NCBI GenBank assembly: GCA_963825525.1
Contig: CAWGTN010000002.1
Span: 1,312,001 to 1,376,000, forward strand
Direction of reading: 5' to 3'
Source: an uncultured Chloroflexia bacterium
GTDB lineage: Bacteria > Chloroflexota > Limnocylindria > QHBO01
Length of the DNA stretch: 64,000 nucleotides
Both the position numbers and the translations under genes were made by a program. Under the pieces are notes generated by a model. That model ran no database searches and had not been told where the DNA came from. It saw only the letters and a program-made list of their open reading frames with translations. Below are positions 1-64,000 of the stretch, in pieces. Within the stretch, counting starts at the first letter, position 1. Each line of letters starts with the position of its first letter.

Positions 1-486
1 TCCGCACTCGATGTCTCCGTCCAGGCCCAGATCCTCAACCTGCTCGGCGACCTCCGATCCGCGCACGGGCTCACCTACCTCCTCATCTCCCACGACCTCG
101 GGGTCGTGCGACACCTCGCCGATCGCGTCGGGGTCATGTACCTCGGCCGCATGGTCGAGGAGTCGCCAGCCGAGTCGCTGTTCGCCGATCCCGGCCACCC
201 ATACACGGAGGCCCTGCTCAGATCGGCGATCGAGCCCGGCCGACGTGACGGCGCCGACGATGGCGCCGCGCGGGCGCCGATCGGCGACATTCCGTCGCCG
301 CTCGATCCGCCCACCGGCTGCCGATTCCATCCGCGCTGCTGGCTGCGCGAGCAGCTCGAGCATCCGGCCGTCTGCGCCAGCGACGAGCCGGTCCTGAAGC
401 CCCCGCTGGACGGCGGCGAGCGCCGGGCCGCGTGCCATTTCGCAGATCACCTACACCCGTCATCCGAATCACGGAGAGCCTCATGA
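1..486 (+). CDS. Oligopeptide/dipeptide ABC transporter ATP-binding protein (5' truncated by window)
   Basis: Frame from base 1 reads [15 protein letters not shown]...[21 protein letters not shown]...HPYT...[16 protein letters not shown] (oligo_HPY C-terminus). Confidence 0.92.
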
Positions 487-1415
487 ACCGTCTCTTCGGC
501 GTCGTCGCCGCCCAGGTCGCCCCCATACCGTTCGACACCGAAGCCACCTGGGCGAAATTCGAGCGAGAGGTTCGCCTGCTCTCGAGGCTGAGCCCTGAGC
601 TCGACCTCTACGTCTTTCCCGAGCTCTACCTCACCGCGACCGGCACCTACGGGGATGACTACCCGCCGGGCTATGAGCGGCGCGTGGCCGAGGAGATCCC
701 CGGTCCGCTCACCGAGCGACTCTCGGCGCTCGCGAGGGCGGTTGGCCGATGGATCGTCCCCGGGTCGATCTTCGAGCGCGACGGCGAGCGGATTCACAAC
801 ACGGCGCTCGTATTCGCGCCGGACGGGACCCTGCACGCGCGATATCGGAAGGTGTTCCCGTGGATGCCGTACGAGCAGACGGACCCCGGGGACGAGTACG
901 TCACGTTCGACATTCCCGAGGTCGGTCGCTTCGGACTCGCCATCTGCTACGACGGCTGGGTCCCCGAGATCATGCGTGCCCTGGCATGGCAGGGAGCCGA
1001 GGTGATCATCCAGCCAACCCTGACGCAGACGATCGATCGCGAGCAGGAGCTGATCATCGCTCGCGCAAATGCGATCACGAACCAGGTGTACGTCATCAAC
1101 CCCAACTACGGACGGCTGTTCGGCACGGGTCGCAGTGTGGTCGTGGATCCCGAGGGACGAATCCTGGCGGAGGGCGGGTCCGGCGAGGAGTTCCTGACCG
1201 TGACCGTCGACCTCGACCTCGTCCGGGCGGTGCGTGAAAACGGCACCGCTCGCCTGAATCCGGTGTGGAAGCAGCTCCGCGACTTCCCGCCGCCACCGTT
1301 CCCGCAGTACGTGAACGGGCGATTCGTCGAGGGCGACATGATGCGCAACCTGGGACCGCTGCGTCCGGAACGACGGCGCGTGGTGGCAGGCGGAAACGGG
1401 GATGGATCCGGCTGA
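483..1415 (+). CDS. Carbon-nitrogen hydrolase (nitrilase family)
   Basis: VFPEL, YRKVFP and AICYDGW supply the E-K-C catalytic triad; ATG overlaps the upstream stop (ATGA). Confidence 0.9.
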
Positions 1416-1421
1416 GCCCGG

Positions 1422-2621
1422 CTAGGGCGCGACCTCCTCTGGAACCGGGTCATCTCGTCGTACCCCGGCCAACACAATGAGGGCAACGACCGCCACCGCG
1501 ATGCCGATGGCGCCGATGGCCCCGAAGCCCCACCCGAACCCACCGACATCGGCGACGCCCCCGGCCACGAAGGGTCCGATGCCCAGGCCGGCCGACAGCG
1601 AGGTTCCGTACCCGCCCAGACCGGTGGCGCGCAGCTCCGGTCGAGCAACAGCGCTGATCGTGACCTGCACCAGCATGAGCGTGAAGGCAAGCATCACCAC
1701 TCCCAGCACGAGCACCAGCAGGATTCCGGGGACGCCGGTCTGGAAGCCGAGGATGGCGATGATGCCCGCGTAGCCGCCCGCGCCGATCGCGGCGGCCAGC
1801 GGCGGAATCCGGCGACGATCGATGAGCCGGCCGAGCGGCACGCGCGATGCGGCATTCGTCAGCGACTGCGCGGCGAGCAGCAGGCCGACCGTCCCGGCCG
1901 CCAGCCCGACGCCCGTGCCGAACAGCGGGAACAGGCCGGCCACCGCGCCCCACGGGAGGCCGATTGCCAGGGCGGCCAACCAGGCGCCCACGATCGCACG
2001 CTGGCGCCCGACCTCGAAGACCATGCTCGGCAAGCGGGAGAGCTGGATCCGGGTCCGCAGGCTCGGCGCCACGAACACCGCGCCCACGATCGCGAGGATG
2101 CCGAAGAACGACGAGGCAAGGTAGGTCGGCACCGGTCCGCCGATGTCCCACACCAGGCCCCCGAGGGCCGGACCGGAGGCGACGCCGGTGTGGGTGAACA
2201 GCGTCAGCCAGCCGAACGCGCTGCCGCGCGCGTGGTCGGGCGCGCTGATGGCCACGTAGGCGCTGATGGCCGGCAGGAACAGGGAGGCGGTGATGCCCGA
2301 GAGCACGGCCCAGGCGAACAGCGGCAGGACACTCCCCGTCGAGAGTCCGATGAGGGGGACGAGGTTCACGAGGGCGTTGCCGATGATGGCAATGATCAGG
2401 ACGCGCCGCGTCCCCCACGCATCGGCAACTGCCCCGAAGGGAAGCTGGAGGAAGGCCTGCAGGCCGAATCGCACCGATGCCAGCAGACCGGCATCGGCGA
2501 GCGAGCCTCCCAACAGCTGCACCTGCAGTGGAATGGCGATACCCGACGCCCACTGGCCGAGCATGAACGTGTAGGTGGCCACATACGCCGGCCACAGCGG
2601 TCGCGACTCGTCGTGGCTCAT
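1422..2621 (-). CDS. MFS transporter
   Basis: About 12 hydrophobic segments; motif A-like GAVADAWGTRR and GRLIDRRR. Confidence 0.88.
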   Translation of the reverse strand: MSHDESRPLWPAYVATYTFMLGQWASGIAIPLQVQLLGGSLADAGLLASVRFGLQAFLQLPFGAVADAWGTRRVLIIAIIGNALVNLVPLIGLSTGSVLPLFAWAVLSGITASLFLPAISAYVAISAPDHARGSAFGWLTLFTHTGVASGPALGGLVWDIGGPVPTYLASSFFGILAIVGAVFVAPSLRTRIQLSRLPSMVFEVGRQRAIVGAWLAALAIGLPWGAVAGLFPLFGTGVGLAAGTVGLLLAAQSLTNAASRVPLGRLIDRRRIPPLAAAIGAGGYAGIIAILGFQTGVPGILLVLVLGVVMLAFTLMLVQVTISAVARPELRATGLGGYGTSLSAGLGIGPFVAGGVADVGGFGWGFGAIGAIGIAVAVVALIVLAGVRRDDPVPEEVAP

Positions 2622-3697
2622 CGGCGATCGAGGCCGGCGGCCAGGGCTCCCAGGAAGGCGACCGCGTTGGCCCCGAGCGCCTCGACCGCGTAGCCACCCT
2701 CCTGGAGGGCGATGACCGGCCGAGCGAGCGCGGCGATGCTGGCGCCGATCCTGGCGTAGTCGGCGGTCTGCAGGGCCAGGTTGCAGATCGGATCCGCGTG
2801 GTACGTGTCGAAGCCGAGCGAGAGCACGATCGGCGCGTCGGGATCGAACGTCGAGATCGCCTCGAGGGCCATGTCGAGCGCGCCAAGGTAGCCGTCCCCA
2901 TCGGTGGCGGGCGGGAGCGGAAGGTTGACGGTCGCGTCGATCGCCCTATCTCCTCCTCGCTCCGACGGGTGACCGGAGAAGTACGGATAGATGCCGCCGG
3001 GATCGCCGTGGAGGCTCACGTAGAGCACGTCGTCTCGCTGCCAGAAGATCTGCTGCGTGCCATTGCCATGATGGAAGTCGACATCCAGGATCGCCACCCG
3101 CGACGCGCCGCGCGCGACCAACGACTCGGCGACGATCGCGGCATTGTTGAAGAAGCAGTAGCCGCCGATGAGATTGCGCCCCGCGTGATGTCCCGGTGGG
3201 CGGCACAGGCCGTAGGCGAGCGGCTCGCCTCCGAGGACGAGATCCGCCGCGGTGAGGCCGATGTCCACGGCGGCGAATGCCGCCCCGGCAGTCCCTCCCA
3301 CGATCGGCGTGGCGGTGTCGAAGCAGTAGGCGCCCAGACGCAGGTGGCGCGCGGCCGGCATCGCGTCGAGCGCCATGCCCGCTGCGTAGCCGCCAAGCAG
3401 GAACGTGTCGGGCAGGAGCGGGCGCTCCGGATCCCAGCCGGCAGCGATGGCATCGGCCCAGACGTGCTCGACGAGGTCGATCAGCTCGAGCTCGTGGACC
3501 GCCGCGATCGGGTCCGGCCCATGGGCGGTCGGGGCCACGAGCCGATAGTCGCCGGTGGCCATCAGGGCGTCGAGGATGGCCACTGCCCGCGCCGGTGACT
3601 CGTAGCAGGGCACGGGCTGGCCCCCGACCAGCTCGACCAGACCGTCGTGGGCGAGATGGTCGTCCGAAGCGATGAGGGGAATCGAGATACCGGCCAT
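2618..3697 (-). CDS. Histone deacetylase family / acetylpolyamine amidohydrolase
   Basis: RPPGHHA, GYCFFNN, LDVDFHHGNGTQ, SLGFD, QEGGY; start taken at MAGISIPL within the longer ORF. Confidence 0.92.
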   Translation of the reverse strand: MAGISIPLIASDDHLAHDGLVELVGGQPVPCYESPARAVAILDALMATGDYRLVAPTAHGPDPIAAVHELELIDLVEHVWADAIAAGWDPERPLLPDTFLLGGYAAGMALDAMPAARHLRLGAYCFDTATPIVGGTAGAAFAAVDIGLTAADLVLGGEPLAYGLCRPPGHHAGRNLIGGYCFFNNAAIVAESLVARGASRVAILDVDFHHGNGTQQIFWQRDDVLYVSLHGDPGGIYPYFSGHPSERGGDRAIDATVNLPLPPATDGDGYLGALDMALEAISTFDPDAPIVLSLGFDTYHADPICNLALQTADYARIGASIAALARPVIALQEGGYAVEALGANAVAFLGALAAGLDRR

Positions 3698-3757
3698 GAG
3701 CTGAACGAGAATAGCGACAGGTGCGTATCCTCCGCAGACGCATTGTTCGGAGACCCG

Positions 3758-4714
3758 ATGACCGACGCCCATGCCGGGGCACGCCTGTGGCGGAGCTTGA
3801 GCGAGCAGGTCGCGCGTGCTGTCGTCGGGGGCGAGCCCGCCCTGCGCCTCATGGTGGTGTCCCTCCTTGCCGAGGGACACGCGCTGCTCGAGGACGTTCC
3901 CGGCGTCGGCAAGACACTGCTGGCCCGCTCGTTCGCGCGAGCACTCGGGCTCAACTTCGGTCGGGTGCAGGGCACGCCGGACCTCCTCCCGTCCGACGTC
4001 ACCGGCTCGAGCGTCCTGGCCGATGGCGCCTTTCGCTTCATTCCCGGGCCGATCTTCACCAACGTCCTGCTGGTGGACGAGATCAACCGTGCCACGCCGC
4101 GGACGCAATCGGCGCTGCTGGAGGCGATGCAGGAACGCCAGGTCAGCGTCGACGGCGAGACGCGGCCGATCCCCGCGCCGTTCCTCGTCCTCGCCACCCA
4201 GAACCCGGTGGAGCTGGAGGGCACGTTCGCGCTCCCCGAGGCTCAGCTCGACAGATTCCTCGTTCGCATCGCGATCGGATATCCGGGCGAGGAGGACGAG
4301 CGCTCCATCGCGCGACGCTACCGAGCAGCCGAGGAACCGCTCGATGGCGTCTCGCCGGTCCTGGCGCCTGACGAGCTCCCCGCGCTGCGGGATGCGACCC
4401 GGGCAGTCGCGGTGAGCGCCGAGGTGGAGGCGTACCTGGTGCGGATCGTGCGCGCCACGCGGGAGCACGCCGATCTTCAGCTGGGTGCCAGTCCGCGCGC
4501 GTCGGTTGCCCTGTATCGGGCCGCGCAGGCGTGGGCGGTCCTCGACGGCCGCGACTTCGTGCTGCCCGATGACGTCGCCGCACTCGCGGGCCCGGTCCTG
4601 ACGCATCGGCTGGTGGTGGATGTTGATCGCGAGCTCCGCGGCGCAACGGCCGCCGGCGTCATGAGCGACGTGCTGGCCGAGGTGCCCGTCGGGGTCGGCG
4701 CCGGCATCGGCTGA
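3758..4714 (+). CDS. MoxR family AAA+ ATPase
   Basis: LLEDVPGVGKT, TPDLLPSDVTG, DEINRATPRTQSALLEAMQE, ATQNPVELEGTFALPEAQLDRF. Confidence 0.95.
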   Translation: MTDAHAGARLWRSLSEQVARAVVGGEPALRLMVVSLLAEGHALLEDVPGVGKTLLARSFARALGLNFGRVQGTPDLLPSDVTGSSVLADGAFRFIPGPIFTNVLLVDEINRATPRTQSALLEAMQERQVSVDGETRPIPAPFLVLATQNPVELEGTFALPEAQLDRFLVRIAIGYPGEEDERSIARRYRAAEEPLDGVSPVLAPDELPALRDATRAVAVSAEVEAYLVRIVRATREHADLQLGASPRASVALYRAAQAWAVLDGRDFVLPDDVAALAGPVLTHRLVVDVDRELRGATAAGVMSDVLAEVPVGVGAGIG

Positions 4715-4722
4715 GCTTCACC

Positions 4723-5955
4723 ATGAACGGCTGGACCCTCATCGGACTCTCGATGGTCGTCGCCGGCGCGGTGCTCGGAGCCCCGGGGCTGCTGCTGGTG
4801 GGCGGCCTGACGCTTCTGTCGAGGTGGCTCACCACGCTCTGGTCACGGTACGGACTGGAGTCGATCGGGTACGAGCGGCGCCTCGGGACGAAGCGCGCGG
4901 TGTGGGGCGACGAGGTGCCGCTCGACATCGAGGTCTGGAACCGAAAGCTGCTGCCGGTGCCCCTCCTGACGGCGGACGACCACGTCACCGACACGCTGCG
5001 ACTCCGGGGCAGAGCCCTGGTCGCCAGCGAGCGACCGGGTCAGGGTGTGCTCCAGAACTCGTGGTCGCTGCTGTGGTACGAGCGCGTGATTCGACACCTC
5101 GTCATCGACGCGCGCCGGCGGGGAGCATTCACGTTCGGGCCCATTCGGCTGACGGTGAGCGACCTGTTCGAGCGCGGGACGACGAGCGAGGATCGGGAGC
5201 TGCCGGCCGAGCTGCTCGTGCGTCCGCGGACCGTCCCGGTACGGACTCCCTCGACGGCTCGGGCGCCGCTCGGGTCGGCACGATCGCGAGCCAGCCTGTT
5301 CGTCGACTACTCCCGCTACGCCGGCGTCCGCCGCTACGAGCCTGGGGATCCGCTGCGGCGCATTCACTGGCGCGCGACGGCCCGGGTCGGCACGCCCGTG
5401 AGCCGGCGATACGAGCCCGTGCACGACCGCCAGGTGGTGCTGGCACTCGATCTCCAGACGGTGCCGGGGCCGTACTGGCTCATGATCTTCGACGACGAAC
5501 AGGTCGAGGCGCTGTGCGTGGCGGCCGCGTCGCTCGCTCGACGGCTCCTCCACGACGACACGGCGTGCGGGCTCCTGGTGGGGGCACAGCTGGCCGGCGG
5601 GCGCCGCTGGGCCTACCTGTCGCCGTCCGCCGGCACGGGCCAGCTGGGTCGCATCGAGGATGTGCTGGCCAGGGTGCAGCCGATCGTCTCGCTGCCGTTC
5701 GAGCGCCTGCTCGGCGTCGTCCCGCGACGGCTGGCGCCGGGCGGCACGATCCTCACCCTCTCCGCGCGTGATCCCGAGCCGTACCTGGACCGGCTGCGGA
5801 GACTGTCGCGGACGGGGTATGCGGTCACCCACCTCGCGTTCGGAGATGAGCGTGAGGCGCATAGGGCCACCATGCGGGCTGTGGGCGTCAATGTGAATGT
5901 CGCCGAGCTCGATCGCGGCTGGAGGGATGCCGATGCGCTCGTCCTTGCTGGTTGA
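4723..5955 (+). CDS. DUF58 domain-containing protein
   Basis: VRRYEPGDPLRRIHWRATAR motif; N-terminal TM; follows moxR. Confidence 0.9.
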   Translation: MNGWTLIGLSMVVAGAVLGAPGLLLVGGLTLLSRWLTTLWSRYGLESIGYERRLGTKRAVWGDEVPLDIEVWNRKLLPVPLLTADDHVTDTLRLRGRALVASERPGQGVLQNSWSLLWYERVIRHLVIDARRRGAFTFGPIRLTVSDLFERGTTSEDRELPAELLVRPRTVPVRTPSTARAPLGSARSRASLFVDYSRYAGVRRYEPGDPLRRIHWRATARVGTPVSRRYEPVHDRQVVLALDLQTVPGPYWLMIFDDEQVEALCVAAASLARRLLHDDTACGLLVGAQLAGGRRWAYLSPSAGTGQLGRIEDVLARVQPIVSLPFERLLGVVPRRLAPGGTILTLSARDPEPYLDRLRRLSRTGYAVTHLAFGDEREAHRATMRAVGVNVNVAELDRGWRDADALVLAG

Positions 5956-7276
5956 GCGCACCATCGGCTGGCTGCTGCCGGTCCTCGCCATCGTGGCCGA
6001 GGGCGCGTGGCTGTCGGTCGTGTACGTCGCGGTCGAGACGACGGTCGACGGGCGGATCCCCATTCTCGGCACCCTCGAGCTTGCCGCGGTCGCCGGCCTG
6101 GCCGCCATCGCCGTCAACCGGCGGGCCCTGCGTCCGGACGATCAGCCCTTGACGTTCTTCACTGTCCTCGTCGCCATCGGCGCCGCCGGGTGGCTCTGGG
6201 ACGACCGTGCCCGGTCGCTTGTCATGGCCGGCGATGTCACGGGCGCCATCGGCCTCCATCCCGGCGGTTGGTTGCTGCTGGTGGCTGCCATGCGCGGCGT
6301 CGGCCGTGGCTTCGAGTTCGACGATCGCGCGCTGACCCGCCTGGTCCTCGTCGGGATCCCCGCCCTCGCCCTTCCCTGGACGCTCGGACAGTTGGGTGCG
6401 GGCGACCTGCGCGGGGTGTTCGTGGAGGAGGCCTTCGTCGCCAGCCTGACCTTCATGGCCGCCGGGTTCATGGCGGCCGGCCTGTCGCGCCTCCAGGAGA
6501 TCGGCCGCGAGACGGGGGTCGACTGGCGAACGAACCGATCGTGGCTCGGCACCGTGCTCGGGGTCCTGGCGATCGTCATGGCGGTCGGCATCCCGGCCTC
6601 GTATGTCCTGGGACTCCCGGTCGAGACGGTCGCGCGCGGGCTCGTCGGCCCGGTCTTGAGCCTGATCGGCTACATCCTGCTGGGGCTGGTGTTCATCGCC
6701 TCGATCCTGTCCTTCGCCCTCTACGAGCTGCTGAGCCGGCTGGGAATTGCACTCCCGCCCGCGTTGACGCCCCGCGAGCTGGCGCGACTTCCGGAACTGC
6801 GGGAGTACACGATCGAACAGCTCCAGGGGCCGATCATGACGGTCGCGATCGCCTGGGCCGCCATCGCCCTGCTGGCCATCATCGTGATCCGGGTCTGGGT
6901 GCGGCGCCGGATTCGACGGCCTGTTCGAGGCGGCGGCGAGGAGCGCTCGTTTGCGATTCCGGAACGCTCGTTCCGGTTGCGTGCGCCCCGGCTGCGTGGG
7001 TTCGGATCGGGATCGCGGCGCGGACCGCCGACCGACGCGGTCAGCGCCTACCTCGCCGCCCTCTCCGAGCTCGACGAGCGCGATGCGCCGAATCGGCGGC
7101 GCGAGCACGAAACCCCGCGAACCCATGCCGCGCGCGTCAAGCTGACCGAGATCGCCCCGTTGCAGGCCGACTATGCGCTCGCTCGCTATGGCGGTCGCAC
7201 CCTCACCGCTGCTGAGCACCGTCGCGCCCTCGGCCGATGGCGTCGTCTCCGCGATCGGCTGCGCGGCCTACACTGA
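5945..7276 (+). CDS. Multi-pass membrane protein with probable C-terminal DUF4129
   Basis: Many TM segments; C-terminal AYLAAL...RREHETPRTHAARV...YALARYG; start uncertain (TTG 5945). Confidence 0.7.
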   Translation: MLVERTIGWLLPVLAIVAEGAWLSVVYVAVETTVDGRIPILGTLELAAVAGLAAIAVNRRALRPDDQPLTFFTVLVAIGAAGWLWDDRARSLVMAGDVTGAIGLHPGGWLLLVAAMRGVGRGFEFDDRALTRLVLVGIPALALPWTLGQLGAGDLRGVFVEEAFVASLTFMAAGFMAAGLSRLQEIGRETGVDWRTNRSWLGTVLGVLAIVMAVGIPASYVLGLPVETVARGLVGPVLSLIGYILLGLVFIASILSFALYELLSRLGIALPPALTPRELARLPELREYTIEQLQGPIMTVAIAWAAIALLAIIVIRVWVRRRIRRPVRGGGEERSFAIPERSFRLRAPRLRGFGSGSRRGPPTDAVSAYLAALSELDERDAPNRRREHETPRTHAARVKLTEIAPLQADYALARYGGRTLTAAEHRRALGRWRRLRDRLRGLH

Positions 7277-7282
7277 CCCGCG

Positions 7283-8275
7283 ATGAAGATTGCTCATATT
7301 CGAGAGCGGAATGCTCCCGCCGGCACGCCGTGGCGGCTCGCGGCGGCACTCGATGCCGAGGGCCGGCGTTGGCTGGATCTCGAGGAAGCACGACGAGCGA
7401 TGGTGGCCGCTCAGCCGGGGCGCGCGCACAACAGTGCCCTGTTTCGGCAGCCGATCACGACACTCGATAACGTCCTCGCTGCCGGCATCCGAGTCGACGC
7501 GCTCGGAGACCTGCTCGCCGCAGAGCCCGAGGAGGCGCACGACGCGTCCAGCCTCTCGTTCGGACCCCCGATCCTGGCCCCGCCAACATTCCGCGACTTC
7601 TACGCATTCGAGCGCCACGTCGGAACGATGTGGAAGCGACGCGACATGGAGATTCCGGAGGCGTGGTATCGGATCCCCGTCTTCTACTTCTCGAACATCT
7701 CCGAGCTGCGCGGCCCGGGCGATCCGGTCTGGGCACCCCGCGGCTCGAGCGAGCTCGACTACGAGCTCGAGGTCGCCGCGCTCATCGACACACCGGTCGC
7801 CAACCTCGATGCCGAACGTGGCGAGGAGGCGATCGGCGGCTACATGATCCTGAACGACTGGTCGGCGCGCGACCTGCAGCGAGAGGAGACCTCGGTCCGA
7901 CTGGGACCGGCCAAGGGCAAGGACTTCGCCTCATCGATCGGTCCGTGGCTCGTCACACCCGACGAGATCGCGGACGCACGCAGTGAGAAAGGGTACGACC
8001 TGACCATGACCGCGTCGGTGAACGGGCAGGAGCTGTCGCGCGGCGAGTGGTCCAGCGCGCATTTCAGCTTCGGTGAGATGGTCCAGCGCGCGTCCGCCGA
8101 CGTTCGCCTGCGGCCGGGCGACCTGCTCGGCTCGGGGACGGTGGGCACCGGCTGCCTGCTTGAAATTCGCGACGAGAAATTGGGGCGATACCTGCAGCCC
8201 GGCGACGAGGTGGCGCTGTCGATCGAGCGACTCGGCGAGCTGACCTCGCCCATCATCGAGCGGCCGACACGATGA
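7283..8275 (+). CDS. Fumarylacetoacetate hydrolase family protein
   Basis: FRDFYAFERH, LDYELEVA, NDWSARDLQ, KGKDFA, GSGTVGTGC. Confidence 0.92.
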   Translation: MKIAHIRERNAPAGTPWRLAAALDAEGRRWLDLEEARRAMVAAQPGRAHNSALFRQPITTLDNVLAAGIRVDALGDLLAAEPEEAHDASSLSFGPPILAPPTFRDFYAFERHVGTMWKRRDMEIPEAWYRIPVFYFSNISELRGPGDPVWAPRGSSELDYELEVAALIDTPVANLDAERGEEAIGGYMILNDWSARDLQREETSVRLGPAKGKDFASSIGPWLVTPDEIADARSEKGYDLTMTASVNGQELSRGEWSSAHFSFGEMVQRASADVRLRPGDLLGSGTVGTGCLLEIRDEKLGRYLQPGDEVALSIERLGELTSPIIERPTR

Positions 8276-8775
8276 GCGCATCGGTGGATACGCTGCTGGC
8301 GCGCCTGGCCGCGGCCGAGCGTCGGTTGGTCGAGCACGCCTCGGCGCCCGTGCCGGACGGCCTCACCGAACCCGACCCGGGCGGCCAGGAACGCTGGGAG
8401 GCGGGCCAGGTGTGGGCCCACCTCGCCGAGTTTCCGGCCTATTGGCTGGGACAGGCCCGGTCCATCATCGCAGCGGATCCGGTTGACGTCGTGCCCTTTG
8501 GGCGAATCAAGACCGACCCGGAACGGATCGCCGCCATCGAGCGGGATCGCCACCAGGACCCGCCGGCGCTCCTGGCGCGGGTCCGTTCTTCCGTGGAGGA
8601 GGTCGGCGACGACGCGAGAGCCTGGGATGGCGAGACGTGGCGGAGGCTCGGCTCCCACCCGACGCGCGGCGAGATGACCGTCGAACGCATCGTCGAGGAG
8701 TTCATCGTGAACCATCTCGAGGAGCATGCCGACCAGCTCGACGCGCTGGCCGGCGACGGCAACCCGGTCACCTGA
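8272..8775 (+). CDS. DinB family protein
   Basis: WEAGQVWAHLAE ... HLEEHADQL metal-binding His pattern. Confidence 0.75.
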   Translation: MSASVDTLLARLAAAERRLVEHASAPVPDGLTEPDPGGQERWEAGQVWAHLAEFPAYWLGQARSIIAADPVDVVPFGRIKTDPERIAAIERDRHQDPPALLARVRSSVEEVGDDARAWDGETWRRLGSHPTRGEMTVERIVEEFIVNHLEEHADQLDALAGDGNPVT

Positions 8776-8790
8776 CCGGGAGTCGCGACC

Positions 8791-9273
8791 CTACCGGACC
8801 TGGACCCCGCCAGTCCAGCGAGCTACCTCGGCCTCGAGGTCCAGAGGCAGCACGGTTGCCTGGTCGGCGTATTCGCCCCACGCCTCGCGCGGGACCTCCC
8901 ACATGACCTCGAACTCGTTGCCGTCGGGGTCACGCCCGTAGAGCGACTTGCTCACTCCATGATCGGACATGCCTCCCAGGGCCCCCATTGCGCGCAGCCG
9001 ATCGGCCATCTCGGCCAACGCATCGATCGTGTCGATCTGCCAGGCGAGGTGATAGAGCCCAACCGAGCCCCGCGACGGCCGCGGAGCCTGGGCACCGACC
9101 TCGAACAACCCGAGGTCGTGGTGGTTACCACCGGCCGGTGAGCGCATGAAGGCAGCGCGCATGCCGGCCGGTCGCGTCAGTTCCTCGAAGCCGAACGCCT
9201 GCCGATAGAACTCGGCCGCCGCATCGGCATCTCGAACGAACAGGACGGCGTGATTGAGCCGTGTGATCGCCAT
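8791..9273 (-). CDS. VOC (glyoxalase) family protein
   Basis: LNHAVLFVRD, HHDLGLF, GLYHLAW, DPDGNEFEV. Confidence 0.9.
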   Translation of the reverse strand: MAITRLNHAVLFVRDADAAAEFYRQAFGFEELTRPAGMRAAFMRSPAGGNHHDLGLFEVGAQAPRPSRGSVGLYHLAWQIDTIDALAEMADRLRAMGALGGMSDHGVSKSLYGRDPDGNEFEVMWEVPREAWGEYADQATVLPLDLEAEVARWTGGVQVR

Positions 9274-9281
9274 GACTCGCG

Positions 9282-9893
9282 CTACCTCTGCAGACGCCAG
9301 GCAGAGCTCCAGCTCCCGCCGGTTGCCATGTTGAAGCCGATGTTGACCCAGGCCATGCCCTCGAGATGTCGGGCGCTGCTCAGCGGTCCGACATCGAGCG
9401 GCGTGAAGCCCAGCGACGTCACCAGATCGATCACCGTCTGCTTCGCCTTGGCGTCGTCACCGGCCACGTACCCGTCGATCTCGGGCTTCGGGTCTGCCTG
9501 GTTGGTGGCGAAGATGGTATTGAATGCCTTGACGACATTCGCCATCGGCAGGAGGCGCTGGAGCTCTTCGGCCGCCGAGGTGCCGTCGGTAGCAAGACCC
9601 GAGTAGTCGGCATTGATCGGATTGGTCACGTCGATGATGACGCTGCCGTCAGTCACGCCGGCGATCTCGGCAGCGACCGAGTCGCGCGCCGCATACGGGA
9701 CGGCGAGGATGACGATCTGGGCTCCGTCTGCCGCGGCTGCGGCGTTGGCGGACGAGCCTGAACCGATTTCGGTCGCCGCGGCCTGGGCGGACTCCGCGCT
9801 CGCGGCGGCGATGGTGACTTCGTGACCGGTGCGGATGAGAGATGACCCGAGGGCCTTCCCGACGTTGCCGGCTCCGATGATGGCGATATTCAT
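9282..9893 (-). CDS. NADPH-dependent F420 reductase-like oxidoreductase
   Basis: IAIIGAGNVG Rossmann motif, ILAVPY, IDVTNP, VVKAFNT. Confidence 0.85.
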   Translation of the reverse strand: MNIAIIGAGNVGKALGSSLIRTGHEVTIAAASAESAQAAATEIGSGSSANAAAAADGAQIVILAVPYAARDSVAAEIAGVTDGSVIIDVTNPINADYSGLATDGTSAAEELQRLLPMANVVKAFNTIFATNQADPKPEIDGYVAGDDAKAKQTVIDLVTSLGFTPLDVGPLSSARHLEGMAWVNIGFNMATGGSWSSAWRLQR

Positions 9894-9965
9894 GGTGAAA
9901 TGCGTTCCCTTCGCGTGGTGAGGGGCACCAGGCCCGTCATTGGTTGCAATCGCAACTATCGCAGG

Positions 9966-10007
9966 GGAGTTGGATATTGTCAATAGATGTTGGTTAAGGT
10001 CATAATG
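9966..10007. promoter_or_regulatory. AT-rich divergent promoter region with a small palindrome (TATTGTCAATA) and a -10-like CATAAT
   Basis: Lies between the divergent oxidoreductase and XRE regulator; CATAAT sits just before the GTG at 10013. Confidence 0.45.
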
Positions 10008-10012
10008 AGGTC

Positions 10013-10597
10013 GTGAAACAACCGCGCGGTGCCGCCCGTCCGCGGCCACTCGTCGGCGAGCGCGTGCGCCGGCGTCGGACGGAGCAGAGCATGACCCTGG
10101 CGCAGGTCTCGGAGAGCACCGGCTTGAATGTCGGATATCTCTCGCAGGTGGAGAACGACAAGGCCTCGCCGAGCCTCGAGACGCTCGCCGCATTGGGTGA
10201 TGCGCTCGACGTGCCCATCGCGTGGTTTCTCCTCGACTCGAGCATCGGACCTCGACTGGTGAGAGCCGCGGATCGGCCGCGGCGCAGGATTCCCGGAGGC
10301 GGCACGTTCACCCAGGTCGACGGTGGCATCGCTCGCGACATTTCGATATTTGATGGGGAGATGGCAGCCGGGCGCCGCACGGGGTCTCATGCGCATCCGG
10401 GAGACGAACACCACCTCGTCCTCTCGGGCAGGGTTCGAATCACCCAGGGCGATGCGGTGGTTGAGGCAGGACCGGGTGATTACGTGCTGCTCGACGGCAC
10501 CTTGCCGCACGATGCCGAGACCATCGGCGACCAACCGGCGCGCCTGATCATCGTGTACCCGCGCGGAGGCCACTCGGAGCTGACGCGCAGCGATTGA
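10013..10597 (+). CDS. XRE family HTH regulator with cupin domain
   Basis: MTLAQVSESTGLNVGYLSQVENDKASPSL HTH; HAHPGDE...H cupin. Confidence 0.9.
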   Translation: MKQPRGAARPRPLVGERVRRRRTEQSMTLAQVSESTGLNVGYLSQVENDKASPSLETLAALGDALDVPIAWFLLDSSIGPRLVRAADRPRRRIPGGGTFTQVDGGIARDISIFDGEMAAGRRTGSHAHPGDEHHLVLSGRVRITQGDAVVEAGPGDYVLLDGTLPHDAETIGDQPARLIIVYPRGGHSELTRSD

Positions 10598-10660
10598 CGC
10601 GCGGTGGCAACCCTGCCATGTGGCCCTTCCCTGTTTGGGGTGGTGCGCGACGATGGGGTC

Positions 10661-10939
10661 ATGGCAACGTTCACCACAAGCCGCGCATTCGGCTGGACTG
10701 CAGGCCTCGGACTGGTGCCGGCCGCCTGGCTGGTGGCGGGCATCGTCAGCACGTTTCTCCCCGATCCTGAGTCGTCCTTCGGTTGGGCGGTGCTCGTCAG
10801 CCTGACGGTGGTGATCGTTCTCGTGGCGTATTGGAGCGCGCGTCACGTCACATTCAGGGAAGGCGCCGTGCCGGGTTCACTCATTTCTCTGGCGGTCACG
10901 GTCGGCCTCGCCGGGCTCATCTTGCTTCTGGCACCGTGA
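10661..10939 (+). CDS. Small 3-TM membrane protein
   Basis: Three hydrophobic stretches; start at ATG 10661 or GTG 10604. Confidence 0.6.
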   Translation: MATFTTSRAFGWTAGLGLVPAAWLVAGIVSTFLPDPESSFGWAVLVSLTVVIVLVAYWSARHVTFREGAVPGSLISLAVTVGLAGLILLLAP

Positions 10940-11133
10940 TCGCCGCCGCGCTTCCGCCTCGATGGCGGCGCCGCCTGGAGCCGTGAGCCCCTGATCCGGT
11001 GAGAGGTGGCGCGCTCTGTCAACGTCCGCACGGGACTTCTGGCGCCGCGACCTAGCCAACCGGGTACCGCTGTACTAGTCTGGGCGACCAGCAGCTCTGG
11101 CCGGGGAGTGTCCATCCCCCGGGGCCGCCCACA

Positions 11134-14100
11134 GTGGGGAAACGTCCAAACGTGCCGAATACCTACCCGAGCAACTCCCCGTGGCCGCGCCGAGCCCGTC
11201 GCTCCAGCGCCGCACTTGTCCTCATCGGCGTGTTTGTCGTCACCCTGTTCATCGCCAACGCGCCGGCTCAGGCTGCACGACCCAAGCCGACCCCGACGCC
11301 GACGCCGACGAACTGCATCCTTGCCCCCGCGCTTCGGGATGTCACCGTCAACCAGGGCGTCGGCACCTACTCGCCCCTGGTGCGCGGCAAGGAGACCCTC
11401 GTACGGGCATACCTGAGCAAGCCGGCCTGCGCCTCGTCATCGGACGTGATCGAGCTCACCGGAGCAAGCCTGGCAGTGACTGCCGCCGGGGTCACCACCA
11501 CGATCGCCCAGCCCACGCCCGTGGTCCCGACGAATCCATCACCTCAGCTCGCGGCGTACTCCGTGGCAGCCCTCGCCGACTCGACGGCTGACCCGTTGTG
11601 GGTCGTCCCCGGTTCATTGCTCGCGCCCGCCGGCACGCTGGCGCGCTTCACCGCGACGTTCTCCATGACGATCAGCTACCGCGTCGGCGGGACGACGCAG
11701 TCCGCGACGTTCACGACCAGGACCGGCTCCTCCACCCCGATCACGGCCACGGTCGAGAAGCAGACGAACGCATTTCGCGTCCTGGTCGTGCCGATGGGCA
11801 ACGCTCGGCAACCGTTCGCCGAGACGTACACCTCCGCGGGCGATGCCGCGCTCCAGGCAGCCATGCTCACGGTCTCTCGCATCTTCCCGGTTCCGGACGG
11901 CGTCGGATCGCTGACCGGCACCACCGGCGGGCTGCGCTACTCGGTGTCGCCGGGGATGCTGGACCTCTCGGATCTCCTGGGCAGCGATGGCCGGTTCTGC
12001 GGAACAGGCGGATCGTCGGGCAACTTCAATGCCATCAAGGCCTCGCTCGGGCAGTTCCTCCAGTCGTGGAACGCGGCCAACGGACCGGACCACCAGGCTG
12101 ATCGGGTGCTCGGTGTGGTCGATGGCTCGTTCAGCAACGGGTCGAGCGCCGGCTGCGCCGAGGGCATGGCGGCCATCGATTCCACCGAAGCCTGGATCCG
12201 TGCCGTGCCCGAGGCAAGCGGCGCACCGTCCCAGAGCGGCCTCGTGGCGGCGCTCGAGCTGGGGCACACGTTCGGATTGGTCCCTGACGCTCGGGATGAT
12301 CTGTTCAGCCGCTATCACTCGCCGAATCCCTTCGCCGATCCGCTGCGGCAGAACCGGAGCTACAACACGCGGCTGCGGACCCTGCTCTACGAGGACCGCA
12401 CCTCGATGACCTACGTGAGCGCGGCGAACAACAACAACACCCTGCTCGAGCAGGCGGACTGGGCGTACCTGATCTGCAAGCTGGGTGGTGCGACGAACGC
12501 CGAGTGCCCGACCCAGTCCGTCCCCGTTGGATCCGGTGCCGGCGTCGCGGCCGGCCCGCGATTCGTGATCTCTGGAGTGACTGACGGCACGGCGGCCGGC
12601 ACGAATGTCCTGGAGTCGTTCTTCAGTGCCGACATGCTGCCGACCGCCGAGGATCCGGCCTCGCCGTACCGACTCGTGTACCTGCTCGGGAACACCGTCC
12701 TCAGAGACATCGGGGTGCCGACGACGGACGAGGACTCCGCGCACGACCACGAGGGCGACGCGCACGAGGATCCCGGGCTTTCACTGTTCTCTGCCGCCTT
12801 CGACTTCAGCGAGGGCGCGGACCGCATCGAGCTTCGATCGGGAAGCGTGGTCCTGTACGCGCGTGACCGCAACGAGGTTCCGAGCCTCGACAGCCTCACC
12901 GTGGTCGGTGGGGCTGATGGCGCCCAGAACTACACCAACAATCCCTCGCTCGAGGACATCGAGCCGGCGATCAGCGCCGACGGACAGTGGGTCGCCTGGG
13001 CCGCGTACGTCGACACCGAGGGCGGATTCGACTACAGCGTTCGCGTCGCGCCGGTCGGCGATTCCGAATCAGCCACCGTCCTGGACGACGGCGAGATCGA
13101 CATCCCGTCATTCCAGCCAGCCTGGTGCTCGGACGGCGATCGGCTGGCCTACGCCGATGATGGCGGCGACCTCTGGATCGTCGACGTGGACACCAGCGAA
13201 GTCCCGGTCAGCTTCGGCTCGCCCGAGCTTCTCTACAGCGGGGACTTCTTCGAGGGCCCACCCGGCGCGAGCCACCCGACGTGGTCACCCGATTGCTCAC
13301 AGCTCGCCTTCGAGGCCGATGACGACATCTGGCGCATCGACGCCGAGGGCTCGGACCTGGTCGCCCTCACCGACGACGACCTGTCGCACGACCCGAGCTG
13401 GTCGCCGGACCCGGAGGACAACCGAATCGCCTTCGCCCGCGACTTCGAGGGCGAGGCGTTCGCCGGCCCGACCCTGGCCTCATTCGTGGAGCCTGGGCGC
13501 GGCCGGATGAAGACGCTGGCGTCGCATCTCGGTGTCCACTTCGTCGTCAACTCGACGGACGACGTTGACACGGCAACCTGTGATGCGACCCACTGCTCAC
13601 TGCGGGAGGCGATCACGGCCGCGAACGGCACCGCCAATGTCGACGGGCCAGACGTCATCGAGTTCAACATTCCGGGCACAGGGCCGCACACGATCTCACC
13701 CGACAGTGCACTGCCCGCCATCACCGACGACGTGCTCATCGACGGCACAACGGAACCGGACTACGCCGGTACGCCAGCGATCGAGATCGACGGATCGAGC
13801 GCGGGCGAGGCGGTCAGCGGCCTCCTGATCGGCTCGGCGACGACCGGCGTCACCATCCGAGGGCTCGCCGTGAACCGCTTCGACGGTGACGGCATGGTGA
13901 TCTCCGGCGACGGAGCCGCAATCGAGGGCAGCTACATCGGGCTCGGGACCGATGGCAGCACCGCGGCCGGGAACGGCGGTCGCGGCATCTTCGCGCCCGG
14001 CGCCCAGGACCTGCGCATCGGCGTTGGAGCGGACGTCGGAACCGGAAACGTCATCTCCGGCAACGGCGGGCACGGGATCTACATCCTTGGCGGCACGGCC

Positions 14101-17100
14101 CTCGACCCGGTGACCGGGACGGTCATCGGCGGCAATCTCATCGGGACCGACGCGGCAGGCACCACCGCCGTGGGCAACAGCCTGTACGGGCTGTTCCTCG
14201 CCGAATTCACCCAGGGTGCCCAGGTCGGCGGCCTCACGGCGGCCACGCGCAACGTGATCTCCGGAAACATCTTCGGGGTGGTCATCGCCGGCGCCGGGAC
14301 GAACGCGAACGTGCTCGAGGGGAACTACATCGGCACCGACACCACCGGCGCACTCGGCCTCGGGAACACTTCGACGGGCATCGAGATCACCGGGTCGGGC
14401 GGCAACTTCATCGGCGGCGGCGCCGCGGGGGCGGGCAACGTCATCAGCGGGAACGGCGGCAAGGGCATCCGCATCACGGGGAGCGCCTACAACAACCAGA
14501 TCTATGGCAACCGCATCGGCACCGACGGCACCGGCGAGGTCGCCGTCGGCAATGCGAGCGATGGGATCGCTCTCGACGGCGCCGAGGAGACGCGGGTGGG
14601 GGGCGCCTCGACCCAGAACATCATCGCCTTCAACGGAGAGGCCGGAATCCGCGTCATCGACGGTACCGGCAACACGTTCCGCGCCAACAGCATTCATGAC
14701 AACGCGACCCTCGGCATCGACATCGGAGCGGAGGGCGTGACGCCCAACGACCCGGATGACGCGGACAGCGGAGCGAACGACCTCCAGAACTTCCCGGTCA
14801 TCACCAGCGCCGTCGACGATGGGTCGTCGGTCACGGTCGAGGGCACGATCGACAGCGTCCCGGACGCCACGATCACCGTCGACCTCTACGTCAGCAGCGG
14901 CTGCGACGGAAGTGGCAACGGTGAAGGCACAACGTACCTTGGCGAGGTGCTTGCCAACACGGATGCGTCGGGAGATGCGACCTTCAGTCGCGCCGGCCTG
15001 AGCGCATCGATCGGCGAGGTGATCACCGCCACCGGCAGCGAGGGGGACGGCAATAGCACGTCCGAGTTCTCGGCCTGCTTTACCGTCACCGGTCCGGCGA
15101 CCCCGACATTCACGGTGAACACCGCCGATGACCACGACGACGGCGAGTGCACGACGGCCGACTGCAGCCTGCGCGAGGCGATCGATCGCGCCAACGCGGA
15201 GCCCGGCATCGACACGATCTCCTTCGAGATCGGTTTGGGCGGCGCTCAGACGATCACCGTGACCGAGGTTGACCTGCCGGAGGTCACCGAGACCGTGATC
15301 ATCGACGGCGAGACCCAGGCCGGCTTCGACGCCGAGCCGCTCATCCGGATCGACGGCGGCGAGGATGTCGAACTCGGGCTGGTGGTCGCGTCGCCCGCCG
15401 CCGATACCGTCATTCGCGGCCTCCTGGTCACCGGCTTCACAGGCAACGGCATCGAGCTGCATGCCGCCGATACGACCCTCGAGCGAAGCTGGATCGGGGT
15501 CGACCACCTCGGTGCCGCTGCGGGCAACGGCGGCGCCGGAGCCTTCGTGAACGGCCCACGTGCCACGCTCGCCGGTAGCGTCTTCTCGGCCAACGCCGGG
15601 CACGGCCTGCTCGTCTACGCCAATGACCTGCTGCTCACCGGCAGCCGCATCGGCACCGATCCGACGGGAACCGTCGACCTGGGGAACGGCGAGGACGGCG
15701 TGCACATCGTGTTCGCCTGGGACGCGATCCTCGGCGGCCCCGGTGCCCTCGGGAACGTGATCAGCGGCAACGCGGATGATGGCGTCGAGATCAGCAACGG
15801 CGGTGAGGGCGACTCCGGCAACCATCGAGTCTGGGGCAACCTCATCGGCGTTGACGCGACCGGAACCGCGGCCCTGCCGAACGGCGGCCACGGGATCAAC
15901 CTGCGCGGCGTAGGCGAGACGTACGTCGGCGATGTGCCGAACGGCGACGACGAACCGGCGTCGAATGTCATCAGCGGGAACGCGGGATCCGGGATCTACC
16001 TGATCAGCGCTGAGTACGACCTCCAGTTCCATGGCAACCTCATCGGGACCGATGTGACCGGCACGCTGGCCATCGGCAACGGTGAATCGGGAATCTTCAT
16101 CGACCTATCCACCGACGCCAGCATCGGCGCGGGTGACGCCCAGACGCGGAACGTCATCAGCGGCAACGCGGTCGGGATCACGCTGCGCAGAACGGATTTC
16201 TCATCCTTCGTGCTCGGCAACTACATCGGCACCGATGCCTCCGGCACCGCGGCCATCCCGAACGGCATCGGCATCGTCCTCGACGCGGCGACGGACGAGC
16301 GCATCGGCGGGTTCTTCGAGGGTGACGCCAACGTCATCAGCGGCAACACCGGCGACGGCATCTATGTCGCGGGTGACGGCGAGGACGATATCGTCCGCGG
16401 ACGCGAACGACATCTGGGGCAACCTCATCGGCACCGATGTGACTGGCACGCTCCCGCTGGGCAACGGCGGCAATGGCATCACGCTCGACTTCGCGACCAA
16501 TGACAACAACATCGACGGGAATGTCATTGCAGACAACGCGGGCAACGGGATCAGCATCGTCACCTCGTACGGCAACGTGATCCAGGACAACTTCATCGGC
16601 ACAGACGCCGGACTGACAGAATCCCTGGGCAACGCGCTGGCCGGCGTGCGAATCACCGGCCCGAGCCGGGGGCAACCAGGTCGGGGCCGACCATGTCGGC
16701 ACGGCAGTCAGCTGGTCCCGGCAACGTCATCGCGCACAACGGCGGCAACGGCGTCGAGGTGCTCCAGGGCACGGGAGATCCCGGTCCCGATGCCGACTTC
16801 ACGTCGATCCTGTCGAATGCCATCTGGGACAACGGCGGGCTGGGGATCGACCTCGAGGCCGACGGTGTCACCGAGAACGACCTTGGCGACGACGACGACG
16901 CGTCGAATGACCTCAAGAACTTCCCCGATGACATCACCGCCGCGAGTGACGGCTTCGGGACGTACGGAACGATCACGACCTACTCGTCGGCATCTGCCGA
17001 GATCATCATCTTCCAGCTCTATGCGAACGACTCGTGCGACCCGAGCGGGAACGGCGAGGGCCAGCGGCTGCTCGACACGTACGTTACGACCGCGAACGCC

Positions 17101-18552
17101 GACGGCTTCGCCGAGGCCGGCTTCTTCCTCTCCGAGGACCTCGCCGGCCAGTACCTGACCGCAACGGTGGCCGACAACCAGGGACAGACGTCCGAGTTCT
17201 CCGATTGCTTCCTCGTCACCTTCGACTCCGGCGAGCCCGATCGCGAGATCTACCTGCTTGACCCGGTCGAGGATGGGGACATCGAGTACGTGACCGACGG
17301 CGACGAGCCGTTCTGGGGTGATGGCGGAATCCTCTACACCCTGGCCGGCGGCATCCGGAACATCCAGCCCGATGCAAGCGGTGACGAGCAGATCACCGAT
17401 GGCTCGGACCACGCCTCGCCGACCAGCGGGGGCGGGGTCATCGGCTACTCGGCATCCGGCGAGGGAGACGCGGAGATCTTCCTGATCACCTCGGCCAACC
17501 TCATCCTCGTGTCGGCAACCGACGATCAGCCGGAGGACCTGCGGCTCGATCTGTACTACTCGTGCGGTGGCCAGGTCATGCCGATTGCCGTGGGCCTGCT
17601 GCCGGCGCAGAGCAGCGGACAGACGGCCAGCTTCCAGTACAACTTCGACTCGAGCCTGAGCTGCTCGGGCGGCGAGATCCTTGCCGCATTGACCGATGGG
17701 TTCTCGCGCGCGGTCACACCGAACGGTGCCGGCGAGCCGGTCTCAGCGACCAGGAAGCCGCCGGTGGCCGCCACCTATGGGCCGCCCCTCGGTTCGACGT
17801 ATCTGACGTCGGACGTGATCCCGTTCCACGGGGCAGGTGAGGATGCCGATGACGGTCCCCTCGTGGGCGATAGCCTCGAGTGGTTCATTCGGCCGGAAGC
17901 CGATCCGTGCTGTGGGACGTTCGTCGGCACCGGTGAGCAGGTCGATCTTGCCGCGGCCACCCTTGCGCCGGGCGACTACATCGTCACGCTGGTGGTCACC
18001 GACAGCGACGGCGAGTCCGACAGCGCCGAGTCGCTCATCCACGTTCTCAAGGACACCGACAACGACGGCTTCAGCGACGCCGACGAGTCGACGACGACGT
18101 GCCTCGGAGCCAGTGCGGCGACCGACGGCAGCACGCCGTCGGGTGACGCCGACTCCGACGGAATCCCGAACGGCAGCGACCCGGAGCCTTGTGTCCGGGC
18201 CGCGGTCGACGTGCAGGCGACCGCCGACTTCGATCCCGAGATCTTCAGCATCAAGACGAACGGCACGTGGGTCACGATCTACATCCGCACGCCGGGTCGC
18301 GATATCCGGCAGGTCATCCCGTCGTCGGTGCGCATCGTCGAAATCGCGGGGGCGACGGTGAACATGGCGAACGAGGGGATCTCGTATCGCGGCGACGAGA
18401 TCGTGGCCAAGTTCCGTCGCTCGACCCTCGCCGAATACTTCATATCCCGCGGGATCAGGAACGGCAACGTCCTGATCACGGTCCGTGGAACCTCGAACAC
18501 TGCCCCGTCGTGGAGCTTCGAGGCCAGCGACACGACCCTGGTCAAACCCTAA
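11134..18552 (+). CDS. Giant secreted/surface protein (~2450 aa): metalloprotease-like N-terminus, PD40 propeller, two CSLREA plus beta-helix modules, Ig/PKD-like C-terminus; frameshifted near 16400 and 16680
   Basis: Signal peptide plus PT linker; CSLREA twice; repeated NVISGN/GNYIGTD; PAISADG/HPTWSPD; ORFs 11134-16503, 16082-17158 (part) and 16693-18552 continue the same repeat pattern. Confidence 0.85.
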
Positions 18553-18565
18553 GGAGGTGCCTTCA

Positions 18566-19021
18566 ATGCGTAAATTCTTCACCGCCACCGCCACGGCCGG
18601 GCTGCTGCTCGGTGCGATGGCAATGCCGGTTGCCGCCGCAGGGCCTGCCTGCTCGCAATTCATCTCCCAGAACGCCAATGGGACGCCAAGCAGTGCCGCC
18701 TACTACGGCGAAGAGGACCGCGTCATTGGACGATTCTTCCTCGCCGGGAACGCCTGCAAGCAGGTCACGTACACCATGTACGTCCTCGACAACGAGGGCG
18801 ACTCCGCACCGATCGCGATTGCATCGGTGACGGGTGACTCGTCAGCGAACGAGGCGTTCGTCATCATCGAAGCGACGGATGTCGTTTCGGCCGACGCCGA
18901 CGTCTGTGTCTACATCACGGCCACGATCGGCAAGCAGAAGGTCACCGATCGGGCGCCCGACGACGGCTGCGTCCCCCTCCCTGACGACGGATCCACCCCG
19001 GGCGGGGGCAAGGGCTTCTGA
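18566..19021 (+). CDS. Secreted Cys-containing hypothetical protein
   Basis: Strong RBS AAGGAGG at 18551-18557; signal peptide MRKFF...AMPVAAA; four Cys. Confidence 0.8.
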   Translation: MRKFFTATATAGLLLGAMAMPVAAAGPACSQFISQNANGTPSSAAYYGEEDRVIGRFFLAGNACKQVTYTMYVLDNEGDSAPIAIASVTGDSSANEAFVIIEATDVVSADADVCVYITATIGKQKVTDRAPDDGCVPLPDDGSTPGGGKGF

Positions 19022-19023
19022 CC

Positions 19024-22000
19024 CTAGGCGTCCTCGACGCCGGACAGCTCAACCACCCGGGCGGCCGATTCGGTCGCCCGGGTCTCGTTTCCCGCCGCTC
19101 GCCAGGCGCGCTCTGCCAGCTCGAATGCCTCTGCCGCGCCGGGACGCGCATCGGCGGCCAGGAACAGCTCGGCCGATGACTCGGCCAGTCGGGCAGCCTC
19201 GTCGAAATCGCCGCGCGCCAGGCTGATCTCGCCCAGGATCTGGACCGAGTCGGCGCGCGTCATGGCATGGTCGATCTCCTCGGCCAGGTCATGGGCACGC
19301 TGCGCATACTCCGTGGCCTCGTCGAGCACGTCAGCGCGCCGCAGCTTGTCGGCGAGGTTCGCGTAGCCGATCGCCCGGCCGGCCCCGTGCCGCACGCGTT
19401 CGAACGTCGCGATCGCCTGCCGGTCGCAGATGATCGCCTCGTCCATGTTGCCCCGGTCCCGCTCGACCAGGCCCAGGTTGATGAGCGCCCCGCCGATCGC
19501 CTCCACGCTGCCGATCCGGCGCGCCAGCTCCAGGTCACGTCGCAATGAGGCGGCGGCGTCCTCCAGGCGACCCAGGCTCTGCTGGATGAGGCCCAGCACG
19601 CGGAGCACCGTCGTCTCGGCACGCAGGTCGGCGTGCTCGTGCGCGATGAGCAGCGCACGCTCCGCGTGCTCCAGGGCAGGGAGCAGGGATCCGGCGTACG
19701 ACTCGGCGCGCGCAAGCTCGATGAGCAGCTGCCCGGCCACCGGATCCGAGGCGTCGGGTGCCACCGCGATGCCCTTCTCGAGCGCGGCGATCGCGTCGCC
19801 CATCGCCTCGGCCGAGGTGAGGTTCCAGCCCCGCTCCAGCCACAGCGGCCGGAGGTCCGCATCGGCCAGGTCCGGATGGACGAACGCTTCGTCGAGCACC
19901 CGCATCGCCGCGTGATAGGCGCCGCGCGTCCGATGGACGGACGCCAGCCCGCGCCACGCTCGCACGTCGGGACCCTGTTCGAGAGCGCGCTGGTACGTCC
20001 CCTGGGCATCCTCGTACGCACCGACCAGCTCCTGGAGGTCGCCCAGCTCGAGCCGGATCTCGAGCAGCCGGTCCGATGGCTCCGGTCCGGATGCCAGCTC
20101 CTCGGCGCGGCGCAGGTGAATGATCGCCTCCTCGTTCGCGAAGAGGCGCTTGGCGCGCGTCGCGGCGCGCATGAGGAACTCGACCGCGCGCGGTCCCGCC
20201 CCGCCAAGGTAGAGGTGCCGGGCCAACAGCTCGATGCTGTCATCGCTCGTCCCGTACATCTCCTCCGCCGCCTCGGCGGTCCGGCGATGCAGCTCGCGTC
20301 GCCGTCGGCGCAGGAGACGCCCGTATGCCACGTCACCGATCAACGCGTGGTGGAACATCACGATCCGATCCGGACCGCCCCCGTCGACAGTGAGCGGGTC
20401 GAGCAGGCCGGCCCCGAGCAGCTCATCGAGGTCGGATGCAACCTGCTGCGCGTCCCCGGCAACGCGCTCGAGCAGCGGGACGGCAACGCGTCGGCCGATC
20501 ACGGACGCCACGGCCAGGGTCGCCTGGGCGGACGACCCGAGCGCATCCAGCCGAACGGCCAGGACGCCCTCGATGGTCGCCGGCACCTCCGAGGCATTCC
20601 ATTCGGAGCGCAGGCTCCACGCACCGGCTTCGTCGCGGTGGAGGGTCCCCGCATCCTGGAGGGATCGCACGATCTCCTGGGCAAAGAACGGGTTGCCGGC
20701 GGACCGTTCGAAGATCATCTCGGCCAGCCCTGGAGGGGCTGCGTCGCCGATGACGTGATCGACCAGCTGCCCGATGGCCGCGGAATCGAGCTGACCGACG
20801 TCGATGATGACCGTCTCCGGGTGTCCCTCGGTTGAAGCCAGCCATCCGGGTACGGGGGGCCGGCTCGTGACGTAGGTCCCGACCGCCACCTCGGCTCCGA
20901 GCGTCGTGAGCTCATCGATGAGGCCCACGCTCGATGCATCGGCCCAGTGGGCGTCCTCGATCGCGAGCATCACCGGAGCCGCCGCGGCGCGGGCCGCGAG
21001 CCACGAGCGCACCGCATCGTGCAGGCCGCGTCGCAGCGCCTCGGGCTCGAGGTCGTCCAGCTCCCCATGCGCAGACAGTCCGATGAGCCGCCCCACGTAC
21101 GGCGCCGCGGACCGGGACGCCGAGCGCCAGCATGCGCGGTCTGGATGCGAGCGGCGGCATCCTCGCCGCCCTCGTCCGGGCCGATGCCCAGCTCGCGGCG
21201 CAACAGGTCGGCAAAGGGCCAGTAGGCGAGGCCTGCCCCGTACGACACGCAGCGTGCCTCGATCCAATCGATCCCGCGCTCGACCGCCGATCGGCGAATC
21301 TCCTCCGTCAGGCGCGACTTTCCGACCCCCGGCTCGCCGACCAGGCCCAGGAACCCCGTGCCGGACCCTCCGGCCAGCCGCTCGAGCGTCGACCTCGCCA
21401 GGTCCAGCTCCCGGTCGCGCCCGACCAGCGGGGCGTGGCGTCGACCCACCAGCCCGGACCGCTGGTCGGCCGCGTCCCGCACGCCCATCAGCCGCCACGC
21501 CGGCACCGGTTCCGCCTTGCCCTTCAAGGTCAGCGGCGGCACCGGGACCATCTCGAATCGGTCCTGGGCGAGCTCATAGGTGGCCTGGCTGACGTAGGTC
21601 TGCCCGGATGGGGTGGCCGACTCTAGTCGCTGCGCGAGGATCACCGAGTCGCCCAGGACGGCGTAGTCCATCCGCACCTTGCTGCCGATCATGCGCGCGA
21701 TCCCGCGTCCCGACGCGATGCCGATGTGGAGCGTCAAACCCTCGCCGTTCTCGCCCATCGTCTCCCGCAGCCGCGCCAGATCGCGATGCATCTCGATCGA
21801 GACCTGGATGGCTCGCGTGGCGTCGTCCTCGTGCGCGATCGGAGCACCGAACAGGGCAAGGAGCGCATCGCCCGCAAACTTCTCGACGTAACCGCCGTAC
21901 CTGCCCACGAGATCCGAGAGTGCCGTGATGATCGGGTCGATCACCTCCAGCAGTTCTTCGGCATCGAGCTTCTCCGAGAGCGGAGTGAATCCCGAGAGGT

Positions 22001-22265
22001 CGGCGAACATCGCGGTGATCAGGCGCCGCTCCTCGGTCATGCCCGCGCCGGTCGGGTCGATGCGGTCTGACGCGAACGCCGTGAGCGCGGCCTCGCGCTC
22101 GTCCTCCGGTTCGGGTGCTGGAGCGGCCAGCGGCTTCGCGACGGGCTCCGTGGCATCGTGCGCCGGCGTCGGCGAGGTGGCGGCCACGGGCGTGCCGCAA
22201 TGCCCGCAGAAGCGCATCCCCTCCGGATTCTCGCCACCGCACGATGCGCACTGCCAGACCGCCAT
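19024..22265 (-). CDS. Class III adenylate/guanylate cyclase with double zinc ribbon, AAA (STAND-like) and TPR domains; frameshifted near 21100-21140
   Basis: CASCG..FCGHCG; FADLSGFT; KFAGDALLALFG; GEPGVGKSRL; IEDAHWAD; GNPFF; FHHALI; TPR-like C-terminus. Confidence 0.88.
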
Positions 22266-22384
22266 GCGAGGCATCGTAGCCGCCATGGCAGGTGCGATGA
22301 CACTTCCCGGGGGAGCGGCGATGCACCCGACCGACGACGCTGACCCGCCCATCGTGCGCGCACATCGGCTACGCTCGGAGGACC

Positions 22385-23597
22385 GTGCCTCCTGCCGACA
22401 GACACAGCGAACCGCCTGGAACTGGCGAAGCGACGCCGCCAGTTGATGAAGAGCGCGACTCCGCGCTGCTGCGGGGAGAGGTCGTCTTCCGACTGCTCAT
22501 CGAGGCGGTCGTCGACTATGCGATCTTCCTGCTCGGGCCCGATGGGCGGGTGCTGACGTGGAACCTGGGTGCCCAGCGCATCAAGGGCTATGCCGCCGAG
22601 GAGATCATCGGACGTCACTTCTCCGAGTTCTACACGCCGGAAGACCGCGCGGCCGGGCGACCCCAGATGATCCTGGCGCGAGCCGCCGAGGAGGGCCGCA
22701 TTCGAGGACGAGGGGTGGCGCGTGCGCAGGGACGGGTCGCGCTTCTGGGCTGATGTCGTCATCACCGCGCTGCGTGACGGCCCCGGCTCGCCGCCGTATG
22801 CATTCACCAAGATCACCCGTGACCTGACCGAGCGTCGTAAAGCCGAGGAGCAGCGGCGGAATCTCGAGGCGGAACAACGCGCGAGGTCAGCCGCGGAAGA
22901 GGCCCTGGCGGCCCGGGATCGCTTTCTGAGCATCGCGTCACATGAGCTGAAGACACCGGTCGCCAGCCTCCAGGTATCGATTGAGGCACTCCTTCGCGCT
23001 AAGGAGCACGAGCGCCTCGACGAACGCCGTCTCGACGGCGGCCTGCGGCGCATGGCCACGGCCACGACTCGACTGGGCGAGCTCGTGAACGAGCTGCTCG
23101 ACGTCTCGCAGCTGACGTCCGGTCGCCAGACGGAGCATCGGGAGCTCACCGATCTCGTCGGGCTGGTGAATGAGACCGCCTCCCGCTTCAGGGACAGCGA
23201 CGACGACGCCCGAATCACGGTCAGGGCGCCGTCCCCCGTCCGCGCCGAGGTGGATCCCGCACGCCTCGACCAGGTTGTGACGAACCTGCTGGACAACGCG
23301 CTGAAGTATTCCCGGTCCTCGGAGCCGGTCGAGGTGGATGTCGTGGGGGGCCCACACGGCATCGAGATCCGCGTCGCCGATCGTGGGATCGGCCTGGATG
23401 CATCGATGGAGGGCAGGCTCTTCGAGGCCTTCGGGCGCGGCGCCAACGCCGAGCATTACCAGGGCCTCGGACTCGGGCTGTACATCTCGCAGCAGATCGT
23501 CGTACGCCATGGCGGTTCCATCGAGGCTCGCGGCCGCAGCGACGGACCGGGGGCGATCTTCACCGTCCACCTGCCCGACCCGGGAGGGTCGGAATGA
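22385..23597 (+). CDS. PAS-domain sensor histidine kinase; frameshift at ~22700
   Basis: DYAIFLL..WNLGAQRIKGY PAS; SHELKTP H-box; NLLDNALKY; DRGIG; GLGLGL. Confidence 0.88.
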
Positions 23598-23968
23598 GCG
23601 TCACTCGGGTCCTGGTGGTCGAGGACGACACGATCCTGCGCGAGACCCTGGCCGAGGTGATGAGCGACGAGGGCCACGAGGTCCGAAGCGCCGCCGACGG
23701 CCAGGCCGCCCTGGATGTTCTGGCTCAGTGGGAGCCGGACGTCATCCTGCTCGACCTCATGATGCCGCGCATGGACGCCGACGAATTCCGTCGACGACAG
23801 CGCGCCGATGCCCTCGCGAGCGGGGCACGCGTGCTCATCGTCTCGGCAGCCCGGGACGTCGAATCGGCCGCCGCCCGTCTCGATGCGGATGGTTGGCTGG
23901 CCAAACCGTTCCGATTGCTCGAGGTCATCGAGGCGGTCGAGCGCCTTGTCCCCGATCGGGGTGCCTGA
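23594..23968 (+). CDS. Single-domain response regulator
   Basis: VLVVEDD, LLDLMMP, AKPF. Confidence 0.92.
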   Translation: MSVTRVLVVEDDTILRETLAEVMSDEGHEVRSAADGQAALDVLAQWEPDVILLDLMMPRMDADEFRRRQRADALASGARVLIVSAARDVESAAARLDADGWLAKPFRLLEVIEAVERLVPDRGA

Positions 23969-23997
23969 GCTCGTTCGCCGGGGGATAATGCTGGCCC

Positions 23998-25222
23998 ATG
24001 TTCTACGTCCAGCGCGGAGAGATCCCGCACAAGCGTCATACCCAGTTCCGCAAGTCCGATGGCGGCCTCTACGCTGAGGAGCTGTTCGGCGTCGAGGGTT
24101 TCAGCGGGCGCGCCAGCCTCCTCTACCACCACACCCCGCCGACCCAGACGCACCAGATCGAGAAGGTGCGCGACGTGCGGATCGAGCAGAGCGAGGACGA
24201 GGCGTCAGGGCCGCATCGACATCGGCTGGTCAATACCAAGGACCTCCAGCCATCGGGTGACGGACTCACCGGTCGCGTCCCCCTCTTCTACAACGGCGAC
24301 GTCACGTTCGGCGTGGTGCTCCCGGCGGAGCCGATGGAGCGCTTCTACCGCAACGGCGAGGCGGACGAGATGTACTTCGTCCACACCGGCACCGGGACGC
24401 TCGAGACGAACTTCGGGCCGATCGAATACGGCCCGGGCGACTACCTCGTGATCCCCATCGGGACGACGTTCCGCCTGCGGCCCGGCGAGCGACGAGCAGC
24501 GCATGCTGTGGGTCGAGTCACCGTCGAGCATCGTCCCGCCCAAGCGCTATCGCAACGACTTCGGCCAGCTGCTCGAGCACTCCCCCTACTGCGAGCGCGA
24601 CATCCGACCGCCGGCGGAGATGGCGCCGCACCTGGAGTCGGGCGACTACGTCATCGAGGTCAAGACCCGCGGCCGGATCACGGCCTACCACTACAGGCAC
24701 CACCCGTTCGACCTGGTCGGCTGGGACGGGCACCTGTGGCCGTTCGCCTTCAACATCGGCGACTTCGAGCCGATCACCGGGCGCGTCCACCAGCCGCCGC
24801 CGGTGCACCTGACCTTCCAGCCGCGGAACTACGTGATCTGCTCGTTCGTGCCGCGCAAGTTCGACTATCACCCCCTCGCCATCCCGGCGCCGTACAACCA
24901 CTCGAACATCAACTCGGACGAGGTCATCTACTACGTCGCCGGCAACTTCATGAGCCGCCGCGGCGTGGACATCAGCTCCTTCACCATCCACCCGGCCGGC
25001 ATCCCGCACGGGCCGCATCCGGGGTCGGTGGAGGCGAGCATCGGCAAGGAGGCGACGGAGGAGCTGGCGGTGATGATCGACACGTTCCATCCGCTCCACC
25101 TCACCCGCCAGGCGTCGGAGCTCGAGGACGACCGCTACCCGTACTCATGGATGCCGCCGGAGGACGGCGCGGAGCACGCTCGGGAGCTGTCCGAGCGCGG
25201 CCCGGAGGCCTTCCCGGACTGA
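23998..25222 (+). CDS. hmgA: Homogentisate 1,2-dioxygenase; frameshift at ~24490
   Basis: GEIPHKRHTQF, EELFGVEGFSG, HPFDLVGWDG, GRVHQPPPVH, IPHGPHPG, ELAVMIDTF. Confidence 0.88.
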
Positions 25223-25253
25223 CGTGCGTTTGACCGGTGCCCGGACTTCCCTG

Positions 25254-25390
25254 TCGTCACCTGCGCGTCTTGGCGACGTTAGACGTGCCCGGGTCGGCAT
25301 CGGCGCTCCCGAATATGGGTGAATGTATGACCTGGGCTGGCAACCGACCGTCGGAGGTTGGCTAGCGTCGCCAGAACGGACATCTGACGA
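25254..25390 (+). ncRNA. Putative structured ncRNA (rod-like, possibly 6S-like)
   Basis: Nested helices 25254-59/25385-90, 25271-82/25362-73 and 25288-96/25328-36, with G-U wobbles on the + strand. Confidence 0.5.
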
Positions 25391-25460
25391 TTCACCCCGC
25401 CCTACCGCATGCAACCTGTGCAGCCGGGGTAGGATCGCCCTGACATGAGGAGCCCGCGAG

Positions 25461-25898
25461 ATGACTGAGCCGACCGCCGTCCCCGTGAACATGTTCGAGA
25501 ACGACCGCGAGCTGATGGTCGTGGCGCCGATGCCGGGTGTCTCTCCGGAGGACATCAGCGTCGACGTCACGGACGACGGCCACCTCACGCTCCGCTCCGC
25601 CCAGCACGGCGAGGGACAGGAGCGCATCGCGTACCTCCAGCGCGAGTGGTCGTACGGCCCGTACGAGCGAACGGTCGAGCTGCCATGCGCCGTCGACGCC
25701 ATGCGAGCCAACCTGACCTACGGCAACGGGGTGCTCTCGGTGACCTTTCCCAAGGCCGATGCCACCGCCCCCGGAAGGGTTCTCGTCCAGCGCACCGGCC
25801 ACGCGCGCGGGATCGCCGCCGGCCACAGCGGGACTCGCGGCGGAGCCGACGACGACCCCACACCGGACGACGGCAGCCGCGCCACCACGGTCGTATGA
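25461..25898 (+). CDS. Hsp20/alpha-crystallin family protein
   Basis: PVNMFE, MPGVSPEDI, REWSYGPYERTVELP, NGVLSVTFPK; RBS GAGGAG. Confidence 0.9.
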   Translation: MTEPTAVPVNMFENDRELMVVAPMPGVSPEDISVDVTDDGHLTLRSAQHGEGQERIAYLQREWSYGPYERTVELPCAVDAMRANLTYGNGVLSVTFPKADATAPGRVLVQRTGHARGIAAGHSGTRGGADDDPTPDDGSRATTVV

Positions 25899-26374
25899 CC
25901 CTCTACTTCCTGCGACACGGCGATGCGAACGCGGCCGTCGCCGGGGATGACGACGCACGTCAGCTTTCCGACGAGGGACGCGCGGCGTTGCGATCAGCCG
26001 GCCGGCTGTGGCGGCGTCTCAACCTGCGGCCCGATGTCGTGATCACCTCCCCGCTGCCTCGCGCACGCGAGACGGCCGAGCTGGCCCGTGACGCGATCGG
26101 CGGCAGCCTGGAGGTCGATGATCGGCTGCGGCCCGGCGCGTCCTGGGGCGATTTCGCCCGAGCCATGGCCGACCATCCGGACGCGCGTCGCGTGATGTTC
26201 GTCGGCCACGAGCCGGATCTCTCCGGCGCCATCGTGACGCTGAGCGGCGCCTCGTCGGTCAGGATGCGGAAGGGTGGACTTGCCTGTCTCGAGTTCTACG
26301 GAACGCCCGAGCCGGGCGGTGCCGAGATCGCCTGGCTCATCGACCCCGACCTGTACACCGAGGAAGCCATCTAG
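25895..26374 (+). CDS. sixA: Phosphohistidine phosphatase SixA
   Basis: LYFLRHGDA, TSPLPRARETA, VGHEPDL. Confidence 0.85.
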   Translation: MTLYFLRHGDANAAVAGDDDARQLSDEGRAALRSAGRLWRRLNLRPDVVITSPLPRARETAELARDAIGGSLEVDDRLRPGASWGDFARAMADHPDARRVMFVGHEPDLSGAIVTLSGASSVRMRKGGLACLEFYGTPEPGGAEIAWLIDPDLYTEEAI

Positions 26375-26376
26375 TC

Positions 26377-27768
26377 ATGTTTCTCCAGCAGTTCTTCGTC
26401 AAGGGGCTGGGCCACGCCAGCTATCTCCTCGGCGACCCCGACGCCGGCGTGGGCGTCGTGATCGACCCTCGTCGCGACATCGGGGACTACCTGGCTGCGG
26501 CCGAAGCGGAGGGGCTGACGATCAGCCATGTGCTCGAGACGCACGTCCATAACGACTACGTCTCCGGGGCCGAGGAGCTGCGGCTGCGCGCCGGCGCCAC
26601 GGTCCACGCTGCCGGGCTGGCGGATCTCACCCGGCCGCACGAGCCCCTGACCGACGGTGACGAGCTGCGAGCCGGATCCCTGCGGATCACCGTCTTGGCC
26701 ACGCCTGGCCACACGCCCGATCACGTCTCGTTCCTGGTCGCCGACCTGTCGCGGACGGACGAGGACTGGGTCCTCTTCTCCGGTGGGGCGCTACTGGTGG
26801 GCACGGCCGCCCGGCCCGATCTCCTCGGCGGTCCCGACGAGGCGCGCCGCTCCGCCGCCGTGCTGTTCGAGACGATCCGCGACCGGATCGCTCCCCTCCC
26901 CGACTGGATCGAGCTCTATCCGACGCATGGGGCGGGGTCCCTGTGCGGCTCCGGCATCGGCGGCAAGCGCTGGTCGACCGTCGGCTTCGAGCGACGCCAC
27001 AACCCCGCGCTCAACCAGCCGGATGCCGATGCGTTCACGCGCTTCATCCTGGAGGACCAGCCGACGGTCCCCGCCTACTGGCGCGAGATGCGGCCGATGA
27101 ACCAGCGCGGTGGCGCTCCCCTCGACGACCTCACCGATCCCCGGCCGATGAGCGGAGCGCAGGTGCAGCACGCCGTCGAGCACGGTGCGACGATCATCGA
27201 CGCGCGCGATTCCGCGGCCGCCGCCGCGGGATACATCCCCGGCTCGATCTCCATCGGCCTCTCGGACACCTTCGGGACCTGGGCCGGGTCGGTGGTTCCA
27301 ATCGATCACGAGGTGATCCTGCTGCTCGCCGACGCCGATGACCTTGGGCCCGCCGTGACCCAGCTCCGGCGAGCGGGCTTCGACCGCGTCATCGGCTACC
27401 TCGACGGTGGGATCGCGGCCTGGCCCGGAGAACTCGAGCACCTGGACCAGGTGTCGGTGGACGATCTTCCGACGGACGCGGGCGAAACCGTGCTCGACGT
27501 GCGCGAGCCATCCGAGTGGCGCGACGGTCACATCGACGGTGCGGTTCACATTCCGGCCGCGCAGCTGCTGCGACGCCTGGACGAGGTGCCGCCGGGGCGG
27601 GTGGTGGTCATGTGCGGGAGCGGCTATCGGTCCGCCATTGCGGCCAGCATCCTGCAACGGGACGGGCGTGACGAGGTCGCCCATCTCACCGGCGGGATGG
27701 GCGCCTACCGGGACGCGGGACTCCCGCTCACCGAGGAGAGACACGCCGACGCAACGGAGATGACATGA
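26377..27768 (+). CDS. MBL-fold metallo-hydrolase fused to two rhodanese domains (persulfide dioxygenase-like)
   Basis: ETHVHNDYVSG, TPGHTPDH, PTHGAGSLCG, VMCGSGYRS. Confidence 0.9.
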   Translation: MFLQQFFVKGLGHASYLLGDPDAGVGVVIDPRRDIGDYLAAAEAEGLTISHVLETHVHNDYVSGAEELRLRAGATVHAAGLADLTRPHEPLTDGDELRAGSLRITVLATPGHTPDHVSFLVADLSRTDEDWVLFSGGALLVGTAARPDLLGGPDEARRSAAVLFETIRDRIAPLPDWIELYPTHGAGSLCGSGIGGKRWSTVGFERRHNPALNQPDADAFTRFILEDQPTVPAYWREMRPMNQRGGAPLDDLTDPRPMSGAQVQHAVEHGATIIDARDSAAAAAGYIPGSISIGLSDTFGTWAGSVVPIDHEVILLLADADDLGPAVTQLRRAGFDRVIGYLDGGIAAWPGELEHLDQVSVDDLPTDAGETVLDVREPSEWRDGHIDGAVHIPAAQLLRRLDEVPPGRVVVMCGSGYRSAIAASILQRDGRDEVAHLTGGMGAYRDAGLPLTEERHADATEMT

Positions 27769-28097
27769 GCTTTCTCTTCGGCCCGAAGGTGGCCGAGGCC
27801 GAGCCCGCCGCCGCGGCGGCCGATCTGGCGGATGGCAACGGCGTCCTGGTCGACGTGCGCGAGGATCACGAGTGGCGTGCCGGGCGGGCCCAGGGTGCCA
27901 TCCACATCCCGCTGGCAGAGCTTCCTACCCGGATCGGCGAACTGCCACGCGATGCCCCGATCTACCTGATCTGCGCCAGCGGCAATCGCAGCGCGAAGGC
28001 GGCAGCCTTCCTCGGACGAGAGGGATTCCCGACCGCGATCAACGTGCGCGGCGGCACGACCGCCTGGTCGCGCGCGGGCCTGCCGGTCGACCGGTAG
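27765..28097 (+). CDS. Rhodanese-like protein
   Basis: VDVREDHEW, ICASGNRS, GGTTAW. Confidence 0.9.
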   Translation: MSFLFGPKVAEAEPAAAAADLADGNGVLVDVREDHEWRAGRAQGAIHIPLAELPTRIGELPRDAPIYLICASGNRSAKAAAFLGREGFPTAINVRGGTTAWSRAGLPVDR

Positions 28098-28126
28098 GCC
28101 GGCCTCGATCCGTGTAGGCTCCCCAC

Positions 28127-28534
28127 ATGGCCGATGTCGCGCTCCACACGCTCCTGCTGTGTGACTACGCGCTCACGGCGCAGGACGGGAAGATCAGCGC
28201 TGTCGGCGTCTTCAGCCAGATCAACGTCGCGAAGTTGCCGGCGACCCACGGCCGATGCTTCATCGTCGCGATCCTCGAAGCCACGCCCGGCCCACACGAG
28301 CTCACGTTCCAGGTCGTCTCCCCGACGGGCAAGGCGACGCTCCAGCAGGCACCGCGGCTCCGGATCGAGGTTCCCGCGGGCGCCACGTCGGCGAACATCG
28401 TGGCCGATCTCAAGGGGATGCGGCTCGAGGAGATCGGCCGCTACCGGATCGAGGTGCGTGCCGGTGACCAGATCCTTGGCAGCAGCCCCTTCCTGGTGAA
28501 CCTCGTCCTCCAGCAGACCGCCGGAAACGCCTGA
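28127..28534 (+). CDS. Conserved hypothetical protein (DUF6941-like)
   Basis: LLCDYA...DGKISAVGVFSQI...GRYRIEV pattern. Confidence 0.6.
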   Translation: MADVALHTLLLCDYALTAQDGKISAVGVFSQINVAKLPATHGRCFIVAILEATPGPHELTFQVVSPTGKATLQQAPRLRIEVPAGATSANIVADLKGMRLEEIGRYRIEVRAGDQILGSSPFLVNLVLQQTAGNA

Positions 28535-28577
28535 CGCGAAACCTCACGGCGGCGGGGCGGCGGACGTTTCTCCTGGC

Positions 28578-29343
28578 ATGAGCACCGAGATGGAACGAGC
28601 CTTCTACGCATCCGATCCCGCCTGGGATGGGCGGTTCGTGGTCGCGGTCCGGACCACCGGCATCTTCTGCCGACCGTCGTGCCGGGTACGCAAGCCGCTG
28701 CCGAAGAACATCGCCGTCATGGCCGATGCCGCCGAGGCACGGGCGGCGGGCTACCGCGCCTGCCTGCGCTGCCAGCCGGAGAATGCGACGCCGGTCGCAA
28801 TCCGCCACATCAGGACCCCGATCGGGCCGATGACCATCGGCGCGACGGAGCATGCCGCCGTCCTGGCCGACTTCAGCGAGCGGGCCATGATGCCGGCCCA
28901 GCTGGCGTCCGTCCGTCGCCGCATCGGCCCCACCTCTGAGGCATCCACGCCGATGCTCGATCGGCTCGAGGGCCAGCTGCACGAGTACCTCGCCGGCGCG
29001 CGCAGCCGCTTCAACCTGCCGATCGAGATGCCGGGCAGCGAGTTCCAGGAGCGTGTCTGGTCCGAGCTGCGAGCGGATCCCCTACGGTGAGACGATCTCG
29101 TACCGCGAGCTCGCCACGCGGGTGGGATCGCCGCAGGCGCCTCGCGCGGTCGGCCGCGCCAACGGGTCGAATCGGCTGGCACTGATCGTTCCGTGCCATC
29201 GCGTGATCGCGGCGGCCGGAGGTCTGGGTGGGTACGGCGGCGGCCTGCCCGCAAAGCGCTGGCTGCTCGACCTCGAGGCTCGCCACCAGGCTCGCGCTGG
29301 CGCGCCCGCGACATCCATGGGTGCCGTCAGCAGACCCGTGTGA
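28578..29343 (+). CDS. Ada-type Zn-binding domain fused to methylated-DNA-protein-cysteine methyltransferase; frameshift at ~29072
   Basis: TTGIFCRPSC..RACLRC; IPYGETISY; NRLALIVPCHRVI; GGYGGG. Confidence 0.87.
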
Positions 29344-29390
29344 CCGCGACATTTCGAAGGAATTGCACCCGAGGTCCGGTTTGCGAGCCG

Positions 29391-29521
29391 TTTCGCCGAT
29401 ATATCGACGGTGGCTGAGCGTGAGAGGCCCACAGCTGCGCCCTCAACGCTCCCGGGCCATCGATATATCGGCTGAATCGCGCCCAACCAAGAGCTGAGGC
29501 GCGAATTCGCCGACCTATCGA
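29391..29521. repeat. Alternating inverted repeats with a palindromic CGATATATCG core
   Basis: GCCGATATATCGA 29395-29407; TCGATATATCGGC 29460-29472; TTCGCCGACCTATCGA 29506-29521. Confidence 0.75.
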
Positions 29522-29557
29522 GCGTGCAGTCCGCGTCGGCCCCACGCCCAGCGCTGG

Positions 29558-30043
29558 TTACGCGCCGACCACCCCATACAGCTGGGCGTTCTCGAAGTAG
29601 AGAACACCGCCGGACTCCTTCAGGCCGGTGACATCGGCGTTTGCGATGTCCCAATCACCGGTCGCCTCCGGATAGTTGAGGACGCGGACGCTGGCTCCGG
29701 CGCATGCCGGCGCAGAGTCATCAGTGAGCGACTCGCACAGCCAGATGGTGCCGTCGAGATCCATCAGCAGGGCACCATTGACCAGCGTCGGATCGGTCGC
29801 GCCGGACGCAATCGCCTCGGCCAGGCTGATGCCCGGACCCCCGACGGCCACGCCGTCAACCATGGCGAACGTTCCGTCCGAACCAGGCCCCGGTGCCCCG
29901 GACGGTGAATGCGAGGGCGATGCGGTAGGTGAGGGCGAAACGGAATCGTCCGCCGGACTCGGAGTGGACCCGACCGTGCCACCGCACGCGGCAAGCGCGA
30001 TGGCGAGCGTCGCGATCAGGAAGATGGGACTTCGACGGTTCAT
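29558..30043 (-). CDS. Putative lipoprotein
   Basis: Lipobox LAAC after a hydrophobic signal; Ser/Pro-rich linker. Confidence 0.75.
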   Translation of the reverse strand: MNRRSPIFLIATLAIALAACGGTVGSTPSPADDSVSPSPTASPSHSPSGAPGPGSDGTFAMVDGVAVGGPGISLAEAIASGATDPTLVNGALLMDLDGTIWLCESLTDDSAPACAGASVRVLNYPEATGDWDIANADVTGLKESGGVLYFENAQLYGVVGA

Positions 30044-30215
30044 GGTTTGTCTTGACCTGTTTCGGGCGGCGCATCGTTGGCCGCGGTGCCCAGATCATCG
30101 GCGGTTCTTGCCCGCGGGTCGTCCGCCATCGGTATCAGATCCGCCTACGACAACCGGCCCAGCCTGCGTGGTCCCACCGCCCCGGGGCCAGATCCACCGG
30201 CCCATTGCTCCAGTG

Positions 30216-30360
30216 CTGGGACTTTCAGCCACGGATTGGCCGATCTGGTTCATTGCGGGGACTCACGGCGTTGCACCGCCGGGTTACCTTGGCCGTTGCT
30301 CCCACCCCGCGAGCAAATCGGCCAGTTCCTGGCTGGTAGTCCCAGGGGCGGTGCAACGCC
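30216..30360. repeat. Long imperfect inverted repeat plus an interleaved perfect 14-bp inverted repeat
   Basis: 30216-30260 complements 30305-30345; GGCGTTGCACCGCC 30267-80 complements 30347-60. Confidence 0.75.
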
Positions 30361-30379
30361 CGGACGCCCCCGCCCAGGC

Positions 30380-31189
30380 CTAACCCTCGATGCGCGACCC
30401 GCGGATGTCGGTTCCCATGGCGTGGTAGCCGCCGTCGACGTGGATCATCTCGCCCGAGGTCATGCGCGCCCAATCGCTCAACAGGAAGCAGACCATCTGC
30501 CCGACCGGCGTCGCGTCGGTCATCGACCATTCCAGCGGCGAGCGCTCGAGCCAATGCCCGGCGATCTGGTCGAAACCCGGGATGCTCTTGCCGGCCATCG
30601 TGCGGATCGGGCCGGCCGAGACGGTGTTGACGCGGATCCCGTCGGCACCGAGGTCGCGCGCAAGGTAGCGGGTGATCGCCTCCAGCCCGGCCTTGGCGAC
30701 GCCCATCCAGTCGTAGATCGGCCACGCGAAGCGACCGTCGAACGTCAGCGAGACCAGTGAACCTCCACCTCGCTCCTTTGCGGCCGCCATCGGCTCGCGC
30801 AGCCCCACGCCGAGCGCCTTGAGCGAGTAGGCGGAAGTCTGGAAGGCGGTCGCCACGCTCTCCCACGGTGTGTTGACGAAGTTGCCACCGAGCGCATCCG
30901 AAGGCGCGAAGCCGATGGCGTGCACCACCCCATCCACGTGCCCCCAGCGCTTCATGAGGTCGGCGGAGACCGCCTCGATGTGCGCCGGGTCGTTCACGTC
31001 GAGCTCCAGGATGTCCGGCGCTCCGCCCGGCAGCTTCCTCGCCACCTTCTCGGTCAGCCGCGCCGCCCGCCCGAACGACGTGAGGACGATCTCGGCTCCC
31101 GCCTCCTGCGCGACCTTGGCGATCGCGAACGCGATGCTGTCGTCGGTGAGCACGCCGGTCACGAGCAGCTTCTTGCCTTCGAGGAGCAT
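30380..31189 (-). CDS. fabI: Enoyl-ACP reductase FabI/InhA-like
   Basis: LVTGVLTDDSIAF, HAIGFAP, YDWMGVAKAGLE, AGPIRT, HVDGGYH. Confidence 0.92.
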   Translation of the reverse strand: MLLEGKKLLVTGVLTDDSIAFAIAKVAQEAGAEIVLTSFGRAARLTEKVARKLPGGAPDILELDVNDPAHIEAVSADLMKRWGHVDGVVHAIGFAPSDALGGNFVNTPWESVATAFQTSAYSLKALGVGLREPMAAAKERGGGSLVSLTFDGRFAWPIYDWMGVAKAGLEAITRYLARDLGADGIRVNTVSAGPIRTMAGKSIPGFDQIAGHWLERSPLEWSMTDATPVGQMVCFLLSDWARMTSGEMIHVDGGYHAMGTDIRGSRIEG

Positions 31190-31314
31190 GCGAACGGGAG
31201 CCTCCAGGTGCGTATGGGCCGATGCGCGCCACTGCGCGCGAGCGCCACGATTGTACCCGCGGCCATCCCCGGTTCCGGCATGCGATGGCGTATCGGGCTA
31301 GGATCAGGCCACCG

Positions 31315-31773
31315 ATGATGGTTCGCCTCTACGACTACGACGTGCCCGCCGCCGATGCCGCGGCCGATGTCCCGAGCCTGCGTCCCCTGCTCGAGGCTCT
31401 ACCGACCGACGAGCGCCGCGTGATCCTGACCGGGCTGTTCAAGCCGGAACGCATGCCGGGAACGATGGAGCGCCTCACCACCCTGGTCGAGGACGTGGAC
31501 ATCAGCTTCGCGAACGCCCTCATCACGCTCGACAACGAGAAGCGTTCGCGGCGGTTCGTGGCCATCGACGAGGCGAAGGCCATCCTGGACCGATGGCTGC
31601 CCGAATCCTCGGTGGCCGGCATCCGCGAATGGGACGTTGCCCGACTCCTCGAGCCGTACGGCGACGGCACGTATCACGGGAAGCTCCTCAAGCGAACGCG
31701 GAAGCAGCTGCGGTCGGTCTCCAATCGCCAGGCGCTGACCGTCCCATTCCTGTTCCGGCAGACCTGGGCATGA
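31315..31773 (+). CDS. Hypothetical protein
   Basis: Coding-like ORF preceded by a TAGGAT -10-like hexamer; no family recognised. Confidence 0.7.
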   Translation: MMVRLYDYDVPAADAAADVPSLRPLLEALPTDERRVILTGLFKPERMPGTMERLTTLVEDVDISFANALITLDNEKRSRRFVAIDEAKAILDRWLPESSVAGIREWDVARLLEPYGDGTYHGKLLKRTRKQLRSVSNRQALTVPFLFRQTWA

Positions 31774-31916
31774 GCCGATCCCCGCGTCGCCGCCGAGGCC
31801 GACCGTACCAGCCGCTTCCCGAGCGCCGCTCGAGCGCCTGGATCGCGCGGCTGCTCATCGTGGCCGTCGGGGTGATCCTCGTCGTGGGCTCGCTGGCCTT
31901 CATCGGCGGCCGCTAG
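31770..31916 (+). CDS. Small single-TM protein (48 aa)
   Basis: MSRSPRRRRGRPYQ...LLIVAVGVILVVGSLAFIGGR; ATGA overlap with the upstream stop. Confidence 0.6.
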   Translation: MSRSPRRRRGRPYQPLPERRSSAWIARLLIVAVGVILVVGSLAFIGGR

Positions 31917-31927
31917 CCGGGACCGCG

Positions 31928-33094
31928 CTACAGGCTCTCCTCCATCAGGCTGCGGACGTGCAGGAGCAGCTTCATGAGCTCGGGCGCGGCGGCGACAAGG
32001 TCAAGGTCGTCGGGCTGCACGTGGTCGAAGAGACGGAATTCGGTGTGCGCCTCGAGGCGCCCGTTCGCGTCGAGCGCAGCCGCCAGGGCACGTGACTCGA
32101 CGAACGGCACGTGGTGATCCTCGGTCTCGTGCATGAGGTGGACATCGGCACGAATCGGGGCAAGATGGCGCAGCGGCGAGATGGCATCGATGAACGACAG
32201 CGAGTCGGGCGGAAGCTGGCGGATCGATCGGTCGGCTCGGTCGAGCGATTCGGCGGTGAGAATGTCGTGAACGATCCGACCCGCGCGACTCGCCAGGTCC
32301 GACCGCAATGCCGGGTCCGCCGTCGGGCGATCGCCCGACAGCACCGCATCGCCGAACGCACGGTCGAGCTGCCGACGGTCGTCACGGTCGGAGACCTGGT
32401 CGAGCATGAACCGCAGGTAGACCTCACGCGCCAGCGGGGTGGGGGTCCACGGTATCGGCGTTCCGTCGGGGTTCCGGTAGGCATGAGCCGATACCGACGC
32501 GAGGTACGACGCCGCGTCGGCGAACGCCCCGAACGCGTTCACCCAGCCGACCTGCTCCGCAATCCTCGGATCACCGGCCGCCAGCAGGGCCAGCGACCCG
32601 CCGACGCTGAAGCCGACGATCCCGAGCCGCGATCGGTCGACCTCGGGTCGAGCGGCCAGGAGCTGAAAGGCACGGACCACGCCGTCGACCTCACCGACCT
32701 CGAGCCGTCCCTCGAGCAGCGTCTGCGAGTCCGGCACCAGGACGGCCACGCCGGTGCGGGCCAGGCCATCGGCCACTCGCTCGATCGCCGGATGGTTGCG
32801 ACCCAGGTTGTTGACCCCGAATACGAGCAACATGGCACCGGCCGGTCGCTCCGCGGACGCCCAGGCGGGGAGCCACAGCTCCGCCAGGTCCGGCTCGCCG
32901 CCTGGCTCGGTGGCGCGGTACGGCACGCTGGACCGGACGGGTGTCTCACTGAACAGGTTGAGCGGCTTTGGGCCGGCGTCGAGCAGGTTCGGCAGCAGGA
33001 CGGCGGTCTGGATCCCGACCCGCGTCGGCTCCCATGCCACCGCCAGCAGGGCGACGACCAGTACCCCGATCCCGATCCGCCGCGCGCGTCGCAT
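31928..33094 (-). CDS. Membrane-anchored alpha/beta hydrolase
   Basis: GIVGFSVGG nucleophile elbow; D (EDHHVP) and H (FDHV); N-terminal TM. Confidence 0.8.
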   Translation of the reverse strand: MRRARRIGIGVLVVALLAVAWEPTRVGIQTAVLLPNLLDAGPKPLNLFSETPVRSSVPYRATEPGGEPDLAELWLPAWASAERPAGAMLLVFGVNNLGRNHPAIERVADGLARTGVAVLVPDSQTLLEGRLEVGEVDGVVRAFQLLAARPEVDRSRLGIVGFSVGGSLALLAAGDPRIAEQVGWVNAFGAFADAASYLASVSAHAYRNPDGTPIPWTPTPLAREVYLRFMLDQVSDRDDRRQLDRAFGDAVLSGDRPTADPALRSDLASRAGRIVHDILTAESLDRADRSIRQLPPDSLSFIDAISPLRHLAPIRADVHLMHETEDHHVPFVESRALAAALDANGRLEAHTEFRLFDHVQPDDLDLVAAAPELMKLLLHVRSLMEESL

Positions 33095-33129
33095 CCGCCC
33101 ATCCTACGCAGCGGCCGCGATTGGACCGC

Positions 33130-34149
33130 CTAGCGCGAGGCAGAACCCTTCTCTGCGGCTCGTCGTGCCACGTCGTGCTCGACCTGGAGGCGCAGCCGAT
33201 ACAGGACGTTCCACTCCTCGGTGTTCAGGCTCGCGACATCGATCTCGTCCTGCACCTCGTCGAGCTGCGTGCGAAGCCCGTCGAGGTCGCCGTTCGCCGA
33301 TCGGTGCAGCTCCTGGAGCCGATCCTCGAAGGCCTGTGCCTCCTCGTTCCAGGTCAGGTAGGTCGGCTGGAAGGCGAGCTCCCGCGCGAGCGCGGCCCGC
33401 ACCCGGTACGCATCCTCCTTGGGGCCCAGGATCGAGATGTTGGTTGCGTAGGCCAGGATCTCGAGCTCGGCGACCCGCAGGAACATCGGCCTGCCGCGCA
33501 CCGCGGCACCCAGGAGATGCTCGGAGGCGAATCCCATGGTGCGCAGCGGCCACGAGCGCGGCCCACGCGCCTCCACGGCCGAGACCTCGTCAAGGCCGAT
33601 CGTGGCGAGGGCGTCCCGCAGCGCCTCGACCAGATCGTCGTCATCGCTGCCGTCATGCATGACCAGCGGAACCTGGACGAGCTTGCGCTTGCGACGCCAG
33701 CGCTGGAACAGCAGGATCGGCGTGAAGACGACCATCTGGAGCACCGATGCGCCGAGCATGGCCGTGGCCGGGTAGCTCATCGGCAGCATCCGCGCCCAGG
33801 CGCCGAACGAGCGATCGTCGTGGAAATGCGCGTACACGGTCGCCGCTGCCACCGCGGGCGGTGTGAGGAAGATGGCCGCCACGAGGCCGATGTAGTGGAT
33901 GGCCTCGACATCGAAGTTCTCACCGATGACGCCGGTTGCCTCGAGGATCGCCCCGGTGAAGATCGGCACGGCAAAGCCGATGATGACGACAACCCATCCG
34001 GCAGCCAGCAGGCTGACGACTGACAGGATGCGACCCTGCCGGCCGGGAACCTGGCCAAAGTAGATTGACGTCGCCCAGCCGAGGGCGAACGACGCCGATT
34101 TGCTCAGCGCCTGCCAGGCGAGGAGGAGGACGAATGGAAGGAACGGCAC
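33130..34149 (-). CDS. Hypothetical membrane protein
   Basis: GTG start; four N-terminal TM segments and a soluble C-terminus. Confidence 0.7.
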   Translation of the reverse strand: MPFLPFVLLLAWQALSKSASFALGWATSIYFGQVPGRQGRILSVVSLLAAGWVVVIIGFAVPIFTGAILEATGVIGENFDVEAIHYIGLVAAIFLTPPAVAAATVYAHFHDDRSFGAWARMLPMSYPATAMLGASVLQMVVFTPILLFQRWRRKRKLVQVPLVMHDGSDDDDLVEALRDALATIGLDEVSAVEARGPRSWPLRTMGFASEHLLGAAVRGRPMFLRVAELEILAYATNISILGPKEDAYRVRAALARELAFQPTYLTWNEEAQAFEDRLQELHRSANGDLDGLRTQLDEVQDEIDVASLNTEEWNVLYRLRLQVEHDVARRAAEKGSASR

Positions 34150-34182
34150 GACCGCTCACCAAGCAATCGGCGTGCCCGCGCG

Positions 34183-34626
34183 TCAGTCGATGCTGAGTGG
34201 CCGGACCGTCATGACGTCCGAGACGCGACCCTCCCATTCCTCCCGGGGCGCGTCGCAGAACAGCTCGATCTCGTTGCCGTCGGGATCGACGGTATAGAGG
34301 CTGCGGGTGACGCCATGATCCGCCGTGCCCCGCAGGAGACCGCGCTCAGCGAGCAGGCCGTGTGCCGACCGGATGGCGTCCCAATCCGCGAGCCGGAACG
34401 CCACGTGGTAGAGCCCGATCGCGTTCGGCACAGGCGACGGCGCAGAGTCGCCCACCCGCAGGAGCGCCAGGTCGTGGTGGTTCTCGCCGGTCGCAGTCAG
34501 GAAGATCATGACGTTGCTCATCTCGCTCGACACCTTGAACCCGAGGAAGTCCCGATAGAAGGCGAGCGAGCGATCCAGGTCGCGCACCTTGAGCACGACG
34601 TGACCGATGCCAAGGGGCTGGAGCAT
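34183..34626 (-). CDS. VOC (glyoxalase) family protein
   Basis: IGHVVLKVRD, HHDLAL, GLYHVAF, DPDGNEIEL. Confidence 0.9.
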   Translation of the reverse strand: MLQPLGIGHVVLKVRDLDRSLAFYRDFLGFKVSSEMSNVMIFLTATGENHHDLALLRVGDSAPSPVPNAIGLYHVAFRLADWDAIRSAHGLLAERGLLRGTADHGVTRSLYTVDPDGNEIELFCDAPREEWEGRVSDVMTVRPLSID

Positions 34627-34657
34627 GGAGTGATGCTACTCCACGCGTCGGGTAAGG

Positions 34658-35251
34658 CTAGGGCAGCCCCAGCTTGGCCCGACAGGCAGGCCATGGCGCA
34701 TATCCGCGGGCGGCGTGGAGCCGCTCGGCGACGGCGATCTGCTCCTCGCGCGTGGCCTCGTGCGGATAGGCCGCGTAGGCCGTCCCGCCGTAGTCCTGCC
34801 AGGTGCCGAGGTTGAACTGCAGGCCGCCGTAGTAGCCGTTGCCGGTGTTGATCGCCCAGTTGCCGCCGGACTCGCACTTTGCGAGGTCGTCCCACACGGT
34901 CGAGCCGTTGTACGTCACTACGCGCTGCGGGGGCGGGGGTGGCGAAGGCGGCGCCGGGGTGGCGATCGGTACGATGGTCGCCTCCATCGGGGCAATGACC
35001 GGTGTCGACATCGCGTCCGCCTCGAGCGTCTCCGCGGACTGCCCGCTCGTCGAGATGACGCCCATGGCCAGTGTCCCCTGGCGCCCGGAAAGCGATCCGC
35101 GGTCCACCAGCATCACCGGAGCATCAGCCACCGGGAGCAGTCGCTCGGCCATATCGGCCGGAATCTGCGTCGCCGACCGCGCGGCAACTGGAGCCAGAAT
35201 GACGACACCCGCCATGCTGACCGCGGCCAGAAGGAGGATTCGTCGCGTCAT
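34658..35251 (-). CDS. Resuscitation-promoting factor (Rpf)-type transglycosylase
   Basis: WDDLAKCESGGNWAINTGNGYYGGLQF...ATREEQIAVAE...PWPAC; N-terminal signal. Confidence 0.92.
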   Translation of the reverse strand: MTRRILLLAAVSMAGVVILAPVAARSATQIPADMAERLLPVADAPVMLVDRGSLSGRQGTLAMGVISTSGQSAETLEADAMSTPVIAPMEATIVPIATPAPPSPPPPPQRVVTYNGSTVWDDLAKCESGGNWAINTGNGYYGGLQFNLGTWQDYGGTAYAAYPHEATREEQIAVAERLHAARGYAPWPACRAKLGLP

Positions 35252-35464
35252 TGAAAGGCCCATCATGCGCACACCAACGGCGCCATCGGCGCGGGTCGGG
35301 TGCTGCGGATGAGGTTCGGAGCGACGGCGCGTCGCGGGAAGTCCAGCAATAGAATCCAATCCAATACGTGGTCCGGCCGGCAGGCGCCCTGAGATGCAGG
35401 ACACGTGCCGGCGAGCGGTCACCGTAGCATTCACCGCCAGACATGTCGAGCCAGCGGAGGTCCC

Positions 35465-36286
35465 ATGACGCGCCGAACAAAGCAGCCGGAACGCCGTCGC
35501 GGAGCGGTGGTCGTCCGCGGTTCGGGCAGCGCCGACCGACGGACCGAGGACCAGAAGCTGCTGCGCGCCCGGCAGTCTGCGGTCCATTCTCACGAGGGTG
35601 ATACCTGGCGGACGCTGCGGATCATGGGCGAGTTCGTCGAGGGCTTCGATGCGCTCGCGGAGGTGGGTCCAGCGGTCAGCATCTTCGGTTCGGCCCGCGT
35701 CGGTCGCCGGAATCGCTACTACGGTGCGGCCCGACACCTGGCCGCAGCCCTGGTGAAGGAGGGCTACGCAATCATCACCGGCGGAGGCCCGGGGGTGATG
35801 GAGGCGGCCAATCGCGGAGCCCAGGAGGCGGGCGGGCTCTCGATCGGCTGCAACATCGAGCTGCCCTTCGAACAGGGCCTCAACGAGTACGTCGATCTCG
35901 GGATGGAGTTCCGCTACTTCTTCGTGCGCAAGGTCATGTTCGTGAAGTACGCGGAGGCCTTCGTGATCTTTCCCGGAGGCTTCGGCACGCTCGACGAGCT
36001 GTTCGAGTCGCTGACGCTCATCCAGACGGGCAAGGTCCAGCACTTCCCGGTGGTCCTCTACGGCCGCGACTACTGGACCGGGCTGATCGACTGGATCAAG
36101 GAAAAGCCGCTGTACGAGGAGAAGATCTCGCCGCAGGACCTGGACCTCGTCACCATCACCGACAACGTCGAGGAGGCCTGCGCCGCGATCCTCCGCCACC
36201 GGGGCAAGGGGCGGGAGCGGGAAGAGGCCGGAAGCCGGGAAGCCACCAAGAAGGCCGTCCAGAAGGCCGACGCCGGAGCGCCATGA
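35465..36286 (+). CDS. LOG family (TIGR00730) nucleotide phosphoribohydrolase
   Basis: TGGGPGVMEAANRG, YFFVRKVMF, PGGFGTLDELFE. Confidence 0.93.
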   Translation: MTRRTKQPERRRGAVVVRGSGSADRRTEDQKLLRARQSAVHSHEGDTWRTLRIMGEFVEGFDALAEVGPAVSIFGSARVGRRNRYYGAARHLAAALVKEGYAIITGGGPGVMEAANRGAQEAGGLSIGCNIELPFEQGLNEYVDLGMEFRYFFVRKVMFVKYAEAFVIFPGGFGTLDELFESLTLIQTGKVQHFPVVLYGRDYWTGLIDWIKEKPLYEEKISPQDLDLVTITDNVEEACAAILRHRGKGREREEAGSREATKKAVQKADAGAP

Positions 36287-36879
36287 CCCGTCGCGCGATC
36301 CAGCTGGTGCTTGCCTGCGTGGTCCTTGGCGTCGGGGTGGCGCTGCTGCTCGACGCCGCGCTCGGCTCGGATGGCTACGCCGCCCTGGTCAACGGCCTGA
36401 GCATCGCGACCGGATCCCCGTTCTGGATCGTGAACATCGTCGTCGGCGTCACCCTGATCGCGGCCGCGTGGCTTCGCGGACGCACGCCTGGCGCAGGCAC
36501 CCTCGTGCAGCCTGTGGTGGTCGGCATCACGGTCTCGCTCGTGGCGCCCCTGCTGCCGATGCCGGCCGATCCGATCGCGCGGTGGGCCGAGCTGGCGCTC
36601 GCATTCGTGCTGTTGTCGGCCGGCGTGGCCGGCTACCTGGCAGCTGAACTCGGCGCCGGACCCTTCGAGGGCGCGGCTCTGGCGTGGGATCCGCCCGTAC
36701 CCTTTCGATGGAGCTACACCGCCGTCCAGGTGGGAGGCGCACTGATCGGATGGCTGCTCGGCGCCGCCATCGGTCCGGGCACGGTCCTGGTGGTTCTGCT
36801 CATTGGCCCGGTGGTGGATTGGTGGCGCCGCGCCGTCTTCGCGCGCGGAGCGCCTCCACCCGACGCCCTCGAGGCTTGA
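36283..36879 (+). CDS. YczE/YitT-like membrane protein
   Basis: LGSDGY, GAGTL, LGAGPFEG, IGPGTV...IGP pattern; hydrophobic. Confidence 0.75.
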   Translation: MTRRAIQLVLACVVLGVGVALLLDAALGSDGYAALVNGLSIATGSPFWIVNIVVGVTLIAAAWLRGRTPGAGTLVQPVVVGITVSLVAPLLPMPADPIARWAELALAFVLLSAGVAGYLAAELGAGPFEGAALAWDPPVPFRWSYTAVQVGGALIGWLLGAAIGPGTVLVVLLIGPVVDWWRRAVFARGAPPPDALEA

Positions 36880-36942
36880 TGGAGCCGCTACGCGACGGCC
36901 AGCACGGGGCAGCAAGGAACACGAAAGGGTGAATCAGGGAGA

Positions 36943-37019
36943 TGGCGGGCCCGACCGGATTCGAACCGGCGATCTCCAGCGTGACAGGCTGGCATGTTGG
37001 GCCACTACACCACGGGCCC
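36943..37019 (-). tRNA. tRNA-Asp(GTC)
   Basis: GGGCCCG acceptor stem, anticodon loop CTGTCAC, GGTTCGAATCC T-arm, encoded CCA. Confidence 0.97.
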
Positions 37020-37064
37020 GCGGGAGTGACGGTGGCGGAGCATAGCACAGGCCGCGAGGCTGCT

Positions 37065-37500
37065 TCAGGTGGCCGACCCGGACCGCATGTCGCGCATCAG
37101 CGCCACCAGCGCGACGACGTAGGCGAGACTTGCGAGGGCGGCGGCGACCGCGCCCGCACCCGAGGGCCGCGGCCTGGTCGGGCGTCCTCACCAGGCTGGC
37201 CACCGCGGCGGCCGCGGAGCCCAGGAGCGCAACCGCGAGCATGGCGCAAAGCAGGATGCCCGCACTTCGCGCTGCGCGCCAGTCATTCGAGAGTCCGACG
37301 CCGATGACCGCATGGACCACCCCGACCCCGAGCAGCACCATGCCCACCACCGTGACCGCGCCACCGAGCGCCTCGTCATCGATCTCCAGTGGAGGCAGCG
37401 CGGCGCTCAGCGTTCCAATGCCCGCCATCGCGAGACCCAGTGCCGCCACACCGGCCATCGACCACAGCGCCGCGCCGAACAGCAGGATGATCCGCGCCAT
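37065..37500 (-). CDS. Hypothetical 4-TM protein; frameshift at ~37160
   Basis: Hydrophobic reading continues as AGAVAAALASLAYVVALVALMRDMRSGSAT* in the shifted frame. Confidence 0.6.
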
Positions 37501-37518
37501 GCGGGCCGGCAGGTCCGG

Positions 37519-38007
37519 CTAGCGCCGCGGTCGCAGGAGGAGAATCGCCGCTGCGCCGAACACGAGCGTGGACACGGTCAGGGCTACCCCCAGCACGGGA
37601 TCGGCCGGCGGATTGGCCATTGCCACCAGCACGCCACCCGCGGACAACGCCGCGGCGACCGCCGACAGGAAGCCCGTGAAACGCCGCGCGCGCGGCGCAT
37701 CGGCAAAGACGGCGATGCCGCCCCCGGTCAGGCCGCCGCCCAGGACGATGAACGCAAGTCCGAGGAGGAGGGGCATCACAATCAGTGAGCCGACGTCAGG
37801 CGGTGCATCCCCGCCATAGCGGGCCCCGATGGTGAGGGCCATGACGACGACCGCGATTCCCGTGATCAGGAGCGCGACGCCGCCCACCACGACGCCCACC
37901 GTGGCGGCGGCGGTTGCCTCGCCCAGGTGTTCCGGGGCCAGCGTGGAGTGGGAGCGGCCCCGCGCTCCGGCGGCGGAGGCGGCGCGTGCAGGTCGTCGAG
38001 TGGTCAT
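37519..38007 (-). CDS. Hypothetical 4-TM protein
   Basis: MTTRRPAR... followed by four hydrophobic helices; TACAAT upstream. Confidence 0.7.
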   Translation of the reverse strand: MTTRRPARAASAAGARGRSHSTLAPEHLGEATAAATVGVVVGGVALLITGIAVVVMALTIGARYGGDAPPDVGSLIVMPLLLGLAFIVLGGGLTGGGIAVFADAPRARRFTGFLSAVAAALSAGGVLVAMANPPADPVLGVALTVSTLVFGAAAILLLRPRR

Positions 38008-38070
38008 ACGGCGACGGATTGTACGCGGTGCACCGGATGGCGCGCTCGCCGGCCGTATACTCCGGCGCGG

Positions 38071-39112
38071 ATGCCGTATGAGTTCCCGCAGGACCCGAGC
38101 ACCGCGCGACGCACCCGCCTCACCCGCTGGGTGACGTTCGCGTTCGCCGCGCTGCTCGTCGCATTGGTCGCGTATCTCGGCTACGTGGGATACGAGGGCT
38201 CCCGCCAGCTCGCCGATCCACCCGACCCGTCCAGGGACTGCCGGACACCGGCCGCCCTCGGTTGGTCCTACGAGGCCATCGGCTATGACATCGCCACCGA
38301 CGCGACGCTGCAGAGCGAGCCCGACCCGAAGGAGTGCTCCCGACAGGGCGCCGAGGCCACCGGCGACGTGACCGTCGGCGATGTTCACCTTGCGGGCTGG
38401 TACATCCCGGCAGCCAGCGGCGCCGGCCCGACCGCGCCGACCGTGGTGCTGGCCCATGGCTGGCGCGCGAATAAGAGCACCATGCTCGACCGCGCCGCGC
38501 TCCTCCACGACAACTACAACCTGCTGCTCTTCGACTTCCGCAACCACGGCCAGAGCAGCGACGCACCCACCACGCAGGGTGTGCGCGAGCGCGGCGACCT
38601 GCGGGCAATGCTCGACTGGCTGGAGGCGACGAAGGATCCGGGCGCCATTGCGGTCCTCGGGGTCTCGATGGGCGGCGCAACGGCGATCGCGGAAGCTGGC
38701 AGCGACGACAGGGTCGATGCCGTCATCGCCGAATCGACGCACGCATCGCTTGCCCATGCGGCCCAGGCCCGCCTCGAGGTGAGCGGGTACCCGCTCTCCC
38801 TTCCCGGCAGTTGGTCCATCCTCCTCGGCACCCTCGTGCGAACCGGCGTGGACGTATCGCTGGTGGACCCCGCCCAGACGATCGCACGGCCTGGACGAAC
38901 GGCCCGTCCTCATCATCACGGGGGGCGAGGACAACTCGATCGGGCCTGACGATCCGGAGACGATGCGCGCGGCGGCGGAAGAGGCGGGTTCGCCCGTGGA
39001 GCTCGAGGTATGCGCCGATGCCGGGCACGCGGAGGCCAATGAGACCTGCCCGGAGGACTACCTCGGGTGGGTGCTAGGCTTCCTCGGTCGCGCCATGGCA
39101 CCGTCCAGCTGA
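38071..39112 (+). CDS. Membrane-anchored alpha/beta hydrolase; frameshift at ~38890
   Basis: VVLAHGW, FDFRNHGQS, LGVSMGG; shifted frame gives RPVLIITGGED...AGHAEA. Confidence 0.85.
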
Positions 39113-39172
39113 TGCGCGCGCGAACCCCCCGTTGACCGATCCCCGCCGGCGGCGGGGAGATTCATGAGAGGT

Positions 39173-40816
39173 ATGGAGTCAATGACCGTCGTCCCAACCG
39201 ACGTCGACGCGCGCTTCGATCGCACGATCGATCGCTGGTTCCGAGACCAGCTCGCGATGCGACCCGAGACGGCGACATTCATGGGCATCCACGACCACGA
39301 CGGCGCCCTGTCCTCCGGCTCCCGCGATGCCATCGAGGAGGAGGTCGCCTTCCATCGGCGCGCGATTGACGAGCTTTCGGTTCTCGACCCCGCCGAGCTG
39401 AGTCCGGACCGCGGCCTCGATCGGGATCTCGCCATTCACCAGGCGCGACTCGCCATCCACTGGCAGACCGAATACCGCCCGTGGGCCGGCGCGTCCGGCG
39501 GAGCCGAGCACATCGGTGAAGCGCTGTTCCCGCTCTTCACCCGCAACTTCGCGGCACTCGACGAGCGGCTCGAGCGCATTGCCGAGCGCCTTGAGGCGGC
39601 ACCACGCTACCTGGACGAGGTTCGCGAGCGGGTCACCGCCCCGGTTCGGCTGTGGACGGAGATCGACATCGAGTCGACCGAGCATCTGCCGAGCTTCCTC
39701 GACACCATCCTGGCCGCCGCCCGTGCCGAATCGGCGGATGGGAGGCTCGTCGAACGCCTCAGTCGGGCTGCGCAGGACACCAAATCAGCCCTGGACGATC
39801 ATCTCGTCTGGCTCCGGTCCGACGTCCTTCCGCGGGCGGAGGCGGATTGGAAAGCCGGACCCGAGGGCTTCGAGGAGATGATCCGGCTCCGCGAGCTCGA
39901 GGCGAACGGCGACGAGATCCTGGCGGTCGGCGAGGAGCTCCTCGCGTCCGAGAAGCAGGCGCGCGACGCGCTCGGTCCGCAGATCGCTCCGGGAGCCAGC
40001 GCGTCCGAGGTCGCCGATGTCGTCAAGGACGACCACGCGGCCACGTTCGCCGAGGCACTGGGCGAGTACCGGAGCTCGATGGATCGCGCCCGCGCATTCG
40101 TCGTCGAGCACGGGATCGCCACGCCGCCGGACGAGGACCACCTCAACGTGATCGAGACGCCGTCGTTCGTCCGTCACCTCATCCCGTTCGCCGCCTACTA
40201 CGAACCGGCGAAGTTCGACGAGACACCGGTCGGCACGTACATCGTCACCCCGGCCGCCTCGCCCGAGATGATGCGCGAGCACAACCGGGCCTCGATCAGC
40301 AACACCTCGGTCCACGAGGCGTACCCGGGCCATCATCTGCAGCTCAGCGCCGCGATCACCAACCCCAGCCTGGTCCGCCTGTTCTCGGGCGCGCCGGAGT
40401 TCAGCGAGGGCTGGGCGTTCTACTGCGAGCGGATGATGAAGGAGGCGGGCTTCGACGACACGCCGACGGGTTGGTACATCGTCCACACCGACGCCATCTG
40501 GCGCGCGGTCCGCATCATCCTGGACGTCCAGCTCCATCGCGGGCTGATCAGCGTCGAGGATGCAGTCGAGCGCATGGTGGCCGAAACCGGCTTCGAGCGG
40601 CCGGCCGCACTGGCCGAGGTCAAGCGCTACACGTCATCCCCCACGTATCAGCTCTCCTACCTCTTCGGCCGTCACATGATCCAGAAGCTCAAGGCCGAGG
40701 TGGAGGCACGCGAAGGCGCCGATTTCGACATCCGTCGCTTCCACGACACCCTCATCTACGGGGGAACGATGCCGGTGAGCTATGCACGCCGGCTCTTCGA
40801 GCGCCCGGGCCGATGA
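39173..40816 (+). CDS. DUF885 family protein
   Basis: HEAYPGHHLQ, FSEGWAFYCE, EVKRY...YQLSY, FHDTLI; start uncertain (39164/39173/39182). Confidence 0.9.
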   Translation: MESMTVVPTDVDARFDRTIDRWFRDQLAMRPETATFMGIHDHDGALSSGSRDAIEEEVAFHRRAIDELSVLDPAELSPDRGLDRDLAIHQARLAIHWQTEYRPWAGASGGAEHIGEALFPLFTRNFAALDERLERIAERLEAAPRYLDEVRERVTAPVRLWTEIDIESTEHLPSFLDTILAAARAESADGRLVERLSRAAQDTKSALDDHLVWLRSDVLPRAEADWKAGPEGFEEMIRLRELEANGDEILAVGEELLASEKQARDALGPQIAPGASASEVADVVKDDHAATFAEALGEYRSSMDRARAFVVEHGIATPPDEDHLNVIETPSFVRHLIPFAAYYEPAKFDETPVGTYIVTPAASPEMMREHNRASISNTSVHEAYPGHHLQLSAAITNPSLVRLFSGAPEFSEGWAFYCERMMKEAGFDDTPTGWYIVHTDAIWRAVRIILDVQLHRGLISVEDAVERMVAETGFERPAALAEVKRYTSSPTYQLSYLFGRHMIQKLKAEVEAREGADFDIRRFHDTLIYGGTMPVSYARRLFERPGR

Positions 40817-41478
40817 CACGTGGGCTGCTGGTGGCCGCTGCGGCCCTCCTGCTCGCCGGCTGCGGCCAGGAACCGACGCCCGCGCCGCCGGCCTGCCCAA
40901 CCGAGCCGCCAACGACGGTCTCGGCGCAGGCGACGCTCGAGGGAGCCTCGTTTGCCATCGTCACCATTGGCGGAGCGGTCGAGGGCGAGTTCACGATCGC
41001 GCTGAACGGCTCGGCGGCGCCTACCGCGACGGCGAACTTCGTGGCGCTGGCCCGCTGCGGGTTCTACGACCAGGTCAAGTTCCACCGCGTCCTGGCCGGA
41101 TTCGTCATCCAGGCCGGCGACCCGAACACGAAGGCGTACGACGGTGACTTCAGCGGCATCGGTCGCGAGGGTGCCGGCTACCGGTACGAGATCGAGCCTC
41201 CGGCCGATGAGCTGGGTTACGACCGCTACTCGGTGGCCATGGCGAACGACACGCGAACGAACGACAGCCAGTTCTTCGTGTCGCTCGACGATCTCAACGG
41301 ACGCCTCGCCCGCACGTACACGATCTTCGGCATGGTGGTTGGCGGCACGGACGTCATCGACGCCATCGGAGCCGTTCCGGTGATGGATCCGCGGGTCGGC
41401 ATCCCGGCCACGCCGGTCTGGATCGAATCGATCCTGATCTCGGATGAGGGCGGTCCAGTGGCATCTCCGGGGTCCTGA
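40813..41478 (+). CDS. Cyclophilin-type peptidylprolyl isomerase, lipoprotein
   Basis: LLAGC lipobox; NFVALARCGFYD, FHRVLAGFVIQAGDP, SQFFV, YTIFG. Confidence 0.9.
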   Translation: MTRGLLVAAAALLLAGCGQEPTPAPPACPTEPPTTVSAQATLEGASFAIVTIGGAVEGEFTIALNGSAAPTATANFVALARCGFYDQVKFHRVLAGFVIQAGDPNTKAYDGDFSGIGREGAGYRYEIEPPADELGYDRYSVAMANDTRTNDSQFFVSLDDLNGRLARTYTIFGMVVGGTDVIDAIGAVPVMDPRVGIPATPVWIESILISDEGGPVASPGS

Positions 41479-41527
41479 GAACGCCGAGACGCTTTGCTTT
41501 GTAAAGGAATCTCAACCTCTACAAGCC

Positions 41528-41556
41528 TTGTCTAAAGAGAACAGGCGATCTATCCT
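41528..41556 (+). promoter_or_regulatory. Sigma70-type promoter TTGTCT-N17-TATCCT
   Basis: -35 at 41528-33 and -10 at 41551-56, 17-bp spacer, in an AT-rich patch. Confidence 0.6.
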
Positions 41557-41562
41557 CAGGAT

Positions 41563-41705
41563 GCTGTTCGCACAGCGATTCACCACTGGTTGCAAGGCCA
41601 TGGGTAGGTTAGGGTTAGGGTAGTGCGGGAAACCGTGCGTGAAAGATGCCCTTGCGATTAGCGAATCCGGCAGCAATGAAGGCCCCCGCTTCGGCGGGGG
41701 CCTTC
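41563..41705 (+). ncRNA. Putative novel structured ncRNA with a G-rich (GGUUAG-repeat) loop
   Basis: Hairpin 41563-76; 12-bp helix 41586-97/41650-61; GAAA-capped hairpin; UUCG-capped terminal hairpin; no credible ORF. Confidence 0.65.
41678..41705 (+). terminator. Perfect 12-bp hairpin with a UUCG loop (probable terminator)
   Basis: GAAGGCCCCCGC-TTCG-GCGGGGGCCTTC; weak U-tail. Confidence 0.75.
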
Positions 41706-41787
41706 GTCTATCCGGCTCGGGTCGTGACGAGCATCGGAACCCCATGTACCATGCCCTCGGCCCCATCGGGGCCAGCCCATTGATCGC

Positions 41788-41863
41788 GCGCCGGTAGCTC
41801 AGTGGATAGAGCGTCGGCCTCCGGAGCCGAAGGTCGCAGGTTCGAATCCTGTCCGGCGCGCCA
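41788..41863 (+). tRNA. tRNA-Arg(CCG)
   Basis: GCGCCGG acceptor stem, anticodon loop CTCCGGA, GGTTCGAATCC, encoded CCA. Confidence 0.97.
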
Positions 41864-41882
41864 GACCCTCCCCGCACGTCCG

Positions 41883-42904
41883 CTAGCGCCAGCCGAGCTC
41901 CGGGGCCACGAACTGAGGATGCTCTCGATCGCGTGGGCGTTGTAGTCGACGCCGAGCTGGTTCGGGACCGTCAGCAGCAGGGTGTCAGCCGCCTGGATCG
42001 CCGTGTCTCCGGCGAGCTCCCTGGCGAGGACGTCGGGCTCCGCCGCGTACGAGCGTCCGAAGATCGCCTTGGTCTGCGCGTCGATGTAGCCGACCTGGTC
42101 CGATGACTGGTTGCCACGCCCGAAATACGCCCGATCGCGATCATCGACCAGCGCGAAGATGCTCCGGCTGACCGACACCCGCGGCTCGCGCTCATGCCCC
42201 GCCGCGGCCCACGCATCACGGAACAGCCGGATCTGCTCGGCCTGGAGCTCGTGGAACGGCACGCCGGCGTCCTCGGTCAGCAGTGTTGACGACATCAGAT
42301 TCATGCCCTGCTGCCCGGTCCATTCCGCCGTGGCGCGTGTTCCGGCGCCCCACCAGATCCGGTCGCGCAGCCCGGGCGAGTGCGGCTCGGGGCGGAGCAG
42401 CCCGGGCGGGTTCGGAAACATCGGGTGTGGGTTCGGCTCGGCGAACCCGACCCCGGACAGGGCGTCGAGGAAGACCTTCGTGTGCTCGCGGGCCATGTCG
42501 GCGTCCGTCCCGCCGTCCGGCGGCACGTGGCCGAAGTGTCGGAAACCGTCGATCACCTGCTCGGGCGATCCACGGCTGATCCCGAGCTGCAGGCGACCTC
42601 CTGCAATGAGGTCGGCGGCACCGGCATCTTCGACCATGTAGAGCGGGTTCTCGTAGCGCATGTCGATGACGGCCGTCCCGATCTCGATACGCTTCGTTCG
42701 CGCCCCGATCGCCGCCAGCAGTGGGAAGGGCGACGCGAGCTGCTGCGCGAAATGGTGGACGCGGAAGTACGCGCCGTCCGCACCCAGGTCCTCGACCGCC
42801 TCGGCCAGCTCGATGGACTGAATCAGCGCGTCCGATGCCGAGCGCACCTGAGAGTGGGGTGATGCCGACCAATGACCGAACGAGAGGAACCCCAGCTTCT
42901 TCAT
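41883..42904 (-). CDS. LLM class flavin-dependent oxidoreductase; frameshift near the 3' end (~41912)
   Basis: MKKLGFLSFGHW, YFRVHHFA, IDMRYENP; shifted frame ends VAPELGWR*. Confidence 0.9.
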
Positions 42905-42996
42905 CCACGGATTCTACGGGCGATCCCAGCCACCCGCCCAACGCGTGAACGCTGAATCGCGTCCGACGCGCCGGCCCGTTCGGGCATCATCGGCCC

Positions 42997-44016
42997 ATGC
43001 AGGAGATCAGCGGTCCCGCCGACCTGCGACGCCGTGATCGGCTGCTGCGCGAGGCGGACGAGGCGACCCTCAGCCCATCGGCCAGCCGATCGGCAGGGTC
43101 CCGCGGCCGCGCGCGCCCCGAGGAGCCCGACGAGTTTCGGACGGCATTCGAGCGGGATCGGGATCGGATCATCCACTCGAAGGCGTTCCGCCGGCTGAAG
43201 CACAAGACACAGGTCTTCCTCAATCCCGAGGGCGACCACTACGTCACGCGCCTGACCCACACCACGCAGGTCACGCAGGTTGCGCGAGCCCTCGCCGCCG
43301 CGCTGAGCCTGAACGAGCCCCTGGCGGAGGCCATCGCGCTCGGGCACGACGTTGGACACTCGCCGTTCGGGCACACCGGCGAGGAGGCGCTCAGCCCGTA
43401 CTTCGCACCCGCCGAGTGGCACCACGCCGCGCAGAGCGTCCGCGTCTTCGAGAGGCTCGAGGATACGAACCTGACCTGGGAGGTCCGCGACGGGATCCGG
43501 GCGCACTCCTGGAAGATCAATCCACCGCCCACGACCGCCGAGGCGTTCTGCGTCCGATTCGCCGATCGGATCGCCTACCTTGCGCACGACGCGCTCGATG
43601 CCCTGCGAGCCGGTGTGCTCCGAGGTGACGAGTTCCCGCCCTCGGTCATCGCCCGATTCGGCGAACCGGGCAGAGCCTGGGTCGGCTCGATGATCACCGC
43701 CGTCATCGACGAGTCCCTGCGCAGCGGGGCGGTCCGGATGGACGCTGCCACGCTCGAGGTCATGAACGAGCTGCGCGACTTCATGTTCGCGCGGGTCTAC
43801 CAGGCGCCCGACCAGCTCGCCCAGCAGCGCCGTGCCATCGGGATCATCCGTGACCTCATGGATTGGCACCTGCAGCATCCCGACGAGATTCCGGCCACGT
43901 ATCGCCAGGACGACGCGTCACCGGAGACGCAGGCCGCCGATTACATCGCGGGCATGACCGATCGTTTCGCGCTGGCCACCCACGAGCGACTGATCCGCCC
44001 GTCCTCGAACGGCTAG
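42997..44016 (+). CDS. Deoxyguanosinetriphosphate triphosphohydrolase-like HD protein
   Basis: RTAFERDRDRIIHSKAFRRLKHKTQVF, TRLTH, GHDVGHSPFGHTGE, DYIAGMTD. Confidence 0.93.
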   Translation: MQEISGPADLRRRDRLLREADEATLSPSASRSAGSRGRARPEEPDEFRTAFERDRDRIIHSKAFRRLKHKTQVFLNPEGDHYVTRLTHTTQVTQVARALAAALSLNEPLAEAIALGHDVGHSPFGHTGEEALSPYFAPAEWHHAAQSVRVFERLEDTNLTWEVRDGIRAHSWKINPPPTTAEAFCVRFADRIAYLAHDALDALRAGVLRGDEFPPSVIARFGEPGRAWVGSMITAVIDESLRSGAVRMDAATLEVMNELRDFMFARVYQAPDQLAQQRRAIGIIRDLMDWHLQHPDEIPATYRQDDASPETQAADYIAGMTDRFALATHERLIRPSSNG

Positions 44017-44930
44017 CGGAAGACCCGCAGCGCGCGACGCCGCACCTCGAATGTCACCGGAGTAACGCCGATGCTCACGCCGTCCGCGTGCGCGGGCAGG
44101 GCCCGGCGGATGCCCTCGATGGTCACGCGCTCGGCCTGGTATTCGCGGATCCGCGGCTCGCGCCGCTCCTTGCGGCGCGCGATCGACAGAAAGTGGCGGA
44201 CGACCTCGAATCGGCTCATGCCGTGGAAGACGGCGACGTTGAAGAGCCCATCCGTCGGATCAGCGGAGGCGGAGACGGCGAATCCCATGCCGTGATACGG
44301 GCCGTTGCTGATCGTCACGTTCGGGCCGCCGGTTCGGTACGCCGTCCCGTCCAGGATGATCCTCATCGGCGTCTTGCGGGCGCGCATGGCACGCAGCAGC
44401 GAACGCCCGGCGCGGAGCCAGCCCCGGCGCTCGGCAACCTCGACCGCCAGGAAGCCGATGGCGTCGACGCCCACTCCGGCGGCCTCGAAGAACGGCCGTC
44501 CCTCGTCATCGGGACGAACCACCCAACCGGCGTCCATCAGGCGCGGCGTGCCCGCTCCAATCACGTCGAGCGCGGCGTCCAGCGTCACGGGAATGCCGAA
44601 TCCACGGGCCATGTTGTTGAAGCTGCCCATCGCCAGGATGCCGAGTGTCGCCTTCTCGTGGCCGATCATGGCCGCCGCCACACCGGAGACCGTCCCATCA
44701 CCTCCGGCCACCACCACGTCACAGCCATCGTCGGCCGCAGCACGCGCGAGCTCTCCTGCATCGTCCGCTTCCTCGAGTGCGCGGAGGCGGACCTCGACGC
44801 CCCGCTGCGCCAACGCGTCCCGCAGCGCCTCGGGTTGGAGGCGGTCAGGATCGTCATGCAGGTTCGGCCCTGAGCCGGGCTTGCCCCCGGCCACCGGATT
44901 CACTAGGAGAAGGATCGGACGTCGGGTCAC
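44013..44930 (-). CDS. Diacylglycerol kinase family lipid kinase
   Basis: LVNPVAG, AGGDGT, GSFNNMAR, HADG. Confidence 0.9.
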   Translation of the reverse strand: MTRRPILLLVNPVAGGKPGSGPNLHDDPDRLQPEALRDALAQRGVEVRLRALEEADDAGELARAAADDGCDVVVAGGDGTVSGVAAAMIGHEKATLGILAMGSFNNMARGFGIPVTLDAALDVIGAGTPRLMDAGWVVRPDDEGRPFFEAAGVGVDAIGFLAVEVAERRGWLRAGRSLLRAMRARKTPMRIILDGTAYRTGGPNVTISNGPYHGMGFAVSASADPTDGLFNVAVFHGMSRFEVVRHFLSIARRKERREPRIREYQAERVTIEGIRRALPAHADGVSIGVTPVTFEVRRRALRVFR

Positions 44931-45268
44931 TCGATGCCTCGCTGGTATGCCTGGAAGGTTCCGTCGCCGCAACCCAGTACGATGCGTTGCGGTAGTGGCT
45001 CAGCCGATGCGGGAGCGAAGCCGGGTTCCACGTAGACGTCCCAGCGCGCGAGCCCGAATGACGTGGTGCCGGCCGCCTCCAACGGTGGCTGGATTCCGTC
45101 GAGCGCCGGCGACTCGGTCGGCGAGCCGACCGGCTCGTACGCCGACGGCTGGTACGGCAGCCTGTCCGGGCATTCGGCCGGTGCCCCTGCGCGAAGGATG
45201 CCGAAGATGCCGATGGCGACGAAGACCGCCGCGGCCAGGGTCCCACATCCGAGCGCACGCCAGTTCAT
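44927..45268 (-). CDS. Small exported hypothetical protein
   Basis: N-terminal TM, Cys pair; overlaps both neighbours as in an operon. Confidence 0.65.
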   Translation of the reverse strand: MNWRALGCGTLAAAVFVAIGIFGILRAGAPAECPDRLPYQPSAYEPVGSPTESPALDGIQPPLEAAGTTSFGLARWDVYVEPGFAPASAEPLPQRIVLGCGDGTFQAYQRGIE

Positions 45269-45549
45269 CGGCGCACGATCCCGAAGCGGTCGAACTCGCC
45301 ACTCGCCGGGGAACGCCTGGCATCGACCGACTCGACCCGGGCGCCCTGCGGCCCGGTGCCGATGACCCGTTCGATCTCATCGAGCGCCACGCCATCGCCC
45401 TCCGCCACCAGGTCCACGGATCGTTCGTCGTCGCCGTTCATGACCCATCCGACCAATCCGAGACGCACCGCGTGGCCGCGCAGCCACCATCGAAACCCCA
45501 CGCCCTGGACTCGCCCGGTGACGCGGGCGGTCAGCCGCGACCGGCTCAC
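45265..45549 (-). CDS. acyP: Acylphosphatase
   Basis: VTGRVQGVGFR, GLVGWVMN, GPQGARVESV. Confidence 0.9.
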   Translation of the reverse strand: MSRSRLTARVTGRVQGVGFRWWLRGHAVRLGLVGWVMNGDDERSVDLVAEGDGVALDEIERVIGTGPQGARVESVDARRSPASGEFDRFGIVRR

Positions 45550-46652
45550 CGGGGCGAGGGTCCGTCGAGGCGGGGCCAGGCGAGCATGGCGGCCTCCAGT
45601 GCCAGCCGCGGTGCGCCGTTGTCGTCGAGACCCGCCAGCACGCCTTCCAGGCGGCTCGCCATGGCCCGCCACTGGTGCGCCCCCACTCGAGCGGCGACGA
45701 TCTCGAGATCGGGGGCCAGCTCCCGCGACGGCGCGAGCGAGGCGCGCCCCGATGCGGCGACCAGCAGGTCCCGGGTCAACGCGAGCCATGCCTCCACGAT
45801 TCGCGACGCGGCACGTCGCTGGACCGATGCGGGGGTGCGGGCCTCGGGGTCCAGCGTCTCGACCGGCAGCTGGGATGCACGGGCGGTCTCGTCCAGCAGG
45901 TCGCGGACGGAGCCGAATCGATCGGCTGGGCCGCGAGCCAGGAGTGAGAGGAGCTCTCCCTGGACGCGGCGACGCCACGTCAAGAGCTCCCCGTCGTCGG
46001 CGAATGCGATGGCGGTGCCGGCCAGACCATTCGCAATGCGAGCCATGGTGTCGGCACTGTCCGCCGAGACCCGGCGGGTGTCCACCAGGTGAGCCACCAG
46101 CTCCTCGCGCGGCACAGCGCCGATTCGCAGCGGCTGGGCGCGTGATCGGATCGTGGGCAGGACCTCGCTCGGCTCGTCGGCCACGAGGATGTAGGTGTGG
46201 CGGTCGGTCGGCTCCTCGAGGACTTTGAGCAGCGCGTTCTGGACCTGCTCTCCGGCACGGTCCACCGCTTCGATGAGCACGATGCGCCGATCGGCCACAA
46301 CGGGGGCGCCGGACGCGGCCAGCAGCCAGCGGCGGGCGGCCGCGACAATGCTCTCCCCGGACGAGCGATCCTCGCGCCAGGTCTCCGGCGAACCGATCAC
46401 GAGGTCGGGGTGGGTGCGCGCGCGGGCGTCATGGCAGCCGCGACACGCGTTGCATGGACGCTGATCCGCGGCGGGTCCGGCGCACAGCAGAAGGGCCAGC
46501 AGGTCGTCGACGAACGTGCCCTTCCCCGCGCCAACCGGACCGTGGACGAGGAGTGTCCGCCCACCCCGCCCGCCCTCCATGGCCCGTGTGGCCAGGCGCC
46601 GAGCCGTCGGCTGCCCGAGGCTCAGAAATCCGGACGGGGTCGCCTGCTGCAT
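45546..46652 (-). CDS. holB: DNA polymerase III delta' subunit
   Basis: GPVGAGKG, PCNACRGC, HPDL, QNALLKVLEEP, LPTIRSR. Confidence 0.87.
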   Translation of the reverse strand: MQQATPSGFLSLGQPTARRLATRAMEGGRGGRTLLVHGPVGAGKGTFVDDLLALLLCAGPAADQRPCNACRGCHDARARTHPDLVIGSPETWREDRSSGESIVAAARRWLLAASGAPVVADRRIVLIEAVDRAGEQVQNALLKVLEEPTDRHTYILVADEPSEVLPTIRSRAQPLRIGAVPREELVAHLVDTRRVSADSADTMARIANGLAGTAIAFADDGELLTWRRRVQGELLSLLARGPADRFGSVRDLLDETARASQLPVETLDPEARTPASVQRRAASRIVEAWLALTRDLLVAASGRASLAPSRELAPDLEIVAARVGAHQWRAMASRLEGVLAGLDDNGAPRLALEAAMLAWPRLDGPSPR

Positions 46653-46759
46653 CACCCGCCGAGTATAGATTCGTTCCCGGTGCTCTCCGCCGATTGGCCC
46701 CGACGCGGAGCGGGTGGCATACTTCGTGCACCCAATTCGGCCGAACACAGGAGGAAGCC

Positions 46760-47506
46760 ATGCCGACAGGTCCGGCGGCGACGGCCGACGATATTTCCGA
46801 TTCAATCAAGACGCTCATCGACCGCGTCGCGGACGCGAAGCTCACCCAGGAGATGGCGAAGCGCGGCCAGACCGTGGCCGGCATCCTTGCCGAACGCGGC
46901 GCCGATGTCGGCGATCGCGCGGCGGAAGCGTGGCGTGAGTCACGACCGCTGCGTCGGGACGCCACCGAAACAGTCATGAAGGTCGGCGGCGACGCTGTCG
47001 AGTGGTCCGATCGGACGTGGCGCTCGGCGCTGCGCCCGGTGCTTCGGGACCTCTGGAAGCGTCGCACGCTCGCGATCGGAGCGGCCGGGGCGGCCGTGCC
47101 GGCGGGGCGCGAGCTCATGGATTCCGCGGCCGTGCGCCTCGGCCTTCGAGAGCGAACCGAGCGACGCCATTGGGGCGTCTTCTTCCTCGGACTGCTGCTC
47201 GGAGCGGTGGGCGGCGCGGTGATCGCCATGCTGACCACCCCCAAGCGCGGCAGCGAGGTTCGACGGGAGATCGGGGCACGGGCCGACGAGGTCCGCGACG
47301 AGATCGCGTCGCGGGCCCGAGACGCCGAGTGGGTGCCGATGTTCCAGCGCGAGCCGGCCACCAACGGTGACGCTGCGTCCGAGGTGACGGACAGCATTCG
47401 CGAGGCCGCCGCTGACACGAGTGACGCGAGCGAACGCGCGGCCGATGACACCGCCGAGGCGATCAACGAGTCCTTCGACACGGTCGACCGGGAGACGGAC
47501 GCCTAG
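46760..47506 (+). CDS. YtxH domain-containing protein
   Basis: FFLGLLLGAVGGAVIAMLTTPKRGSEVRREI; RBS AGGAGG. Confidence 0.8.
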   Translation: MPTGPAATADDISDSIKTLIDRVADAKLTQEMAKRGQTVAGILAERGADVGDRAAEAWRESRPLRRDATETVMKVGGDAVEWSDRTWRSALRPVLRDLWKRRTLAIGAAGAAVPAGRELMDSAAVRLGLRERTERRHWGVFFLGLLLGAVGGAVIAMLTTPKRGSEVRREIGARADEVRDEIASRARDAEWVPMFQREPATNGDAASEVTDSIREAAADTSDASERAADDTAEAINESFDTVDRETDA

Positions 47507-47527
47507 GTCTGCACTGGATTCCACGAC

Positions 47528-47555
47528 GAAGGCCGGCCCACACGGGCCGGCCTTC
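47528..47555. terminator. Hairpin between convergent genes (probable bidirectional terminator)
   Basis: GAAGGCCGGCCC-ACAC-GGGCCGGCCTTC. Confidence 0.75.
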
Positions 47556-47582
47556 TGTCATGTTCGGACGTGATGCCGTGGC

Positions 47583-48979
47583 TCAGGCGTCGGTTCCGCG
47601 TGGCTTGCGGGCTGACCGGAATCGGCCCCAGATTCCCTGGGGCTCCCCGTCCGCATCAACCTCACCCGACGGCGCGGACGCATTGGACTGTTCGCCGTCG
47701 TCCTTCTTTGCCCGGGTCGGGCGACGGGTGGCGGGCTTGGGTGCCTCGGCGGACGCGGACTGTCTCGCCGTCGTCCTTCTTGGTCCTGGTCGACCGGCGA
47801 CGTGCCGGCTTCGGCGCCTCCTCGGTGCCTGCGGACTCGCCGTCGTCCTTCTTTGCCCGGGTCGGGCGACGGGTGGCGGGCTTGGGTGCCTCGGCGGACG
47901 CGGACTGTTCGCCGTCGTCCTTCTTGGTCCTGGTCGACCGGCGACGTGCCGGCTTCGGCGCCTCCTCGGTGTCTGCCGGCTCGCCCGGTGCCGCGGCCTG
48001 CATCGCGGCGATCTCCTCTTCGCTCAGACCCAGCTCAGCGAGCGTCGCGGCGTCGACCTCCTCGAACGTGTACTCGCGGGGCTCCGCGCTGCCGTCGAGC
48101 TGGCTGAGGTCGTCGAACTCTTCCCAGCCGACCTCGCCGGCCCCGTTCTCGGGAGCGGGGGCCGCCTCATCGTCACGACGCGTTCGGCCGCGACCGCGAC
48201 CGCCGCGCCGGCGTCGACGCTTGCGCTCCGGATCCGCATCCGCTGCCGCGTCGGCCGGAGCCGAAGCCCGAAGCGGTGGCCGTTGGCGTGGCCGCCGGCT
48301 CCTCTGCGGGTGCGGCCGCGGGTGCGCGGCGCGGAGTCGAACGACTGCGCCGCGCGCTGTCTGACGACCCTCCGCCCTTGATGGCCGCCAGGGCGGCCGC
48401 GGCGACCGAGGGCGAGGCCTCGCGGAAGCCGAACTCGGGCGTGACCTCCTTGGCCGGCATCTCGGGTGCGCTCATGCTGTCACGCAGCGCTCGCCCCTCC
48501 TTCCGGCTGATGGAGGCGATCTTCATGATGTCCATGAACTCGTCGGCCACGGCGACCAGGTCGGACGAGGTGTTCGGCTTGAAGCTGATGACTTCGCAGC
48601 GCACGCCCTTGTCCTGGAGGGCCTTGATGGCCGGGGCAAAGTCGCCGTCACCGGAGACGATGACCGCGATGTCCATCCGGTCCGCGAGACGGAACAGGTC
48701 GACGACGAGCTCGATGTCGAGGTTCGCCTTCATCCGACCGTCGCCGAACTTGCGAATGTCCTTGATCACCGGCTTGTAGCCGTTCTTGCCCAGGAAGTCG
48801 ATGAACTTGCGCTGGTTCTCGTTTTCGGGGTCGAGCCCCGTATAGGCATAGGCGCGAATGAGGTCGCGCCCCTTGGTGGCGTGCTTGAGGAGGGCGACGT
48901 AATCGACGTCGACATCCTGGCCTCGAGCCGCGTAGTACATGTTGGCGACGTCAACGAACATCGCCACGTTCTTGCTCAC
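47583..48979 (-). CDS. NYN (LabA/PIN-like) domain protein with a long disordered repeat tail; frameshifts at ~48275 and ~47764
   Basis: MFVDVANMY, KANLDIELVVD, VSGDGDFAP, ADEFMDI; the tail continues in shifted frames to TGA 47583-85. Confidence 0.85.
47686..47971. repeat. Intragenic tandem repeat, 2 x ~144 bp (each two related 72-bp units)
   Basis: Encodes EEAPKPARRRSTRTKKDDGE / AEAPKPATRRPTRAKKDDGE alternately. Confidence 0.9.
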
Positions 48980-49034
48980 GGTTGAGCTCTTCTCCTGTAG
49001 GTATGTGATATGGCCGGCGCGGGTGGGTGTGCGC

Positions 49035-49478
49035 TCAGTCGAGCAATCGACCGAGCGTCCGACCTCGGCTCGCGAACCCCATTCGCTTCCAGAGCGACGG
49101 TTCTGCGGACGCCAGCGGTTCGGCGACTTCCACGCGCGTGCAACCTTTGTTTCGTGCCGAGGTGGCGAGGTGCTCGACGATCTCGTCGGCAACTCTCCGC
49201 CGTTCGGCGGTGTCCAGCGCCGGTTCCTGCTCGACTCCCAGCTCGTCGACAACGCCGACGAAGGGACCCGACCGCACCGATGGCCTGATGGCGAGGACCC
49301 CCACGCCCACCACGCGGCGTTCTCGCTCAGCGACGACAATCGTGGCAGAGGGAACGAAGAGCAGGTTGCGCAGGTAGTCGACGTCGTTGCGCTGCCCGGG
49401 CTCAGTGTCGACGTGCGCAAGCATGCGGACGGCGGCATCGAGATCAGTCAGACGAGCGCTGCGGACGTGTACCTCCAC
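49035..49478 (-). CDS. GNAT family N-acetyltransferase-like protein
   Basis: VRSARLTDL, IVVAE..RVVG, VDELGV, WKRMGF. Confidence 0.75.
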   Translation of the reverse strand: MEVHVRSARLTDLDAAVRMLAHVDTEPGQRNDVDYLRNLLFVPSATIVVAERERRVVGVGVLAIRPSVRSGPFVGVVDELGVEQEPALDTAERRRVADEIVEHLATSARNKGCTRVEVAEPLASAEPSLWKRMGFASRGRTLGRLLD

Positions 49479-49657
49479 GAAGGCCTCATCGGGAACGGTT
49501 CGCAGTCACGAGTGCTGCGGGACGACCCTCGGGAGGATACCACGGAAAATGTCTTGCGCCGAGGAACTCCTCGCCGCTATGATGCCGCGCACCTTTGATA
49601 CGCCGGGCCGCGCATGCGCGCTCTCACCCGAGCACACCAGTGGAGGAAGAAATCCGG

Positions 49658-50947
49658 ATGCAGAAGTACATGCGATGGAGCGGCATGCTCGTCGTGCTGA
49701 TGCTCATCCTTGCCGCGTGCCAGTCCGACGGAGGATCAAGCACCGAGCCGAGCACGGACGCGAGCACGGACGCGAGCACGCCCCCCGCAAGCCAGGGAGG
49801 CGGCGGCGCCGCGGACTGCGACGCCGATGAGTTCGGATGCATCGAGCTCGCCGAGGGCGACCCGATCGTCATCGGCACGGCGCTCGTCATCACCGGCGCC
49901 AATGAGTCCCTTGGTCTCGACAGCCAGTACGGCGCCCAGGTCGCGAACTCGCTCCGACCGGAGATCGCCGGCCACGAGGTCGAGTTCAACTTCCAGGACG
50001 ACGGCTGCTCGACCGAGGGTGGCACCGCCGCTGCGCGTGCCCTCGTCTCGGAAGAGAACATCGCCGGCGTCATCGGCACCAGCTGCTCGAGCGCCGGCAT
50101 TCCGGCTGCCGAGATCCTCAGCGCCGAGGGCATCATGCTCGTCTCGGCGTCCAACACGGCACCGTCACTGACGGCCCCCGACACGCATGAGGCGTTCTAC
50201 GCGCGCACCGCGCACAACGACTCGATCCAGGGCGCGGCCATGGCCGAGTTCGTGTGCGACGTCCTGGGCCTCTCGTCCGCCGCAACCATCGACGACGGCT
50301 CGGCCTACGCCGACCAGCTCGCCGCGGTGTTCGCGGCCGAGTTCCCGTCGCAGTGCGACGGGACGATCACGGCCGAGGAGGCCATCACGGTCGGGCAGAC
50401 CGACTTCACCGGTGTTCTCGAGAACATCGCTGCCGACTCGCCCGAGTTCCTCTACTACCCGATCTTCGTTGCCGAGGGTGCTCTGATCACCCAGCAGGCT
50501 GCCGAGACCTCGGGCCTCGAGGACACCGCCCTGGGCGGTGCTGATGGCATCCTCACTCCCGACTGGCTGGCCGCTGCCGGCGGTGCCGCCGAAGGCGCGT
50601 ACCTGTCCGGTCCGGACCTGGCATTCAGCGGCGACTTCTACGCCGATGAGTTCCTGCCGGCCTACACGGAGATCTCCGGCGAAGATGCGCCGATCAGCGT
50701 GTTCCATGCACACGCGTTCGACGCCTACAACCTCCTCGCCAACGCGATCGAAGAGGCTGCCTTCACCGATGGGGGCACCACCTACATCCCGCGCAGCGCA
50801 CTGCGTGATGCCTTCTTCGCCACTTCGGGCTTCGAGGGGATCACCGGCACGCTGACGTGCGACGAGAACGGCGACTGCGCCGACGCGAAGATCAGCGTCA
50901 GCCAGGTCGTGGATGGCGCCTTCGAGCGCATCTGGCCCGAGAGCTGA
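49658..50947 (+). CDS. livK: Branched-chain amino acid ABC transporter substrate-binding lipoprotein
   Basis: LAAC lipobox; DDGCS, VIGTSCSS, SNTAPSLT, RTAHNDSIQG, GITGTL. Confidence 0.9.
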   Translation: MQKYMRWSGMLVVLMLILAACQSDGGSSTEPSTDASTDASTPPASQGGGGAADCDADEFGCIELAEGDPIVIGTALVITGANESLGLDSQYGAQVANSLRPEIAGHEVEFNFQDDGCSTEGGTAAARALVSEENIAGVIGTSCSSAGIPAAEILSAEGIMLVSASNTAPSLTAPDTHEAFYARTAHNDSIQGAAMAEFVCDVLGLSSAATIDDGSAYADQLAAVFAAEFPSQCDGTITAEEAITVGQTDFTGVLENIAADSPEFLYYPIFVAEGALITQQAAETSGLEDTALGGADGILTPDWLAAAGGAAEGAYLSGPDLAFSGDFYADEFLPAYTEISGEDAPISVFHAHAFDAYNLLANAIEEAAFTDGGTTYIPRSALRDAFFATSGFEGITGTLTCDENGDCADAKISVSQVVDGAFERIWPES

Positions 50948-50982
50948 AATCGGGACAGCTCTGAGCTGCACCTGATGTAAGT

Positions 50983-51018
50983 GGTGCGGGTGAGTCGGTC
51001 GTCCGACTCACCCGCACC
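50983..51018 (+). terminator. 16-bp hairpin after livK (partial terminator or mRNA stabiliser)
   Basis: GGTGCGGGTGAGTCGG-TCGT-CCGACTCACCCGCACC followed by CATTTT. Confidence 0.7.
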
Positions 51019-51053
51019 CATTTTCCGGAGACATACGCCCACGGGGACCCGAG

Positions 51054-52103
51054 ATGCCCGGCCGACGAATTCGGTTCAACCTCGTCAACCTGTTTCTCTG
51101 GCTGCTCGGCGGGGGCCTGCTGGCGTTTGCCGGCTGGGGCTCCATCCTGACCCTGGTCGAAGGGCGCATTCAGCCCAACCAGTGGCAGAACCTCATCATC
51201 GCGGGGATCGCGCTGGGCAGCGTCTATGCCCTGATCGCCCTGGGCTACACCCTCGTCTACGGCATCCTGTTCATGATCAACTTCGCCCACGGCGAGGTGT
51301 TCATGTGGGGCGCGTTCACCGCGTTCTTCGCGGCCACGGCCCTCAACGACGCCGGACTCATGGTCTCGAACCCGGTCCTCGCGTTCTTCCTGGTCCTGGC
51401 CACCTCGATGCTCGTCAGCATGCTGGTGGCGATCATGCTCGAGCGAATCGCGTACCGGCCCCTGAGGGGCGCACCGCGGCTCGTACCATTGATCACGGCC
51501 ATCGGAGCGTCGCTCTTCCTCCAATACACGGCGCGCGGCTTCTACGGCTCCGGCGTGCGCGCCTACCCTGACTACACGCTCTTCGACGGCACCATCACGC
51601 TCGGCATCCTGAGCCTGAGCGTCAAGCAGGCCGTCGTCATCCTCTCGGCAATCGGCCTGATGCTGGCGCTCTACGTCTTCATCAACCGCACCCGCACCGG
51701 TCGCGCCATGCGCGCGGTGAGCGAGGACAAGGACGTTGCGGCGATGATGGGCATCAACGTCGATCGGATCATCGTCACCACGTTTGCCATCGGCGGCCTG
51801 CTGGCCGGCGCGGCCGGCATCCTCTACACCCTGATCTTCAACCAGGTCCTGTTCTTCATGGGCTTCCTGCCGGGGATCAAGGCATTCACCGCGGCGGTCC
51901 TGGGCGGCATCGGCAACGTCATCGGCGCAGCGCTCGGCGGCCTGATCCTGGGCGTCGTGGAGCAGCTCGGCCCGAACCTCTTCCTCAGCGGCTACGGGAT
52001 CCCATCGCCGAACCAGCTGAAGGACGTCATCGCGTTCTCGGTCCTCGTCCTCGTCCTCATCTTCCGACCGTCCGGTCTGCTCGGCCGCAAGGAGAACACC
52101 TGA
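51054..52103 (+). CDS. livH: Branched-chain amino acid ABC permease
   Basis: GSVYALIALGYTLVYG..INFAHGE, GRAMRAVS, KAFTAAVLGGIG. Confidence 0.93.
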   Translation: MPGRRIRFNLVNLFLWLLGGGLLAFAGWGSILTLVEGRIQPNQWQNLIIAGIALGSVYALIALGYTLVYGILFMINFAHGEVFMWGAFTAFFAATALNDAGLMVSNPVLAFFLVLATSMLVSMLVAIMLERIAYRPLRGAPRLVPLITAIGASLFLQYTARGFYGSGVRAYPDYTLFDGTITLGILSLSVKQAVVILSAIGLMLALYVFINRTRTGRAMRAVSEDKDVAAMMGINVDRIIVTTFAIGGLLAGAAGILYTLIFNQVLFFMGFLPGIKAFTAAVLGGIGNVIGAALGGLILGVVEQLGPNLFLSGYGIPSPNQLKDVIAFSVLVLVLIFRPSGLLGRKENT

Positions 52104-53814
52104 TGAGCCCGCTCATGCGCCGCGCGCTCATGACCGGCCTGTTCGGCGGCGTCGCGGGCCTCCACGTGAGCCTGGTCGGCATCGTCAACACGTTCCAGTC
52201 ACGCGACCTGATCGCCGATATCGTCACCATCGGCACCGTCCTGCCCATGCTCATCGCCATCCTCGTGGGATGGCTGGCCGGCTCCCGGCCACGACACATC
52301 ACCGAGCCGATCAGCGCGGGCAGCACACTGTTCAACGGCGCGATCGCCGGCGCGGTCGTCGGCATCATGCTGGCGGGACTGGCGGTGCTGGTTGACACGG
52401 TGAGCCTGAACTGGGTCCTGGTCAACGCACGCCCACAGCTCGCGGCGATCCTGCAATTCGATCAGGGGCCGGCGGTGGGCTCCGCCATCCTCATCGGCGG
52501 CGGCGCGATCCTCGGCGCGGTCGGCAGTGGGCTGCACATCCTGCCGCCCACCATCGCCCGATCCACCGCCATTGCCGGTGTGGTGACGATCATCGTTGCC
52601 CTGATGGAACCGTTCATCGGGGCCGTCCTGCGCAACCTCGAGCTGCGGGCCATCGAGGGCTTCGTGTACGAGGGCGGTGGCCTGACCGTCGCCGGGTTCA
52701 TCGTCGTATTCGGGCTCATCTTCGCCGGCGTCTACGGATGGGCAACCCGTGGCGACCGGGCCAAGGCGCGGGTCGCCGCCATGCCACCCGATCGCCGACG
52801 CGCCGGCAAGCTCGTCCTCTATGCCGCGCTCTTCGGGCTTCTTCTCCTCCTGCCGCTCATCGTCGGCCAGCGCCTGTCCGAGGTCGTCGGAACGGTCGGG
52901 ATCTACGTGCTGCTCGGGTTGGGCCTGAATATCGTGGTCGGCTTCGCCGGCCTCCTCGACCTTGGCTACGTGGCGTTCTACGCCGTCGGCGCCTATACGA
53001 CGGCGCTGCTCACCTCGCCCGCCAGCCCGGCCTTCAACCCGGAGCTCCCGTTCTGGGGCGCCCTGCCATTCGTGATCCTCGCCGCCGCATTCATCGGCCT
53101 CATGGTCGGCGCGCCGGTCCTGCGGCTGCGCGGCGATTACCTTGCCATCGTGACCCTGGGATTCGGCGAGATCGCGCGCGAGATCTTCAAGTCCGCCTGG
53201 GCACAGCCGGTGACCGGCGGGGCGCAGGGCATTCTCTCGGTCCCTGAACCATTGCCGTTCACACGCGACCCTCAATCGATCTACTACCCGATCCTGTTCT
53301 TCTGCATCCTGGCTGCGATCGCGGCCACCACCCTCGCGTCGTCCAGGGTGGGGCGCGCGTGGAACGCGATGCGCGAGGATGAATCGGTCGCCGAGGCCAC
53401 CGGGATCAACACGACGAAGTACAAGCTGCTGGCCTTCGGGCTCGGCGCGGCATTCGGCTGCCTGTCGGGTGCCTTCTTCGGAGCGAAGATCGGCGTGGTG
53501 TTCCCGGACAGCTTCAACATCCTGGTGAGCATCAACGCGCTGGCGCTGATCATCCTGGGTGGAATGGGCAACATCCCCGGCGTCGTGGTCGGGGCGCTCG
53601 TCCTCGTTGGACTGCCCGAGCTCCTGCGCGAGTTCGCCGAGTATCGGCTCCTGATCTACGGCGTCGTGCTCGTGGTCATGATGCTCCTGCGGCCGGAGGG
53701 CCTCCTCCCCAGCCGAACGCGGCGAGCCGAGCTCCACGATGTGTCAGATGAGGACGACGACAAGATGTATGCCGATGAGGCCGGCGAGGAGACGGGGCGT
53801 CCGGTGGTGACCGC

Positions 53815-53818
<4 letters not shown>
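52103..53818 (+). CDS. livM: Branched-chain amino acid ABC permease with an N-terminal membrane extension
   Basis: LGLNIVVGFAGLLDLGYVAFY, LRLRGDYLAIVTLGFGE. Confidence 0.92.
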
Positions 53819-54632
<814 letters not shown>

Positions 54633-54636
<4 letters not shown>

Positions 54637-55388
54637 CGCAGGCAGAGACCGCGGCGCCGGCCGCGAAGACGACGGGGACGCCGCTCCTGGATCTCCGAGA
54701 CATCCACGTCTACTACGGCAACATCGAGGCGCTCAAGGGCGTGTCGATGACGGTCGAGAAGGGCGAGATCGTGACCCTCATCGGCTCGAACGGGGCCGGC
54801 AAGAGCACGACGCTGCGGGCAATCAGCGGGACGCACAAGCCGCGCACCGGCTCGATCCTGCTCGACGGTCGGGAGATCCACCACATGCCCGCCCACGAGA
54901 TCGTCACGCTGGGTATCGCTCACTCTCCGGAAGGACGCAAGGTCTTCAGCCGCATGACGGTGTACGAGAACCTGCAGATGGGAGCCTTCAGCCGCAAGGG
55001 GCAGAAGATCGACGCTGACGTCGCCCGGGTCTACGACCTCTTCCCGCGCCTCAAGGAGCGCCGCACCCAGAAGGCGGGCACGATGTCGGGTGGCGAGCAG
55101 CAGATGCTGGCCATGGGTCGCGCGCTCATGGCCCATCCCACGATCCTGCTTCTCGACGAACCATCGATGGGGCTCTCCCCGATCCTGACGGAGCAGATCT
55201 TCAAGATCATCCACGAGATCAACGAGCAGGGCACGACCGTCCTCCTCGTCGAGCAGAACGCGCTGATGGCGCTCAACGCAGCGCACCGCGGCTACGTCAT
55301 CCAGACCGGCAAGATCCTGCTGGCCGATACCGCCAAGAACCTTGCGGCCAACGAGCAGGTGCGCCAGGCATACCTGGGCGAGATCTGA
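54633..55388 (+). CDS. livF: Branched-chain amino acid ABC ATP-binding protein
   Basis: GSNGAGKST, PEGRKVF, MSGGEQQMLAMGRALM, VEQNA. Confidence 0.93.
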
Positions 55389-55394
55389 GCCTGG

Positions 55395-55533
55395 GTGTCC
55401 GAGCAGCCGACCTCCGCCACGCGGCCCGGGCGACTACCGCCCGGACCTGCGGCCGATGGCAATCCTGGGCGTCCTGCTGCTGGCCGTCGTCATCGCCTGG
55501 CTCATCCTGTCGCCGCTCATCCTCCCGGGTTGA
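55395..55533 (+). CDS. Possible small single-TM protein (~45 aa with one frameshift, or 25 aa from ATG 55456)
   Basis: MAILGVLLLAVVIAWLILSPLILPG* is a clean TM helix directly after livF. Confidence 0.45.
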
Positions 55534-55676
55534 GCGCGTCTGTGCGCGTCGGGCCGCGTGGGCTTGTCAAACGCTCGCCACACGCGCATTAGCGGCGGGA
55601 GCGGACGCCAAACGCCGTCATTCGCGCTCAGCGCGCGCCACCAAAGGTCGCCGGACCTCGCTAACGCGAACCACGC

Positions 55677-55789
55677 GAGCAGTTGACAGGACGCGGGGCC
55701 GCGCCCCGCCAAACGCCTGCCGTGAGAGCAGTTGGCAGGAAGCGGCCACGCGCCCCGCCAAACGCCCGCAGCTCGAGCAGTTGACGAAA
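55677..55789. repeat. 49-bp-period direct repeats with a GAGCAGTTG(A/G)C core
   Basis: Cores at 55677, 55726 and 55775; CGCGCCCCGCCAAACGCC at 55700 and 55749. Confidence 0.8.
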
Positions 55790-55796
55790 GGCGCCA

Positions 55797-56226
55797 TCAG
55801 TAGCGGCGACGGACTCCGAACCCGGTCCCGGCCCCATACAGCACCAGGGCCACGCCGACCGCGGCCAGCGCCAACCCCGGCGACTGCTGCGGCAACGGCA
55901 GGTAGCCGACCGACCACAGCTCCCATCCGCGGTACATGAGTGCGGTCGCGCCGACGAGACCCAGCGCCAGGTACACGGCCGGAGCGTCAAGCAGGAATCC
56001 CCAGCGTCCGCGCATGTAACCGATGTCGAGCAACAGCAGCGCGGCGATGGCTGCTCCGAAGATCACCAGCCCGGGACCCTCGAAGCCCGATGCCCTCCTG
56101 GGCCGGGACCGGCACCCCGGATACCGAGTCACCACCGGCCCGCCACCACGGCAGGAAGCCGGAGCCGATCATGGCCAGGCTGCCGAGGAGGATCAGGAAC
56201 CGGAAGCGACGCCCGCCTCCGTCCAT
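55797..56226 (-). CDS. Hypothetical membrane protein; frameshift at ~56085
   Basis: ILLGSLAMIGSGFLPWW... joins FEGPGLVIFGAAIAALLLL... in the shifted frame. Confidence 0.65.
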
Positions 56227-56229
56227 CGG

Positions 56230-56787
56230 TCAGCCCTCCGGCGGTGCCCCGCCGTAGACCGACGGGCGCAGCACGCCGATGTAGGGCAGGTTGCGGTAGC
56301 GCTCCTCGTAGTCGAGGCCATACCCGATCACGAAGCGGTCGGGGATCGTGAAGCCGCGGTAATCGATCGGGATCTCGGCCAGTCGTCGCGCCGGCTTGTC
56401 CAGGAGGCAGATGATCGAGATCGAGGCGGGATGCCGCTCGGCAAGGTAGCGGAGCAGGTAGTTCAGCGTCAGCCCGGTGTCGATGATGTCCTCGACCACG
56501 ATGACGTCGCGCCCCTCGATCGGCTTCGACAGGTCCTTGAGGATCCGGACCTGTCCCGACGTCTCGGTGCCGGCGTAGCTGGAGACCTCCATGAGGTCGA
56601 TGCTCGACGGAAGGTCCATCGCCCGCATGAGATCCGCGAGGAAGACGAGCGAGCCCTTCAGCACGCTGATCAGGACCGGGTCTCGGCCCGCGTAGTCGGC
56701 GGTCAGCTGGGCGCCGAGCTCCGCGACGCGAGCGTCGATGGTGGCGGCGTCGATCAGGACCTCCTCGACGTCGTCGTGGAGGCTCAT
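56230..56787 (-). CDS. hpt: Hypoxanthine phosphoribosyltransferase
   Basis: VLKGSLVFLADL, VVEDIIDTGLTL, FVIGYGLDY..YRNLPYIG. Confidence 0.96.
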   Translation of the reverse strand: MSLHDDVEEVLIDAATIDARVAELGAQLTADYAGRDPVLISVLKGSLVFLADLMRAMDLPSSIDLMEVSSYAGTETSGQVRILKDLSKPIEGRDVIVVEDIIDTGLTLNYLLRYLAERHPASISIICLLDKPARRLAEIPIDYRGFTIPDRFVIGYGLDYEERYRNLPYIGVLRPSVYGGAPPEG

Positions 56788-57194
56788 CGGGCGGCGCTCC
56801 CGACGGCCGGCCCGGCGCCGGTCAGCGCGTGGGCTCCGTTCGCGGCGGTGACATCGGTGAGGAAGTCCAGGCGGCCGTACTTCAGCATGAGCGCCCGGAA
56901 GTCACGAGCGTAGAAGAGCTTCACGCGGACCTCGGGATACAGCTGCCGCATCCAGCGCAGCTTGCGGTTCTTCTTGCGCACCAGGGACTGCTTCAGGGTC
57001 GTCAGCTCGATGTAGAGGTCGATGTCGGGCAGGTAGAAATCGGGCGCGAAGGACTGAATGACCTGCCCTTCGGCGTTCCAGCAGATGGGGAAGACGTCGG
57101 GTTCGTATCGCCATGCGACACCGTAGTAGTCCAGGATCCTCGCCAGCTCCGCCTCGCTGTCGTGAGCGAAACGGGGTGGCGAGTCCGAGGTCAT
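56784..57194 (-). CDS. Small PD-(D/E)XK nuclease-like protein
   Basis: SEAELARILD..WRYEP..FAPDFYLP..LYIELTT..KKNRK. Confidence 0.7.
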   Translation of the reverse strand: MTSDSPPRFAHDSEAELARILDYYGVAWRYEPDVFPICWNAEGQVIQSFAPDFYLPDIDLYIELTTLKQSLVRKKNRKLRWMRQLYPEVRVKLFYARDFRALMLKYGRLDFLTDVTAANGAHALTGAGPAVGSAAR

Positions 57195-57270
57195 GTGAGC
57201 CGCCACCTGACCTCGATCGTAGCCCGCTGATCGGAACCTGACGCCATTGGCCCGAGTATATCCGCGCAGG

Positions 57271-57328
57271 TTATCCACAGATCGGCCGAGCCTGCGTGAT
57301 TGGTGGATAACTTCGCTTGTGATCCACC
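57271..57328. promoter_or_regulatory. DnaA-box cluster
   Basis: Perfect TTATCCACA at 57271-79; inverted 1-mismatch box at 57302-10; 2-mismatch TGATCCACC at 57320-28. Confidence 0.6.
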
Positions 57329-57473
57329 GGACGGCGCTGCTACGGTCGCCGTCCTGCTTCTGCGGGTGACCGAGTACGGTAACCGGTGGATGGCTCGGGG
57401 CCGATGCGAGAGCCGGCCGCGACGCCGGCCATCGCCGGGAAAACCGAAAGGGCATCCGTCAGGAGCATTTCCC

Positions 57474-58211
57474 ATGTCCGAGGGAAGCGGGATTCGGCGC
57501 GAGCTCGAGCGTCTCCTGGCCGGGGAGGCGGCTGGTCTCGCCATCGATCTGCCTCCGAGCTTCGGGGACGCGGCCGAGCGCTATGCGCTGCTGTTGCTCG
57601 AGGCAAACACGCGGATGAACCTCACCCGGATCACCAGCCCCGACGAGGTTGCGCGTCTGCACCTGCTCGACGCGCTCAGCGCCCTGCCGCTGATCGACGC
57701 TGCGGCCCCCGCCGACGCCCTGGATCTCGGGTCCGGCGGCGGCGTTCCGGGCCTGGTCCTCGCGCTGGCCCGCCCGAAGATGCGCTGGACGCTCGTCGAC
57801 TCGGTGCGCAAGAAGGCCGATGCGCTCCGCGAATTCGCCACCGCGCTCGACCTGGCGAACGTGACGGTGGTGGGCGAGCGGGCCGAGGTCCTGGGAAGGG
57901 CGGCCTCTCACCGGGGTCGCTACGGTCTCGTGACCGCCCGCGCGTGCGCCCCACTGCCCGTCCTCGCCGAGTACGCCCTGCCGTTGATCACCGAGGGCGG
58001 ACTGGCAGTGGCCTGGAAGGGATCCATGACCGAGGCAGAGACCACCGCGGGCGAAGCCGCGTCGGCACGGCTTGGTGGCAGGTTGGAGCTCCATCCACCG
58101 ACGAGCCCCGCGCTGGGTCAGCGCCGATTCGCGCTCATCCACAAGGTCGGCGCCACGCCGGAGCGCTACCCGCGACGGCCGGGCGAGGCCGCCAGGCGGC
58201 CGCTCCACTGA
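57474..58211 (+). CDS. rsmG: 16S rRNA m7G527 methyltransferase RsmG (GidB)
   Basis: MNLTRI, HLLDAL, DLGSGGGVPG, RAE, TARA, YPRRPG. Confidence 0.93.
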   Translation: MSEGSGIRRELERLLAGEAAGLAIDLPPSFGDAAERYALLLLEANTRMNLTRITSPDEVARLHLLDALSALPLIDAAAPADALDLGSGGGVPGLVLALARPKMRWTLVDSVRKKADALREFATALDLANVTVVGERAEVLGRAASHRGRYGLVTARACAPLPVLAEYALPLITEGGLAVAWKGSMTEAETTAGEAASARLGGRLELHPPTSPALGQRRFALIHKVGATPERYPRRPGEAARRPLH

Positions 58212-58245
58212 CGCCGGCCCGAGCGTCGGTATACTCCGCCTTCGC

Positions 58246-58980
58246 ATGCGCATTGCCGTCCTGTCGGACATCCACGCCAATCTGCCCGCCCTGGAGGCGG
58301 TGCGCGCCCATTTCGGTGACGTCGACCAGGTCTGGGTGCTCGGCGACATCGTCGGGTACGGCCCGCAGCCGAACGAGGTGATCTCGGCCCTGCAGGAGAT
58401 GGGGGCGCGCAGCGTGCTCGGCAACCATGATGGCGCCGCCATCGGCACCGTCGACGCCGCCTACTTCAACCCGGACGCGCGCGCGGCGATCGAGTGGACG
58501 GCAGGGGTCCTCGACGCCAACGCGCGGTCCTACCTCGCGACGCTGCCCGAGGTCCGCCGGGACGGCGAGCTCACCGCGGTCCACGGGTCGCCCCGTGATC
58601 CGATCTGGGAGTACATCACCAGCAGTGGCATCGCGGCCGCCAACTTCGACCATTTCGACACGCGACTGTGCCTCTTCGGCCACACCCACCTTCCGGTCGC
58701 CTACCGAGTCACCGACGACGGGATCGAGGCGCAGCCCGCATTGCCCGGCGACGCCGTGCGCATCGGCCCCGCGCGGGCACTGCTCAATCCCGGAAGCGTC
58801 GGCCAGCCACGCGACGGGTTGCCCGACGCCGCCTACGCCGTCCTGGAGCTGGGCGAGACGATCGACGACGCGACGATGCGGTTCCACCGCGTTCGCTATG
58901 ACATTGACCGCACGCAACGCCAGATGCGATCCGTGGGCCTGCCGGCACGCCTGGTCGAGCGTCTGAGCTTCGGTCGCTGA
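58246..58980 (+). CDS. Metallophosphoesterase family protein
   Basis: SDIHAN, GDIVGYG, GNHD, HGSP, GHTH, NPGSVGQPRD. Confidence 0.92.
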   Translation: MRIAVLSDIHANLPALEAVRAHFGDVDQVWVLGDIVGYGPQPNEVISALQEMGARSVLGNHDGAAIGTVDAAYFNPDARAAIEWTAGVLDANARSYLATLPEVRRDGELTAVHGSPRDPIWEYITSSGIAAANFDHFDTRLCLFGHTHLPVAYRVTDDGIEAQPALPGDAVRIGPARALLNPGSVGQPRDGLPDAAYAVLELGETIDDATMRFHRVRYDIDRTQRQMRSVGLPARLVERLSFGR

Positions 58981-59039
58981 TCGTCCAACGCATCCTGCAC
59001 TCGCAATCGCGGTGCGGGGCGCCGTAGGATAGCCGCGCC

Positions 59040-59531
59040 ATGGCCTTCTTTCGCCGATCAGAGAAACCCACCAATCCGTTCGAGTACGCGCGGGTCCTCG
59101 TCCCGTTGCTGGGTGTGGACGAGGTGGACGGCCCGGCCCTCAAGGTGGCCGCGCTCCTCCTGGCGGGACGCGCGGACACCGAGATCTCGCTCCTCCACGT
59201 CATCGAGGTCCCGTTCGACCAGACGCTCGATCGCGAGAACGAGGACGCGGTGGCGGCCGCCGACCAGGTCCTGTCACGAGCCGAGTCGATCCTCGTCGAG
59301 CGAGGCATCGCGGTCCGGACCAGCACGGTACAGGCGCGAGCCGCCGGCGCAGCGATCGTCGACGATGCGAATGAGCTGGGAGCGGAGCTCATCATCATGG
59401 GCCTTCGCTACAAGAAGCGATTCGGAGGACAATGGGACGCGGGACGGACTGTCCCGTACGTGATGCGCAACTCGACAGCACCGGTGTGGTGCCTGCGCGC
59501 CGAGACAAAGGAGCTGGCACACACGCCATGA
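59040..59531 (+). CDS. Universal stress protein
   Basis: VLVPL, LLHVIEVP, AIVDDA..AELIIMG, GRTVPYVMRN. Confidence 0.85.
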   Translation: MAFFRRSEKPTNPFEYARVLVPLLGVDEVDGPALKVAALLLAGRADTEISLLHVIEVPFDQTLDRENEDAVAAADQVLSRAESILVERGIAVRTSTVQARAAGAAIVDDANELGAELIIMGLRYKKRFGGQWDAGRTVPYVMRNSTAPVWCLRAETKELAHTP

Positions 59532-60100
59532 GGGTCATCATCATCGGCTGCGGTCGCGTCGGTGCCCGGGTCGCTGCGGAGCTCGATACCCGCGGCGAGC
59601 ACGTCACCGTCATCGACATCAGCCCGCGCGCGTTCGACCGCCTGCCCTCGACGTTCGGCGGCGAGACGGTGCGCGGCAACGGGACGGACGAGGACGTCGT
59701 CCGCAGCGCCGGAGCGGAGCAGGCGGACGTCGTCATGGCCCTGACCGAGGGCGACAACCGCAACGCGCTGGCGGCCCAGCTGGCGAAGCACACGTTCGGC
59801 GTGCCGCGCGTGATCGCGAAGATCAACGACCCGCTGCGGGGCGAGGCCTACCGGGCGCTCGGCGTTGAGACGATCTGTCGCACGATCATCCTGGGCGACG
59901 CGCTGATCACCGCCGCGCAGGAGGGAGCGGAGGCGACCAACGGCTTCGTCGAGGCGGCCACCGCCGAGCCGCGCAGGATCGCGCCGACGCTTGACACCTC
60001 GGCAGTTGAAGCCATGGATGACGTCGATGCCGCCGCATCCGACGAGGACGACGAGTCGCACGACGCAACCATCGTCCAGCCCGGCGAAGGGAGCTTCTGA
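59528..60100 (+). CDS. TrkA-N (RCK) domain protein with an acidic tail
   Basis: IIGCGRVGA, GNGTDE, TEGDNRN, VPRVIAKI. Confidence 0.88.
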   Translation: MRVIIIGCGRVGARVAAELDTRGEHVTVIDISPRAFDRLPSTFGGETVRGNGTDEDVVRSAGAEQADVVMALTEGDNRNALAAQLAKHTFGVPRVIAKINDPLRGEAYRALGVETICRTIILGDALITAAQEGAEATNGFVEAATAEPRRIAPTLDTSAVEAMDDVDAAASDEDDESHDATIVQPGEGSF

Positions 60101-60759
60101 TGTACGTCGTTGTCGTCGGGGGCGGGAACGTGGGGTACTACCTCACCAAGGAGCTGCTGGCCGCCGGCCACGAGGTCGTGGTGATCGAGGAGGACCAGGT
60201 CAGGGCACGCCAGATCGCGGACGAGCTCGGGAGCATCGTGGTCGCCAACGATGGCTGCGAAGGCCGATACCAGGCCGAGGCGGGCATGGCGCGCGCCGAT
60301 GTGATGGCCGCCGTGACCGGCGATGACGCGGTGAACCTGGCGGCATGCCAGATCGCAAAGATGCGGTTCAACGTCCCGCGTTCGATCGCCCGCATCAACG
60401 ACCCGAAGAACGAGAAGCTGTTCCGAGACCTGTCGATCGACGAGACGGTCAGCCCGACTCGGTCGATCCTGGGCGTCATCGAGCACGAGATCCCGATCCA
60501 CGACCTGCTCCATCTCGCCGAGCTGGAGGGCGGTGGCGTCCAGATCGTGGAGGCTCAGCTGGACGCCGACTCGCCCGCCATCGGACGCGAGCTGCGCGAG
60601 CTGAACCTGCCGGAGGGCAGCACGGTTGCCGTGCTGATCCGGGATGAGCGCGCGCAGTCGCCCCGATCGGATACCAAGCTGCGAACCGGAGACAAGGTCC
60701 TGGCCGTGACGTCGCCCGAGGGCGAGGCGGAGTTGCGGCGCCTGCTCATCGGCGAGTGA
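60100..60759 (+). CDS. trkA: TrkA family potassium uptake protein (RCK-N plus RCK-C)
   Basis: VVGGGNVG, TGDDAVN, IARINDPKN, C-terminal GDKVL. Confidence 0.88.
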   Translation: MYVVVVGGGNVGYYLTKELLAAGHEVVVIEEDQVRARQIADELGSIVVANDGCEGRYQAEAGMARADVMAAVTGDDAVNLAACQIAKMRFNVPRSIARINDPKNEKLFRDLSIDETVSPTRSILGVIEHEIPIHDLLHLAELEGGGVQIVEAQLDADSPAIGRELRELNLPEGSTVAVLIRDERAQSPRSDTKLRTGDKVLAVTSPEGEAELRRLLIGE

Positions 60760-61499
60760 CCGGCCCGGAGCCGGGAACGGTTCTGCGACGTGCCCTGGCC
60801 GCGTGGGGCCTCGGCCACCTGGCGCTCGGCCGCCGAGCGGCGGGCATTGCGCTTCTGGCAGCCGAGGCCGTGTCACTCGGGCTGGTGTGGTGGCTGACGG
60901 TGGAGCTGGCCGGCACCAGCGCGTATCTCGTCCCGTTCCTGGCGGGCATGGCCTTCATCGCGGCCTGGGCCTGGCAGGCGGTGGCCGCCTACCAGCTGGC
61001 GCACGTCACGCGCGTCGCCCGCCCACCGACCCCGGAGCGCTCGCCGGCGGCGGCCATCGGATGGCTGAGCCTTCCACTCCTGGTGTGGGGCAGCGGATTC
61101 TGGCTCATCGGCGAGGGCGCTGGAACGCCTGCCGCCGTCCTGGACTCGTTCGTCACCGAATGGAGCCGGGGTGAGCTCGGATCGGCATGGCCCTCGGAAG
61201 TGCGTTCGGCGGCACGGATCGCCGAACGTCGGCTCGGAAGCGAGTCCGATCGCTTCCACGATGTTCGATTCTCCGTGGAGGAGGTCGGTCCCGGACGCGC
61301 ACGGGCCGTCGCACAGTCGATCCACTACGAGCGCCGGCCCTCGACCTTCCTGGGCGTGTTCCCCGGCAGCGAGCTGGTGCCGATCACCGATGAGCGTGTG
61401 CTGGCCCTCGAATTCGAGTCAGTGCCCGTCGAGCTGCCGATCTTCGGTGATGTCGGCGCGGTGCGATGGATCCTGGTAGGCGCAGACCCGCTTCGCTGA
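60756..61499 (+). CDS. Hypothetical membrane protein
   Basis: GLGHLALG plus three TM segments; overlaps the trkA stop. Confidence 0.7.
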   Translation: MTGPEPGTVLRRALAAWGLGHLALGRRAAGIALLAAEAVSLGLVWWLTVELAGTSAYLVPFLAGMAFIAAWAWQAVAAYQLAHVTRVARPPTPERSPAAAIGWLSLPLLVWGSGFWLIGEGAGTPAAVLDSFVTEWSRGELGSAWPSEVRSAARIAERRLGSESDRFHDVRFSVEEVGPGRARAVAQSIHYERRPSTFLGVFPGSELVPITDERVLALEFESVPVELPIFGDVGAVRWILVGADPLR

Positions 61500-61509
61500 A
61501 GCCCAGTGC

Positions 61510-61550
61510 TTGTCAGCAACCTTGACAACACCATTGTCAGGGTTTATGTT
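61510..61550 (+). promoter_or_regulatory. Sigma70 promoter TTGACA-N17-TATGTT overlapped by TTGTCA/TGACAA inverted repeats
   Basis: -35 at 61522-27, -10 at 61545-50; hexamers at 61510, 61523 and 61534. Confidence 0.75.
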
Positions 61551-61617
61551 GCCCTCACGTTCGCACCGATCGACGGTGCACGTGTGAAAACAAAGCGTTT
61601 TCGAGAGGGACAACACG

Positions 61618-62103
61618 ATGGCAAACATCACCAGGTTCGATCCGATCGGTGAGATGGTCTCCCTGCGCTCGGCGATGGACCGTCTCTTCGAAGACTCGGT
61701 GGTCAGCCCGACGGGCTGGCGCACGATCGGTGCCGGAGACTCGATCACGCCCCCGTTGGACGTGCACGAGACACCGGATGAGATCGTGGTCACGGCTTCC
61801 CTGCCCGGCGTGACGGCGGATGACGTCGAGATCACCATGACCGGCCAGAGCCTCACCCTTCGGGGCGAGTTCAAGGCCAGCGACAAGGTCAAGCGTGATC
61901 AGTACCTGTACCGGGAGCGCCGCTTCGGCTCGTTCAGCCGCAGCATCCAGCTTCCGGTCCGCGTCGAAAGCGAGCGGGCCGACGCCACCTTCACCGATGG
62001 CGTTCTGACCCTCCGCATCCCGAAGGCGGAAGAGGTCAAGCCGCGCCAGATCCGGATCAATGCGGGCGTCACCGAGACATCCGAAAACGGATCCCGGGCG
62101 TAG
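61618..62103 (+). CDS. Hsp20/alpha-crystallin family protein
   Basis: MDRLFE, PPLDVHE, ERRFGSFSRSIQLP, DGVLTLRIPK. Confidence 0.95.
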   Translation: MANITRFDPIGEMVSLRSAMDRLFEDSVVSPTGWRTIGAGDSITPPLDVHETPDEIVVTASLPGVTADDVEITMTGQSLTLRGEFKASDKVKRDQYLYRERRFGSFSRSIQLPVRVESERADATFTDGVLTLRIPKAEEVKPRQIRINAGVTETSENGSRA

Positions 62104-62110
62104 TACTGGC

Positions 62111-62515
62111 GTGGATCGTCCGCGGCGCGAGGCGCCCACACCGACCGGGGCCGCGCGGCGCAACGATCAGACCCGTCCCCGATACATCATCAGCATCGCC
62201 GCCGAGCTGGCGAGCTGCCATCCGCGGACGCTGCGGATCTACGAGGAGGAGGGACTCCTCAGTCCGCAGCGCCGCAACAACCTCCGTCTCTACAGCGAGG
62301 CGGATATCAAGCGCGTTCGTATCATTCGTTTCCTGACGCGTCGACAGCGAGTCAACCTCGCCGGCGTGCGGGTCATCCTTCAGCTCGAGTCACTCGGGAA
62401 GATCCGGGTTTACGATCTGTTCGATGAGGACGATGTAGAGCGATTTGCCGAAGACCAGGACGAGCCAGGACTCGTCGAACCATCGGCTGAAGGAGCACCC
62501 AAGCGTGGCAACTGA
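62111..62515 (+). CDS. hspR: HspR-like MerR family regulator
   Basis: [35 protein letters not shown]. Confidence 0.82.
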
Positions 62516-64000
62516 CGAGACCCAAGACATTCCCGAGGCAGCGGCCAGCGAGGAGAACGGTGCCGACCTGGAGCGAGTCCAGGTCCTGCCCCTCGTCGCC
62601 CTGCGTGACACGGTCATCTTCCCGGAGATGATCGTGCCCCTCCAGGTCGGCCGCGACCGCAGCGTCAAGGCGCTGGATCGCGCTGTTCGCACCTCGCAGC
62701 CGGTGGCCCTGGTGACCCAGCGCTCGAGTGAGCAGGAAGAGATCACCAGCGCCGACGAGCTGTATCCGATCGGCACCCTGGCCAAGATCGCCCAGGTCAT
62801 CCGCCTGCAGGACGGCACCATCCGGGCCATCGTCCAGGGACAGCGCCGGATTCGACTGCTCGACCTGGTCCAGAGCGAGCCGCATCTCGAGGCACGCGTC
62901 GAGGTGATCGACGACGTCGAGGAGAAGACCCTCGAGGTCGAGGCTCTCATGGCCTCCATCCATGCCCAGATCGAGCAGTACGTCAGCAGCGGGGCATCGG
63001 TGCCGCCCGAGGTGGCGGTCGCGGCGCGCAACATCAGCGACGGCGGCCTGCTGGCCGACATGACGGCGTACAGCCCGGACATGAGCACGGAGCAGCGGCA
63101 GGAGCTGCTGGAGACCGTCAACGTGGCCGACCGGCTTCGGCTGGCCAGCCAGTTCCTGGCCAAGCAGATCGAGGTCCTGGAGCTCAAGGGCCGTATTCAG
63201 AGCGAGGTCAAGTCCGAGATGGACAAGACCCAGCGCGAGTACATCCTGCGCGAGCAGATGAAGGCCATCCAGAAGGAGCTCGGCGAGGACGATCCCGCGG
63301 TCGCCGAAGCCAGCGAGCTGCGTGAGCGCGTCGAGCAGTCGGCGATGCCCGAGGAGGTCAAGGAGCGCGCCCTCAAGGAGGTCGACCGCCTCAGCCGGAT
63401 TCCCAGTGCCAGCCCGGAGCAGGGCGTCATTCGCACGTACGTCGACTGGCTCGTGAGCCTGCCGTGGGGCATCGAGACCGATGACAACCTGGACCTCGAG
63501 GACGCCGAGAAGATCCTCAACGAGGATCATTGGGGCCTGGAGAAGCCGAAGGAGCGGATCGTCGAGTACATGGCCGTGCGCAAGCTGGCCGAGAAGATCC
63601 GATCCCCCATCCTGCTGTTCGTCGGGCCGCCCGGCGTCGGCAAGACGAGCCTCGGCAAGAGCATCGCTCGGGCCATGGGCCGCAAGTTCGTGCGGATGAG
63701 CCTGGGCGGTATCCACGACGAGGCCGAGATCCGCGGACATCGGCGCACCTACATCGGGGCGCTGCCGGGCCGCGTGATGCAGAACATCAAGACGGCGGGA
63801 TCGGCGAATCCGGTGTTCATGCTCGACGAGATCGACAAGGTCGGCATGGACTTCCGCGGCGATCCGTCATCGGCCCTGCTCGAGGTGCTCGATCCGGAGC
63901 AGAACAACACCTTCGCGGACAACTACCTCGAGGTGCCGTTCGACCTGAGCAAGGTGCTCTTCATCGCGACAGCGAACATGCTCGACACCATTCCGGCCGC
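62505..64000 (+). CDS. lon: Lon protease (3' truncated by window)
   Basis: GTG after AAGGAG; [67 protein letters not shown]. Confidence 0.96.

What the first reader, a model, noticed from the sequence alone, without database searches (positions are those of the whole stretch)
41528..41705. Stand-alone ncRNA cassette displaying a telomere-like GGGUAGGUUAGGGUUAGGGUAG loop
Seen: an AT-richer patch between the PPIase gene and tRNA-Arg with no credible ORF. It has a promoter-like TTGTCT-N17-TATCCT (41528-56) and then a foldable ~143 nt unit. The unit comprises the hairpin GCUGU-UCGC-ACAGC, GAUUC/GAAUC, a 12-bp helix CUGGUUGCAAGG (41586-97)/CCUUGCGAUUAG (41650-61), a GCGG-GAAA-CCGU hairpin and a perfect 12-bp C(UUCG)G hairpin. 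Three G-U pairs plus GAAA and UUCG tetraloops all point to a + strand RNA. The large internal loop carries four G-tracts/UAG repeats (41602-41623) that include TTAGGGTTAGGG. Known: TTAGGG is the vertebrate telomere repeat and forms G-quadruplexes; the complement here contains CTAACCCTAAC, the human telomerase template; TRAP and HutP bind UAG repeats. Inference: an undescribed small RNA presenting a G-quadruplex or a repeated protein-binding site, or a template for a trans-encoded RT. I recognise no known RNA family, and no RT is in the window.
Basis: partly seen in the sequence, partly recalled or inferred. Interest (0 to 1): 0.85.

Follow-up and report, generated by a model that had tools for sequence, protein, structure and literature searches.

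The report
New G-tract small RNA of Limnocylindria
This is a real, previously undescribed small non-coding RNA gene found once per genome in a group of uncultured soil and freshwater Chloroflexota; its core is four unchanging runs of G held between two helices, and its likeness to a telomere repeat is a coincidence.

Summary
No Rfam family matches the window or 20 homologous loci.

It is a conserved RNA gene. A covariance model finds one copy per genome in 96 of 151 genomes of the class. By family this is f1 47/50, f3 42/44, f4 6/6, f2 0/49 and f5 0/1. Outside the class there is only one weak hit in 136 Chloroflexota genomes. Named records are mostly Ca. Limnocylindria.

Helices P2 and P3 covary: 9 pairs change on both sides, and 0 to 1 of 500 shuffles reach the observed measures. 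Promoter boxes sit at a fixed distance in 118 of 142 loci.

The invariant part is G3-N2-G2-N1-3-G3-N3-G3, opposite a 7-8 nt purine-rich strand. It is kept in 36 of 36 model-picked homologues. TTAGGGTTAGGG occurs in 1 of 36. The genome shows no reverse transcriptase (RVT_1), no TTAGGG arrays, no Hfq and no RRM proteins.

Best reading: a trans-acting structured RNA whose G-tract loop forms a compact, probably G-quadruplex-like, binding module. The fold and the partner are inferred. Transcription rests only on contigs in RNA-labelled soil runs.

The parts
41491..41518 (+). A/T-rich conserved element upstream of the -35 box. It may be an UP-like element or a regulator binding site.
   Evidence: It is conserved in the genus and, in related form, in other families (alignment printed). 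Its 9-nt core occurs only here in the 2.58 Mb genome. Function is inferred.
41528..41556 (+). Promoter-like boxes: TTGTCT, 17 nt spacer, TATCCT.
   Evidence: Read. TTGNNN-N16-18-TANNNT lies 39-49 nt (one case 55) upstream of the core in 118 of 142 loci, and the spacer is 17 nt in 98 of them. The strict consensus scan does not report it.
41563..41576 (+). P0, a 5' hairpin (5 bp, UCGC loop). The RNA is inferred to start at about 41562-41564.
   Evidence: Read. A hairpin of at least 4 pairs, with differing stem sequences, is found in 120 of 120 distinct homologous segments. The mean energy is only modestly below that of shuffles (-7.6 against -5.5). The transcription start is inferred from the -10 box.
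41577..41581 (+). P1, 5' strand (GAUUC). It pairs with 41663-41667.
   Evidence: Read. It is constant within family f1. Other families close the domain with a different helix.
41586..41601 (+). P2, 5' strand. 41586-41597 pairs with 41650-41661. After a C-C mismatch, CAU 41599-41601 pairs with AUG 41646-41648.
   Evidence: Of the 12 P2 pairs, 7 show changes on both sides, and 93.4% of cells are paired. The extension to CAU/AUG is supported by homologues in which the mismatch becomes a pair.
41602..41622 (+). 5' strand of the internal loop. It holds four G tracts (41602-04, 41607-08, 41612-14, 41618-20) separated by UA, UUA and UUA.
   Evidence: The tract pattern is kept in 36 of 36 model-picked homologues, while the loop letters vary. 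It is also kept in 48 of 50 distinct metagenome homologues chosen by their 3' half alone.
41623..41638 (+). P3 hairpin (6 bp, GAAA loop).
   Evidence: Two P3 pairs change on both sides, and 98.1% of cells are paired. Other families have a 5-bp stem with a U-N-N-A-G loop.
41639..41645 (+). 3' strand of the internal loop (GUGAAAG).
   Evidence: The pattern C-G-N-N-A-N-A-G-A-U-G is kept across families. Three positions vary.
41646..41667 (+). 3' strands of P2 (41646-41661) and P1 (41663-41667).
41678..41712 (+). Intrinsic terminator: a 12-bp stem with a UUCG loop (41678-41705), followed by a short tail that is poor in T.
   Evidence: The terminator stem covaries in other families (columns 168-200). 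A T-rich tail is seen in only 47 of 136 loci. The strict scan does not report it.
40810..41478 (+). Upstream neighbour: a cyclophilin-type peptidyl-prolyl isomerase with a lipoprotein-like N terminus. It gives context and is not shown to be part of the unit.
   Evidence: Pfam Pro_isomerase, E 2.5e-31. Translation. A homologue lies upstream on the same strand in 129 of 147 loci.
41788..41863 (+). Downstream neighbour: tRNA-Arg (CCG). It gives context only.
   Evidence: It lies downstream on the same strand in 69 of 147 loci, at 162-5567 nt.

Best explanation
Window 41563 to about 41710 (+) encodes a member of an undescribed family of structured small RNAs. The RNA is about 145 nt here and about 175 nt in other families. 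It is single-copy and is found in three of the five sampled families of Ca. Limnocylindria (Chloroflexota).

Shown:
- It has its own conserved promoter-like boxes and a covarying terminator hairpin.
- Two covarying helices (P2 and P3) clamp an asymmetric internal loop.
- The four G tracts in that loop (G3-N2-G2-N1-3-G3-N3-G3) and most of the opposing 7-8 nt strand do not change, although the letters between the tracts do.

Inferred:
- The loop does not act as a sequence to be copied or read. It folds into a compact non-Watson-Crick module, most likely a two-tier or mixed G-quadruplex stacked between P2 and P3, as in the Spinach aptamer.
- This module is the binding site for a partner, either a protein or a small planar or guanine-like ligand.
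- The RNA therefore acts in trans as a binder, sensor or scaffold.

My odds: new structured RNA family about 0.9; the loop acts as a folded binding module rather than an antisense seed about 0.55; the fold is truly a G-quadruplex about 0.35. The confidence given for this explanation (0.5) is for the whole statement, with the folded binding module but without insisting on a quadruplex.
For: - No Rfam family at gathering score in the window, none credible at E<=10 in 41400-41800, and none in 20 homologous loci.
- One copy per genome in 96 of 151 genomes of the class: f1 47/50, f3 42/44, f4 6/6.
- Helices covary: 94.9% of cells are paired, against 88.5% in shuffles and 31-50% when the partners are slid. 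Nine pairs change on both sides. In the full-length alignment 22 of 45 pairs do so.
- Promoter boxes at a fixed distance in 118 of 142 loci.
- G tracts are kept in 36 of 36 homologues, while loop 2 takes 6 forms and loop 3 takes 3 forms.
- In homologues chosen only by their 3' half, 48 of 50 distinct sequences keep the tract pattern. The two exceptions still have at least GG in every tract, and one turns tract 2 into GGG.
- The opposing strand is conserved too. A single-stranded seed would not require that.
- No antisense target of 12 nt or more exists in the genome. There is no excess pairing with the 5' regions of neighbouring genes (z -0.07 to 1.12).
- A G-quadruplex flanked coaxially by duplexes on both sides is a known RNA architecture (passages on Spinach read in PMC7962482).
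- Four soil runs on record as RNA hold 59-65% of the sampled words.
Against: - Nothing here shows a G-quadruplex. The canonical four-GGG motif is not met, because tract 2 is GG in 36 of 36 homologues.
- ViennaRNA with its quadruplex term puts no G4 in the minimum-energy fold of 5 homologues.
- G3-G2-G3-G3 motifs with short loops are common in this 69% G+C genome: 134 on both strands.
- The first U of each loop and the last A of loops 1 and 3 are conserved. That fits sequence-specific protein recognition of repeated GGGU(N)A units as well as it fits a quadruplex.
- No partner was found. Hfq and RRM proteins are not detected in the genome.
- Neighbouring genes (DUF885, cyclophilin, luciferase-like monooxygenase) give no functional hint.
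- Transcription, RNA ends and strand are not shown.
- Strict consensus scans see no promoter or terminator in the window.
Confidence: 0.5

Rival explanations
1. Base-pairing regulatory sRNA. The G-rich strand is an exposed seed that pairs with C/U-rich stretches of mRNAs. This would mirror the C-rich loops of actinobacterial 6C RNA (6C mechanism recalled, not checked here).
For: It is a stand-alone sRNA gene with a promoter and a terminator. The 21-nt stretch is extremely conserved. The organism has no Hfq, as is the case for high-G+C Gram-positives that use G/C-rich seeds (recalled).
Against: The opposing 7-8 nt strand and the flanking CAU/AUG pairs are equally invariant. The variation that is tolerated lies between the tracts, not in them. 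No complement of 12 nt or more exists in the genome. The longest are one 11-mer and one 10-mer. Predicted duplexes with the 5' regions of four neighbouring genes and with tRNA-Arg are no better than with shuffled loops. A genome-wide scan for targets that allows G-U pairs was not done.
Confidence: 0.17
2. Protein-sequestering or scaffold RNA that recognises its partner through repeated single-stranded GGGU(N)A units without a quadruplex, in the way RsmY/CsrB RNAs present repeated GGA motifs.
For: There are four tandem units of 4-6 nt. In each, the G run, the following U and usually a final A are conserved. The RNA is single-copy, clade-wide and appears in RNA-labelled soil runs.
Against: No candidate protein was found. 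RRM_1 and Hfq are not detected in the genome, and the neighbours are not RNA-binding proteins. Four units are few for a sponge. The weak RsmY matches cover little more than the terminator hairpin.
Confidence: 0.2
3. A cis-acting part of a neighbouring transcript: either the 3' UTR and terminator of the cyclophilin mRNA, or a leader of tRNA-Arg(CCG).
For: The cyclophilin gene lies directly upstream on the same strand in 129 of 147 loci. I saw no hairpin between its stop codon and the RNA, so read-through is possible. tRNA-Arg(CCG) follows within 500 nt in 41 of 129 loci.
Against: The RNA's own promoter boxes are conserved at a fixed distance. The distance to tRNA-Arg ranges from 162 to 5567 nt, and the strong terminator lies in between. 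The genus alignment also shows separate promoter-like boxes in front of the tRNA (alignment printed). The five family f2 and f5 genomes examined have cyclophilin homologues and tRNA-Arg(CCG) without this RNA.
Confidence: 0.06
4. A divergent housekeeping RNA, for example a 6S-like RNA that binds RNA polymerase.
For: The Rfam 6S model finds nothing in this genome or in 101 genomes of the class, so a 6S equivalent is unaccounted for. The RNA is single-copy and conserved.
Against: The arm beyond the loop is a 5-6 bp hairpin and the closing helices total about 17-20 bp. This is far shorter than the 6S rod (6S architecture recalled). The RNA was not found in the 49 genomes of family f2 or in the one f5 genome, which also lack a 6S hit. 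SRP RNA is present elsewhere in the genome.
Confidence: 0.04
5. One reading: a template RNA for a reverse transcriptase encoded elsewhere (telomerase-like or retron-like).
For: In this genome the loop reads TTAGGGTTAGGG.
Against: That repeat occurs in only 1 of 36 homologues. No RVT_1 domain is found in the genome. The genome holds no TTAGGG array. The template-like C-rich sequence lies on the non-transcribed strand.
Confidence: 0.01

Closest known systems
Spinach and Mango-type G-quadruplex aptamers (selected in vitro)
   Same: A G-rich internal region lies between or next to A-form helices. [quoted passage not shown] Here an irregular G3/G2/G3/G3 strand and a short purine-rich strand lie between P2 and P3.
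   Different: Those RNAs are artificial, and their folds are solved. Here the fold is only inferred, the ligand is unknown, and there is no sequence relationship. I made no sequence comparison with them.
Orphan structured bacterial ncRNAs found by comparative genomics (for example raiA motif RNA, ROOL, GOLLD)
   Same: Conserved and covarying structure, their own transcription signals, unknown biochemical function and a clade-restricted distribution. Titles and abstracts seen only in the listing: PMC10861870, PMC11109978, PMC8632094.
   Different: No match to any Rfam model. This RNA is much smaller than ROOL and GOLLD. Its core is a run of G tracts, and it is confined to three families of one class.
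6C RNA of Actinobacteria (RF01066)
   Same: A small stand-alone RNA of Hfq-less, high-G+C bacteria whose conserved feature is a homopolymer-rich loop.
   Different: 6C has C-rich hairpin loops, whereas this RNA has G tracts in an internal loop. The 6C model scores 20-22.7 bits against a gathering score of 47, and only over the terminator region.
6S RNA (RF00013)
   Same: A single-copy, conserved small RNA with a large internal loop between helices.
   Different: No model match. The terminal arm is only a 5-6 bp hairpin. The RNA was not found in family f2.
Sc1 RNA, the G-quadruplex-duplex junction bound by the FMRP RGG peptide
   Same: An example of a protein reading the junction between a G-quadruplex and a duplex (passages in PMC7962482). 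It is a model for how a protein partner could recognise this loop.
   Different: Sc1 was selected in vitro and binds a eukaryotic protein. No RGG-type partner was sought or found here.

Membership tests
Any Rfam 15 family | A score at or above the family's gathering threshold | tested here: not met
   Only two tRNAs in the window reach the threshold. In 41400-41800 the best score is 26.3 bits against a gathering score of 46, on the minus strand over the terminator. In 20 homologous loci there are only tRNAs and two sub-threshold hits.
6S RNA | A match to RF00013 | tested here: not met
   0 matches in the window's own genome and 0 in 101 genomes of the class. The model rings in only 4-5 of 14 control genomes, so its sensitivity is limited.
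6S RNA | A rod about 180 nt long, with a long closing stem, a central bubble and a long terminal stem (recalled definition) | tested here: not met
   In the comparative structure the arm beyond the loop is a 5-6 bp hairpin and P1 plus P2 total about 17-20 bp.
Telomerase-type or retron-type template RNA | A conserved template sequence on the RNA | tested here: not met
   TTAGGGTTAGGG occurs in 1 of 36 homologues. The RNA carries the G-rich strand, not the C-rich template.
Telomerase-type or retron-type template RNA | A reverse transcriptase partner in the genome | tested here: not met
   PF00078: 0 matches in the 91.8%-complete genome.
Telomerase-type or retron-type template RNA | Arrays of the templated repeat in the genome | tested here: not met
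   The only occurrence of two or more tandem TTAGGG units in 2.58 Mb is this locus.
TRAP or HutP binding RNA | Many (G/U)AG triplets at regular spacing: about 9-11 for TRAP, two sets of three for HutP (recalled) | tested here: not met
   The 5' loop strand holds 2 UAG in 23, 3 in 12 and 4 in 1 of 36 homologues. The second UAG of the window is not conserved.
Canonical three-tier G-quadruplex motif | Four tracts of at least three G, with loops of 1-7 nt | tested here: not met
   Tract 2 is GG in 36 of 36 homologues. One metagenome variant has GGG there.
Two-tier or irregular G-quadruplex | Four tracts of at least two G with short loops, where the G positions are invariant and the loop letters are free | tested here: met
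   36 of 36 homologues. All 50 distinct metagenome homologues chosen by their 3' half keep at least GG in each tract. Loop 2 takes 6 forms and loop 3 takes 3 forms.
Two-tier or irregular G-quadruplex | A cation-dependent four-stranded fold | not testable with these tools
   ViennaRNA's quadruplex term gives no G4 in the minimum-energy fold of 5 homologues. That model handles only regular tracts.
Riboswitch (cis-acting) | An aptamer followed by an expression platform that controls a downstream ORF of related function | tested here: not met
   The terminator is followed by tRNA-Arg at 162-5567 nt or by varying genes. No alternative anti-terminator pairing was identified in this family, f1. In f3 two exclusive closing helices exist. 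I did not test whether they form a switch.
Stand-alone bacterial sRNA gene | Its own promoter and intrinsic terminator, conserved with the RNA | tested here: met
   Promoter boxes in 118 of 142 loci. The terminator stem covaries. The strict consensus scan of the window itself reports none.
Stand-alone bacterial sRNA gene | A discrete transcript | tested here: inconclusive
   Four soil runs on record as RNA hold 59-65% of the sampled words as contigs.

The most novel reading that the evidence does not exclude
This is a natural bacterial non-coding RNA family whose conserved functional core is an irregular G-quadruplex stacked between two helices, a natural counterpart of Spinach or Mango. The GG tract would leave a vacancy that is filled either by a conserved G of the opposing strand or by a guanine-like or planar metabolite. 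The RNA would then be a trans-acting metabolite or cofactor sensor in Ca. Limnocylindria.
Probability: 0.25. Interest if true: 0.85.

Novelty: new member of a known kind. Interest (0 to 1): 0.6.

Why it matters
Ca. Limnocylindria are widespread, uncultured soil and freshwater Chloroflexota. Searches of the held literature found no paper that combines the class name with non-coding RNA, and no paper holds the core sequence words in a relevant context.

The RNA is single-copy and almost invariant, so it can serve as a clade marker. Its conservation suggests an important role in these bacteria.

Its conservation pattern is fixed G tracts, free loop letters and a fixed opposing strand, clamped by covarying helices. 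That is what a natural G-quadruplex module would look like. A conserved one would therefore be a useful natural test case and a candidate ligand-binding fold.

If the fold is not a quadruplex, the result is still a clean new orphan RNA family with a defined model (R1) and alignments (A4, A5, A6) ready for experiment.

Tried and rejected
Known families. Rfam at gathering score and at E<=10 gave nothing. A weak HTH-XRE match (21.2 bits against 49.8) lies on the minus strand over the promoter region. It did not recur in 20 homologues at E<=0.1 and was dropped.

6S. The 6S model is negative in the genome and in 101 genomes of the class, including the family without this RNA. It therefore does not discriminate.

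Families f2 and f5. I looked for a diverged copy:
- BLAST: f2 0/7.
- Model R1 with strict filters: f2 0/49.
- R1 with lax filters on five genomes: only a 21.7-bit hit at E 0.064.
- The regions upstream of their tRNA-Arg(CCG) and downstream of their cyclophilin homologues show no such RNA. I read these by eye and did not annotate them.

Partners and targets. RVT_1, RRM_1 and Hfq were not found in the genome. The exact-complement search and the duplex energies with neighbouring genes gave no target. A phyletic-profile search for proteins that co-occur with the RNA was not feasible with one query per call.

Other collections. Viral contigs hold no match to the core pattern.

Folding. ViennaRNA with its G-quadruplex term predicts no G4. 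Single-sequence folds of family f4 RNAs were inconsistent with each other.

Closing helix. My first model closed the domain in f3 with CUGCC/GGCAG. RNAalifold prefers an outer helix plus a P4 arm, giving a three-way junction. Both are nearly invariant in f3. By eye the f4 sequences printed keep the outer helix with one compensatory change. I leave this open.

Literature. One search was badly framed: none of the listed papers held the class name, so it says nothing. Searches were used only to find reviews. Only passages of PMC7962482 were read. Supplementary files were not consulted.

Expression. The look-up of sequencing runs listed 23 runs.

Labels. A few named MAG contigs that hold the RNA are labelled Steroidobacteraceae (2), Polarisedimenticolia (1), Sulfomarinibacteraceae (1) and Anaerolineaceae (1). 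I did not test whether these contigs are mis-binned.

Unpublished genomes. G006 (locus L007) is one of the 147 loci counted, and counts in the tally. G115 and G141 count in the tally. No sequence of theirs is printed in this report.

This call adds it.
Full report
OBSERVATION

- Promoter-like boxes: TTGTCT (41528-33), 17 nt spacer, TATCCT (41551-56).
- A 5-bp hairpin at 41563-76.
- GAUUC (41577-81) pairing with GAAUC (41663-67).
- A 12-bp helix, 41586-97 with 41650-61, containing three G-U pairs.
- A GAAA-capped hairpin, which is 6 bp long (41623-38).
- A 12-bp UUCG-capped hairpin (41678-41705).
- G tracts at 41602-04, 41607-08, 41612-14 and 41618-20.

The unit lies between a cyclophilin gene and tRNA-Arg(CCG). 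The cyclophilin gene spans 40810-41478 (Pfam Pro_isomerase, E 2.5e-31) and has a lipoprotein-like N terminus. The tRNA spans 41788-41863.

The strict consensus scans report no promoter-like and no terminator-like site in 41300-41900. Both strands fold better than shuffles (z -3.67 and -3.49). A single sequence therefore settles neither the reality of the unit nor its strand.

IT IS A CONSERVED RNA GENE

BLAST finds the stretch at 85-95% identity in 22 of 24 genomes of the same genus. Its central 65 nt recur in two other families of the class. The window's own genome holds one copy.

Of the 80 listed, nearly all are MAGs labelled Chloroflexota or Ca. Limnocylindria/Limnocylindrales.

I built a covariance model (R1) from 44 non-redundant sequences (alignment A4).
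- It finds exactly one match in 96 of 151 genomes of the class: f1 47/50, f3 42/44, f4 6/6, f2 0/49, f5 0/1.
- Among 136 Chloroflexota genomes outside the class there is one 25-bit hit at E 0.007, which I regard as noise.
- Laxer filters on five f2 and f5 genomes give nothing credible.
- Viral contigs hold no match.

STRUCTURE

On A4 my structure pairs 94.9% of cells, against 88.5 +/- 0.5% in column shuffles (0 of 500 reach it). When the 3' partners are slid, 31-50% of cells pair. Nine pairs change on both sides (1 of 500 shuffles). Seven of these are in P2 and two in P3.

P2 runs on through a U-C or C-C mismatch into three invariant pairs, CAU with AUG. In one sub-clade the mismatch and its neighbours are replaced by Watson-Crick pairs.

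The internal loop is therefore:
- 5' strand: GGG-UA-GG-U(N0-2)-GGG-UNA-GGG-UA.
- 3' strand: G-N-N-A-N-A-G.
- It is closed by P2 on one side and by the P3 hairpin on the other.

A 5' hairpin (P0) with varying stem sequence is present in 120 of 120 distinct homologues.

Families f3 and f4 carry an extra arm (P4) that this genome's family lacks. RNAalifold on 32 full-length f3 sequences gives 45 pairs, and 22 of them change on both sides. These include P4 and the terminator. It closes the domain with an outer helix, making a three-way junction. I could not decide between that helix and an inner one, because both are nearly invariant.

G-U pairs in the helices indicate the + strand. So do promoter boxes at a fixed distance (TTGNNN-N16-18-TANNNT in 118 of 142 loci) and the covarying terminator.

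WHAT IS CONSERVED IN THE LOOP

I fetched 36 homologues picked from model hits, not by the loop pattern.
- The tract pattern G3-N2-G2-N1-3-G3-N3-G3 is present in 36 of 36.
- Loop 1 is UA in 35 and AA in 1.
- Loop 2 takes six forms: U, UU, UC, UUU, UUA and UCA.
- Loop 3 takes three forms: UAA, UUA and UCA.
- TTAGGGTTAGGG occurs in 1 of 36.
- The number of UAG triplets is 2 in 23, 3 in 12 and 4 in 1.

As a less biased test I scanned metagenome contigs with a pattern drawn only from the 3' half, that is P3, the 3' loop strand and AUG.
- 112 hits held enough upstream sequence, and they gave 55 distinct upstream segments.
- Five segments were unrelated chance matches.
- 48 of the remaining 50 keep the tract pattern.
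- One exception has U-to-G changes that make tract 2 GGG.
- The other has GG in tract 3.
- Every homologue therefore keeps at least GG in all four tracts.

The telomere likeness of this genome's copy is an accident of its loop letters.

WHAT IT IS NOT

- No Rfam family matches, in the window or in 20 homologues.
- SRP RNA is elsewhere in the genome.
- The 6S model finds nothing in the genome or in 101 genomes of the class. The short P3 arm and the lack of any hit in f2 also speak against a 6S role.
- There is no RVT_1 domain.
- The genome has no other tandem TTAGGG.
- Hfq and RRM domains are not detected.
- No genomic complement of the loop reaches 12 nt.
- Predicted duplexes with neighbouring 5' regions are no better than with shuffled loops.
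- It is not a riboswitch in the usual sense. A strong terminator is followed by a tRNA gene or by varying genes, with tRNA-Arg 162-5567 nt downstream.

CONTEXT

- The cyclophilin gene lies upstream on the same strand in 129 of 147 loci.
- A DUF885 gene lies further upstream in 83 of 147 loci.
- tRNA-Asp(GTC) lies 3.5-6.5 kb upstream on the other strand in 24 loci. Only 25 loci hold 5.5 kb or more of upstream sequence.
- tRNA-Arg(CCG) follows in 69 of 147 loci.

This is stable chromosomal synteny, not a mobile element. The neighbours give no functional hint.

An A/T-rich element (41491-41518) lies just upstream of the -35 box. It is conserved with the RNA, and its core is unique in the genome. 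It may be an UP-like element or an operator.

EXPRESSION

Twenty of 23 listed public runs, from 16 studies, hold at least half of the sampled words. Four are on record as RNA. All four are soil metatranscriptomes, and two of them have only 90 and 136 million letters.

This is consistent with an abundant transcript. Contigs cannot show ends or strand, however, and DNA carry-over is not excluded.

MECHANISM

What is shown:
- A clade-specific, single-copy RNA gene.
- Covarying helices clamp an invariant, asymmetric loop that is rich in G tracts.

What is inferred:
- Both loop strands are fixed, while the letters between the tracts are free. The loop is therefore more likely a folded module than a seed or a template.
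- The best structural guess is an irregular G-quadruplex stacked between P2 and P3. It would have two tiers or mixed tetrads, perhaps completed by a conserved G of the 3' strand. This architecture is documented for Spinach (passages in PMC7962482).
- Such a module would bind a protein or a planar or guanine-like ligand.

Against this:
- The canonical motif is not met.
- ViennaRNA's quadruplex term predicts none.
- Such motifs are frequent in this G+C-rich genome: 134 on both strands, of which only 2 have A/T-only loops.
- The conserved U and A in the loops would suit a sequence-specific protein equally well.

My odds:
- New structured RNA family: about 0.9.
- Folded binding module rather than an antisense seed: about 0.55.
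- True G-quadruplex: about 0.35.

NOVELTY AND SCORE

Searches of the held literature found nothing on this RNA.
- Sequence words gave 64 papers. The 20 listed are primers or unrelated topics.
- The class name together with 'noncoding RNA' gave 0 papers.

I file it as a new member of a known kind, an orphan structured bacterial small RNA. There is a one-in-four chance that it is the first conserved natural G-quadruplex RNA family in bacteria. Interest: 0.6.

Noticed in passing
window 41491-41518: An A/T-rich element just upstream of the -35 box is conserved together with the RNA across families. Its 9-nt core occurs nowhere else in the 2.58 Mb genome. It may be an UP-like element or the operator of an unknown regulator.
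   Followed up: partly
window 41502-41569 (minus strand): A weak match to Rfam HTH-XRE (RF02923): 21.2 bits against a gathering score of 49.8, E 0.09. It lies over the promoter region, read on the opposite strand. It did not recur at E<=0.1 in 20 homologous loci.
   Followed up: yes
whole genome G000 and 101 genomes of the class: The Rfam 6S model (RF00013) finds nothing in any sampled genome of the class. A 6S RNA, if present, is too divergent to be seen and remains to be found.
   Followed up: partly
window 41724-41760: Separate promoter-like boxes (TGACG, then TACCAT) lie in front of tRNA-Arg(CCG). They are conserved in the genus alignment, so the tRNA seems to be transcribed on its own.
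   Followed up: no
loci of families f3 and f4, e.g. L032:7703-7884 (-), L218, L220, L221: Other families carry an extra arm (P4) between the core and the terminator. In f4 its 10-nt loop is identical in the sequences seen, while the stem covaries. In f3 the 5' strand GCUGCC can pair with either of two conserved 3' partners. This could be an alternative-structure switch.
   Followed up: partly
L055, L057, L060, L066, L079 (named genome records): Contigs that hold the RNA are labelled Steroidobacteraceae (2), Polarisedimenticolia, Anaerolineaceae and Sulfomarinibacteraceae. L055 and L057 carry the same sequence type as this genome's family, so mis-binned contigs seem likely.
   Followed up: no
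window 40810-41478: The cyclophilin upstream has a signal peptide-like N terminus that ends in a lipobox-like LLAGC. Its gene is the most constant neighbour of the RNA (129 of 147 loci). I saw no hairpin between its stop codon and the RNA, so read-through into the RNA is possible.
   Followed up: partly
L190, L191, L193, L195 (families f2 and f5): In genomes without the RNA, tRNA-Arg(CCG) is preceded by uninterrupted G+C-rich sequence up to about 60 nt from the tRNA. This looks like a divergently oriented gene, so the syntenic slot is absent.
   Followed up: partly
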